Shown: one piece after another, positions 1-32,000 of the stretch
How the letters are laid out: the number at the start of each line of letters is the position of its first letter
Numbering within the stretch: the stretch's first letter is position 1
Source: Micrococcus luteus NCTC 2665
GTDB taxonomy: Bacteria > Actinomycetota > Actinomycetes > Actinomycetales > Micrococcaceae
Length of the DNA stretch: 32,000 nt
Reading direction: 5' to 3'
Assembly: GCF_000023205.1 (NCBI RefSeq)
Contig: NC_012803.1
Location: 1,110,001 to 1,142,000 of the forward strand
Program-made: the position numbers and the translations under genes
The notes under the pieces: generated by a model
The model's database searches: none
Told to the model about the DNA's origin: nothing
Seen by the model: only the letters and a program-made list of their open reading frames with translations

Positions 1-261
1 GTCCTCAATGGGAAGCCGCTCGACCTGACCGACCCGCACACCGCTGCGGCGCTCGCCGCGTTCCGGGGCGACGAGGCCGCCCCGGCTCCGGAGGGCGCGG
101 AGAAGCAGCCCGCTCCGGTCGAGGACGACGCCGACGAGCAGCACACGACCCCGGACACCGTCGAGACGGGGCAGTCCACCGGCTGGTGGCTGGCCGGCCT
201 CGGCGCCGCCGCCGCGGGGGTGCTGGTCGCGGCCCGCCGTCGTCTGGGACTGACCGACTGA
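1..261 (+). CDS. 3' end of a secreted cell-surface protein (5' end outside window) with a sortase-substrate-like C-terminal tail
   Basis: Frame +1 is open from base 1 to TGA at 259-261, with strong G/C third-position bias. Translation ends ...PDTVETGQSTGWWLAGLGAAAAGVLVAARRRLGLTD, i.e. an xxETG motif, a hydrophobic helix and an Arg-rich tail. It is absent from the ORF track because no start codon lies in the window. Confidence 0.6.
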   Translation, partial: VLNGKPLDLTDPHTAAALAAFRGDEAAPAPEGAEKQPAPVEDDADEQHTTPDTVETGQSTGWWLAGLGAAAAGVLVAARRRLGLTD

Positions 262-288
262 CAGCCCGCCGCACACAGATCCGTTGAC

Positions 289-319
289 GCGCCGCTCCTC
301 TCACGCGGAGGGGCGGCGC
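289..319. terminator. GC-rich hairpin between convergent genes
   Basis: GCGCCGCTCCTC (289-300), loop TCACGCG, GAGGGGCGGCGC (308-319). This is a 12-bp stem with one G-U position, lying between the stop at 261 (+) and the stop at 356 (-). There is no T-tract, as is usual in high-G+C actinobacteria. Confidence 0.4.
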
Positions 320-355
320 GTCCGTGCCGGCATGACACGCGGCCGGCAACCCGCG

Positions 356-1048
356 TCAGTCGCCGAGGCCCGCCAGCAGCAGGTCCAGTCCCTCCTCGAA
401 GGGTGCGTCCGCGTAGGGGTTCCGCGCCCCCGTCGCGCGCGTGCCCCCGCCCGCCCGGAAGGCCTCGGCGGCCGCGCCGAGCGCGGGCAGGCGCTCCTGC
501 GCCCCCGCCACCTCGAAGATGTCGGCCGGAGCGTCGACGTCGTACGCGGAACCGTAGATGAAGGACTCGAGCGCGATCACCCGGGCCAGCACCTGCTCCG
601 GCGCCAGGCCGGTCCGGGCCAGCACCGCGCACACCGTCTCGTAGACCCGCTGCGTCGACGGGGCTCCCTCGATCGGCAGGGTGGCGATGAGCGGGATCAG
701 CGGCGGATGGGCCGCGAAGACGTCCCGGTAGGAGCGTGCCCACGCCCGCAGGGCGGCGACGACGGGCGCCTCGCCCCGGATCGCGGCCTCCAGCTCGACG
801 AGCGAGACCTCGCCCATCACGGCGTCCTGCAGCAGGACGAGCAGCTCGTGCTTGCCCCGGATGTGGTTGTAGAGCGCGCTCGGCGCCACGCCCAGGCGAC
901 GGCCGACCGCCGCCATGGTGAGCCCTTCGTATCCCTCGGCGCGGGCGACCGCGAGCGCCGCATCCGCGATCGCCTCGCGGCTCAGAGCGGGGGAGAGAGG
1001 TCGTCCGCGGCGGCGGCGCGTCCGGGGCGGTTCAGGGGTCTCGTCCAT
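356..1048 (-). CDS. TetR/AcrR family transcriptional regulator
   Basis: N-terminal HTH signature ...REAIADAALAVARAEGYEGLTMAAVGRRLGVAPSALYNHIRGKHELL... followed by a helical ligand domain. The gene is divergent from the putrescine oxidase gene. The start is set at the internal MDETPE (ATG 1048-1046); the track ORF extends to 1096. Confidence 0.85.
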   Translation of the reverse strand: MDETPEPPRTRRRRGRPLSPALSREAIADAALAVARAEGYEGLTMAAVGRRLGVAPSALYNHIRGKHELLVLLQDAVMGEVSLVELEAAIRGEAPVVAALRAWARSYRDVFAAHPPLIPLIATLPIEGAPSTQRVYETVCAVLARTGLAPEQVLARVIALESFIYGSAYDVDAPADIFEVAGAQERLPALGAAAEAFRAGGGTRATGARNPYADAPFEEGLDLLLAGLGD

Positions 1049-1210
1049 CCGGCCATTCTGACCCGTCGGACGGGCAGGAGGTGTCAGGCCGGCCACGGAC
1101 CGGCCTTCCCTTCCCGGCGCGCGGCCCGTACAGTGAGCGCCGACACTCTAAATGAACGGCATTCACCCGGGCCCCGCCCGATGCCCCCGTCCCCGCCAGA
1201 GGAGCACCCC

Positions 1211-2743
1211 ATGACCACCGCCCCCGCCACCGCCGGCCGCGAGCGCCGGACGAGCGACGTCGTCGTGATCGGCGCCGGCCCGGCCGGCCTCATGGCCGCC
1301 CGCACCGCGAAGGCCCAGGGCCTGTCCGTCACCGTCCTGGAGGCTCGCCGGCGCGTCGGCGGCCGCACCTGGAACGGCCTGGTCGAGGGCGCCGACGGCA
1401 AGGACCACTTCATCGAGATCGGCGGCCAGTGGATCTCCCCGGACCAGACCCGCCTCATCTCCCTGGTGGAGGAGCTCGGCCTGCCGACGTTCTCCCGCTT
1501 CCGCGACGGTCGCAACGTCTACGTGGACCCGCGCGGAGAACGCCACGTCTACGACGGCCTCGACTTCCCGGTAGCCGAGAAGACGGACCGGGAGATGGAC
1601 CGCCTGATCGCCAAGATCGACGAACTGACCGCAGAGATCGACGCCGCCGCCCCGTGGGAGCACCCGCGGGCCGCCGAGCTGGACACGATCTCCTTCCGCC
1701 ACTGGCTGGAACAGGAGTCGGACGACCCGGAGGCCATCGACAACGTCTCCATCTACATCGCCTCCGGCATGCTGACCAAGCCCTCCCACACCTTCTCCAT
1801 GCTCCAGGCGCTGCTCATGGCCGCCTCGGCGGGGTCGTTCCGCAACCTGGTGGACGAGGACTTCATCCTGGACAAGCGCGTCGAGGGCGGCATGCAGTCG
1901 GTGTCCCTGACCATGGCCGCCGAGCTGGGCGACGACGTCGTCCTCGGCCAACCGGTGCGCACCCTGCGCTGGGCCGAGCCGGACCCGTCCACCGCGGACG
2001 AGAAGAACGGTGTGGCCGCGGACGTGCGCAACGGCGTGGCGCACGACGGCGCCGCCGGCGACGTCGTGGCGCTCACCGACGACTACGAGGTGCACGCCCG
2101 CTACGCGGTCCTGGCCGTCCCGCCGAACCTCTACAGCCGCATCTCCTTCGAGCCGCCGATGCCGCGCGAGCAGCAGATCGCGCACCAGCACATCTCCATG
2201 GGCCTGGTCATCAAGGTGCACGCCGTGTACGAGACCCCGTTCTGGCGCGAGGAGGGCCTGTCCGGCACGTGCTTCGGTGGCGGCCGTCTCGTCCAGGAGA
2301 TCTATGACAACACCAACCGCGGCGAGAACCTGGCCGGCGGCGCCCCGGGCGAGGAGGACCCGCACGGCACCCTCGTCGGGTTCGTGTCCGACGTGTACGC
2401 GGAGCAGATGTGGGCCCTGCCGGAGGAGGAGCGCAAGGCCGCGATCCTCGGCGCCATGGCCGAGTACCTCGGCCCCCGGACTCTCGAGCCGATCGCGTTC
2501 TTCCTCTCGGACATGGCCGCCGAGGAGTGGACCCGAGGCGCCTACGCCACCAGCTACGACCTCGGTGGGCTCTCCCGCTGGGGCCACCTCCAGAACCGCC
2601 CGACCGGCCCCATCCACTACGCGTGCTCGGACATCGCCGCCGAGGGCTACCAGCACGTGGACGGCGCGATCCGCATGGGCGAGGCCGCCGCCCTGGCCAT
2701 CGCCGAGCGGGAAGCCACCGACGCGGGGCAGCCCACCGGCTGA
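1211..2743 (+). CDS. puo: Flavin-dependent putrescine oxidase (amine oxidase family)
   Basis: FAD dinucleotide fold DVVVIGAGPAGLMAARTAKAQGLSVTVLEARRRVGGR. Further blocks IEIGGQWISPDQT, ILDKRVEGGMQSV, VLAVPPNLYSRISFEPP, VIKVHAVYETPFWREEGLSG, EEWTRGAYA and ACSDIAAEGYQHVDGA match actinobacterial putrescine oxidases as I remember them. ATG at 1211 is preceded by GGAGCA. Confidence 0.88.
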   Translation: MTTAPATAGRERRTSDVVVIGAGPAGLMAARTAKAQGLSVTVLEARRRVGGRTWNGLVEGADGKDHFIEIGGQWISPDQTRLISLVEELGLPTFSRFRDGRNVYVDPRGERHVYDGLDFPVAEKTDREMDRLIAKIDELTAEIDAAAPWEHPRAAELDTISFRHWLEQESDDPEAIDNVSIYIASGMLTKPSHTFSMLQALLMAASAGSFRNLVDEDFILDKRVEGGMQSVSLTMAAELGDDVVLGQPVRTLRWAEPDPSTADEKNGVAADVRNGVAHDGAAGDVVALTDDYEVHARYAVLAVPPNLYSRISFEPPMPREQQIAHQHISMGLVIKVHAVYETPFWREEGLSGTCFGGGRLVQEIYDNTNRGENLAGGAPGEEDPHGTLVGFVSDVYAEQMWALPEEERKAAILGAMAEYLGPRTLEPIAFFLSDMAAEEWTRGAYATSYDLGGLSRWGHLQNRPTGPIHYACSDIAAEGYQHVDGAIRMGEAAALAIAEREATDAGQPTG

Positions 2744-2769
2744 CCGGCCCGACGGACAAGGACATCCTC

Positions 2770-4431
2770 ATGAGCGCATCCACCCCACGACGCCGCGTCG
2801 TCGACGATGAGGGACACGAGCACGTGTACCCGACCACCTCCGCCATCGAGCAGGTCAACCTCCTCAACCCGGGCGGGGTGAGCAACAAGGGGCTCCAGGC
2901 CGGCAAGGTCGGCCTGCTCGGGGCCGTGGTGATCGGCGTCTCCGTCGTCGCCCCCGCCTACACGTTGACCTCGGGCCTCGGGCCGACCATCAGCACCGTC
3001 GGCACCCACGTGCCCGCGATCCTGCTGCTCGGCTTCATCCCGATGCTCCTGGTGGCCCTCGGCTACCGGGCGCTGAACACGCGGGTGCCGGACTCCGGCA
3101 CGTCCTTCACCTGGGCCACGCACGCCTTCGGGCCGTATGTCGGGTGGATGGGCGGCTGGGGTCTCATCGCCGCCTCCGTGATCGTGCTGTCCAACCTGGC
3201 GGCCGTCGCCGTCGACTTCACGTTCCTGCTGCTCGCCCAGATCACCGGGAGCCAGGCCATCGCGGACCTGGCCGGCAACCTGTGGGTCAACATCCCCCTG
3301 ACCCTGGTGTACCTGGCCCTGGCCGGATGGATCTCGCACCGGGGCATGGAGACCACCAAGCACCTGCAGTACATCCTGGTGGCCTTCCAGATCCTGGCCC
3401 TCGGCGCGTTCGCCGTCGCCGCCCTGATGCAGTCCTCCCGTGGCGCGGGCTTCGACCCCACTCCGGTGCAGCTGGACTGGTTCAACCCGTTCACCGCGGG
3501 CGACTTCAGTGTGGTCGCAGCCGGCGTCTCCCTGTCCATCTTCCTGTTCTGGGGCTGGGACGTGACCCTCACGATGAACGAGGAGACCAAGGACCCCGAG
3601 CGCACCCCCGGCCGGGCCGCCGCCGTCACCGTGTTCGTCATCATCGCCGTCTACATCCTGTCCGCCCTGGCCGTGATCTCCTGGGCGGGCATCGGCTCCG
3701 AGGGCCTGGGCGCGGGCAATCCGGAGAACCAGGAGTCGATCTTCGCGGTCCTCGCCGGCCCGATCCTGGGCCCCTTCGCCGTGATCATGTCCAGCGCGAT
3801 CCTCGTCAGCTCCCTGGCCTCCCTGCAGTCCACCATGGTCTCCCCGGCCCGCACCCTGCTGGCGATGGGCTTCTACCGGGCCGTGCCCGCGCGCTTCGCC
3901 GAGCTGAGCCCCCGGTTCAACAGCCCGGCCTTCGCGACCTGGGTGTGCGCGGGCTTCGCCGGCCTCTTCTACGTCGTCACGCGGCTGCTCTCCGAGAACG
4001 CCCTGTGGGACACCATCACCGCCCTGGGCCTGATGATCTGCTTCTACTACGGCATCACCGCCCTGGCCTGCGTCTGGTACTTCCGCCGCGAGTGGTTCAC
4101 CTCGGTGGGCAACGCCCTCACCACCTTCCTGTTCCCGCTGATCGGCGGCCTCGTGCTGCTGGTGATGTTCTGCGTGACCGCGCTGGACTCCACCGACCCC
4201 GACTACGGCTCCGGCTCGTCCGTGTTCGGTGTCGGCACCGTGTTCATCCTGGGCATGGGCGTGCTGGCGATCGGCGTGGTACTGATGATGTGGACGCGGC
4301 TGCGCCACCCGGCCTACTTCCGTGGCGAGACCCTGCCGCAGACGGACTCGACCCGACCCATCCCGATCATCCGTCCGGACGACGACGGCACTGCCGTGGT
4401 CCGGGACCCGAACGAGAGGACCCACTCATGA
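2770..4431 (+). CDS. APC-superfamily amino acid/polyamine permease (probable putrescine or GABA importer)
   Basis: About 12 predicted hydrophobic helices, an APC-like N-terminal block (GLLGAVVIGVSVVAPAYTL...) and strong GC3 bias. It lies between puo and the aldehyde dehydrogenase. Its stop overlaps the next start (ATGA at 4428-4431). Confidence 0.85.
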   Translation: MSASTPRRRVVDDEGHEHVYPTTSAIEQVNLLNPGGVSNKGLQAGKVGLLGAVVIGVSVVAPAYTLTSGLGPTISTVGTHVPAILLLGFIPMLLVALGYRALNTRVPDSGTSFTWATHAFGPYVGWMGGWGLIAASVIVLSNLAAVAVDFTFLLLAQITGSQAIADLAGNLWVNIPLTLVYLALAGWISHRGMETTKHLQYILVAFQILALGAFAVAALMQSSRGAGFDPTPVQLDWFNPFTAGDFSVVAAGVSLSIFLFWGWDVTLTMNEETKDPERTPGRAAAVTVFVIIAVYILSALAVISWAGIGSEGLGAGNPENQESIFAVLAGPILGPFAVIMSSAILVSSLASLQSTMVSPARTLLAMGFYRAVPARFAELSPRFNSPAFATWVCAGFAGLFYVVTRLLSENALWDTITALGLMICFYYGITALACVWYFRREWFTSVGNALTTFLFPLIGGLVLLVMFCVTALDSTDPDYGSGSSVFGVGTVFILGMGVLAIGVVLMMWTRLRHPAYFRGETLPQTDSTRPIPIIRPDDDGTAVVRDPNERTHS

Positions 4432-5813
4432 GCACCCCCACCGGCTATCGCGTGCAGGACCCCAGCACCGACCAGGTCGTGGAGACCTTCCCGACCCTCG
4501 CCGACGGTGAGGTCGACCAGCTGCTGGCCGCCGCCGAGGCCGCCCAGCGTGCGTGGGCCGCCCGCCCCATCGAGGAGCGCGCCACCATCGTGCACAAGGT
4601 CGCGGACCTCTTCGAGGAGCGCAAGGACGAGCTCGCGCAGATCATCGCCACCGAGATGGGCAAGCGCGTGACCGAGGGCGTCGAGGAGGCGGAGTTCAGC
4701 TCGGCCATCTTCGGCTACTTCGCGGACAAGGGCCCCACCTTCGCCGCGGACCGCCCCATCGAGACCTTCGAGGGCGGCCGCGCCATGATCCGCCACCTGC
4801 CCCTGGGTGTGCTGCTGGGTGTCATGCCGTGGAACTTCCCGTACTACCAGATCGCCCGTTTCGCCGCGCCGAACCTCATGCTCGGCAACGCGATCGTGCT
4901 CAAGCACGCCGAGATCTGCCCGCGCTCGGCCCTGGCCGTGCAGCAGATCATGGACGACGCCGGCGTGCCGGCCGGCGTGTACACCAACGTGTTCGCCACG
5001 CACGACCAGATCGCCGAGTTCATCGCCGACCCGCGCGTGGCCGGCGTCTCCCTGACCGGCTCCGAGCGGGCCGGCTCCGTGATCGGCGCGCTCGCGGGCC
5101 AGCACCTCAAGAAGGCCGTCCTCGAGCTCGGCGGGTCGGATCCGTACATCGTGCTCGACGCCGAGGATCCGGCCGAGGCCGCCCGCACCGCGTGGGCGAC
5201 CCGCATGTACAACATGGGCCAGGCCTGCAACTCCAACAAGCGCATGATCGTCACGGCGGACATCCACGACGCCTTCGTGGCCGAGCTGGTGTCCCTGGCC
5301 GAGGCCATGAAGCCCGGGGAGGCCGCCGACGAGGACCCGACGGTCTTCACCCCGCTGTCCTCGCGCGGTGCCGCCGAGGGCCTGGCCGAGCAGGTGGAGC
5401 GGGCCCGTCAGCAGGGGGCGACGGTCCACGTCGGCGGGACCGTCACGGACGAGGCGGGCGCCCGCTTCGCCCCGGCCGTGATCACGGGCGTCACCTCCGA
5501 GATGGACGCCTACCGCGAGGAGCTCTTCGGCCCCGTCGCCGTCGTCTACAAGGTGGAGTCCGCGGACGAGGCGCTCGCCCTCGCCAACGACTCCCAGTAC
5601 GGCCTGGGCGGCGCCGTGTTCTCCCAGGACGAGGCTCAGGCCGAGCGGATCGCCCGGCAGCTCGAGGTCGGCATGGCCAACGTCAACACGCCGGCGGGAG
5701 AAGGGGCGGAGATCCCGTTCGGCGGCATCAAGCGCTCCGGCTTCGGCCGCGAGCTCGGCCCGCTCGGCATGGACGAGTTCGTCAACAAGCAGACGTACTT
5801 CGTCCAGGACTGA
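4428..5813 (+). CDS. NAD(P)-dependent aldehyde dehydrogenase (4-aminobutanal or succinate-semialdehyde dehydrogenase type)
   Basis: ALDH hallmarks are present: VMPWNFPYYQ, LELGGSDP (catalytic Glu block), GQACNSNKR (catalytic Cys block), EELFGPV and PFGGIKRSGFGRE. It is translationally coupled to the permease. The substrate cannot be decided from sequence alone. Confidence 0.88.
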   Translation: MSTPTGYRVQDPSTDQVVETFPTLADGEVDQLLAAAEAAQRAWAARPIEERATIVHKVADLFEERKDELAQIIATEMGKRVTEGVEEAEFSSAIFGYFADKGPTFAADRPIETFEGGRAMIRHLPLGVLLGVMPWNFPYYQIARFAAPNLMLGNAIVLKHAEICPRSALAVQQIMDDAGVPAGVYTNVFATHDQIAEFIADPRVAGVSLTGSERAGSVIGALAGQHLKKAVLELGGSDPYIVLDAEDPAEAARTAWATRMYNMGQACNSNKRMIVTADIHDAFVAELVSLAEAMKPGEAADEDPTVFTPLSSRGAAEGLAEQVERARQQGATVHVGGTVTDEAGARFAPAVITGVTSEMDAYREELFGPVAVVYKVESADEALALANDSQYGLGGAVFSQDEAQAERIARQLEVGMANVNTPAGEGAEIPFGGIKRSGFGRELGPLGMDEFVNKQTYFVQD

Positions 5814-5828
5814 CACCCCCACGACGAC

Positions 5829-5865
5829 GACGGGCCCGCCTCCGGTGACTGGAGGCGGGCCCGTC
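5829..5865 (+). terminator. Intrinsic-terminator-like hairpin after the aldehyde dehydrogenase gene
   Basis: Perfect 15-bp stem GACGGGCCCGCCTCC (5829-5843), loop GGTGACT, GGAGGCGGGCCCGTC (5851-5865), 16 nt after the stop codon. Confidence 0.6.
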
Positions 5866-6012
5866 CGCGTCCCGCCGGCGTGGCGGGAGCGATGAGTCAG
5901 TGACGCGCCTGTCACACAGCGGGTTCTCGGCTGGCGCGCCCTTGTCCCTTCAACCGGGGCGCGGCCATCATGAACGGGATCCCCGTCGAGAACTGCAGAA
6001 TCGAGATGTCTG

Positions 6013-6324
6013 ATGTACCCCACCCCGATGACGTTCGACGTGGCGCGCGCCGGCCGCGCTCTCGCCCAGGTCAGTGCCCGCACCCTGGCCACCGCGGCCG
6101 GCCTCGAGAAGGAGCAGCTGCGCCGCTTCGAGAAGGGGCTGGCCGACCTGCGGGTGGACGAGCGTCTGCGTCTGGAGAAGGCCCTGCTGAAGTACGGCGT
6201 CGGGCTGGTCCCGGAGGACGAGTTCGGCGGCGCGGGGGTCCGCCGGATCTTCTCCGCCGAGAAGTCCCGGCGCATCAAGGCCATGGAGAACGAAGGCGGC
6301 CCGGCGTACGAGGACGACATCTGA
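6013..6324 (+). CDS. Small XRE-like helix-turn-helix protein, function unknown
   Basis: 103-aa ORF with strong GC3 bias. The segment ARAGRALAQVSARTLATAAGLEKEQLRRFEKG resembles an XRE/Cro-type HTH. The start is uncertain (ATG 6013 or the ATG at codon 6). Confidence 0.5.
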   Translation: MYPTPMTFDVARAGRALAQVSARTLATAAGLEKEQLRRFEKGLADLRVDERLRLEKALLKYGVGLVPEDEFGGAGVRRIFSAEKSRRIKAMENEGGPAYEDDI

Positions 6325-6342
6325 GTCCTGTGCCGACAGGCG

Positions 6343-6379
6343 GACGGCCCCGCATCCCGGACAGGGATGCGGGGCCGTC
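6343..6379. terminator. Bidirectional terminator-like hairpin between convergent genes
   Basis: Perfect 16-bp stem GACGGCCCCGCATCCC (6343-6358), loop GGACA, GGGATGCGGGGCCGTC (6364-6379). It sits between the stop at 6324 (+) and the gabT stop at 6406 (-). Confidence 0.6.
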
Positions 6380-6405
6380 GTCGTCGGTCCGCCGGTGGCG
6401 GCGTC

Positions 6406-7728
6406 TCAGGCGGACTGCAGCGCCTTCGTGACCTCGCTCAGGCCCTCCTTGAGGAGGTCCTCACCGATGGTCAGCGGCGGCAGGAAGCGCACGACGTTGC
6501 CGTAGGTGCCGCACGTGAGCAGGATGACGCCGGTGGCGCGCACGGCCGCGGCCACGGTGGCGGTCAGCGTCGCGTCCGGCTCGCCGGTGGCGGGGTCCAC
6601 GAACTCGATCGCCATCATCGCGCCGCGGCCGCGGACCTCGGCGATGCGGTCGTCGGCGTTCTGCTCGAAGTGCTCGCGGATGACCTGCTCGATCCGGCGG
6701 GCCTTCTCCAGGAGACCGTCCTCCTCGACGGCCTCGAACACGGCGAGCGCCGCCGCCGTGGCGACGGGGTTGCCGCCGTAGGTGCCCCCGAGGCCGCCCG
6801 GGTGCACGGAGTCCATCACCTCGGCGCGGCCGGTGACGCCGGAGAGCGGCATGCCGCCGGCGATGCCCTTGGCGGTCGCCATCAGGTCCGGCTCGATGCC
6901 CTCGGTCTCGGAGGCGAACCAGGCGCCGGTGCGGGCGATGCCGGACTGGACCTCGTCCGCGATGAACAGGACGTCGTTGGCCTTGCACCACTCGACCATG
7001 GCCGGCAGGAAGCCCTCGGCCGGGACGATGAAGCCGCCCTCGCCCTGGATCGGCTCCATGATCACGGCGGCCAGGTCGTCGGCACCGATCTGCTTCTCCA
7101 GCGCGGAGATGGCACGCTGCGCGGCCTCGGCGCCGGACAGGCCGTCCCGCAGCGGGTAGGAGCCGGGCACGCGGTAGATCTCGGGGGCGAACGGTCCGAA
7201 GCTGTGCTTGTAGGGCATGGACTTGGCGGTCAGCGCCATCGTCAGGGTGGTGCGGCCGTGGTAGGCGTGGTCGAACGCGGCCACGGCCTGCTTGCCGGTG
7301 TAGGCGCGGGCCACCTTGACGGCGTTCTCCACGGCCTCGGCGCCGGAGTTGAACAGGGCGGTGCGGGTCTCGCCGGGGATCGGGCTGGTGCGGTCCAGCT
7401 GCTCGGCCACGGCCACGTAGCCCTCGTAGGGCGTGATCATGAACGAGGTGTGGGTGAACTGGGCGACCTGCTCCTGGACGGCGGCCACGACGCGCGGGTG
7501 GGAGGCGCCCACGGAGGTGACGGCGATGCCGGAGGCCAGGTCAATCAGGCGGTTGCCGTCCACGTCCTCGAGGATGCCGCCCGCGGCGCGGGCCGCGTAC
7601 ACCGGCATGGTGGTGGCCACGCCGGCCGGGACGGCGCGCTGCTGGCGCTCGGCGAGCTCACGGGAGCGGGGGCCGGGCAGCTCGGTGGCCAGGTGGCGGG
7701 TCTGCTCGAGGTCGGGGGTGGCGGTCAT
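6406..7728 (-). CDS. gabT: 4-aminobutyrate--2-oxoglutarate transaminase (class III PLP aminotransferase)
   Basis: Class III aminotransferase blocks are present: LIDLASGIAVTSVGASHPRV, LFNSGAEAVENAVK, AFDHAYHGRT, IMEPIQGEGGF, LFIADEVQSGIARTG and ATAKGIAGGMPLS (PLP-Lys context). The start is set at MTATPDLEQ (ATG 7728-7726), with GGAGG 8 nt upstream on the coding strand. The track ORF runs further upstream. Confidence 0.9.
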   Translation of the reverse strand: MTATPDLEQTRHLATELPGPRSRELAERQQRAVPAGVATTMPVYAARAAGGILEDVDGNRLIDLASGIAVTSVGASHPRVVAAVQEQVAQFTHTSFMITPYEGYVAVAEQLDRTSPIPGETRTALFNSGAEAVENAVKVARAYTGKQAVAAFDHAYHGRTTLTMALTAKSMPYKHSFGPFAPEIYRVPGSYPLRDGLSGAEAAQRAISALEKQIGADDLAAVIMEPIQGEGGFIVPAEGFLPAMVEWCKANDVLFIADEVQSGIARTGAWFASETEGIEPDLMATAKGIAGGMPLSGVTGRAEVMDSVHPGGLGGTYGGNPVATAAALAVFEAVEEDGLLEKARRIEQVIREHFEQNADDRIAEVRGRGAMMAIEFVDPATGEPDATLTATVAAAVRATGVILLTCGTYGNVVRFLPPLTIGEDLLKEGLSEVTKALQSA

Positions 7729-7827
7729 GAGGATGCCTCCTGGGGACGGCTCACGGGGAGCGGGGACGACGGGTGGGCGCGACGACGACGCGTCGGGCCG
7801 CGTCCTCCCATGGTGGGGGCGTCGAGT

Positions 7828-7856
7828 CCATGCCGTCCAGTGATGATCTGGCATGG
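7828..7856. promoter_or_regulatory. Inverted repeat in the gabT/LysR divergent intergenic region, candidate LysR-type binding site
   Basis: CCATGCC (7828-7834), 15 nt, GGCATGG (7850-7856). The 7-bp arms are perfect, and the repeat lies about 20 bp upstream of the LysR start and about 100 bp upstream of gabT. The role is inferred from position only. Confidence 0.3.
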
Positions 7857-7874
7857 GGGCTATGCTCATCCGGC

Positions 7875-8786
7875 ATGGAGGAGAAACTGCTCAGGGCCTT
7901 CGTCACGGTGGCCGAGGTCGGCACGGTCTCGGGGGCCGCGATCCGCCTGGATCTCGTGCAGTCTGCGCTCAGTCGGCAGCTGCAGCGGCTTCAGCGTGAG
8001 CTGCGCCTGCCCCTGTTCGCCCGGGTCGCCGGCCGGCTCGAGCTGACGACGGCCGGCGAGGCGTTCCTCCCGGTGGCGCGCGAGGTCCTCGTCGCCCATC
8101 GACGGGCGGAGCAGGCGGCCCGCGCGCTCGCCTCCGGTCGGCTCACGGACGTGGCCGTGGCCGCGCCCGGCACCACCCTCATCGACGTCGTGCTGCCGTT
8201 CGTGGCCACCTTCGGCGAGGAGGACCCGCGCCCGCGCATCGCGGAGACCCAGCTGGACGACTCGCTGCTCGACGCCGTCGCGCGGCACGACCTGGTGGTG
8301 ATGCCGACGGTGCCGCCGCCCGCCGTCGCGTCGCTGCCGCTGATGGACCTGCCGGTCTGGGCGTACGTCGCCCCGGGCCACCCCTGGGCGGGCCGGACGC
8401 GGGTGTCCCTCGACGACCTCGTCGCCCAGCCCGTCGTCGCGCCCGCCCGCACCTTCATGGCGCGACGCGTCCTCGACGGCGCCGTGGCCGTGGCTGGCCT
8501 CACGCCGCCGGCCCTCGTCGAGGCGAACTCCGGGCGGGTGGCCCAGGCCCTGGTCGCGACGGGGGCGGGCGTCGCCGTCGTCACCGAGGACCCGGCCTTC
8601 GGGTTGACGCCGTTGCGGGTCATCGCGCAGGGGCGGACGCTCACGGTGCGACTGCACGCGGCATGGCGGGGGGACCACTTCGCCGCCGAGACGCTGGAGG
8701 CGATCGCCCGTCGGTTGCAGGCCTTCGTCCGGGACCGCTATGCCGAGCCCGGAGACGACGCGCCGGGCCGAGGCCGGAGCGCGTGA
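7875..8786 (+). CDS. LysR family transcriptional regulator
   Basis: N-terminal LysR HTH MEEKLLRAFVTVAEVGTVSGAAIRLDLVQSALSRQLQRLQRELRLPLFARVAGRLELTTAGEAFL, followed by a periplasmic-binding-protein-like co-inducer domain. It is divergent from gabT. Confidence 0.85.
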   Translation: MEEKLLRAFVTVAEVGTVSGAAIRLDLVQSALSRQLQRLQRELRLPLFARVAGRLELTTAGEAFLPVAREVLVAHRRAEQAARALASGRLTDVAVAAPGTTLIDVVLPFVATFGEEDPRPRIAETQLDDSLLDAVARHDLVVMPTVPPPAVASLPLMDLPVWAYVAPGHPWAGRTRVSLDDLVAQPVVAPARTFMARRVLDGAVAVAGLTPPALVEANSGRVAQALVATGAGVAVVTEDPAFGLTPLRVIAQGRTLTVRLHAAWRGDHFAAETLEAIARRLQAFVRDRYAEPGDDAPGRGRSA

Positions 8787-8851
8787 GACCATGCCGTCGT
8801 CGGACGCGGCCCCGGGTGGGCCGGGTCGATGCACACGAGGGGAGAACCCGG

Positions 8852-9700
8852 ATGAACACCACCGTCCGACGCGCCCTGTGGGTGGTCCTGTTGCTGCCGT
8901 GCCTGAGCCTCGTGTTCCTCGCGCTGCGCGGGGTGCTGGCGGTCGGCGTCGTGCCGATCAGCGCTGCCCCCACCCTCAGCGCCACGGCGTCCGCGACCCC
9001 GTCGCCGTCGTCCTCAGCACGCTCCACGCCCAGCCCTGCACCGACGGCCACACCGACCCCGTCCTCCGCGGCACCCACGTCGGAGGCGGCGGTTCCCATC
9101 GAGACCCAGGAACCCGCCGGCGCACCCACGCCGTCCGAGGAGCCGACCCCCACCGAGGAGCCAGCCCCCGCCGCGGCCGCCCACCTCTCCGGCCCCGCCG
9201 CCCCGTGGGACGAGATCACGGCGACACCTGTCCACGTGGACGTCCACCAGGACGGCGAGCAGATCGTCGGAGCGGGGATCGACCTCACGCAGTTGGATGA
9301 GGGCGGCGACTTGGACCCGGAGCCACAGACGGTCGGCTGGTACGGCCCGCCGCAGTGGGGCACCACGCCGGGGGAGCGCTCCCAGTACGCGGGGGTCCTG
9401 GCCGGGCACGTCGTCTACTACGGCGTGCGTGACGTGTTCTGGAACCTGGGCGACGTGCGGGCGGGCGCCGTCGTCGTGGTGACGTACGACGACGGCACGC
9501 AGGCCGCCTTCGAGGCGGACGCGGACGCGGTCTCGGTGGAGAAGGAGGCGCTCACCGAGGATCCGGCGAACCGCTGGGCATGGGAGCCGGGGGGCGACGA
9601 TGCGAAGGTCACGCTGATCACGTGCGACCTCGTGCCGGGCACCGGGATGACCGGGAACGCCTTCAACAACTGGGTGGTGCAGGCCACCCGCGTCGCCTGA
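8852..9700 (+). CDS. Sortase, class F-like, membrane anchored
   Basis: N-terminal TM anchor (ALWVVLLLPCLSLVFLAL), a long Pro/Ser/Thr/Ala linker, then a sortase core. The core has catalytic His (GVLAGHVVY), Cys (KVTLITCD) and a distal Arg (VVQATRV). The ATG at 8852 is in frame with the longer track ORF. Confidence 0.8.
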   Translation: MNTTVRRALWVVLLLPCLSLVFLALRGVLAVGVVPISAAPTLSATASATPSPSSSARSTPSPAPTATPTPSSAAPTSEAAVPIETQEPAGAPTPSEEPTPTEEPAPAAAAHLSGPAAPWDEITATPVHVDVHQDGEQIVGAGIDLTQLDEGGDLDPEPQTVGWYGPPQWGTTPGERSQYAGVLAGHVVYYGVRDVFWNLGDVRAGAVVVVTYDDGTQAAFEADADAVSVEKEALTEDPANRWAWEPGGDDAKVTLITCDLVPGTGMTGNAFNNWVVQATRVA

Positions 9701-9822
9701 GGCCGCGGCGGCCCCGGGGCCGGGAGGTCGGAGGGGTACCCTGGGGAGGCCGGGGCGGCCGACCGCGTCGGACCGCCATTGACCCCGTGACCGGGTGACG
9801 ACCGCCGAGAGGACCTGCGCCC

Positions 9823-10893
9823 ATGAGCCGAGCCGACATCGCCCCCGCCCGCGTGCGCCCCCGCCGCTGGAGCGTGGCCGTTGGAGGGGTGCTCCTGAGC
9901 ATCACCCTGGCCACCGGCGGCTGCAGCGTCGCCGAGGAGCCCGGACAGACCGGTGGCACGGAGGCGGGGAACACCTACCTGGAGGGCGTGCTGGCCAGCC
10001 CCAGCCAGACGTCCGCCGACCCGCTCGCGGCGGACATCCAGTTCGCGGGTCTGCTGCTGCGCAACCACCGCGACGCGATCCAGCAGTCCGATCAGGTGCT
10101 GGGCAAGGACGGCGTGGACCAGGAGATCCGGGCCACCGCCGAACGGATGAAGTCCGAGCACGAGGAGCGGGCGGGCCGGCTCGAGTCGATGCTCGAGGGC
10201 TGGGGCGTCCCCTCGGATGACGTGCGCGCTGCGGGTGCCGAGTCGACCCCGTCTGCGCAGCCCGAGTCCACGGAGGACGCGGAGCCGACCCAGATCGTGG
10301 GCGACGAGCTGCGCGCCGGACTCATGTCCGACCGGGAGAAGAACGTGCTGGCCGCCGCCGAGCCGGAGGAGGCAGGACGGATCTACCTGCTCCAGATGCG
10401 CCGCCTCTATCAGGGCGCGCTGACGATCTCCGCCACGGAGGCGGAGGACGGCTCGGACGACGCGGCCAAGGAGCTGGCCTCCAGCGTGGTCGAGGGCCAC
10501 CGCAAGGAGCTGGAGAGTTTGGCCGCGACGCTCGGGGAGATGGGCGTGATCGGGTCGAGCGGGGCGCGCACGGCGGAACCGTCCGGGTTCACCGGCCCCA
10601 TCAAGATCGAGGGCACCGGCGCCGACGGCGGCTCCGTCCCCTCGGACTTCGTCCCGGAGCCGGTGCAGCGGGTGCGCAACTTCCGCGCCACCCAGAAGCC
10701 GGTGCTGCCGTCGTCGAACTCGCCCAGTTCCTCCAGCGCTTCGGGCTCCGCCAGCGCGTCCGGCCGGGACGCCGAGGACCAGCGGGGGCGGGACGCCGCA
10801 TCGGCGAGCCCGTCGCCCAGCCCGGCCGACACGGCGCAGGCCACCCCGCGCCCCTCCTCCGGGGCAAGCCCCTCGCCCAGCGCATCCCGCTGA
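9823..10893 (+). CDS. Probable lipoprotein with a DUF305-like (two-repeat helical) domain and a long Ser/Pro/Ala-rich tail
   Basis: Signal peptide with the lipobox-like sequence LSITLATGGC. Two internal helical repeats (DIQFAGLLLRNHRDAIQQSD... and RIYLLQMRRLYQGALTIS...) resemble the DxxF...MxxHHxxAI repeats of DUF305. GAGAGGA lies upstream of ATG 9823. Confidence 0.55.
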   Translation: MSRADIAPARVRPRRWSVAVGGVLLSITLATGGCSVAEEPGQTGGTEAGNTYLEGVLASPSQTSADPLAADIQFAGLLLRNHRDAIQQSDQVLGKDGVDQEIRATAERMKSEHEERAGRLESMLEGWGVPSDDVRAAGAESTPSAQPESTEDAEPTQIVGDELRAGLMSDREKNVLAAAEPEEAGRIYLLQMRRLYQGALTISATEAEDGSDDAAKELASSVVEGHRKELESLAATLGEMGVIGSSGARTAEPSGFTGPIKIEGTGADGGSVPSDFVPEPVQRVRNFRATQKPVLPSSNSPSSSSASGSASASGRDAEDQRGRDAASASPSPSPADTAQATPRPSSGASPSPSASR

Positions 10894-11099
10894 CGCGCCG
10901 CGTCGGCAGGACGGCCCGATCCGCATCGGGCGACGCCGTGACCGAGCCGATAGCGCTTCGTCACCGGACAGTGACCCGCCTCACGTCCGTGCGGCGTAGA
11001 TTCGTGCCGACGCGGCGAGTGCGGCATCCGGCCGACCTCGGGCGTCCGGGCCGGGGAACCTTTCGGCCCGTCGCAGCACCGCACCCCTGGAGGAGCACG

Positions 11100-12176
11100 A
11101 TGCGCACCGCCCGACCGACCCGCCTTGCCGCCGCCCTGGGCGCCGGCGTCCTTCTCACCGGCGTGGGGGCGACCCCCGCCCTCGCCTCACCCGCCCACCC
11201 CGCTGGATGGACCGCCGAGCACGGCCTCCCCGGCGGGTCCTTCCTCGTGGCCAGCGCGGAGGGTGAGACCGGTGCCTCCTTCGGCACCGAGTTCGAGGTG
11301 GACGAGTCCGACGTCCGCCTGACGGTGGCTCCGGCGCTGGAGGGGGAGGCCCGCGGCGCCGAGACCGAGGTCCCGTTCACGTACGACGACGAGTTGGAGC
11401 GCGGTGACTTCGACGTCGCCGCGGCCCGGCGGAGCCTGGGCGAGTCGGGGACCGGTCCCGTCGTCTACACCCTCTATGTCCTGGGCGGCGAGGTGGCGGC
11501 CCTCACCTACGGCCCGGACGCCGACCTCACCGGCGCTGACCCGGGCGAGCCGCTGCGCGCCGACCAGCGTCATGAACTCGGCTTCCACATGCTCCCCACC
11601 GCCTGGGACACCACCCTGCTCGCGGCGGCGGGGGAGCGACACGTGTTCATCTCCTCGTACACGGGCGATGAGGCGGCGCCACTGACGCTCGTCGCGGGCC
11701 CGGCCGGGGGCCGGGTCGTCGAGGTGACGGAGGAGGAGACCGGCGGGCCGCGCGGCTACGTGTACCAGGCGCCCGAGGGCTTCACCGGATCCGATACCGT
11801 CACCCTGCGGGCCACGAGGGACGGCGTCACGACGACGCGGACGGTGACCGTGCGGTTCGGCGACCCCCGCGTGGACCTCTACGACTGGGAGAACGGGCGG
11901 ATCCCGGGGTTCGTGACCTTCCCCGTGGCCGGCCTGTTCGACGACGCTGCAGCTCCGGGCCAGCCGGCCGATCTCGGCACCCCCACCTCGCCGGTGGAGC
12001 TCGAGACCCCCACCTCGCCGGTGGAGCCCGAGACCCCCGCGGAGCCGGCCGAGGGCGAGCACACGGTGCCGGACGCGGTCGAGACCGGGCGTGGTCCGGC
12101 GGCGTGGCCCGCCGCCGTCGCGGTGCTGGCCGCGGGCGTCCTGGCCGTGGTGCGCCGGCACCGCGTCGCGGCCTGA
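11100..12176 (+). CDS. Secreted surface protein with an Ig-like repeat region and an AVETG sorting-signal-like C-terminus
   Basis: Start set at MRTARPTRLAAALGAGVLLTGVGATPALA (signal peptide), with GGAGGAG upstream. The block GYVYQAPEGFTGSDTVTLRATRDGVTTTRTVTVRF is typical of bacterial Ig/cadherin-like domains. The C-terminus is PDAVETGRGPAAWPAAVAVLAAGVLAVVRRHRVAA. Confidence 0.7.
   Translation: MRTARPTRLAAALGAGVLLTGVGATPALASPAHPAGWTAEHGLPGGSFLVASAEGETGASFGTEFEVDESDVRLTVAPALEGEARGAETEVPFTYDDELERGDFDVAAARRSLGESGTGPVVYTLYVLGGEVAALTYGPDADLTGADPGEPLRADQRHELGFHMLPTAWDTTLLAAAGERHVFISSYTGDEAAPLTLVAGPAGGRVVEVTEEETGGPRGYVYQAPEGFTGSDTVTLRATRDGVTTTRTVTVRFGDPRVDLYDWENGRIPGFVTFPVAGLFDDAAAPGQPADLGTPTSPVELETPTSPVEPETPAEPAEGEHTVPDAVETGRGPAAWPAAVAVLAAGVLAVVRRHRVAA
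11979..12038 (+). repeat. 27-bp (9-codon) tandem repeat inside the surface protein gene
   Basis: Unit ACCCCCACCTCGCCGGTGGAGCYCGAG occurs at 11979-12005 and 12006-12032 (one T/C difference), plus a partial third unit. It encodes TPTSPVELE / TPTSPVEPE / TP.... Confidence 0.7.
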
Positions 12177-12185
12177 CCGCTCCGG

Positions 12186-12491
12186 TCAGCGGGGCGCGAG
12201 CAACGCGCTCTTCTCCGGGTGCTCGTCGAACCACTGGGCGACGTACCAGCACATCGGCACGATGCGGCGGCCCCCTGCGGGGCCGCCGTTCGTCTCGATG
12301 TCCGCGACTGCGCCGGCGGTCAGCGTGGCGGCGTGGCCCTGGCCGCGGTGCACGGGGATGGTGAACGCCCGGTTCAGGGAGACGGCCGCGCCGTTGTCCC
12401 GGAAGTCGAGGACGGCGAGCAGGGTGCCGCCGTCGTGGAGCTCATACCGGGACTCGGCGTCATTGCGGGTGACGGTGGGGGAGGTGCTCAT
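12186..12491 (-). CDS. Small GNAT-like N-acetyltransferase-domain protein (YjdJ-type)
   Basis: 101-aa product MSTSPTVTRNDAESRYELHDGGTLLAVLDFRDNG...IPVHRGQGHAATLTAGAVADIETNG...VPMCWYVAQWFDEHPE. The R/Q-G-x-G motif followed by a C-terminal PxCxY...W block is characteristic of this small GNAT-like family. The start is set at the internal ATG 12491. Confidence 0.6.
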   Translation of the reverse strand: MSTSPTVTRNDAESRYELHDGGTLLAVLDFRDNGAAVSLNRAFTIPVHRGQGHAATLTAGAVADIETNGGPAGGRRIVPMCWYVAQWFDEHPEKSALLAPR

Positions 12492-12614
12492 GCCGGGGCA
12501 ACCCCCGGTGGTGGCGGGGTATTCCGACGCCGGCCGACTGCCGTGGCTTAACCCGTCCGGCCTCTCCCGTTGACTTTGCGGCATCACAGGTGGCAAGTGA
12601 GTGGGAGGGATTCA

Positions 12615-13859
12615 ATGCACGACGCCATGATGTTTTCCAGTGTGTCCCTATTGTGGGCAGGTCTATTCACACTGTCACGACGAGTGGAGCTTGCCGGGCT
12701 CCGGGATGGGCAGGGTGAAAGGGTTTGGTCCGGGCGGGGTGGCATGGTCCTCGCGATCGGTCTGGTCGTGGGGATGACCGGACTTCTCGTGGGCTCCGAG
12801 AACGTTGTTGCAATGGTGTTCTGCGGTCTTGGTCTCCTTCTGCTCGGGTGCTCGTTCCTCCTGATTCTCGTCATGCCCAAGGCCTCACAGCTGAGCGGTG
12901 AGGTGCAATGGCGACGAATCGTCAAGCACCGCCTACAGCATCGACTTTCCGCATTCCGACACGCGGGGCGTGAGTGGTGGCAGGCGATGTCGCGCCCGGC
13001 CATAGCGGGTGGAACGGCAGTAGCCCGTGGGCGCGTGAAGCGGCACGGGCCATCTCTGGAACCGCTGCTGTTCTTGGCCATCGTGTTGCTGGCGGGGGTT
13101 GTGGCACTTAGCGGCATGCTGTCGACATTGGTCCGCCTCTTCGATCCGCGGAATGGGGTAAACACCGCCATCGCTGGGACCGCGTTGGCGACCGCTTGGA
13201 TGGTGCTCCTGGGGCTTACCTTGTGGGCCCTCACCGTCACCTTGATCTTGGCGGTGATCGTGGGGCAGTGGCGGCCCGCGTACCGGGCCCATGTGCTTTC
13301 CGCCGTACAGGCGACAGTCGCCGGCACGGGTGCCGGTGCCGCCGTCGGGATATGTGCTGCTGTCATGGCGCCGGTCGGGTGCTACGCGGTCCAGGCGGCA
13401 GGAGTGGCGCGGATTTGGGACTGCCAGACTGCTTCGGTGGACCTCGGGGTGAGCCACATCCTGATGGTCAGCAGTTTCTTCAGTCTCTTCGGATTCATGG
13501 CCGGAAGTGTGCTCGGGACGACAAGCCTCATGGCCTGGCGAGGACGGCCCGCGTGGACGCGGATCGTCTACCCGTCGGTCTACCTCACGGTGTGGGGGCT
13601 GGTCCTGGCCACGGCCTCGCCTCGATCGATCCTGGAAGCGATTTCACAGGAGTCTGTGTCCACTGGGGTACCGGACATGTCACTGACGCGGGACCAACGC
13701 TTTGGTCAGGCTGGCGGTGACGCATGGCGGGTCGCCGTCGTCGAGATGAAAGAGGCAGGCGCGTGGCCGGTGGCGCCCGAGGCGGGGGCCCTCTGGTGGT
13801 GGAGTGCAGGTGTGGTGGTCCTTGCGCTCGTGTACCAAGTACGGGCGGAAGTTCTCTAG
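12615..13859 (+). CDS. Orphan polytopic membrane protein (about 10 hydrophobic segments), C-terminus truncated by transposon insertion
   Basis: ORF with GGGAGGG 5 nt upstream of ATG 12615. It has many hydrophobic helices and no motif I recognise. G+C and GC3 bias are visibly lower than in the neighbours, with frequent CTA, TTG, TCA, CGA, CTT and GGT codons. The stop codon TAG (13857-13859) is formed by TA of the target plus the first G of the IS end. Confidence 0.6.
   Translation: MHDAMMFSSVSLLWAGLFTLSRRVELAGLRDGQGERVWSGRGGMVLAIGLVVGMTGLLVGSENVVAMVFCGLGLLLLGCSFLLILVMPKASQLSGEVQWRRIVKHRLQHRLSAFRHAGREWWQAMSRPAIAGGTAVARGRVKRHGPSLEPLLFLAIVLLAGVVALSGMLSTLVRLFDPRNGVNTAIAGTALATAWMVLLGLTLWALTVTLILAVIVGQWRPAYRAHVLSAVQATVAGTGAGAAVGICAAVMAPVGCYAVQAAGVARIWDCQTASVDLGVSHILMVSSFFSLFGFMAGSVLGTTSLMAWRGRPAWTRIVYPSVYLTVWGLVLATASPRSILEAISQESVSTGVPDMSLTRDQRFGQAGGDAWRVAVVEMKEAGAWPVAPEAGALWWWSAGVVVLALVYQVRAEVL
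13851..13858. repeat. Left copy of the 8-bp target-site duplication GTTCTCTA flanking the composite transposon
   Basis: GTTCTCTA lies immediately outside the left IS terminus and is identical, in direct orientation, to 18753-18760. Confidence 0.75.
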
Positions 13860-13899
13860 GGTGAGTCCAATAGCGTGGTGTCAATTCCCGCGGGGTTCT

Positions 13900-13907
13900 C
13901 GTCGTCG
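13900..13907. repeat. Left copy of the 8-bp target duplication CGTCGTCG made by ISa
   Basis: CGTCGTCG directly abuts the ISa left end. The same octamer abuts the right end at 15342-15349. The uninterrupted ISb copy 2 has it only once (18704-18711, reverse complement). Confidence 0.8.
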
Positions 13908-15341
13908 GGGCGTGTCAACTTGTCTGTGTAAGCGGGGTGGTCACAGGTAGGGGTTGATCCGGTCGGGGTAGGCCGCGGCGAGCTGGGCGAGGGCCTGCTT
14001 CCAGTTCGTGACGGCCTGGCCTTCGACGAGCCGGCCCTGGGCTTTGCGCTGGCCGGCGGGTTTGCCCCGGTCCCGAGCGCGTTCGGCGGCGCGTTTGTCT
14101 TCGATGTTGCAGATCGCCAGCCAGAGCAGCTTCACCGCCGCCTCGGTCGAGGGGAAGTGGCCGCGGTTCTTGGTCACCTTCCGTAGCTGGAAGTTCAGCG
14201 ACTCGATGCTGTTGGTCGTGTAGATGACCTTGCGGAGCATGGGTGGGAACTGCAGGAACGGGATGAACCGCTCCCAGGAGTTCGCCCAGGTCGCGGCTGC
14301 AGACGGGTACTTCGTGCCGAGCTCGGAGGCCTCGAACTCGGCCAGCGCCTTCCTCGCGGTCTCTTCGTTGGGGGCAGTGTAGATCGGCTTCAGCGCGGCG
14401 GCGACCTTCTTGCGGTCCTGGTAGGCCACGAACCGCATCGCGGCCCGGATCAGGTGAACCACGCAGGTCTGGACCATCGAGTCCGGCCACGTCGCCTCGA
14501 TCGCCTCCGGCAGGCCCTTGAGCCCGTCGCAGCACACGATCAGCACGTCCTGTACGCCCCGGTTGGCGAGATCGGCGCAGACGTGGGCCCAGAACGCCGA
14601 GCCCTCGGTGTCCTGGACCCAGATCCCCAGCACGTGCTTGATGCCCTCGAGGTCCACGCCGACGGCGATGTAGGCGGCACGGTTGAGGACCTGGCTGTTC
14701 TCTCGGATCTTGATCCGGATTGCGTCGAGATAGATCACCGGATAGAACTCCTCCAGCGGCCGCGACTGCCACGCCAGGACCTCTTCGCTCACGGCGTCGG
14801 TGATGTTGGAGATCGTCTCGTGCGACAGGTCCGTGCCGATCGTGGAGGCCAGGTGGTGCTGGATGTCCCGGATCGTCATTCCGCCGGCATAGAGGCTGAT
14901 GATCATGTCATCCAGGCCCCCGAGGCGCCGCTGGCCCTTGGGCACCAGGCGCGGGGTGAACGACCCGCCCCGGTCTCGCGGGACGTCCAGCTCGATCGGC
15001 CCGACCTCGGACTCCACGGTCTTCGGGGTGGTCCCGTTGCGGGAGTTGGCGTGCTTCGGCGCCTCGCTCGAGCCCTTCTCGTAGCCCAGATGGCTGGTCA
15101 GCTCGGCCTGCAGGCCCCGCTCGAGCGCGGCCTTGACCAGCGCGGGCACGAACCCGCCGTCACCGGTGAGCTCGACGCCGCCCGCGTCGATCTGCGCGAA
15201 TAGGGAATCAAGCTGCCCTGAGGCTTTCAGCTGCTCGACCAGGTCCTGGCCCGAGGGCTCGCCTGGGTTCTTCTCGTCGGTCATGGTCATGATTCTTACC
15301 GTTCCTCTCGGTACGGCTTACACAGACCATCTGACACGCCC
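13908..15341 (-). mobile_element. ISa, a 1434-bp IS256-family insertion sequence nested in ISb copy 1
   Basis: Imperfect 26-bp terminal inverted repeats: GGGCGTGTCAACTTGTCTGTGTAAGC (13908-13933) and the reverse complement of 15316-15341, GGGCGTGTCAGATGGTCTGTGTAAGC (3 mismatches). It has a single transposase ORF and an 8-bp TSD. Confidence 0.85.
13941..15290 (-). CDS. IS256-family (Mutator-type) transposase of ISa
   Basis: 449 aa with typical IS256-family blocks: GFVPALVKAALERGLQAELTSHLGY, RNGTTPKTV, VPRDRGGSF.P.LVPK, YPVIYLDAI, CCDGLKGLPEAI, QTCVVHLIR and TTNSIESLN. Confidence 0.9.
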   Translation of the reverse strand: MTMTDEKNPGEPSGQDLVEQLKASGQLDSLFAQIDAGGVELTGDGGFVPALVKAALERGLQAELTSHLGYEKGSSEAPKHANSRNGTTPKTVESEVGPIELDVPRDRGGSFTPRLVPKGQRRLGGLDDMIISLYAGGMTIRDIQHHLASTIGTDLSHETISNITDAVSEEVLAWQSRPLEEFYPVIYLDAIRIKIRENSQVLNRAAYIAVGVDLEGIKHVLGIWVQDTEGSAFWAHVCADLANRGVQDVLIVCCDGLKGLPEAIEATWPDSMVQTCVVHLIRAAMRFVAYQDRKKVAAALKPIYTAPNEETARKALAEFEASELGTKYPSAAATWANSWERFIPFLQFPPMLRKVIYTTNSIESLNFQLRKVTKNRGHFPSTEAAVKLLWLAICNIEDKRAAERARDRGKPAGQRKAQGRLVEGQAVTNWKQALAQLAAAYPDRINPYL

Positions 15342-15349
15342 CGTCGTCG
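15342..15349. repeat. Right copy of the ISa target duplication CGTCGTCG
   Basis: See 13900-13907. Confidence 0.8.
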
Positions 15350-15417
15350 TAGACGGTGAAGGGCCATCGTGGGATGACCAGTTGTTTCCGCCAAGAAGCA
15401 AGAAGAGTGATCCCACG

Positions 15418-16686
15418 ATGACCCACAACCAGTCTGCCCTGACGACCCTGATCGGCGAAGTCCTCGCCGACCCCGACCTGGCCCACTCGGACGTGTTCCG
15501 GCGAATGCTGCAGGCCGGCCTGCAAGACCTGATCAACGCGGAAGCGACCGTGAAGATCGGCGCGGCCCGTTACGAGCGCACCCCGGAGCGGACCACCCGC
15601 CGTAACGGCACCCGGCCGAAGACCCTCGCGACCCCGGCCGGGGAGGTGGACCTTCAGATCCCGAAGCTGCGGGAGGGGTCGTTCTTCCCCTCGCTGCTGA
15701 GCCCGCGCCGCCGGGTCGACAAGGCGCTCTACGCGGTGATCTGTCAGGCCTGGATCGACGGCGTCTCGACCCGCAAGGTCGATCAGCTGGTGCGGGCGCT
15801 CGGCAACGACACCGGCATCAGCCGGTCGACGGTGTCGCGGATCTGCGGTGAGATCGACGAGGCGGTGCAGGAGTTCCTTTCCCGCCGGATCGATCACACT
15901 TGGTTCCCGTACCTGTTCCTCGACGCGACCTACCTCGACGTCCGCCACCGCGGCCGGGTCGCCTCGCAGGCCCTCGTCGTCGCCACCGGCGTGAGCGGCG
16001 AGGGCAGGCGGGAGATCCTCGGGATGGCGCTCGGTGACGCGGAGACCACCGACTTCTGGACCGAGTTCCTCCGCAGCCTCCGCGACCGCGGCCTGAAGGT
16101 CGCCACCGACGCCGACCCGCTCGGGGTTGCCCTGGTCACGTCCGACGCGCACGCCGGCATCAAGGCCGCGGTGAAAGCGATCCTGCCCGGCTCGGGGTGG
16201 CAACGATGCCGAGTGCATTTCGCGCGCAACGTGACCCAGAAGCTCGGCTCAGCACGCTCCAAGCCGGTCAACGCGCTGATCTCCACGATCTTCGCGCAGA
16301 CCACCCCCGAAGCGGTGATCGCGCAGTATCACCAGGTCACCGACAGTCTGCGCGGCTCGTTCCCCGAGATCACCGCCATGCTCGAGGCCGCCGAGCCGGA
16401 CCTCACCGGGTTCGCCCCGCTGCCCCGGGAGCACTGGCAGAAGGTCTGGTCCAACAACCCCATCGAGCGCCTCAACCGCGAGATCAAACGCCGCGCCGAC
16501 GTCGTCCAGATCTTCCCCGACCGCGACTCCGTGACCCGCCTGATCGGCGCGGTCCTCCAGGAACAACACGAGGAATGGCAATACGGCGAACGCCGCTACT
16601 TCTCCGACATCTCGATGCGCAAACTCGTCCACACCCTGCACGAACACACCGAACCCGCCCGCCCCGAGCTCTACCTCACCGCCTGA
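15418..16686 (+). CDS. IS256-family transposase of ISb, copy 1
   Basis: 422 aa starting MTHNQSALTTLIGEVL. Blocks: RNGTRPKTLATPAGEVDLQIPKLREGSFFPSLL, YLFLDATYLDVR, TSDAHAGIKAAV, WQRCRVHFARN and SNNPIERLNREIKRR. The translation is identical to that of 17367-18635. Confidence 0.9.
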   Translation: MTHNQSALTTLIGEVLADPDLAHSDVFRRMLQAGLQDLINAEATVKIGAARYERTPERTTRRNGTRPKTLATPAGEVDLQIPKLREGSFFPSLLSPRRRVDKALYAVICQAWIDGVSTRKVDQLVRALGNDTGISRSTVSRICGEIDEAVQEFLSRRIDHTWFPYLFLDATYLDVRHRGRVASQALVVATGVSGEGRREILGMALGDAETTDFWTEFLRSLRDRGLKVATDADPLGVALVTSDAHAGIKAAVKAILPGSGWQRCRVHFARNVTQKLGSARSKPVNALISTIFAQTTPEAVIAQYHQVTDSLRGSFPEITAMLEAAEPDLTGFAPLPREHWQKVWSNNPIERLNREIKRRADVVQIFPDRDSVTRLIGAVLQEQHEEWQYGERRYFSDISMRKLVHTLHEHTEPARPELYLTA

Positions 16687-16800
16687 CCACCACCCACCCA
16701 CAGGGAACAACGGAATGACACCACGCCACGGGACTTGACCCCCGCTGACGCAGTGCTGGACCTGCCACGCGCAACCCGAATCGAGGTCTTGTCCGGCACG

Positions 16801-17253
16801 CTAAAAGAGCAGGTCAAAGATAGCCATGGCCCGCTCCCAGTGCACGCTCTGCGGGTTTTTGACCTTAGGATCGAGGATTTTGAAGGCACGTGCCAGCGCC
16901 ACCGTCAGCCCGCCGACCAGGCGCGGCGACTCCGCTTCCATCTCATAGCTGTAGGCCAGGTCGAGCGGGGGCAGGGCTACCAGCTGATCCAGGATAGGCT
17001 GAAGCTCCAGTGCGGTGTCCAGCCCGTCGAAGGCCCGCATGCTCTCCTTGAAGCCGAGCGTCAGCGGCAGGTCGTGCAGCTGGATGACGTCTCGCTGGTT
17101 GTCCTTGGCCGTGGCCTGCGCCGCCAGCAACAGATCGTAGACCTTCTGCCGCACGAAATCGTTCAGCCGCGCCAGGTCGTTCTTGTCCACGTCCAGGCCG
17201 GCTGCCTCCCGAAAGAGCCGTTCAAACTTCGATACGCCGATGATTTTCGCCAT
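16801..17253 (-). CDS. DUF1931-family protein (predicted pseudodimeric histone-fold protein), cargo of the composite transposon
   Basis: 150 aa, MAKIIGVSKFERLFREAAGLDVDKNDLARLNDFVRQKVYDLLLAAQATAKDNQRDVIQLHDLPLT...LDPKVKNPQSVHWERAMAIFDLLF. The pattern FERxFRxAAGLDVDKND...YDLL...A..N.RD.I...DLP...LPPLDL...LDP..KNPQ..HWERA..IFDLL matches DUF1931 proteins as I remember them. A strong SD (AGGAGGAGA) lies 7-10 nt upstream of the ATG. Codon usage is less GC3-biased than in host genes. Confidence 0.7.
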   Translation of the reverse strand: MAKIIGVSKFERLFREAAGLDVDKNDLARLNDFVRQKVYDLLLAAQATAKDNQRDVIQLHDLPLTLGFKESMRAFDGLDTALELQPILDQLVALPPLDLAYSYEMEAESPRLVGGLTVALARAFKILDPKVKNPQSVHWERAMAIFDLLF

Positions 17254-17312
17254 AGTTCTATCTCCTCCTGTCAGACTTACAGTGACACTAATAGCACGGA
17301 CACCGGGGGCCG

Positions 17313-18752
17313 GGTCAAGTCCCGTGGCGTGGTGTCATTCCGTTGTTCCCTGTGGGTGGGTGGTGGTCAGGCGGTGAGGTAGAGCTCGGGGCGGGCGGGT
17401 TCGGTGTGTTCGTGCAGGGTGTGGACGAGTTTGCGCATCGAGATGTCGGAGAAGTAGCGGCGTTCGCCGTATTGCCATTCCTCGTGTTGTTCCTGGAGGA
17501 CCGCGCCGATCAGGCGGGTCACGGAGTCGCGGTCGGGGAAGATCTGGACGACGTCGGCGCGGCGTTTGATCTCGCGGTTGAGGCGCTCGATGGGGTTGTT
17601 GGACCAGACCTTCTGCCAGTGCTCCCGGGGCAGCGGGGCGAACCCGGTGAGGTCCGGCTCGGCGGCCTCGAGCATGGCGGTGATCTCGGGGAACGAGCCG
17701 CGCAGACTGTCGGTGACCTGGTGATACTGCGCGATCACCGCTTCGGGGGTGGTCTGCGCGAAGATCGTGGAGATCAGCGCGTTGACCGGCTTGGAGCGTG
17801 CTGAGCCGAGCTTCTGGGTCACGTTGCGCGCGAAATGCACTCGGCATCGTTGCCACCCCGAGCCGGGCAGGATCGCTTTCACCGCGGCCTTGATGCCGGC
17901 GTGCGCGTCGGACGTGACCAGGGCAACCCCGAGCGGGTCGGCGTCGGTGGCGACCTTCAGGCCGCGGTCGCGGAGGCTGCGGAGGAACTCGGTCCAGAAG
18001 TCGGTGGTCTCCGCGTCACCGAGCGCCATCCCGAGGATCTCCCGCCTGCCCTCGCCGCTCACGCCGGTGGCGACGACGAGGGCCTGCGAGGCGACCCGGC
18101 CGCGGTGGCGGACGTCGAGGTAGGTCGCGTCGAGGAACAGGTACGGGAACCAAGTGTGATCGATCCGGCGGGAAAGGAACTCCTGCACCGCCTCGTCGAT
18201 CTCACCGCAGATCCGCGACACCGTCGACCGGCTGATGCCGGTGTCGTTGCCGAGCGCCCGCACCAGCTGATCGACCTTGCGGGTCGAGACGCCGTCGATC
18301 CAGGCCTGACAGATCACCGCGTAGAGCGCCTTGTCGACCCGGCGGCGCGGGCTCAGCAGCGAGGGGAAGAACGACCCCTCCCGCAGCTTCGGGATCTGAA
18401 GGTCCACCTCCCCGGCCGGGGTCGCGAGGGTCTTCGGCCGGGTGCCGTTACGGCGGGTGGTCCGCTCCGGGGTGCGCTCGTAACGGGCCGCGCCGATCTT
18501 CACGGTCGCTTCCGCGTTGATCAGGTCTTGCAGGCCGGCCTGCAGCATTCGCCGGAACACGTCCGAGTGGGCCAGGTCGGGGTCGGCGAGGACTTCGCCG
18601 ATCAGGGTCGTCAGGGCAGACTGGTTGTGGGTCATCGTGGGATCACTCTTCTTGCTTCTTGGCGGAAACAACTGGTCATCCCACGATGGCCCTTCACCGT
18701 CTACGACGACGAGAACCCCGCGGGAATTGACACCACGCCACGGGACTTGACC
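17313..18752 (-). mobile_element. ISb copy 2 (IS256 family), intact, 1440 bp
   Basis: Perfect 25-nt terminal inverted repeat GGTCAAGTCCCGTGGCGTGGTGTCA at 17313-17337 and, as reverse complement, at 18728-18752. It carries a single transposase ORF. Confidence 0.88.
17367..18635 (-). CDS. IS256-family transposase of ISb, copy 2
   Basis: Start at the same MTHNQSALTT methionine as copy 1 (mirror of 15418). The longer track ORF (to 18941) runs through the IS end into flanking DNA and is not credible upstream of this Met. Confidence 0.9.
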   Translation of the reverse strand: MTHNQSALTTLIGEVLADPDLAHSDVFRRMLQAGLQDLINAEATVKIGAARYERTPERTTRRNGTRPKTLATPAGEVDLQIPKLREGSFFPSLLSPRRRVDKALYAVICQAWIDGVSTRKVDQLVRALGNDTGISRSTVSRICGEIDEAVQEFLSRRIDHTWFPYLFLDATYLDVRHRGRVASQALVVATGVSGEGRREILGMALGDAETTDFWTEFLRSLRDRGLKVATDADPLGVALVTSDAHAGIKAAVKAILPGSGWQRCRVHFARNVTQKLGSARSKPVNALISTIFAQTTPEAVIAQYHQVTDSLRGSFPEITAMLEAAEPDLTGFAPLPREHWQKVWSNNPIERLNREIKRRADVVQIFPDRDSVTRLIGAVLQEQHEEWQYGERRYFSDISMRKLVHTLHEHTEPARPELYLTA

Positions 18753-18760
18753 GTTCTCTA
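18753..18760. repeat. Right copy of the 8-bp target-site duplication GTTCTCTA
   Basis: It lies directly outside the right IS terminus (…GGGACTTGACC|GTTCTCTA). Confidence 0.75.
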
Positions 18761-18997
18761 TAGACGAGTCCCGCCCTCTACGCCCCACATGTAGTGGTCC
18801 GCGGGGGCCGGACACGCCGCTCGCAGACGTGGCGAACTCGACTTTCCGGCTGTGGGAACCCGGCCCCGAGATCTCCACCGGCTGTGGACAGTCGACCTCG
18901 GCCCTGGCGTGTCCCGCATGTCCGCGCGGATCGTCTCGCACAGCAGGGTGTGGACAGGATGGGCAGAGGATGGGGATACGTAACTACAGTGGTGTGA

Positions 18998-19013
18998 CTA
19001 CTACATGTAGGGA
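18998..19013. promoter_or_regulatory. NrdR box 1 upstream of nrdH
   Basis: CTACTACATGTAGGGA. The core aCtAcATgTaG fits the 16-bp palindromic NrdR-box consensus (acaCwAtATaTwGtgt). Confidence 0.6.
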
Positions 19014-19029
19014 TGGTTCCTGGCGGAGA

Positions 19030-19045
19030 TCACTAGATGTAGTAT
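19030..19045. promoter_or_regulatory. NrdR box 2 upstream of nrdH
   Basis: TCACTAGATGTAGTAT, with the same core aCtAgATgTaG. Its centre is 32 bp from the centre of box 1, the usual tandem spacing. It overlaps a possible -10 hexamer TAGTAT (19040-19045). Confidence 0.6.
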
Positions 19046-19139
19046 CGACGCAGATGTTCGGCACGCTCCGTGATTCACCTCGCGGACGCCGCGCCGACAC
19101 CCGCAGACCACCAGAGACCACGAAGGAACAGGGATCGCC

Positions 19140-19385
19140 ATGACCGTCACCGTGTACACCAAGCCGGCCTGCGTGCAGTGCAACGCCACCTACCGTGCAC
19201 TGGACAAGAAGGGCATCGCCTACGAGGTCGTGGACATGTCCCAGGACCCCGCCGCCCTCGAGCGCGTCCGTGCCCTCGGCTTCATGCAGGCCCCCGTCGT
19301 CATCACCGAGACCGACTCCTGGTCCGGCTTCCGCCCGGACAAGATCGCCGAGCTCGCCGAGTCCGCCGCGGCATCGGTGGCCTGA
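19140..19385 (+). CDS. nrdH: NrdH-redoxin (glutaredoxin-like electron donor of class Ib RNR)
   Basis: 81 aa, [22 protein letters not shown]...WSGFRPDKI. The CVQC active site and the WSGFRP motif are NrdH hallmarks. It is the first gene of the nrdHIEF arrangement. Confidence 0.92.
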
Positions 19386-19396
19386 CCGGAGTCGAC

Positions 19397-19864
19397 ATGA
19401 CCGTCGCCGCGGACCCGGGCCACATCCGCTCGGCCGAGGCGCAGGGGCTCGTCCCCACCGACGCGGGACTGATCTACTTCTCCTCCGCCTCCAACTACAC
19501 GCACCGCTTCGTCGAGAAGCTGGAGCTGCCCGAGGACCGGGTGGCTCGACTGCCGTTGATCACCCGGGAGCCCACCCTCGGGGCCACCGCCCCATACGTC
19601 CTGATGACCCCCACCTATGGCGGGGGCAGCGGGCCGGGCGCGGTCCCGAAGCAGGTGATCAAGTTCCTCAACGTCCCGGAGAACCGTCACTGGATTCGGG
19701 GCGTGATCGCGTCCGGGAACACCAACTTCCATGAGGGCTACTGCCTGGCCGGCTACATCATCTCCCGCAAGTGCCAGGTCCCCCTCATGTACAAATTCGA
19801 GCTGATGGGCACGCCCGACGACGTCGAACGCGTCCGCGGCGGCCTGGAAGGACTGTGGACATGA
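19397..19864 (+). CDS. nrdI: NrdI flavodoxin-like protein (class Ib RNR maturation)
   Basis: NrdI blocks [40 protein letters not shown] and [15 protein letters not shown]. The start is taken at ATG 19397. The stop overlaps the nrdE start (ATGA, 19861-19864). Confidence 0.88.
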
Positions 19865-22038
19865 CCATCACCGCACCCACCGAGGCGGACCTCATCCGCC
19901 AGGCGAAGAACATGCCCGCCGAGTGGCAGAACCTCGGCTATCACGAGCTCAACGCCATGCTGAACCTCTACGGCGCCGACGGTCGCATCCAGTTCGAGGC
20001 CGACCACGCGGCCGCGCGCCAGTACTTCCTGCAGCATGTCAACACCAACACGGTGTTCTTCCACGACCTGGAGGAGAAGCTCGACTACCTGCAGAAGAAC
20101 GACTACTACGAGACCGAGACGTTCGAGCAGTACCCCTTCGAGTTCGTCCGGGGCCTGTTCGATCGTGCCTACAAGGCCAAGTTCCGCTTCCCGACCTTCC
20201 TCGGCGCGTTCAAGTTCTACACCTCGTACGCCCTGAAGACCTTCGACGGCAAGCGCTACCTCGAGCGCTACGAGGACCGCGTCGCCGTCGTCGCCCTCCA
20301 CCTGGCCCGGGGCGACCAGGAGCTGGCCACCCATCTGGTGGACGAGATGATCGCCGGCCGCTTCCAGCCGGCCACCCCCACGTTCCTCAACTCGGGCAAG
20401 AAGCAGCGCGGCGAGCTCGTCTCCTGCTTCCTGCTGCGCATCGAGGACAACATGGAGTCGATCGCCCGCGGCATCAACTCCGCCCTGCAGCTGTCCAAGC
20501 GCGGCGGCGGGGTGGCCCTCTCGCTGACCAACATCCGCGAGCACGGCGCGCCCATCAAGCAGATCGAGAACCAGTCCTCCGGCGTCATCCCCGTGATGAA
20601 GCTCCTCGAGGACTCCTTCTCCTACGCCAACCAGCTCGGCGCGCGCCAGGGCGCCGGCGCGGTGTACCTCAACGCGCACCACCCGGACATCCACCGCTTC
20701 CTCGACACCAAGCGCGAGAACGCGGACGAGAAGATCCGCATCAAGACCCTCTCCCTCGGCGTCGTGATCCCGGACATCACGTTCCAGCTGGCGAAGAAGA
20801 ACGAGGACATGTACCTGTTCTCGCCGTACGACGTCGAGCGCGTCTACGGGGTGCCGTTCTCCGAGATCTCCGTGACCGAGAAGTACTACGAGATGGTCGA
20901 CGACGCGCGGATCAAGAAGACCAAGATCAGCGCGCGTGAGTTCTTCCAGACCATCGCCGAGATCCAGTTCGAGTCCGGCTACCCGTACGTCGTGTTCGAG
21001 GACACCGTGAACGCCGCGAACCCGATCAAGGGCCGCATCACCATGTCCAACCTGTGCTCCGAGATCCTGCAGGTCTCCGAGGCCTCCGAGTACAACGAGG
21101 ACCTGAGCTACGCCCACGTGGGCCAGGACATCTCGTGCAACCTCGGCTCGATGAACATCGCCAAGACCATGGACTCGCCGGACTTCGGCCGGTCCGTGGA
21201 GACCGCGATCCGTGCGCTGACGGCCGTGTCGGTCATGTCCGACATCCAGTCGGTGCCGTCCATCGCCAAGGGCAACGCGGCCTCCCACGCCATCGGCCTG
21301 GGGCAGATGAACCTCCACGGCTACCTGGCACGCGAGCACGTCCACTACGGCTCGGAGGAGGGCATCGACTTCACGAACATGTACTTCTACGCGGTGCTGT
21401 TCCACGCGCTGCGCGCCTCGAACCGGATCGCCATCGAGACCGGCCAGCGGTTCGGCGGGTTCGAGGACTCGAAGTACGCCTCCGGGGAGTTCTTCGACAA
21501 GTACACGGACCAGGAGTGGGCGCCCGCCACCGAGCGCGTCGCCGAGCTGTTCGCGGACGCCGGCATCGCCCTGCCCACGCAGGACGACTGGCGTGAACTG
21601 AAGGCCTCCGTCATGGAGCACGGCATCTTCAACCGCAACCTGCAGGCCGTCCCGCCGACGGGCTCGATCTCCTACATCAACAACTCGACCTCCTCGATCC
21701 ACCCGGTGGCCTCGAAGATCGAGATCCGCAAGGAGGGCAAGCTCGGCCGCGTGTACTACCCGGCGCCGTACCTCACCAACGAGAACCTCGAGTACTACGA
21801 GGACGCGTACGAGATCGGCTACGAGAAGATCATCGACACGTATGCCGCGGCGACGCAGCACGTGGACCAGGGCCTGTCCCTGACGCTGTTCTTCAAGGAC
21901 ACGGCCACCACCCGTGACCTGAACCGCGCGCAGATCTACGCGTGGAGGAAGGGCATCAAGACGATCTACTACATCCGCCTGCGCCAGCTCGCGCTGGAGG
22001 GCACCGAGGTCGAGGGCTGCGTGAGCTGCATGCTCTGA
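19861..22038 (+). CDS. nrdE: Class Ib ribonucleoside-diphosphate reductase alpha subunit
   Basis: 725 aa. Blocks include [26 protein letters not shown], the SNLCSEI active-site region, [12 protein letters not shown] and the C-terminal ...EGCVSCML redox Cys pair. Confidence 0.95.
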
Positions 22039-22048
22039 CAGCCGGCCA

Positions 22049-22115
22049 TTCGAGGCGGGAAATCCCGCGTATTCCGCGCTTCTGAGCGCGCTTGCGCTGG
22101 ATTTCCCGCCTCGAA
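22049..22115 (+). other. Long perfect inverted repeat (17-bp arms) in the nrdE-nrdF spacer, possible terminator/attenuator or RNA processing hairpin
   Basis: TTCGAGGCGGGAAATCC (22049-22065), a 33-nt GC-rich loop, GGATTTCCCGCCTCGAA (22099-22115). It begins 11 nt after the nrdE stop. Confidence 0.5.
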
Positions 22116-22281
22116 GTGGAGCCGGCGCACCCGGGCGGGGCGGGCCCACGACGTCGTGAGCCCGGACCTGCCCGAGTGGCTGCCGCTGCCCCTGCGGGCC
22201 TACACTGACCCGGACCCGCGCCCCGCTGACCGTGCTCTCGCGAGCCCCCGGAATCCGCGGATTCTCAACGAATTCTTCTGA

Positions 22282-23268
<987 letters not shown>

Positions 23269-23311
23269 TCCCGTCCGCCTGAGGCCCTTGATGGGCCCCG
23301 CCGTCCGCAGG

Positions 23312-23367
23312 CCACCACGACGCCGGCCCGCACCTTCCCGTGAAGGTGCGGGCCGGCGTCGTGGTGG
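23312..23367 (+). terminator. Strong terminator-like hairpin after nrdF
   Basis: Perfect 25-bp stem CCACCACGACGCCGGCCCGCACCTT (23312-23336), loop CCCGTG, AAGGTGCGGGCCGGCGTCGTGGTGG (23343-23367). Confidence 0.7.
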
Positions 23368-23552
23368 GGAGGGGTGCCGCCGGCCACTGGATGGCAGGGG
23401 TTTGTCATATAACGACACATGACGCGGGCGGAAGGCGGGGTCCAGCCCTCCGAGAGGTCGGGAAATGAGACCTGTGTCACGTCGTTCCTTCCACGGCGCC
23501 CCGGTGTGGTTGACTTTTTCCCTGCACCGGTGACGACGCCGGGGCACCCCTC

Positions 23553-23645
23553 ACCATCTTGAGCGGCCGAGAGATCTGGGTCGACGACGCCGCAGCAACC
23601 ACACCCCCACCGACCGGGCGCAGGTGCTAACGCCAGGACCGATGG
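23553..23645 (+). promoter_or_regulatory. SAM-I-clan (S-box / SAM-IV-like) riboswitch-like leader of metNIQ
   Basis: CCATC TTGAG CGGCCGAGAGATCTGGGTCGACGACGCCGC A GCAACC ... GGTGCTAACGCCAGG ... GATGG. There is P1 pairing CCATC/GATGG, and GAGAGAtCTGGgtCGAcGAcgCC resembles the P2 kink-turn block GAGGGAcUGGCCCgAUGAagCC. The conserved GCAACC and GGUGCUAA..CC elements are present. The SD GGAAAGGA and ATG 23657 follow directly. Confidence 0.6.
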
Positions 23646-23656
23646 AAAGGACGGGA

Positions 23657-24748
23657 ATGTCGTCTACCCCTGCTCTCAGCACGTCTGCTCATCCCATGGG
23701 CACGCCCATGATCGAGGTGCGTGGTCTCGAGAAGACCTTCCGCCAGGGCGCGAAGGAGATCCGTGCGCTGCGCGGCGTCGACCTCGCCGTGGCCCCGGGC
23801 CGCATCCACGGGATCATCGGCCAGTCCGGCGCGGGCAAGTCCACGCTCGTGCGGTGCCTGACCCTGCTCGAGCCCCCGACCTCCGGGACGGTCTCCGTGG
23901 CGGGCAAGGACCTGACCCGGGAGTCGCGCTCCGGCCTGCTGGACTCCCGCCGCCGGATCGGCATGGTCTTCCAGCACGCCAACCTGTTCTCCTCCCGGAC
24001 CGCCCGCGACAACGTGGCCTATCCGCTCGAGGTCGCCGGCGGGTCCGATGCCGCCGCGCGTCGGGCGCGCGCAGACGAGCTGCTCGCCCTGGTGGGTCTC
24101 GAGGGCTTCGAAGGGTCCTACCCGGCGCAGCTGTCCGGCGGTCAGAAGCAGCGGGTGGGCATCGCTCGCGCGCTCGCGTCGGACCCCGACGTGCTGCTCT
24201 GCGACGAGCCCACCTCGGCCCTCGACCCCGCGAGCACGGAGGGTGTCCTGACCCTGATCGAGGACCTTTCCCGGCGCCTGGGCCTGACCGTCCTGGTCAT
24301 CACCCACGAGATGCACGTGGTCAAGCGACTGTGCCACGAGGTGTCCCTCCTGCAGGACGGGCGGATCGTCCAGTCCGGCGACCTCGGGGACGTGGCGTCC
24401 GACCTCGACTCGCCGCTGTCCGCCGCGTTGCTGCCTTTGCCCACGCCCCATGCCGCTCGGGACCAGCGCCTCGTGGAGGTGCTCGGCCGGGGCCGGGCCG
24501 CCTCCCTGCCCATCACCCAGCTGGTCCGCGACGCGGGCGCCGGCGACGTCGAGATCCTGGCCGGCACCGTCGAGGACCTCGCGGGGGAGCGCTTCTCCCA
24601 CCAGCTCCTGAGCCTGTCCGCCACGGAGGCCTCGGCCGACGCCGTGGTGGCGCGCCTGCAGGAGGCAGGCCTGACCGCTCGCGTCCGCACGGCTCGGCAG
24701 GCAGCCCAGGACCACGTCACCGCGGATGAGATCGGAGGAGCCCGATGA
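23657..24748 (+). CDS. metN: Methionine ABC transporter ATP-binding protein
   Basis: Walker A GQSGAGKST, signature LSGGQKQR, Walker B LLCDEPTSALD, and a C-terminal NIL-type regulatory domain. The start is taken at ATG 23657, because the in-frame upstream ATGs lie inside the riboswitch-like leader. A start further in (MIEVRGL) is possible. Confidence 0.88.
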   Translation: MSSTPALSTSAHPMGTPMIEVRGLEKTFRQGAKEIRALRGVDLAVAPGRIHGIIGQSGAGKSTLVRCLTLLEPPTSGTVSVAGKDLTRESRSGLLDSRRRIGMVFQHANLFSSRTARDNVAYPLEVAGGSDAAARRARADELLALVGLEGFEGSYPAQLSGGQKQRVGIARALASDPDVLLCDEPTSALDPASTEGVLTLIEDLSRRLGLTVLVITHEMHVVKRLCHEVSLLQDGRIVQSGDLGDVASDLDSPLSAALLPLPTPHAARDQRLVEVLGRGRAASLPITQLVRDAGAGDVEILAGTVEDLAGERFSHQLLSLSATEASADAVVARLQEAGLTARVRTARQAAQDHVTADEIGGAR

Positions 24749-25425
24749 CCTGGCTCGAGAAGCTGACCACGAACCCGGCGATCACCGAGGCCCTGCCTGA
24801 GGCGGTCGTGGAGACGTTGCTGATGGTGGCGATCTCCGGCGTCGCCACCGTGCTGATCGGCGGCCTCCTGGGCATCGTGCTGCATGTGACCCGTCCGGGG
24901 GGATTGAATCCCATGCCCGCCCTCTACACGGTGCTGTCCGCCGTGATCGTCAACATCACGAGGTCGATCCCGTACGCCATCCTCATGGTGGCGCTCATCC
25001 CGCTGACCAAGTGGCTCGTGGGCACGGCGATCGGGCCCATCGCGGCGACCATCTCCCTGACCATCGGCACCGCGCCGTTCTTCGCGCGCCTTGTGGAGTC
25101 GGCGCTGCGTGAGATCCCTTCGGGCACCGTGGACGCCGCGCAGGTCATGGGCTCCACCCGTGGCCAGGTCATCCGCAAGGTCCTCCTCCCGGAAGCCATG
25201 CCCGGCCTGATCGCGGCGACGACCACCACCCTGGTGACGCTCGTGGGCTACTCGGCCATGGCCGGCCTGATCGGCGGCGGCGGCCTCGGCCGCCTCGCCT
25301 ACAACTACGGCTACCAGCGATTCCAGACCGAGGTGATGGTCGTGACCATCGTCGTCATCGTCGTCCTGGTGCAGCTCATCCAGTGGATCGGCGACCTGCT
25401 GATCCGCCGCATGGACCACCGCTGA
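24745..25425 (+). CDS. metI: Methionine ABC transporter permease
   Basis: 226 aa with 5 TM segments and the EAA-loop region FFARLVESALREIP.G..DAAQVMGST..Q. There is an ATGA overlap with metN, and GGAGGAG lies upstream. Confidence 0.9.
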   Translation: MTWLEKLTTNPAITEALPEAVVETLLMVAISGVATVLIGGLLGIVLHVTRPGGLNPMPALYTVLSAVIVNITRSIPYAILMVALIPLTKWLVGTAIGPIAATISLTIGTAPFFARLVESALREIPSGTVDAAQVMGSTRGQVIRKVLLPEAMPGLIAATTTTLVTLVGYSAMAGLIGGGGLGRLAYNYGYQRFQTEVMVVTIVVIVVLVQLIQWIGDLLIRRMDHR

Positions 25426-25478
25426 CCCCTCACCTTCTTCTTCATCTCTCCATCCCTCCGACACGAAAGGCCCCTCCC

Positions 25479-26342
25479 ATGGCTCTGTCACCCCTCTCCC
25501 GCCGCACCGCCCTCGGCGCCGGCACCGCCGCTCTCGCCCTCGCCCTCTCCGCCTGCGGCGCCAGCGGCTCCGACTCGGCGGCCTCCTCCGCCCCCACCCC
25601 GGACCCGGCGAATCCCGTCGTCGTGAAGGTGGGGGCGAACCCCGTGCCGCACGCCCAGATCCTCGAGTTCGTGGACGAGAACCTCGCGAAGGAGGCGGGC
25701 ATCGATCTGGAGATCCAGGAGTTCGACGACTACCAGATGCCCAACACCGCGCTCAACGAGGGCAAGATCGACGCGAACTACTACATGCACGAGCCGTTCT
25801 TCAACAAGCAGGTCGAGGAGCGCGGCCTGAAGATGGAGCACGGCGAGGGCGTGCACATCGAGCCCTACGCCGCGTTCTCCCAGAAGTTCGACTCCGTGGA
25901 CCAGGTGCCGGACGGCGCCACCGTGGCCATCACGAACGACCCCGGCAACCAGCCCCGTGCCCTCAAGATGCTGGAGCAGGCCGGCCTGCTCCAGGACATC
26001 CAGGACGACTCCGCCGCCCTGACCCTCACCCCCGAGCAGAACCCGAAGGGCCTGCAGTTCGAGGAGAACCAGCCGGAGATCCTCGTGCAGATCCTGGACG
26101 ACCCGGCGGTGGACCTCGCCATCATCAACGGCAACTACTTCATCCAGGCCGGCATGACCCTGGAGGACGCCGTGGTGGTCGAGGAGATCTCCGGCGAGAA
26201 CCCCTACGCCAACTTCGTGGCATGGCGCGAGGGGGAGAAGACCCCGGGCGTGGAGAAGCTCGACGAGCTGCTGCACTCGCCGGAGGTCAAGGAGTACATC
26301 GAGCAGACCTGGCCGGGCGGCGACGTCACCCCGTCCTTCTGA
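25479..26342 (+). CDS. metQ: MetQ/NlpA-family methionine-binding lipoprotein
   Basis: Signal peptide with a twin-Arg-like SRRTALGAG and the lipobox LALSAC. NlpA-family blocks are VKVGANPVPHAQIL, NYYMHEPF, NDPGNQPRAL, INGNYF and NPYANFVAWRE. Confidence 0.88.
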   Translation: MALSPLSRRTALGAGTAALALALSACGASGSDSAASSAPTPDPANPVVVKVGANPVPHAQILEFVDENLAKEAGIDLEIQEFDDYQMPNTALNEGKIDANYYMHEPFFNKQVEERGLKMEHGEGVHIEPYAAFSQKFDSVDQVPDGATVAITNDPGNQPRALKMLEQAGLLQDIQDDSAALTLTPEQNPKGLQFEENQPEILVQILDDPAVDLAIINGNYFIQAGMTLEDAVVVEEISGENPYANFVAWREGEKTPGVEKLDELLHSPEVKEYIEQTWPGGDVTPSF

Positions 26343-26381
26343 GTCGGAGCGTCCCTGACGGCGCCCCGCGCCTGCCTCATC

Positions 26382-26414
26382 GGCCGGTGACATCCCGCGG
26401 GGACGTCACCGGCC
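26382..26414 (+). terminator. Terminator-like hairpin after metQ
   Basis: GGCCGGTGACATCCC (26382-26396), loop GCG, GGGACGTCACCGGCC (26400-26414). The stem is 15 bp with one mismatch. Confidence 0.55.
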
Positions 26415-26443
26415 GCCGTCGTCGTTCTGGCAGACTTCGGCCC

Positions 26444-27310
26444 ATGACCGACATCACCTCCACCCCCGCGGCCTCCGTCGCCGACGATCCCCTGGCCTTC
26501 TACGTGCGCCTCGGCGAGCCCACCGTGGACGCCGACGGCGTCCGCACCTCCCGCGTGCGCTCCACCGTGCACGCCCAGGGCGCATGGCGGGAAGAGGAGA
26601 TGCACATGGCCGCCGTCTCGGGCCTGCTGCTGCACGAGGTGGCCGCGCACGAGACCACTCCCGGGCTGCGGGTGGGACGGCTCTCCTACGACATCCTGGG
26701 CACGCTCTGGTCGGGCGAGCTCGAGGTGGTCACGCGCACCCTGCGTCCGGGCCGGACCATCGAGCTCGTCGAGTCCGTGCTCCACGCCCGGGGCCGCACC
26801 GTACTGACCCTGCGGGCCTGGCTGCTGTCCACCTCGGACACCTCCGCCGTCGCCCAGCTGCCGGACGAGCCCCTCCCGCCGCGCTCGCAGGCGCAGGCGC
26901 ACAACGCGCTCCACGGATGGGGGGGCGGGTACATCGCCTCCCTCGACGGCGTCATCCTGCCCGGCCACGGGCCGGGCCACGGCCGGGTGTGGCTCACCAC
27001 GGACCGTGAGATGGTGGCGGGGGAGAGCACGAGCGACCTGGTCCGCCTGATCAGCCTCACCGACGCGGCCAACGGGATCGCCCCGGCCCTGCCGGCGAAA
27101 CCGGGCGGGTGGTTCTTCCCCAACGTGGACCTGCAGATCCACCTGTACCGCGAGCCCACCGGCCACTGGCTCGGCCTCGCGGGGCAGGTCACGGTGGGCC
27201 CGGACGGCGTGGGCCTGACCAGCACCGTCCTCCACGACGACGACGGCCCCTTCGCCCACGCCGAGCAGACCCTCACCCTGCGCTCCTGGCCGGCCGAGGG
27301 CGGCCTGTGA
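26444..27310 (+). CDS. Thioesterase-superfamily protein (double hot-dog, acyl-CoA thioesterase-like)
   Basis: 288 aa in two halves of hot-dog-like pattern (…GRLSYDILGTLWSGELEVVTRTLRPGRTIELVESVLHARGRTV… and …FPNVDLQIHLYREPTGHWLGLAGQVTVGPDGVGLTSTVLHDDDGPFAH…). The family call is made by resemblance only. Confidence 0.55.
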   Translation: MTDITSTPAASVADDPLAFYVRLGEPTVDADGVRTSRVRSTVHAQGAWREEEMHMAAVSGLLLHEVAAHETTPGLRVGRLSYDILGTLWSGELEVVTRTLRPGRTIELVESVLHARGRTVLTLRAWLLSTSDTSAVAQLPDEPLPPRSQAQAHNALHGWGGGYIASLDGVILPGHGPGHGRVWLTTDREMVAGESTSDLVRLISLTDAANGIAPALPAKPGGWFFPNVDLQIHLYREPTGHWLGLAGQVTVGPDGVGLTSTVLHDDDGPFAHAEQTLTLRSWPAEGGL

Positions 27311-28077
27311 GCGCAGCTCCCCGGCTGCGCTGGGCCGTGCAGGAGCGGACCCTCGGGGCCGTCGAAGACCTCGACTGGGCCATGGACGAGCTGGCCGTCT
27401 TCCGCGCCGCCGCGGCCGAGGGAAGGGCCCTCGACGACCTGATCCGCGTCTACGTGCCCGAACCGACGGTCGCGTTCGGCCAGCGCGACGCCCGGCTGCC
27501 CGGCTTCGCGGCCGCGGCCGCGGCGGCCCGGTCCCACGGCTTCGAGCCGGTGGTGCGCCGGGCCGGCGGACGGGCGGCGGCCTACCACCACGGCTGCCTG
27601 GTGGTGGACCACCTGAGCCAGCAGGAGGACGCGGCGCTCACGCAGCAGGCCCGGTTCGCCGAGTTCGCCGACCTGTTCGTGCGGGCGTTCGCCCGCATGG
27701 ACGTGCCCGCCTCCGTGGGTGAGATCCCGGGGGAGTACTGCCCCGGCGAGTTCTCCGTGCAGGGACCTGCGCCGACATACCCGGTGAAGCTGGCCGGCTC
27801 CGCGCAGCGCGTGGTGAAGGGGGCGTTCCTGTTCTCCACCCACGTGGTGGTGTCCGACCCCGCCCCGCTGCGGGCCGTGCTCGTCGACGTCTACCGGGAG
27901 CTCGGCCTGGACATGGACCCCCGCACGGCGGGCGCGGCCGAGGACGTGCGCCCCGGGGTGAGCGTTCCCGCGTTCGCCGCGGCCCTGCGGGAGGAGTACA
28001 CGGCGTGGGCCGCCGCCGCCGGGCTCGAGGTCGTGGACGAGCAGCTCGCCGTCCTCGCCGCAGGGACCTCCGGCTGA
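27307..28077 (+). CDS. Lipoate-protein ligase family protein (BPL/LplA/LipB catalytic fold)
   Basis: VVRRAGGRAAAYHHGCL resembles the RRxSGGGAVyHD block, and KLAGSAQRVVKGAFLFSTHVVV resembles the K-x-x-G-x-A-Q catalytic Lys block. The start is proposed at GTG 27307, overlapping the upstream stop (GTGA). The first ATG (27382) would remove conserved N-terminal sequence. Confidence 0.65.
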   Translation: MSAAPRLRWAVQERTLGAVEDLDWAMDELAVFRAAAAEGRALDDLIRVYVPEPTVAFGQRDARLPGFAAAAAAARSHGFEPVVRRAGGRAAAYHHGCLVVDHLSQQEDAALTQQARFAEFADLFVRAFARMDVPASVGEIPGEYCPGEFSVQGPAPTYPVKLAGSAQRVVKGAFLFSTHVVVSDPAPLRAVLVDVYRELGLDMDPRTAGAAEDVRPGVSVPAFAAALREEYTAWAAAAGLEVVDEQLAVLAAGTSG

Positions 28078-28108
28078 GGGCACGGGCGGCCCGGCTGCAG
28101 GGGGCCCG

Positions 28109-28729
28109 TCAGACCGTGAGATCCGCGATGATCTCCCGCTTGCGTCGCGGGGTGAAGCCGGCCGCCACGGCCGCCGCCCGGCGCGCCGCGTCCGTCCGGT
28201 AGAGGGACCAGCCCCGCTGCACGAGGAACGGCACCGGCTTGCGACGCTCGGCGACATCGCGCACGAACCGGCGGGCCGCCGTCGTGGTCCGCGCCTGGTC
28301 GATGTACCAGGCCGCGTAGCGGACTCCGGCCCGGTCCAGGGCGGCGGGCATGCGCTCGGCGAAGATGCCCTCCGCCACGATCACCCCGCCCGGCTCGAGC
28401 GCGACGGTGCCGTGCCCGCGGACGGAGGACGTGGAGATGTCGTAGTCGGGCACGCGCGTGGCGCCCTCCTCGAGCAGTTCGACGACCGCGTCCACGGCCG
28501 CCTGCTCATCCCACGTTCCGGGGTGGTCCCAGTCGATCTCGCCATACGGGGTGCGCGGGAACACGGGGCCGGGCCCACCCGCGGCGCCGTCGTCGGACTG
28601 CGGACGGTAGAACGCATCGAGCGAGAGGTGGGGCCGGCCGTGCCGCCGGGCCAGGTAGGACTTGCCGGAGCCCGACGCCCCGCCGAGCAGGATCACGGAA
28701 GGAGGGGTCGAGGCGGGGAGGATGGTCAC
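28109..28729 (-). CDS. Uridine-kinase-like P-loop NTPase
   Basis: Walker A LLGGASGSGKSYLA lies close to the N-terminus, followed by DAFY, DWDHP, VPDYD and VIVAEGIF blocks, as in the uridine kinase/PRK family. The start is proposed at GTG 28729. ATG 28783 would overlap the upstream gene by 22 nt. Confidence 0.6.
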   Translation of the reverse strand: MTILPASTPPSVILLGGASGSGKSYLARRHGRPHLSLDAFYRPQSDDGAAGGPGPVFPRTPYGEIDWDHPGTWDEQAAVDAVVELLEEGATRVPDYDISTSSVRGHGTVALEPGGVIVAEGIFAERMPAALDRAGVRYAAWYIDQARTTTAARRFVRDVAERRKPVPFLVQRGWSLYRTDAARRAAAVAAGFTPRRKREIIADLTV

Positions 28730-28761
28730 GGGGGACCATTCTTCCCCACCTCGGCGCGTCC

Positions 28762-29418
28762 TCAGTGGCCGCGGTCGATCCACTCCTGCAGGTGCGGCTT
28801 CTCCGTGCCGATCGTGGTGGAGTCGCCGTGGCCGGTGTGGACCACGGTGGCCTCCGGCAGCGAGAGCAGGCGCTCGCGGATGGACTCGATGATCGTGTCG
28901 AAGTCCGAGTACGAGCGGCCGGTGGCGCCGGGCCCGCCCTGGAACAGGGTGTCGCCGGAGAACACGACGCCGGTCGGGGCGCCGTCGTCGCCGACCTCGC
29001 CCAGGGCGGGGGCGTACAGGCAGACCGAGCCGGGGGAGTGACCGGGGGTGTGCAGCACCCGCAGCTCGACGCCGGCCACGCGCAGGACGTCGCCCTCGGC
29101 GAGCGCGCCGTCGGGCTCCTCGTCGGGGAAGACGGCGTCCCAGAGCATGCGGTCTGCGGGGTGGAGCAGCACGGGGGCGTCCACCATCTGGCGGAACTCC
29201 TGGACCTGGCGGATGTGGTCGTCGTGGCCGTGGGTGAGGACGATGGCCAGCACCTGGCGGCCGTTCACCTTCTTCCAGACGGCCGAGGCATCATGGGCCG
29301 GGTCGATGACGACGCACTGCTCCGCGCCGCCGACGATCCACACGTTGTTGTCCACGTCGAACGTCTCCCCGTCCAGGGAGAACGTGCCGGAGGTGACCAG
29401 GTGATCGATGCGCGCCAT
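28762..29418 (-). CDS. MBL-fold metallo-hydrolase (glyoxalase II-like; candidate S-formylmycothiol hydrolase)
   Basis: 218 aa starting [11 protein letters not shown]. It has the metallo-beta-lactamase motif LTHGHDDH, then HTPGHSPGS, GDTLF and HTGHG. Its start shares one base with the stop of the upstream dehydrogenase (TGATG). The remainder of the 491-aa track ORF is antisense shadow. Confidence 0.85.
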   Translation of the reverse strand: MARIDHLVTSGTFSLDGETFDVDNNVWIVGGAEQCVVIDPAHDASAVWKKVNGRQVLAIVLTHGHDDHIRQVQEFRQMVDAPVLLHPADRMLWDAVFPDEEPDGALAEGDVLRVAGVELRVLHTPGHSPGSVCLYAPALGEVGDDGAPTGVVFSGDTLFQGGPGATGRSYSDFDTIIESIRERLLSLPEATVVHTGHGDSTTIGTEKPHLQEWIDRGH

Positions 29419-30512
29419 CAGAGCACCACCACCGAGCGCAGGACGTCGCCGGACTTCATTGTCTCGAAGGCCTCGTTCACCTCGTCCAGGGCGATGGTCT
29501 CCGTGACGAACTCGTCCAGCGGCAGGCGGCCCAGGCGGTACTGGTCCACGAGCATCGGGAAGTCGCGCTCCGGCAGGCAGTCGCCGTACCACGAGGACTT
29601 CAGCGCGCCGCCGCGGCCGAAGACCTCCAGCAGGGGCAGCTTCAGCTCCATGCCGGGGGTGGGCACGCCCACCAGGACGACGCGGCCGGCCAGGTCCCGG
29701 GCGTAGAACGCCTGCTCGTAGGTCTCCGGGCGGCCGACCGCCTCGATGACCACGTCGGCGCCGAAGCCGCCGGTCGCCGCGCGGATGGCCTCCACGGGGT
29801 CCTCGTCCTTCGAGTTCACGGTGTGGGTGGCGCCGAGCTCCTCGGCCTTCGCGAGCTTCTTGGCGTCGATGTCCACCGCGATGATCGTGGTGGCGCCGGC
29901 GAGCTTCGCCCCGGCGATCGCGGCCACGCCGACGCCGCCGCAGCCGATCACGGCCACGGACTCGCCGAGCTTGACCTCGCCGGTGTTGATGGCCGCGCCG
30001 ATGCCGGCCATGATCCCGCAGCCGAGCAGGCCGACCGCGGCCTGTTCCTCGGGAGTGTCGACGCCGTCGACCTTGGTGCACTGCTTGGCGTGGACGAGCG
30101 TCTTGTCCGCGAACGCCCCGATGCCCAGGGCCGGGGACAGCTCCGTGCCGTCCTCGAGGGTCATCTTCTGGGTCGCGTTGTGGGTGTTGAAGCAGTACTT
30201 CGGCTCGCCCTTCCGGCACGCGCGGCACTCGCCGCACACGGCGCGCCAGTTGAGGATCACGGTGTCACCGACCATGACGTGGTCGACGCCCTCGCCGATC
30301 GCAGAGACCACACCCGTGGCCTCGTGGCCGAGCAGGTACGGGTACTCGTCCCCGATCCCGCCCTGCTGGTAGTGCAGATCCGTGTGGCAGACGCCGCAGG
30401 TCTTGATGTCGACGACGGCCTCGCCGGGTCCCGGATCGGGGATGACGATGGTCTCGACGGTGACGGGGGCGTCCTTCGCCATGGCGACGACGCCGCGGAC
30501 CTTCTGGGACAC
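29418..30512 (-). CDS. mscR: Zn-dependent class III-like alcohol dehydrogenase, S-(hydroxymethyl)mycothiol dehydrogenase type
   Basis: Blocks [17 protein letters not shown], the structural Zn motif [15 protein letters not shown] and the NAD fold VIGCGGVG. The end ...[13 protein letters not shown] is typical of mycothiol-dependent formaldehyde dehydrogenases. The start is proposed at GTG 30512 (VSQKVRGVV...), with AGGAGGAA 6 nt upstream. Confidence 0.85.
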
Positions 30513-30716
30513 GTTGTTCCTCCTGGGGGTGGGGATCTGCCCGATGCCGCGCATGCGTGGGGCGGCGCGGCGTGCGGGCTCGTTCTGCCCATCCCATCAC
30601 AGGACCCTGTGCGACGCATCGGTGAGCAGCCGGGGGCCTGGTGTGTGGCGTCGCCGCAGCGGCCGGGGGAGACTGCAACCTGAGCCGCAACATCGATGTG
30701 AACGGAGGGGCGAACC

Positions 30717-30983
30717 ATGGCACGACATGGCAGAGACGAGGGCGACCCTTACGAGGCCCACGAGGACGGCGAGCACCCGGCCGGTGGCCCGCACGGCCTC
30801 GGCACGCTCGCGCAGTGGCGCACCCCGCTGGTGGGGCTGCTGATCGGCGTCGGCCTGGGCGTGGCGTTCGGACTGGGCACCGAGAGGCCCTGGGGCAGCG
30901 TGACCGGCTGCGCGATGATGGGCTTCGCCCTCGGCATCGCGTGGATGTACATCGAGCGCGGCCGGGACGGGAGGGACCGCTGA
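30717..30983 (+). CDS. Small membrane protein (two hydrophobic segments), unknown function
   Basis: 88-aa ORF with strong GC3 bias and GGAGGGG upstream. The hydrophobic segments are LVGLLIGVGLGVAFGL and GCAMMGFALGIAWMYI. The stop is 1 nt before the next start. Confidence 0.55.
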   Translation: MARHGRDEGDPYEAHEDGEHPAGGPHGLGTLAQWRTPLVGLLIGVGLGVAFGLGTERPWGSVTGCAMMGFALGIAWMYIERGRDGRDR

Positions 30984-30984
30984 C

Positions 30985-31836
30985 ATGTGCGGCCGCTACG
31001 TGATGGCCCGCGCCACGAGCGATCTGGTGGCCCTGGGTGACGCCGAGACGAATGAGGATCTGGTGCTTCGCCAGAGCTGGAACGTGGCGCCGACAGCCGA
31101 GGTGCCGATCCTCGTGGCGCACGCGGACGGCGTCGGCGTCGGAGGCCCCGGTGGGGGCGACGGCGGTGCCGGTGTGACCCGGCGGATCCACGTGGCCCGC
31201 TGGGGCCTGGTTCCGCCGTGGGCGAAGGAGCTGTCCGTGGGGTCCCGTGCGTTCAACGCGCGCTCGGAGACCGTGGCCTCCAAGCCGACGTTCCGGGCCG
31301 CCGTCCGCGCCCGCCGCTGCGCCGTGCCGGTGGAGGGCTACTACGAGTGGAAGACACCGGAGCCTGGTGCCAAGGGTCCCGACGGGCGGATCGCGAAGAA
31401 GCAGCCCTACTACGTGCACCCGGCCGGGGCCGGGGACGGCGAGGGACCGGTCATCTGGTTCGCCGGCCTGTACGAGTGGTGGCAGGACCCCGAGGCCAAG
31501 GCCGCGGGGGAGGACGCCTGGGTCCTCTCGACGACGATCCTCACCATGGCCGCGCCCGACGCGGACGACGACGATCCGGTGCTCGCCGCGCTCGGCCAGC
31601 TGCACGACCGGCTGCCCGTGCCCATGGACGCCGAGACGATGGACCGGTGGCTCGCTCCGGACACGCTCGGGTCCGCCGAAGAAGCCGACGCCCTCGTGGG
31701 CCAGGTGTGCGCCGGCGCGTACGACGTTGCGGCGGGCTGGTCGCTGCGGCCCGTGGGGGGCGCCGTGGGGAACGTCCGGAACAACGGGCCGGAGCTGATC
31801 CAGGAGATGAGAGAGCAGCAGGGCACGCTTCTCTGA
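30985..31836 (+). CDS. SOS response-associated peptidase (SRAP/YedK-type abasic-site processing protein)
   Basis: N-terminal MCGRY with catalytic Cys2. Other SRAP blocks are SWNVAPT, RWGLVPPWAK, FNARSET, RRCAVPVEGYYEW and LHDRLPV (His). Two Gly/Asp-rich insertions are present. Confidence 0.85.
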   Translation: MCGRYVMARATSDLVALGDAETNEDLVLRQSWNVAPTAEVPILVAHADGVGVGGPGGGDGGAGVTRRIHVARWGLVPPWAKELSVGSRAFNARSETVASKPTFRAAVRARRCAVPVEGYYEWKTPEPGAKGPDGRIAKKQPYYVHPAGAGDGEGPVIWFAGLYEWWQDPEAKAAGEDAWVLSTTILTMAAPDADDDDPVLAALGQLHDRLPVPMDAETMDRWLAPDTLGSAEEADALVGQVCAGAYDVAAGWSLRPVGGAVGNVRNNGPELIQEMREQQGTLL

Positions 31837-31928
31837 GAGACGGGGCGACGACGGTGACCGGCCCGTGACGCACGGAAGCGCGGTGCCACGGTGAGGCCGG
31901 AGACGGTCATCTCCTGTTCACCCTGTCC

Positions 31929-32000
31929 GTGGGCGGCACCCCGGTGGTCGCCGCCCTCTACGACGAGACCGTCGGCACTCCGGAGGGCGACGGCAGCTTC
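31929..32000 (+). CDS. Possible 5' end of a + strand gene running off the window
   Basis: From about 31911 to 32000, one + frame (…LLFTLSVGGTPVVAALYDETVGTPEGDGSF) has almost uniformly G/C third positions. The frame is closed by TGA at 31866-31868, and its only canonical in-frame start is GTG 31929. The product is unknown. Confidence 0.3.
   Translation, partial: MGGTPVVAALYDETVGTPEGDGSF

What the first reader, a model, noticed from the sequence alone, without database searches (positions are those of the whole stretch)
13851..18760. Tn5/Tn10-style composite transposon made of two identical inverted IS256-family copies, flanked as a unit by one 8-bp duplication
Seen in sequence:
- 15342-16740 is the reverse complement of 17313-18711 (mirror rule x+y=34053). 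All six-frame ORFs in the two segments translate identically, and my nucleotide spot checks agree.
- Each copy encodes a 422-aa IS256/Mutator-type transposase.
- Three of the four ends carry the same 25-nt terminus GGTCAAGTCCCGTGGCGTGGTGTCA.
- Directly outside the two outer ends, the octamer GTTCTCTA occurs in direct orientation (13851-13858 and 18753-18760).

Established: IS256-family elements create 8-9 bp target duplications.

Inference:
- A single duplication around the whole 4.9-kb structure means the two copies plus the 572-bp middle inserted as one unit, not as two independent IS hits.
- Deleting 13859-18760 in silico restores one continuous reading frame (...AEVLYRRVPPSTPHM*, stop at 18792-18794), which supports a clean single insertion event.
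- Both inner ends are the same IS end, so recombination between the 1.4-kb inverted repeats would flip the cargo without changing its context.
Basis: partly seen in the sequence, partly recalled or inferred. Interest (0 to 1): 0.7.

Follow-up and report, generated by a model that had tools for sequence, protein, structure and literature searches.

The report
IS256 composite transposon with histone-fold cargo
Two inverted copies of an IS256-family insertion sequence, one split by a third insertion sequence, enclose a foreign histone-fold (DUF1931) gene and share one 8-bp target duplication, making an ordinary kind of composite transposon with two unusual details: one terminus is a hybrid of the two end types, and the same cargo gene travels with other insertion sequences in unrelated bacteria.

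Summary
ISb (17313-18752) and ISa (13859-13907 + 15350-16740) are 1440-bp IS256-family copies in inverted orientation around a 572-bp DUF1931 gene. GTTCTCTA directly flanks the whole 4,894 bp, and neither copy has a duplication of its own.

- ISa is split by a third, different IS256-family element, ISc (13908-15341), which has its own duplication CGTCGTCG.
- The odd terminus is ISb's, not ISa's. About 25 other copies show that ISa's outer end is the normal left end. ISb's outer end has the right-end 14-nt tip grafted onto left-end interior. This hybrid was seen nowhere else.
- The "target gene" is strain-specific DNA. Other Micrococcus luteus strains have 12 bp where this genome has 12538-18786.

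No empty site was found, and cargo flipping is untested.

The cargo is 99.3-99.8% identical in DNA to modules in Deinococcus, Microbacterium and Actinomyces, beside IS5/IS1182-like, ISL3-like and IS91-like elements or other IS256-family copies. It traces to a Rhodothermales-like chromosome.

Verdict: a new member of a known kind (Tn4001-like composite). Unit insertion is well supported but not proven.

The parts
12538..13858 (+). Left part of a strain-specific ~1.35-kb low-G+C segment that is the composite's target DNA. It holds an orphan ORF (12615-13859, 414 aa as called in LS483396.1).
   Evidence: Seven other M. luteus-type contigs lose homology at 12536/7 and regain it at 18784-7, with 12 bp (CGGCGGGCTCCT) in between. 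The ORF belongs to a single protein cluster in the 5.8-billion-protein database and has no Pfam, NCBIfam, PADLOC or PHROGs hit. G+C is 0.62-0.66 and GC3 is 0.74.
13851..13858 (+). Left copy of the 8-bp target-site duplication GTTCTCTA
   Evidence: only two occurrences in the window, each directly abutting an outer terminus
13859..13907 (+). Outer 49 bp of ISa. The normal left inverted repeat (IRL) GGGTGAGTCCAATAGCGTGGTGTCA is at 13859-13883.
   Evidence: Identical to the transposase-upstream end of about 25 other copies in different contexts. Matches the reverse complement of ISb 18704-18752 except for 6 nt in the tip.
13900..13907 (+). Left copy of ISc's 8-bp target duplication CGTCGTCG. The right copy is at 15342-15349.
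   Evidence: ISb carries this octamer only once at the equivalent place (18704-18711)
13908..15341 (-). ISc, a different IS256-family element nested in ISa. It is 1434 bp with a 449-aa transposase (13941-15290, minus strand). Its inverted repeats are GGGCGTGTCAACTTGTCTGTGTAAGC and GGGCGTGTCAGATGGTCTGTGTAAGC.
   Evidence: Pfam Transposase_mut E 1.5e-116 and NCBIfam IS256 2.9e-123. The exact transposase occurs in many unrelated contexts.
15350..16740 (+). Remainder of ISa, with an intact 422-aa transposase gene (15418-16686) and the right inverted repeat (IRR) at 16716-16740
   Evidence: 100% identical to the reverse complement of ISb 17313-18703. The DDE triad and CxxH motif align to ISCth4 TnpA, PDB 6XG8.
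16741..17312 (-). Cargo: a 572-bp foreign module (G+C 0.62) with a DUF1931 pseudodimeric histone-fold gene at 16801-17253 (minus strand, 150 aa)
   Evidence: Pfam DUF1931 E 3.7e-57. PDB 1WWI (TTHA1479) E 1.5e-45. 99.3-99.8% DNA identity to modules in Deinococcus, Microbacterium and Actinomyces. 91-92% identity to the Rhodocaloribacter litoris chromosome.
17313..18752 (-). ISb, a complete 1440-bp copy with a 422-aa transposase gene (17367-18635, minus strand) and IRR at 17313-17337
18728..18752 (-). IRL*, the hybrid outer terminus of ISb. It joins the IRR-type 14-nt tip and the shared 11-nt core to IRL interior (ATTCCCGCGG...).
   Evidence: It is absent from the IRL ends in 20 genome loci and from JGI metagenome contigs. 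It is present in PacBio, other complete and k141 metagenome assemblies of this site.
18753..18760 (+). Right copy of the 8-bp target-site duplication GTTCTCTA
18753..18786 (+). Right remnant of the strain-specific 1.35-kb segment. Homology to other M. luteus strains resumes at about 18787 (ACATGTAGTGG...).

Best explanation
13859-18752 is a 4,894-bp nested composite transposon in Micrococcus luteus NCTC 2665. Two inverted copies of one IS256-family insertion sequence enclose a 572-bp passenger that carries a DUF1931 histone-fold gene. Both transposase genes point inward, so both inner ends are right ends (IRR).

Inferred history:
1. The IS landed on both sides of a DUF1931 module that was already travelling between bacteria. 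One copy landed 59 bp downstream of the stop codon. The other landed in the loop of a hairpin 59 bp upstream of the start codon.
2. The IS256-family DDE transposase then used the two outer termini to copy the whole unit out as a circle and paste it into the target GTTCTCTA, creating the single 8-bp duplication.
3. The target lies in a 1.35-kb low-G+C segment that other M. luteus strains lack. The transposition may therefore have happened in another host, with the whole 6.25-kb block imported afterwards.
4. A different IS256-family element, ISc, later inserted 49 bp inside ISa. It made its own 8-bp duplication and cut the ISa transposase gene off from its terminal promoter region. ISb remains intact and can supply transposase.

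ISb's outer terminus carries the right-end tip. The outermost 14 nt of the unit are therefore a left-tip/right-tip pair, as in one normal IS. I infer that circularising the unit would rebuild the family's junction promoter (TTGACC, 17-19 nt, TAGCGT) reading into ISa. A circle of ISb alone would not rebuild it.

Shown: the anatomy, the duplications, family membership, the foreign and recurrently mobilised cargo, and the uniqueness of the hybrid end among the copies seen.
Inferred: the order of events, transposition as a unit, the junction-promoter role, and any present-day mobility.
For: - Anatomy and identity of the copies.
- One 8-bp direct repeat around the whole element, and none around either IS alone.
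- The same IS makes 8-bp duplications as single copies (L041/L043, L044).
- IS256-family membership with intact DDE and CxxH.
- The family's copy-out/paste-in mechanism, 8-bp duplications, end variation concentrated in the first 14 bp and the junction promoter are documented in PMC7780238. Tn4001 is the precedent for an IS256 composite (PMC6496109).
- The cargo is foreign. Its closest non-mobile relatives are Rhodothermus and Rhodocaloribacter.
- Native module sequence continues beyond both cargo boundaries in other genomes.
- The junction IRR|cargo(+512) also occurs in contig L015, where the other side of the cargo continues into native module DNA. This fits stepwise assembly elsewhere.
- ISc carries its own duplication, which ISb has only once.
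- The same structure appears in LS483396.1 (PacBio), CP035298.1, CABC01000026.1 and QVMY01000006.1.
- Junction-promoter arithmetic.
- The left/right differences at positions 3-5 and 14 are conserved in relatives 85-88% identical.
Against: - No empty site was found. The 21-mer across the restored target has 0 hits in 185,579 species-representative genomes and 0 in JGI metagenomes. No intact form of the orphan ORF exists in the protein database.
- The composite was not seen at any second site with a different duplication.
- A plain composite of two normal copies should have two IRL-type outer tips. The observed L/R tip pair is what a single IS insertion would leave, so an extra event has to be assumed.
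- The junction-promoter argument rests only on consensus hexamers. The generic sigma-70 scan of the region found nothing.
- With ISc in place, a transcript from a rebuilt junction promoter would run into ISc before reaching the ISa transposase gene.
Confidence: 0.75

Rival explanations
1. A single normal IS copy inserted at GTTCTCTA and made the duplication. Its left tip and right tip are what now sit at 13859 and 18752. The interior was rebuilt later by recombination with an incoming IS-cargo-IS segment, with one crossover inside the 11-nt core shared by both ends. On this reading the two copies and the cargo did not insert as a unit.
For: The outermost 14-nt tips are exactly an IRL-tip/IRR-tip pair, as in every single copy examined. 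The switch from IRR-type tip to IRL-type interior falls in the 11-nt core GCGTGGTGTCA that both ends share.
Against: I could not find a simple route. The path needs a crossover in 11 bp of homology on one side. Integration of an IS-cargo circle through that core predicts an IRL tip at ISa's inner end, which is not observed (my reasoning). No contig shows a single copy at this site. All right-flank junctions seen carry IRL*.
Confidence: 0.1
2. This rival concerns where the event happened and is compatible with a composite transposon. The transposition took place in another host, and M. luteus NCTC 2665 acquired the whole 6.25-kb block (12538-18786) as one piece of foreign DNA by illegitimate recombination. 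The composite has therefore never moved in this genome.
For: Other M. luteus strains have 12 bp in place of the whole block. The 1.35-kb target DNA has low G+C and an orphan ORF with atypical GC3. No repeats or duplication were seen at the block ends. The IRL-interior scan of species-representative genomes returned this IS from Microbacterium, Actinomyces and MAG records and from no Micrococcus record.
Against: The 1.35-kb segment was found in no other organism, so there is no donor candidate. Sequential arrival, with the segment first and the transposon later, is equally compatible with the data.
Confidence: 0.4
3. Two independent insertions of the IS happened on either side of a gene native to this locus, and the matching octamers are coincidence.
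For: None beyond the bare possibility. This IS does hit the DUF1931 module repeatedly: IRR at +512, IRL at +524, and IRR at -49 and -59 relative to the start codon.
Against: Neither IS has its own duplication. An 8/8 match at fixed positions has a chance of about 5e-5. The cargo is not native: related strains lack it, and it is more than 99% identical to DNA in Deinococcus and other genera.
Confidence: 0.03
4. The inverted duplication is an assembly artefact.
For: Exact 1.4-kb inverted repeats are a known assembly hazard.
Against: The same structure appears in independent assemblies: LS483396.1 (PacBio), CP035298.1 and a 454-era WGS record. All four IS/flank and IS/cargo junctions, including IRL*, are each covered within single k-mers of metagenome contigs.
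Confidence: 0.01

Closest known systems
Tn4001 (Staphylococcus aureus; IS256 - aacA-aphD - IS256)
   Same: A composite transposon built from two inverted IS256-family copies around a short passenger. It is flanked as a unit by the family's 8-bp duplication and is about the same size (about 4.7 kb). The presumed mechanism is copy-out/paste-in through a circle (PMC6496109, PMC7780238).
   Different: The IS is a different, actinobacterial family member. The cargo is a DUF1931 histone-fold gene, not a resistance gene. One flanking copy is split by a third IS. One outer terminus is a left/right hybrid. No transposition has been demonstrated.
   Same: Inverted IS copies flank the cargo, there is one duplication around the unit, and one of the two copies is functionally impaired.
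   Different: Tn5 and Tn10 use IS4-family cut-and-paste transposases and make 9-bp duplications (my own knowledge). This element belongs to the IS256/Mutator family, which uses copy-out/paste-in and makes 8-bp duplications. The impairment here comes from a nested IS and an altered terminus, not from point mutations in the transposase.
IS256 / ISCth4 single elements
   Same: A 1.3-1.5 kb element with one DDE/CxxH transposase. The terminal repeats differ mainly in the first 14 bp, and the R-end -35 plus the L-end -10 form a promoter in the circle junction (PMC7780238). The 1440-bp IS here shows the same layout.
   Different: ISb has R-type tips at both ends, a configuration not seen in any other copy retrieved.
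Other IS-DUF1931 structures found here
   Same: The same DUF1931 module (more than 99% DNA identity) lies between two inverted 1631-bp IS5/IS1182-like copies in Microbacterium lacticum (L019). It also lies in direct arrays with IS256-family copies in Actinomyces provencensis (L026, L039).
   Different: The IS families or orientations differ, the cargo boundaries differ, and no flanking duplication was evident around the L019 structure. These are independent captures, not copies of the M. luteus transposon.

Membership tests
IS256 family insertion sequence (ISa/ISb and ISc) | Single transposase of the Mutator/IS256 type with a DDE triad and a C/DxxH motif | tested here: met
   Pfam PF00872 at E 1e-119 and 1.5e-116. 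NCBIfam NF033543 above its cutoff for both proteins. D, D, E and CxxH of the 422-aa protein align to the catalytic residues of ISCth4 TnpA, PDB 6XG8 (residues as named in PMC7780238). The ISc residues were not individually checked.
IS256 family insertion sequence (ISa/ISb and ISc) | Length about 1.3-1.5 kb, with terminal inverted repeats of about 25-30 bp that differ mainly in the first 14 bp | tested here: met
   ISa and ISb are 1440 bp, and the normal IRL and IRR match at 19/25 with all differences in positions 3-14. ISc is 1434 bp with 23/26 matching repeats and the subterminal TGTAAG motif (PMC7780238).
IS256 family insertion sequence (ISa/ISb and ISc) | 8-bp (sometimes 9-bp) target-site duplication | tested here: met
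   ISc: CGTCGTCG. Single copies of the ISa/ISb type: CAATGCCC (L044) and TACGCCCG (L041/L043). Whole composite: GTTCTCTA.
IS256 family insertion sequence (ISa/ISb and ISc) | Transposition through a double-stranded circle with abutted ends (copy-out/paste-in) | not testable with these tools
   Needs PCR or sequencing of circle junctions. No IRR-spacer-IRL junction was seen in the retrieved contigs.
Composite (compound) transposon | Two copies of the same IS flank a passenger segment | tested here: met
   identical over 1426 of 1440 nt, in inverted orientation, with a 572-bp passenger between them
Composite (compound) transposon | One target duplication flanks the whole unit, and the individual IS copies lack their own | tested here: met
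   GTTCTCTA lies at both outer ends. The inner flanks are CCCGCTGA and GGGGGCCG.
Composite (compound) transposon | An uninterrupted (empty) target site exists in relatives | tested here: inconclusive
   The restored-site 21-mer has 0 hits. Related strains lack the whole surrounding 6.25-kb block. No intact orphan ORF was found.
Composite (compound) transposon | The same unit is found at another site with a different duplication, or is shown to move | tested here: not met
   All long contexts of the exact cargo protein are this same site. The IRL* signature was found nowhere else. Other IS-cargo structures are independent captures. This lowers the claim of present mobility, not the structural classification.
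DUF1931 pseudodimeric histone-fold proteins (cargo) | Full-length match to PF09123 and homology to the solved members TTHA1479 and Aq_328 | tested here: met
   PF09123 at E 3.7e-57, covering profile positions 1-138 of 138. PDB 1WWI at E 1.5e-45 and 1R4V at 1.6e-8. The family is described as lacking the DNA-binding residues and has no known function (bioRxiv 10.1101/2025.05.08.652872; PMC11390915).

The most novel reading that the evidence does not exclude
The hybrid terminus IRL* is an adaptive change, not an accident. Giving the two-IS unit a left-tip/right-tip pair lets the circularised 4.9-kb composite rebuild the IS256-type junction promoter, while ISb alone loses it. This turns a loose IS pair into a single self-activating transposon. 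Its cargo, a DUF1931 histone-fold gene of Rhodothermales origin, is under positive selection and is spreading across phyla on at least four kinds of insertion sequence.
Probability: 0.2. Interest if true: 0.65.

Novelty: new member of a known kind. Interest (0 to 1): 0.42.

Why it matters
As a composite transposon this is textbook biology in a long-sequenced type strain. Two aspects reach further.

First, the hybrid terminus offers a simple experimental test of how copy-out/paste-in composites cope with needing a left/right end pair for their junction promoter. This point is not addressed for Tn4001-like elements in the papers I could read.

Second, DUF1931 proteins are a major bacterial histone-fold family with no known function. 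One allele sits at more than 99% nucleotide identity in Deinococcus, Micrococcus, Microbacterium and Actinomyces. It is trimmed to the gene by many independent IS junctions, and in one genome it is arrayed in tandem. That is the signature usually left by a strongly selected gene such as a resistance determinant. It gives a handle for finding the phenotype of this protein family.

Tried and rejected
- Empty-site search. The 21-mer GGAAGTTCTCTATAGACGAGT gave 0 hits in genome contigs and 0 in metagenome contigs. The reason emerged later: relatives lack the whole block.
- Homologues of the target ORF. Only its own truncated cluster was found. The 'Xanthomonas citri' members are short fragments identical to M. 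luteus sequence, most likely contamination.
- IRL* signature 29-mer in JGI metagenomes: 0 hits.
- Plasmid collection. The cargo has no match, and the IS matches only an 83%-identical relative on an Arthrobacter plasmid.
- Cargo flipping. Metagenome contigs L002 and L016 show the cargo inverted relative to nrdH, and L014 shows the window orientation. I rejected this as evidence. A k=141 assembly cannot phase a 572-bp segment between exact 1.4-kb inverted repeats, because both paths form an equal-length bubble that the assembler collapses arbitrarily. The two complete assemblies agree with the window.
- Contigs that cross a whole IS copy (for example the outer flank of L015) were not used to link flanks, for the same reason.
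- The M. luteus genome paper and Prudhomme et al. 2002 are not held, so ISfinder names and any earlier description of this structure could not be checked.
- PADLOC and PHROGs gave nothing for the cargo or the orphan ORF.
- The generic promoter/terminator scan of 13700-19200 found nothing.
- I looked for a route from a single IS insertion to the present structure (circle integration through the 11-nt core, nested insertion plus deletion). None reproduces the observed inner ends.
- No flanking duplication was evident around the Microbacterium lacticum composite.


Full report
**Source.** The window is 100% identical to Micrococcus luteus NCTC 2665, record LS483396.1. The source names attached to the proteins agree.

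**Checking the observation.**
- The arms 15342-16741 and 17312-18711 are 100% complementary.
- Each arm encodes an identical 422-aa protein. It is an IS256/Mutator-family transposase: PF00872 at E 1e-119 and NF033543 at 6e-96.
- The DDE triad and CxxH motif align to the catalytic residues of the solved family member ISCth4 TnpA (residues named in PMC7780238).
- The 25-nt terminus GGTCAAGTCCCGTGGCGTGGTGTCA occurs exactly three times, with none expected by chance.
- GTTCTCTA occurs only twice in the 32 kb, at 13851-13858 and 18753-18760.

**What was missed: a third IS.**
- The left copy is not contiguous. An inverted-repeat pair (13900-13933 and 15316-15349) and a 449-aa IS256-family transposase on the minus strand define ISc at 13908-15341, 1434 bp long.
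- ISc is flanked by its own 8-bp duplication CGTCGTCG.
- Removing ISc and one copy of that octamer joins 13859-13907 to 15350-16740. This gives a 1440-bp ISa that equals the reverse complement of ISb (17313-18752) except at six positions, all in the first 14 nt of the outer terminus.
- ISc is a common element. Its exact transposase occurs in many unrelated contexts.
- ISc lies 76 bp upstream of the ISa start codon, so it separates that gene from its terminal region.

**Which terminus is the odd one.**
- I retrieved other copies through exact-protein look-ups and through a scan of species-representative genomes with an IRL-interior pattern. The scan gave 20 loci in Microbacterium, Actinomyces provencensis and MAGs.
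- Every transposase-upstream end carries GGGTGAGTCCAATAG, or the variants GGGTGAGTCCCATAG and GGGTGCGTCCCGTAG. Every downstream end carries GGTCAAGTCCCGTGG.
- ISa's outer end is therefore the normal left end (IRL).
- ISb's outer end is a hybrid, which I call IRL*. It has the right-end 14-nt tip, then the 11-nt core GCGTGGTGTCA shared by both ends, then left-end interior.
- IRL* is real. It is present in the PacBio record, in CP035298.1 and within single k-mers of metagenome contigs.
- IRL* was found nowhere else, either among the retrieved copies or in JGI metagenomes.

**Is it a composite that inserted as a unit?**

Evidence for:
- One 8-bp direct repeat lies around the whole 4,894 bp. My estimate of the chance of this match is about 5e-5.
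- Neither IS has a duplication of its own. ISa has GTTCTCTA and CCCGCTGA. ISb has GGGGGCCG and GTTCTCTA.
- Single copies of this IS elsewhere make clean 8-bp duplications (L044, L041/L043).
- The family makes 8-bp duplications and moves by copy-out/paste-in through a circle (PMC7780238).
- Tn4001 is an established IS256 composite flanked by such duplications (PMC6496109).

Evidence missing:
- No empty site was found, and no second insertion site was found.
- The restored-site 21-mer has no hit in 185,579 genomes or in JGI metagenomes.
- The reason became clear from contexts of the exact NrdH protein. In seven other M. luteus-type contigs the GNAT gene is followed after about 410 bp by nrdH.
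- In those contigs, homology to the window stops at 12536/7 and resumes at 18784-7. They have 12 bp (CGGCGGGCTCCT) in place of 12538-18786.
- The target is thus a strain-specific 1.35-kb segment with low G+C (0.62-0.66). Its ORF is an orphan, forming one cluster in 5.8 billion proteins, always truncated at the IS. Its GC3 is 0.74, against more than 0.9 for neighbouring genes.
- The data do not show whether the transposon entered this segment in M. luteus or whether the whole 6.25-kb block arrived together.

**The cargo.**
- The 150-aa ORF is a full-length DUF1931 protein. It is homologous to Thermus TTHA1479 and Aquifex Aq_328.
- This is the pseudodimeric histone-fold family. It lacks the usual DNA-binding residues and has no known function (bioRxiv 10.1101/2025.05.08.652872; PMC11390915).
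- Its 90%-identity cluster includes proteins named from Deinococcus, Microbacterium lacticum and Rhodocaloribacter litoris. The next relatives are Rhodothermus and Rhodocaloribacter at 69-75%.
- At the DNA level all 572 bp are 99.3-99.8% identical to loci in Deinococcus assemblies, M. lacticum and A. provencensis.
- The region shared between contexts is only about -124 to +640 relative to the start codon (up to +744 in one pair). It is cut at many different points: -35, -42, -49, -59, -67, -72 and -124 upstream, and +512, +524, +640 and +744 downstream.
- The neighbouring elements differ from context to context. In M. lacticum they are two inverted IS5/IS1182-like copies. In A. provencensis, IS256-family copies form direct arrays with a 2005-bp period. 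One contig has an ISL3-like end. In Deinococcus there are IS91-like termini.
- In R. litoris the gene lies in an ordinary chromosomal context, with 91-92% nucleotide identity over -196 to +468, including the upstream hairpin. The mobile module therefore derives from a Rhodothermales-like chromosome.
- In the M. luteus composite, ISb's right end sits in the loop of that hairpin and ISa's right end sits 59 bp past the stop codon.
- Contig L015 has the same IRR|+512 junction, but native module DNA on the other side of the cargo. This fits stepwise assembly of the composite before it reached the present site.

**The hybrid end: a proposed function.**
- In IS256-family elements the two ends differ mainly in the first 14 bp. 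A -35 in the right end and a -10 in the left end form a promoter when the ends are abutted in the circle (PMC7780238).
- Here the right tip, read outward, ends in TTGACC. The left end has TAGCGT at positions 13-18. With a 5-7 bp spacer the two hexamers are 17-19 nt apart.
- The right-type tip has TGGCGT in place of the -10. The left tip read outward is TCACCC.
- In relatives only 85-88% identical, the left/right differences persist at exactly positions 3-5(6) and 14, while positions 11-12 drift. This suggests the asymmetry is maintained by selection.
- A composite with two normal left ends outside would not rebuild this promoter on circularisation. The observed IRL*/IRL pair would rebuild it, reading into ISa. 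ISb alone (IRR/IRL*) would not.
- This explains why the unit has a left/right tip pair, but it rests on consensus matching only.
- The origin of IRL* is unexplained. Three possibilities, none tested:
  - Correction within the near-palindromic circle junction or within a single-strand panhandle.
  - A deletion between the shared cores of ISb's left end and the right end of a lost third copy.
  - The rival reading, in which a single IS made the duplication and the interior was rebuilt later. I could not find a simple route for this one.

**Flipping.** Contigs L002 and L016 show the inverted state and L014 shows the window state. A k=141 assembly cannot phase this structure, so I do not count these contigs as evidence. 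The two complete assemblies share the window orientation.

**Verdict.**
- This is a Tn4001-like composite transposon of the IS256 family, nested with a third IS. It lies in strain-specific DNA of the M. luteus type strain.
- The kind is known and this member is unremarkable as a transposon.
- Unit insertion is well supported by the duplication pattern but lacks an empty site.
- The hybrid terminus and the cross-phylum, multi-IS mobility of a DUF1931 histone-fold gene are the parts worth following up.
- I found no paper linking DUF1931 to mobile elements. I could not consult ISfinder or the original genome paper.

Noticed in passing
L026 3130-8000 and L039 (Actinomyces provencensis SN12, NZ_LT700212.1): Direct arrays IS256-like | DUF1931 | IS256-like | DUF1931 | IS256-like with a 2005-bp period. 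The IS copies are only 88-96% identical to ISb, while the cargo copies are 99.6% identical to the M. luteus cargo. A 2005-bp metagenome contig carrying a 212-aa DUF1931 call (P0023) may be the same unit collapsed by the assembler. This looks like tandem amplification of the gene.
   Followed up: partly
L019 4162-8625 (Microbacterium lacticum, CBDBTT010000001.1): The same DUF1931 module (99.3% DNA identity) lies in a 1203-bp segment between two inverted 1631-bp IS5/IS1182-like copies. This is an independent composite-like capture by another IS family. No flanking duplication was evident, and a 113-bp direct repeat lies downstream of the gene.
   Followed up: partly
L022, L024, L025 (Deinococcus-type contigs), +640 to +944 after the DUF1931 start: The DNA that follows the module is 95-98% identical to the region just past an IS91-family (Y2 transposase) gene in L024 and L019. 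This suggests that rolling-circle IS91/ISCR-like elements also mobilise this gene.
   Followed up: no
window 12538-13858 and 18753-18786: A strain-specific 1.35-kb low-G+C segment with an orphan 414-aa ORF that looks like a multi-pass membrane protein (judged by eye from the translation). Other M. luteus strains lack it, it has no homologue outside its own cluster, and no repeats were noticed at its ends.
   Followed up: partly
window 23551-23648 (+): A SAM riboswitch (RF00162, 46.5 bits, above the gathering threshold), about 280 bp downstream of nrdF and overlapping the start of the ORF at 23624.
   Followed up: no
window about 18997-19012 and 19029-19045: Two similar palindromic boxes (ACTACTACATGTAGGG and ATCACTAGATGTAGTAT) about 32 bp apart upstream of nrdH. 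From memory they resemble NrdR boxes. The composite lies about 240 bp upstream of them.
   Followed up: no
L057 7912-8934 and L064 4643-5626 (other M. luteus-type contigs): Some strains carry a gene for a TIR-domain protein of about 330-340 aa between nrdE and nrdF. The window lacks it.
   Followed up: no
proteins P0003-P0005: Three partial proteins deposited as Xanthomonas citri pv. citri fall in the 90%-identity cluster of the M. luteus NCTC 2665 orphan ORF. P0003, the one retrieved, matches it residue for residue. They sit on contigs of 260-276 bp, which most likely reflects Micrococcus contamination of those assemblies.
   Followed up: no
window 17313-17318 with cargo 17274-17279: ISb's right-end tip, read toward the cargo, gives TTGACC 19 nt upstream of the native TATTAG that lies 35-40 nt before the DUF1931 start codon. 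Several other IS junctions cluster at -35 to -72. IS-borne -35 elements may drive the gene. In L013 the ISL3-side junction changes TATTAG to TATAGT.
   Followed up: no
Genome-contig scan: The IRL-interior 32-mer, which occurs twice in this window, returned no Micrococcus record from the species-representative genome collection. The representative M. luteus genome there apparently lacks this IS.
   Followed up: no

Follow-up and report, generated by a model that had tools for sequence, protein, structure and literature searches.

A DUF1931 histone-fold gene as sole cargo of an IS256-family composite transposon in Micrococcus luteus NCTC 2665

How did a gene for a histone-fold protein come to lie between two inverted insertion sequences in the chromosome of Micrococcus luteus NCTC 2665, and what might it do there? 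The question is raised by a stretch of 32,000 nt from this genome (hereafter, the window), for which a first-pass annotation, made from the sequence alone, had proposed a composite transposon carrying a DUF1931 gene and nothing else. In composite transposons of the Tn4001 type, IS256 copies flank a single passenger. No earlier description of a transposon with a DUF1931 gene as its only cargo was found in the searchable literature, in line with the first-pass annotation, and a literature search with C5CB24, a guessed UniProt accession for the M. luteus DUF1931 protein, returned no mention.

The unit occupies positions 13859–18752 of the window and is built from two IS256-family copies in inverted orientation (Table 1). 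Their arms form a 1400-nt inverted repeat with 100% complementarity (15342–16741 and 17312–18711), and exactly 572 bp lie between them. An 8-bp direct repeat, GTTCTCTA, abuts both outer IS ends (a chance match is expected at about 4^-8 = 1.5e-5), while the inner flanks on the cargo side are unrelated to each other; the duplication flanks the whole unit and not each IS, which indicates that the unit moved as a composite transposon. The IS256 family is characterized by a Mutator-type DDE transposase, a length of ~1.3–1.5 kb, terminal inverted repeats of ~25 bp and target duplications of 8–9 bp (ISfinder). The flanking elements match PF00872 with an E-value of 2e-119, measure 1440 bp, end in 25-nt repeats and made an 8-bp duplication; they are paired, their outer ends are at 13859 and 18752, and each encodes an intact transposase of 422 aa. 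In copy A, the left inverted repeat has the form typical of the family, GGGTGAGTCCAATAGCGTGGTGTCA, which is also present in the Actinomyces, Brevibacterium and Kocuria copies. At the outer tip of copy B, a right-repeat-type sequence (GGTCAAGTCCCGTG...) is found where a left repeat is expected, so that the outer ends of the composite make up a left/right-type pair. Duplicative inversion by a single IS, considered as a source of the inverted copies, was rejected because it would leave no direct repeats on the outer flanks. The proposal of a real composite transposon of IS256-family copies, with the DUF1931 gene as sole cargo, is borne out.

Table 1. Features of the composite transposon and its surroundings (window coordinates).
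Feature	Position	Strand	Description
Strain-specific insertion, 6.25 kb	12537–18786	.	Replaces 13 bp (GCGGCGGGCTCCT) in the acetyltransferase–nrdH intergenic region
ORFan, 414 aa	12615–13859	+	Several hydrophobic stretches; sole database match is the NCTC 2665 lineage
Target-site duplication, left copy, whole composite	13851–13858	.	GTTCTCTA, matches 18753–18760
IS copy A, outer (left) end	13859–13907	+	Family-typical left inverted repeat GGGTGAGTCCAATAGCGTGGTGTCA
ISMlu11 (IS256 family), nested	13908–15341	-	49 nt inside IS copy A; transposase 13941–15290
IS copy A, remainder	15342–16740	+	100% identical to IS copy B over 1400 nt
IS copy A transposase	15418–16686	+	Intact, Mutator-type, 422 aa; ORF list, Pfam PF00872
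IS copy A right inverted repeat	16716–16740		Faces cargo
Cargo segment, 572 bp	16741–17312	-	Rhodothermales-type DNA; sub-fragment of a 0.7–1.0 kb module
DUF1931 gene, 150 aa	16801–17253	-	ATG...TAG, ACS30557.1; Pfam, PDB sequence match, AlphaFold2, Foldseek
Shine-Dalgarno sequence	17261–17269	-	AGGAGGAGA, 7 nt before ATG of the DUF1931 gene
IS copy B right inverted repeat	17313–17337	-	Faces cargo; upstream of and co-oriented with the DUF1931 gene
IS copy B, complete, 1440 bp	17313–18752	-	ORFs, inverted-repeat comparison, Pfam
IS copy B transposase	17367–18635	-	422-aa ORF, intact
IS copy B outer tip	18728–18752	-	Right-repeat-type sequence GGTCAAGTCCCGTG... where a left repeat is expected
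Target-site duplication, right copy, whole composite	18753–18760	.	GTTCTCTA

The unit thus resembles Tn4001 in its inverted IS256-family pair, its one short passenger segment and its 8-bp target duplication. Unlike Tn4001, it carries a DUF1931 histone-fold gene instead of a resistance gene, has one arm interrupted by ISMlu11 and an outer tip of the right-repeat type, and its cargo has been captured elsewhere by ISL3, IS1182-like and IS91-family elements. The exact sequence of the flanking transposase has as its sole database entries the two flanking accessions in NCTC 2665, and the only relative of the flanking IS in the vehicle search, 83% identical, is on an Arthrobacter plasmid.

The earlier reading had overlooked the nested ISMlu11, the strain-specific segment that encloses the transposon, and the atypical sequence at the outer end of copy B. 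ISMlu11 splits the upstream region of copy A and has an 8-bp duplication of its own, CGTCGTCG, at 13900–13907 and 15342–15349; this resident element inserted into the transposon arm after the composite had inserted. The composite in turn sits within a larger strain-specific segment. BLAST break points and the sequences across the junctions show ~411 bp at this locus in seven further M. luteus genomes, all with an identical NrdH, versus 6.25 kb in NCTC 2665, and the relatives are devoid of the whole block. The transposon removed the final 11 codons of the ORFan (GC3 = 0.745; no Pfam or PADLOC match), the stop codon of which is formed by the transposon junction. No uninterrupted homologue of this target was found in 5.8 billion proteins, and therefore the transposon may have entered within the larger 6.25-kb fragment, instead of transposing in M. 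luteus.

Two insertion sequences that had inserted independently could also flank a resident chromosomal gene without its being transposon cargo; precisely this arrangement occurs in Microbacterium lacticum, with a separate duplication at each IS. In the window, however, the 8-bp direct repeat abuts the outer ends and the inner flanks bear no relation to each other, the other M. luteus strains are without the gene, and its DNA is nearly identical to copies in other phyla (see below). The outer duplication and the absence from relatives refute this reading as far as the data allow, and we give it almost no credence.

The cargo contains a single credible ORF, the DUF1931 gene, as the first-pass annotation had stated. 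A 215-aa ORF on the plus strand (16735–17382) extends into both IS ends and was discarded as a shadow ORF. The near-perfect Shine-Dalgarno sequence AGGAGGAGA and the AT-richer stretch TATTAGTGTCACTGTAAG directly upstream of it, both pointed out earlier, are indeed present. Codon usage does differ from that of the host, but less than had been claimed: GC3 is 0.83 in the DUF1931 gene versus 0.94–0.98 in nrdH/E/F and 0.92 in the transposases, and its GC content is 0.62 against 0.70 for the window. Consensus scans revealed no sigma-70 consensus promoter in the 59 bp that precede the gene, and no promoters or terminators in 16650–17420. A hybrid promoter built on the TTGACC of the IS tip was not adopted, since its spacer would have to be 19 nt long and it lacks conservation in Actinomyces. 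No RNA element in or around the cargo was matched in Rfam, and in the window copy neither the 5′ leader nor the 3′ tail folds better than shuffled sequence. A defence role was also considered and dropped, as PADLOC gave no match.

The first-pass annotation's assignment to the DUF1931 family is confirmed by profile and fold searches. The protein matches PF09123 with 192.8 bits (cut-off, 21.8; E = 3.7e-57) over the whole profile (positions 1–138 of 138), and PDB sequences 1wwi (E = 1.5e-45, 53% identity) and 1r4v (E = 1.6e-8). An AlphaFold2 model (pLDDT 89) has six helices, and in Foldseek it is closest to 1wwi of Thermus thermophilus (TM 0.93) and to 1r4v of Aquifex (TM 0.83), then to histone doublets. 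As modelled, the cargo protein has the pseudodimeric (double) histone fold of PF09123 within one chain. Like TTHA1479 (1WWI) and Aq_328 (1R4V), it has a full-length Pfam match, the same fold and an acidic character; those two are, however, chromosomal genes of thermophiles, whereas the window copy is recently transferred, IS-borne and in a mesophilic actinobacterium. DUF1931 homologues occur in more than 540 species. They are highly expressed in Aquifex and Thermus (Hocher et al.), few transposon insertions are tolerated in the T. thermophilus homologue, and a 2026 review still describes the role of these proteins as unclear.

Does the fold imply a mobile nucleoid-associated or xenogeneic-silencing protein, which would modulate chromatin or silence foreign DNA, as the first-pass annotation had suggested? 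The histone doublets found by Foldseek include DNA-binding ones (HMk 1f1e and viral doublets), and the high expression in Aquifex and Thermus is also compatible with this idea. However, the protein is acidic, with a pI of 5.17 (18 K+R versus 22 D+E) close to the 5.14 of TTHA1479 and far from the 9.6 of the archaeal histone HMfB, and three papers state that the DUF1931 family is without the histone DNA-binding residues. HBb/Bd0055 and FtF histones share the histone-fold superfamily with it but are small, basic, DNA-binding singlets, whereas the DUF1931 protein is a 150-aa acidic doublet and is thus not of the HBb type. General packaging of DNA is an unlikely role for such an acidic histone-fold pseudodimer. 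Furthermore, the native neighbours of DUF1931 genes are chaperone and redox genes and not DNA-metabolism genes. We therefore regard the chromatin or silencing function as improbable.

Where the gene came from is suggested by its relatives. The cargo DNA is 99.3–99.8% identical in Deinococcus xinjiangensis, D. antarcticus, Microbacterium lacticum, M. paulum, Brevibacterium linens, Kocuria varians, Actinomyces provencensis and a Lysobacteraceae genome. What had been taken for a lone oddity is one instance of a module that is present with more than 99% identity across Actinomycetota, Deinococcota and Pseudomonadota. Cross-assembly contamination as the cause of these near-identical copies was rejected because they lie at different junctions within long contigs from separate genomes. 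The counterpart in Rhodocaloribacter litoris, a syntenic chromosomal gene, matches the cargo with 91.8% nucleotide and 94% amino acid identity, and the DUF1931 gene is syntenic in R. litoris, Rhodothermus profundi and a Rhodocaloribacter sp., in a block conserved in Rhodothermales (DUF308-DUF5335-DUF1931-NfeD protease-rhomboid). Judging from these identities, the R. litoris lineage is the likely donor lineage of the cargo. As the first-pass annotation had supposed, the gene is foreign to its actinobacterial host; it was not acquired from the M. luteus chromosome. No copy of the cargo DNA, and no plasmid or phage vehicle, was found among PLSDB plasmids, INPHARED phages and IMG/VR viral contigs.

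A survey of IS association elsewhere, proposed with the first-pass annotation, revealed several kinds of capture. In Actinomyces, IS256-like elements and DUF1931 genes form a tandem array with an outer 8-bp repeat, CCAGAGAC, and A. provencensis has at least three copies of the gene. Two 1425-bp ISL3 copies bracket the gene in Brevibacterium with the outer 8-bp repeat AGACGAAC, and ISL3-type elements have also captured it in Kocuria. The Actinomyces and Brevibacterium units are sister composites with different duplications. In Microbacterium lacticum, two 1630-nt inverted IS1182-like copies, each with a separate duplication, represent a nascent capture. Nascent, completed, nested and amplified stages of capture are each kept in a different genome. 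The junctions of the tight captures are at three positions (192, 202 and 209 in L011 coordinates), all within one upstream hairpin (-41 kcal/mol, z = -4.5); all three captures remove the hairpin and retain the entire ORF and its ribosome-binding site.

The module also adjoins elements of a different type. IS91-family transposases and oriIS-like ends are beside it in Deinococcus, Lysobacteraceae, Microbacterium and MAG contigs, with a Y2 (HUH) transposase in L016, L023, L024, L038 and L039, and the ends resemble ...TTGAACTTCCTATACCC. The unit in Lysobacteraceae is ordered as variable end, DUF1931 gene, transposase and oriIS-like end. IS91/ISCR elements capture genes by a rolling-circle mechanism. 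The module resembles such captures in abutting Y2-transposase genes and oriIS-like ends in these genomes; in contrast, neither a Y2 transposase nor an oriIS-type end is present in the window, which retains no IS91 sequence, the module having been recaptured there by IS256 copies.

The first-pass annotation had also considered that the protein could be a transposition accessory factor, aiding the flanking transposase in, e.g., synaptic complex assembly or target choice. The gene always adjoins transposases and, in Micrococcus as in Actinomyces, points the same way as the IS256 transposase upstream of it, which would favour this idea. But four IS families with unrelated mechanisms and different transposases bracket this one gene (DDE Mutator/IS256, DDE ISL3, DDE IS1182-like and HUH Y2/IS91), its Rhodothermales orthologues are ordinary chromosomal genes in syntenic positions, with homologues in the many species mentioned above, and the sequence cluster of the flanking IS transposase, with 797 members, far exceeds that of the cargo protein with 116. 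Such a function is very improbable.

The native surroundings point in another direction. Among 74 DUF1931 loci of other species, with one representative locus per species, 41 have hsp20, clpB or dnaK within 8 kb and 30 have one of these within 3.5 kb, and a cNMP-binding thioredoxin-reductase-like gene is often only 30–40 bp away from the homologue. For example, Rhodococcus plasmid pDK4 carries a co-directional dnaK-grpE-dnaJ-cbpM-clpB-trxA-...-DUF1931 cluster, and on a Trichormus plasmid dnaK, trx, hsp20 and groESL are beside the homologue. In the mobile module, the DUF1931 gene is alone, without the chaperone partners of native genomes. Acidity, the absence of DNA-binding residues reported in the literature and the chaperone neighbours together make both the nucleoid-protein and the transposition-factor readings unlikely, and capture by four kinds of element across at least three phyla suggests a portable stress-tolerance gene and not a chromatin protein. 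These observations suggest a portable proteostasis or stress factor as the best, though unproven, reading of the cargo.

The tLST/LHR of Proteobacteria are transmissible, multi-gene islands of proteostasis genes that include an sHSP and a Clp-type disaggregase. The DUF1931 module is like them in concept, as mobile proteostasis DNA with homologues in plasmid-borne dnaK-clpB-trx clusters; unlike them, the window cargo consists of one gene, accompanied by neither an sHSP nor a Clp partner, and does not constitute an island.

Or the gene may be a neutral hitchhiker that landed in IS-rich DNA (IS91 arrays) and has been carried without benefit to the host, its ORF being intact only because the spread is recent. 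Transposases crowd every context, and the gene moves without its native partners. Among the recently spread copies, 12 substitutions comprise 11 nonsynonymous and one synonymous change; this ratio is indistinguishable from neutrality (p = 0.32) and differs from that on the donor-lineage branch, with 9 nonsynonymous and 22 synonymous changes (Fisher p = 3.5e-4). The window copy has a private change, L109S. However, dN/dS is elevated at very recent divergence even under selection. Against neutral carriage, the ORF is intact in 12 of the 12 genome or MAG contexts examined, a stop codon being lost in only one metagenome contig (L016). The three independent tight captures that keep ORF and ribosome-binding site but drop the hairpin, the multiple copies in A. 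provencensis and the persistence of the gene across three recipient phyla also speak against it. Neutral carriage seems possible but is not what we would expect.

The explanation that we prefer, and consider as a whole somewhat probable, combines a composite transposon, a Rhodocaloribacter-like module, serial IS capture and a stress-benefit accessory factor of proteostasis. The module started in a Rhodocaloribacter-like (Rhodothermales) chromosome, was linked first to IS91-family rolling-circle elements, and was then recaptured repeatedly by IS pairs of the IS256 type (Micrococcus and Actinomyces), the ISL3 type (Brevibacterium and Kocuria) and the IS1182-like type (Microbacterium lacticum). 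The window cargo is a trimmed piece of it; the composite inserted as one unit and created GTTCTCTA, with the jump of ISMlu11 coming later. The architecture of the element, its duplications, the origin and spread of the cargo, the fold and the neighbouring genes are shown by the data, and what follows on expression, stress function and benefit is inferred. In new hosts, expression may be driven by transcription from the IS side or by the short stretch kept upstream, and the protein may assist the heat-shock/redox proteostasis network as an accessory factor. Carriage would probably confer a modest benefit in stress tolerance, which would account for the repeated mobilization and intact retention of the gene. 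That a double histone-fold protein acting on its own is a portable determinant of tolerance to heat, desiccation or oxidative stress, now spreading by serial capture, is a tentative and rather doubtful extension. Similarly tentative is the order of capture in that reading, with IS91 first, then IS256 and then ISL3, an IS1182-like element beginning as the fourth, and at least three recipient phyla.

Crystal structures of DUF1931 proteins date from 2004–2005, and this locus is a natural gain-of-function experiment: M. luteus NCTC 2665, a well-studied and naturally transformable strain, has the gene on a transposon, and its close relatives are without it. The locus also records stepwise how a chromosomal gene of a thermophile becomes a mobile module of multiple insertion sequences. 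The strong linkage of the family to hsp20, clpB, dnaK and thioredoxin genes and the interphylum spread of near-identical copies point to proteostasis and away from chromatin. If the cargo is indeed a portable stress-tolerance determinant, this would be the first case of a mobile histone-fold gene in bacteria, and DUF1931, an orphan family for 20 years, would gain a function in proteostasis and not in chromatin.

Positions 13859–18752 read as a single composite transposon. Two inverted repeats of 1400 nt, 100% complementary to each other (15342–16741 and 17312–18711), enclose 572 bp (16741–17312), and ORF and Pfam analyses assign an identical 422-aa transposase of the Mutator/IS256 type to each of them. 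An outer 8-bp duplication bounds the whole structure, with a random chance of ~1.5e-5, while the inner flanks of the two IS copies have no relation to each other; the ISMlu11 insertion in copy A carries its own 8-bp duplication, CGTCGTCG. Target duplications of 8 bp are in keeping with the IS256 family. Two independent IS insertions around a resident gene were rejected since the outer flanks would then have no direct repeat, and duplicative inversion likewise leaves none. Because neither explains the outer repeat, the sequence indicates that the unit moved as a composite transposon, as the first-pass annotation had proposed for these IS256-family copies. Set against Tn4001, the classic IS256 composite transposon, the NCTC 2665 structure is a genuine member of the same class, and one for which the searchable literature yielded no earlier description.

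Features of the composite transposon and its surroundings (window coordinates)
Feature	Position	Strand	Description
ORFan	12615–13859		414 aa, in the 1.35-kb segment; several hydrophobic stretches; GC3 0.745
Outer 8-bp duplication, GTTCTCTA	13851–13858 and 18753–18760		directly abuts both outer ends
IS copy A (left arm)	13859–13907 and 15342–16740		first 49 nt and remainder, split by ISMlu11
ISMlu11	13908–15341		another IS256-family element, inserted between the two parts of copy A; transposase 13941–15290
DUF1931 gene	16801–17253	minus	150 aa, protein ACS30557.1; sole credible ORF in the 572-bp segment
Shine-Dalgarno, AGGAGGAGA	17261–17269		7 nt before ATG
IS copy B (right arm)	17313–18752		1440 bp, complete, 25-nt terminal repeats
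SAM riboswitch (RF00162)	23551–23648	plus	46.5 bits; upstream of methionine ABC transporter genes; ordinary

The outer tip of copy A (13859–13883) is GGGTGAGTCCAATAGCG..., the usual left inverted repeat for an IS of this kind, which is also found in Actinomyces, Brevibacterium and Kocuria. That of copy B (18728–18752) begins with 14 nt of right-repeat sequence (GGTCAAGTCCCGTG...), the remainder of the end being left-type. The composite thus has a left/right-type pair of ends, as in a single IS, and this may affect its mobility. The mixed tip suggests a terminal conversion.

To judge from strain alignments, the element is foreign to M. luteus. In seven other M. luteus genomes encoding an identical NrdH, only ~411 bp separate the acetyltransferase gene from nrdH, and the region is absent, which, as far as these data go, speaks against a resident chromosomal gene. 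In NCTC 2665, 6.25 kb (12537–18786) replaces 13 bp of the other strains. Of this length, 4.9 kb is the transposon; the remainder, 1.35 kb (12537–13858 and 18761–18786), is the actual target, and its ORFan lost the last 11 codons to the insertion. No obvious mobile-element ends were found in this segment, and the ORFan had no Pfam or PADLOC match; among 5.8 billion proteins it matched nothing but itself, within the NCTC 2665 lineage, and no empty site was found. The transposon either jumped into the segment inside M. luteus or came already embedded in it. Within NCTC 2665 the exact transposase sequence is limited to the two flanking accessions, which suggests that the IS arrived together with the cargo. 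The nrdE-nrdF spacer is a variable spot in the species: a TIR-domain gene occupies it in some strains (L026 9912–10934, L033 4643–5626), a Type ISP restriction-modification enzyme in one (L029 10337–14246), and neither is present in NCTC 2665.

The cargo gene itself had been recognized in the first-pass annotation as DUF1931, with a Shine-Dalgarno and an AT-richer upstream stretch, and this identification is correct. Both signals are read in the sequence, the AT-richer stretch (TATTAGTGTCACTGTAAG) lying immediately upstream of the Shine-Dalgarno; a consensus promoter scan of the window copy found none. The codon usage, described as unlike that of the host, does differ, but only moderately: GC3 is 0.83, where nrdH/E/F have 0.94–0.98 and the transposases 0.92. 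PF09123 (DUF1931) matches over the full length (E 3.7e-57; 192.8 bits, cut-off 21.8), and sequence matches include Thermus thermophilus TTHA1479 (1wwi; E 1.5e-45) and Aquifex Aq_328 (1r4v; E 1.6e-8). An AlphaFold2 model (pLDDT 89, pTM 0.84) superposes on 1wwi with TM 0.93 and on 1r4v with TM 0.83, followed by histone doublets of viral, archaeal and engineered origin; the proposed double histone fold is confirmed.

The DNA encoding this protein has spread widely. The 572-bp cargo is found at 99.3–99.8% identity in Deinococcus xinjiangensis, D. antarcticus, two MAGs, Microbacterium lacticum, M. paulum, Brevibacterium linens MA5, Kocuria varians NBRC 15358, Actinomyces provencensis SN12 and Lysobacteraceae bacterium NML91-0213, and at 91.8% (94% in amino acids) in the Rhodocaloribacter litoris chromosome. 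At the protein level, the 90%-identity cluster includes Deinococcus, M. lacticum and R. litoris sequences, and the closest named homologues beyond it are from Rhodothermus and Rhodocaloribacter (69–75% identity). R. litoris, Rhodothermus profundi and a Rhodocaloribacter MAG share one conserved block, (hsp20)-DUF308-DUF5335-DUF1931-NfeD-type protease-rhomboid, which marks this lineage, judged by gene order, as the native home of the gene. R. litoris-like DNA is still present in the mobile module from ~196 bp upstream of the ATG. The module was absent from PLSDB plasmids, INPHARED phages and IMG/VR contigs.

The gene lies next to IS91-family, IS1182-like, IS256-like and ISL3 elements in its recipients, whereas in Rhodothermales it belongs to an ordinary conserved chromosomal block. 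A longer form of the module, 0.7–1.0 kb, is present in metagenome contigs, in Deinococcus, in M. paulum and in the Lysobacteraceae genome, where it adjoins IS91-family (Y2/HUH) transposase genes and ends such as GGGCGGTTGAACTTCCTATACCC. We take these ends to be similar to the oriIS termini of IS91/ISCR elements. The Lysobacteraceae unit runs variable end, DUF1931, transposase gene, GGGCGGTTGAACTTCCTATACCC-type end, a layout that would be expected from one-ended rolling-circle capture. Two Deinococcus sequences (L020 1138–3310, L023 1230–5752) carry further genes beside the module and an IS91 right-end remnant: a 206-aa ORF without Pfam match, a baeRF (bacterial eRF1-like) gene, a complete transposase of the IS91 family and a gene for a ParE toxin, which look like more cargo of the same array.

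In M. lacticum the gene is flanked by two inverted 1630-nt IS1182-like copies, each with its own duplication relative to uninterrupted contigs, and the arrangement is thus a nascent composite. In A. provencensis (L042 6511–15650) an IS256-like element, 87–94% identical to that of the window, alternates in direct orientation with a DUF1931 segment of 574 bp; the array, bounded by the 8-bp repeat CCAGAGAC, holds three or more identical copies of the gene. The IS copies differ mutually by up to ~8%; a run of N within the scaffold makes the copy number uncertain, and both it and the IS mosaicism may be partly assembly artefacts. In B. linens, a 567-bp segment with a 29-nt IS256 left-repeat remnant lies between two direct 1425-bp ISL3 copies, with the outer 8-bp repeat AGACGAAC; the 595-bp K. 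varians contig equals its inner piece. Brevibacterium and Kocuria copies (L037 7960–7975, L036 1–16) share a 1-nt deletion ~30 nt upstream of the ATG, TATTAGT to TATAGT, yielding a better -10-like hexamer that could enhance expression.

The three tight captures have different upstream junctions (192, 202 and 209 in coordinates of comparison sequence L011); downstream, the junction is at 763 in the window and at 775 in both others. The Micrococcus and Actinomyces versions each hold native bases missing from the other, so neither is derived from the other. In the uncut module the gene is preceded by a strong hairpin (-41 kcal/mol, z -4.5), and each of the three captures is cut within it on the upstream side; such cuts would remove a terminator and open the gene to transcription from the IS side.

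Whether the gene benefits its carriers was considered from its substitutions. Among the mobile copies, 11 of 12 events are nonsynonymous (in the window copy, L109S is private and A92V widely shared), which is compatible with neutrality (p = 0.32) and differs significantly (Fisher p = 3.5e-4) from the branch to R. litoris, where 9 changes are nonsynonymous and 22 synonymous (dN/dS ~0.14). A neutral hitchhiker, carried by IS elements without benefit, is therefore a live alternative. Since dN/dS runs high at very recent divergence even when selection acts, these counts do not refute a benefit.

DUF1931 is a common family, matched in more than 540 species-representative genomes in our scan, and its neighborhoods point to heat-shock/redox proteostasis rather than chromatin. 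Among 74 loci with homologues of 54–72% identity, sampled together with R. litoris, hsp20, clpB or dnaK occurs within the 8-kb flanks in 41 and within 3.5 kb in 30; chance proximity would be ~1% by our own estimate, which assumes only a few of these genes in a genome of several megabases. Thioredoxin genes are neighbors at 18 of the 74 loci, and a cNMP-binding thioredoxin-reductase-like oxidoreductase at 19, on the same strand and often 30–40 bp away. For example, the Rhodococcus plasmid pDK4 has dnaK-grpE-dnaJ-cbpM-clpB-trxA-Zn finger-FAD oxidoreductase-DUF1931, all co-directional, and on a Trichormus plasmid dnaK, thioredoxin, hsp20 and groESL adjoin the gene. In many Actinomycetota (L088, L094, L101, L104, L114, L115 and others), DUF1931 is preceded at ~30–40 bp, on the same strand, by a gene for a 550-aa protein in which a cyclic-nucleotide-binding domain is joined to a thioredoxin-reductase-like oxidoreductase; thioredoxin and clpB are often near, and the pair is a candidate conserved operon. 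This linkage was not found in the accessible portions of the literature mentioning DUF1931.

The DNA-binding role (nucleoid protein or silencer) and the transposition-helper role floated in the first-pass annotation are both unlikely. Besides the chaperone and redox neighbors, the protein is acidic (pI 5.17, vs 9.6 for the archaeal histone HMfB), and three recent papers describe DUF1931 proteins as lacking residues required to bind DNA and their role as unclear. The gene of the T. thermophilus homologue is reported to tolerate few transposon insertions. The most likely account is that a proteostasis-linked double histone-fold gene from a thermophile became a mobile module carried by multiple IS, and was kept intact in three recipient phyla, possibly through help under stress. 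We hold the structural and evolutionary part with high confidence; the functional part is a tentative proposal, somewhat short of even odds.
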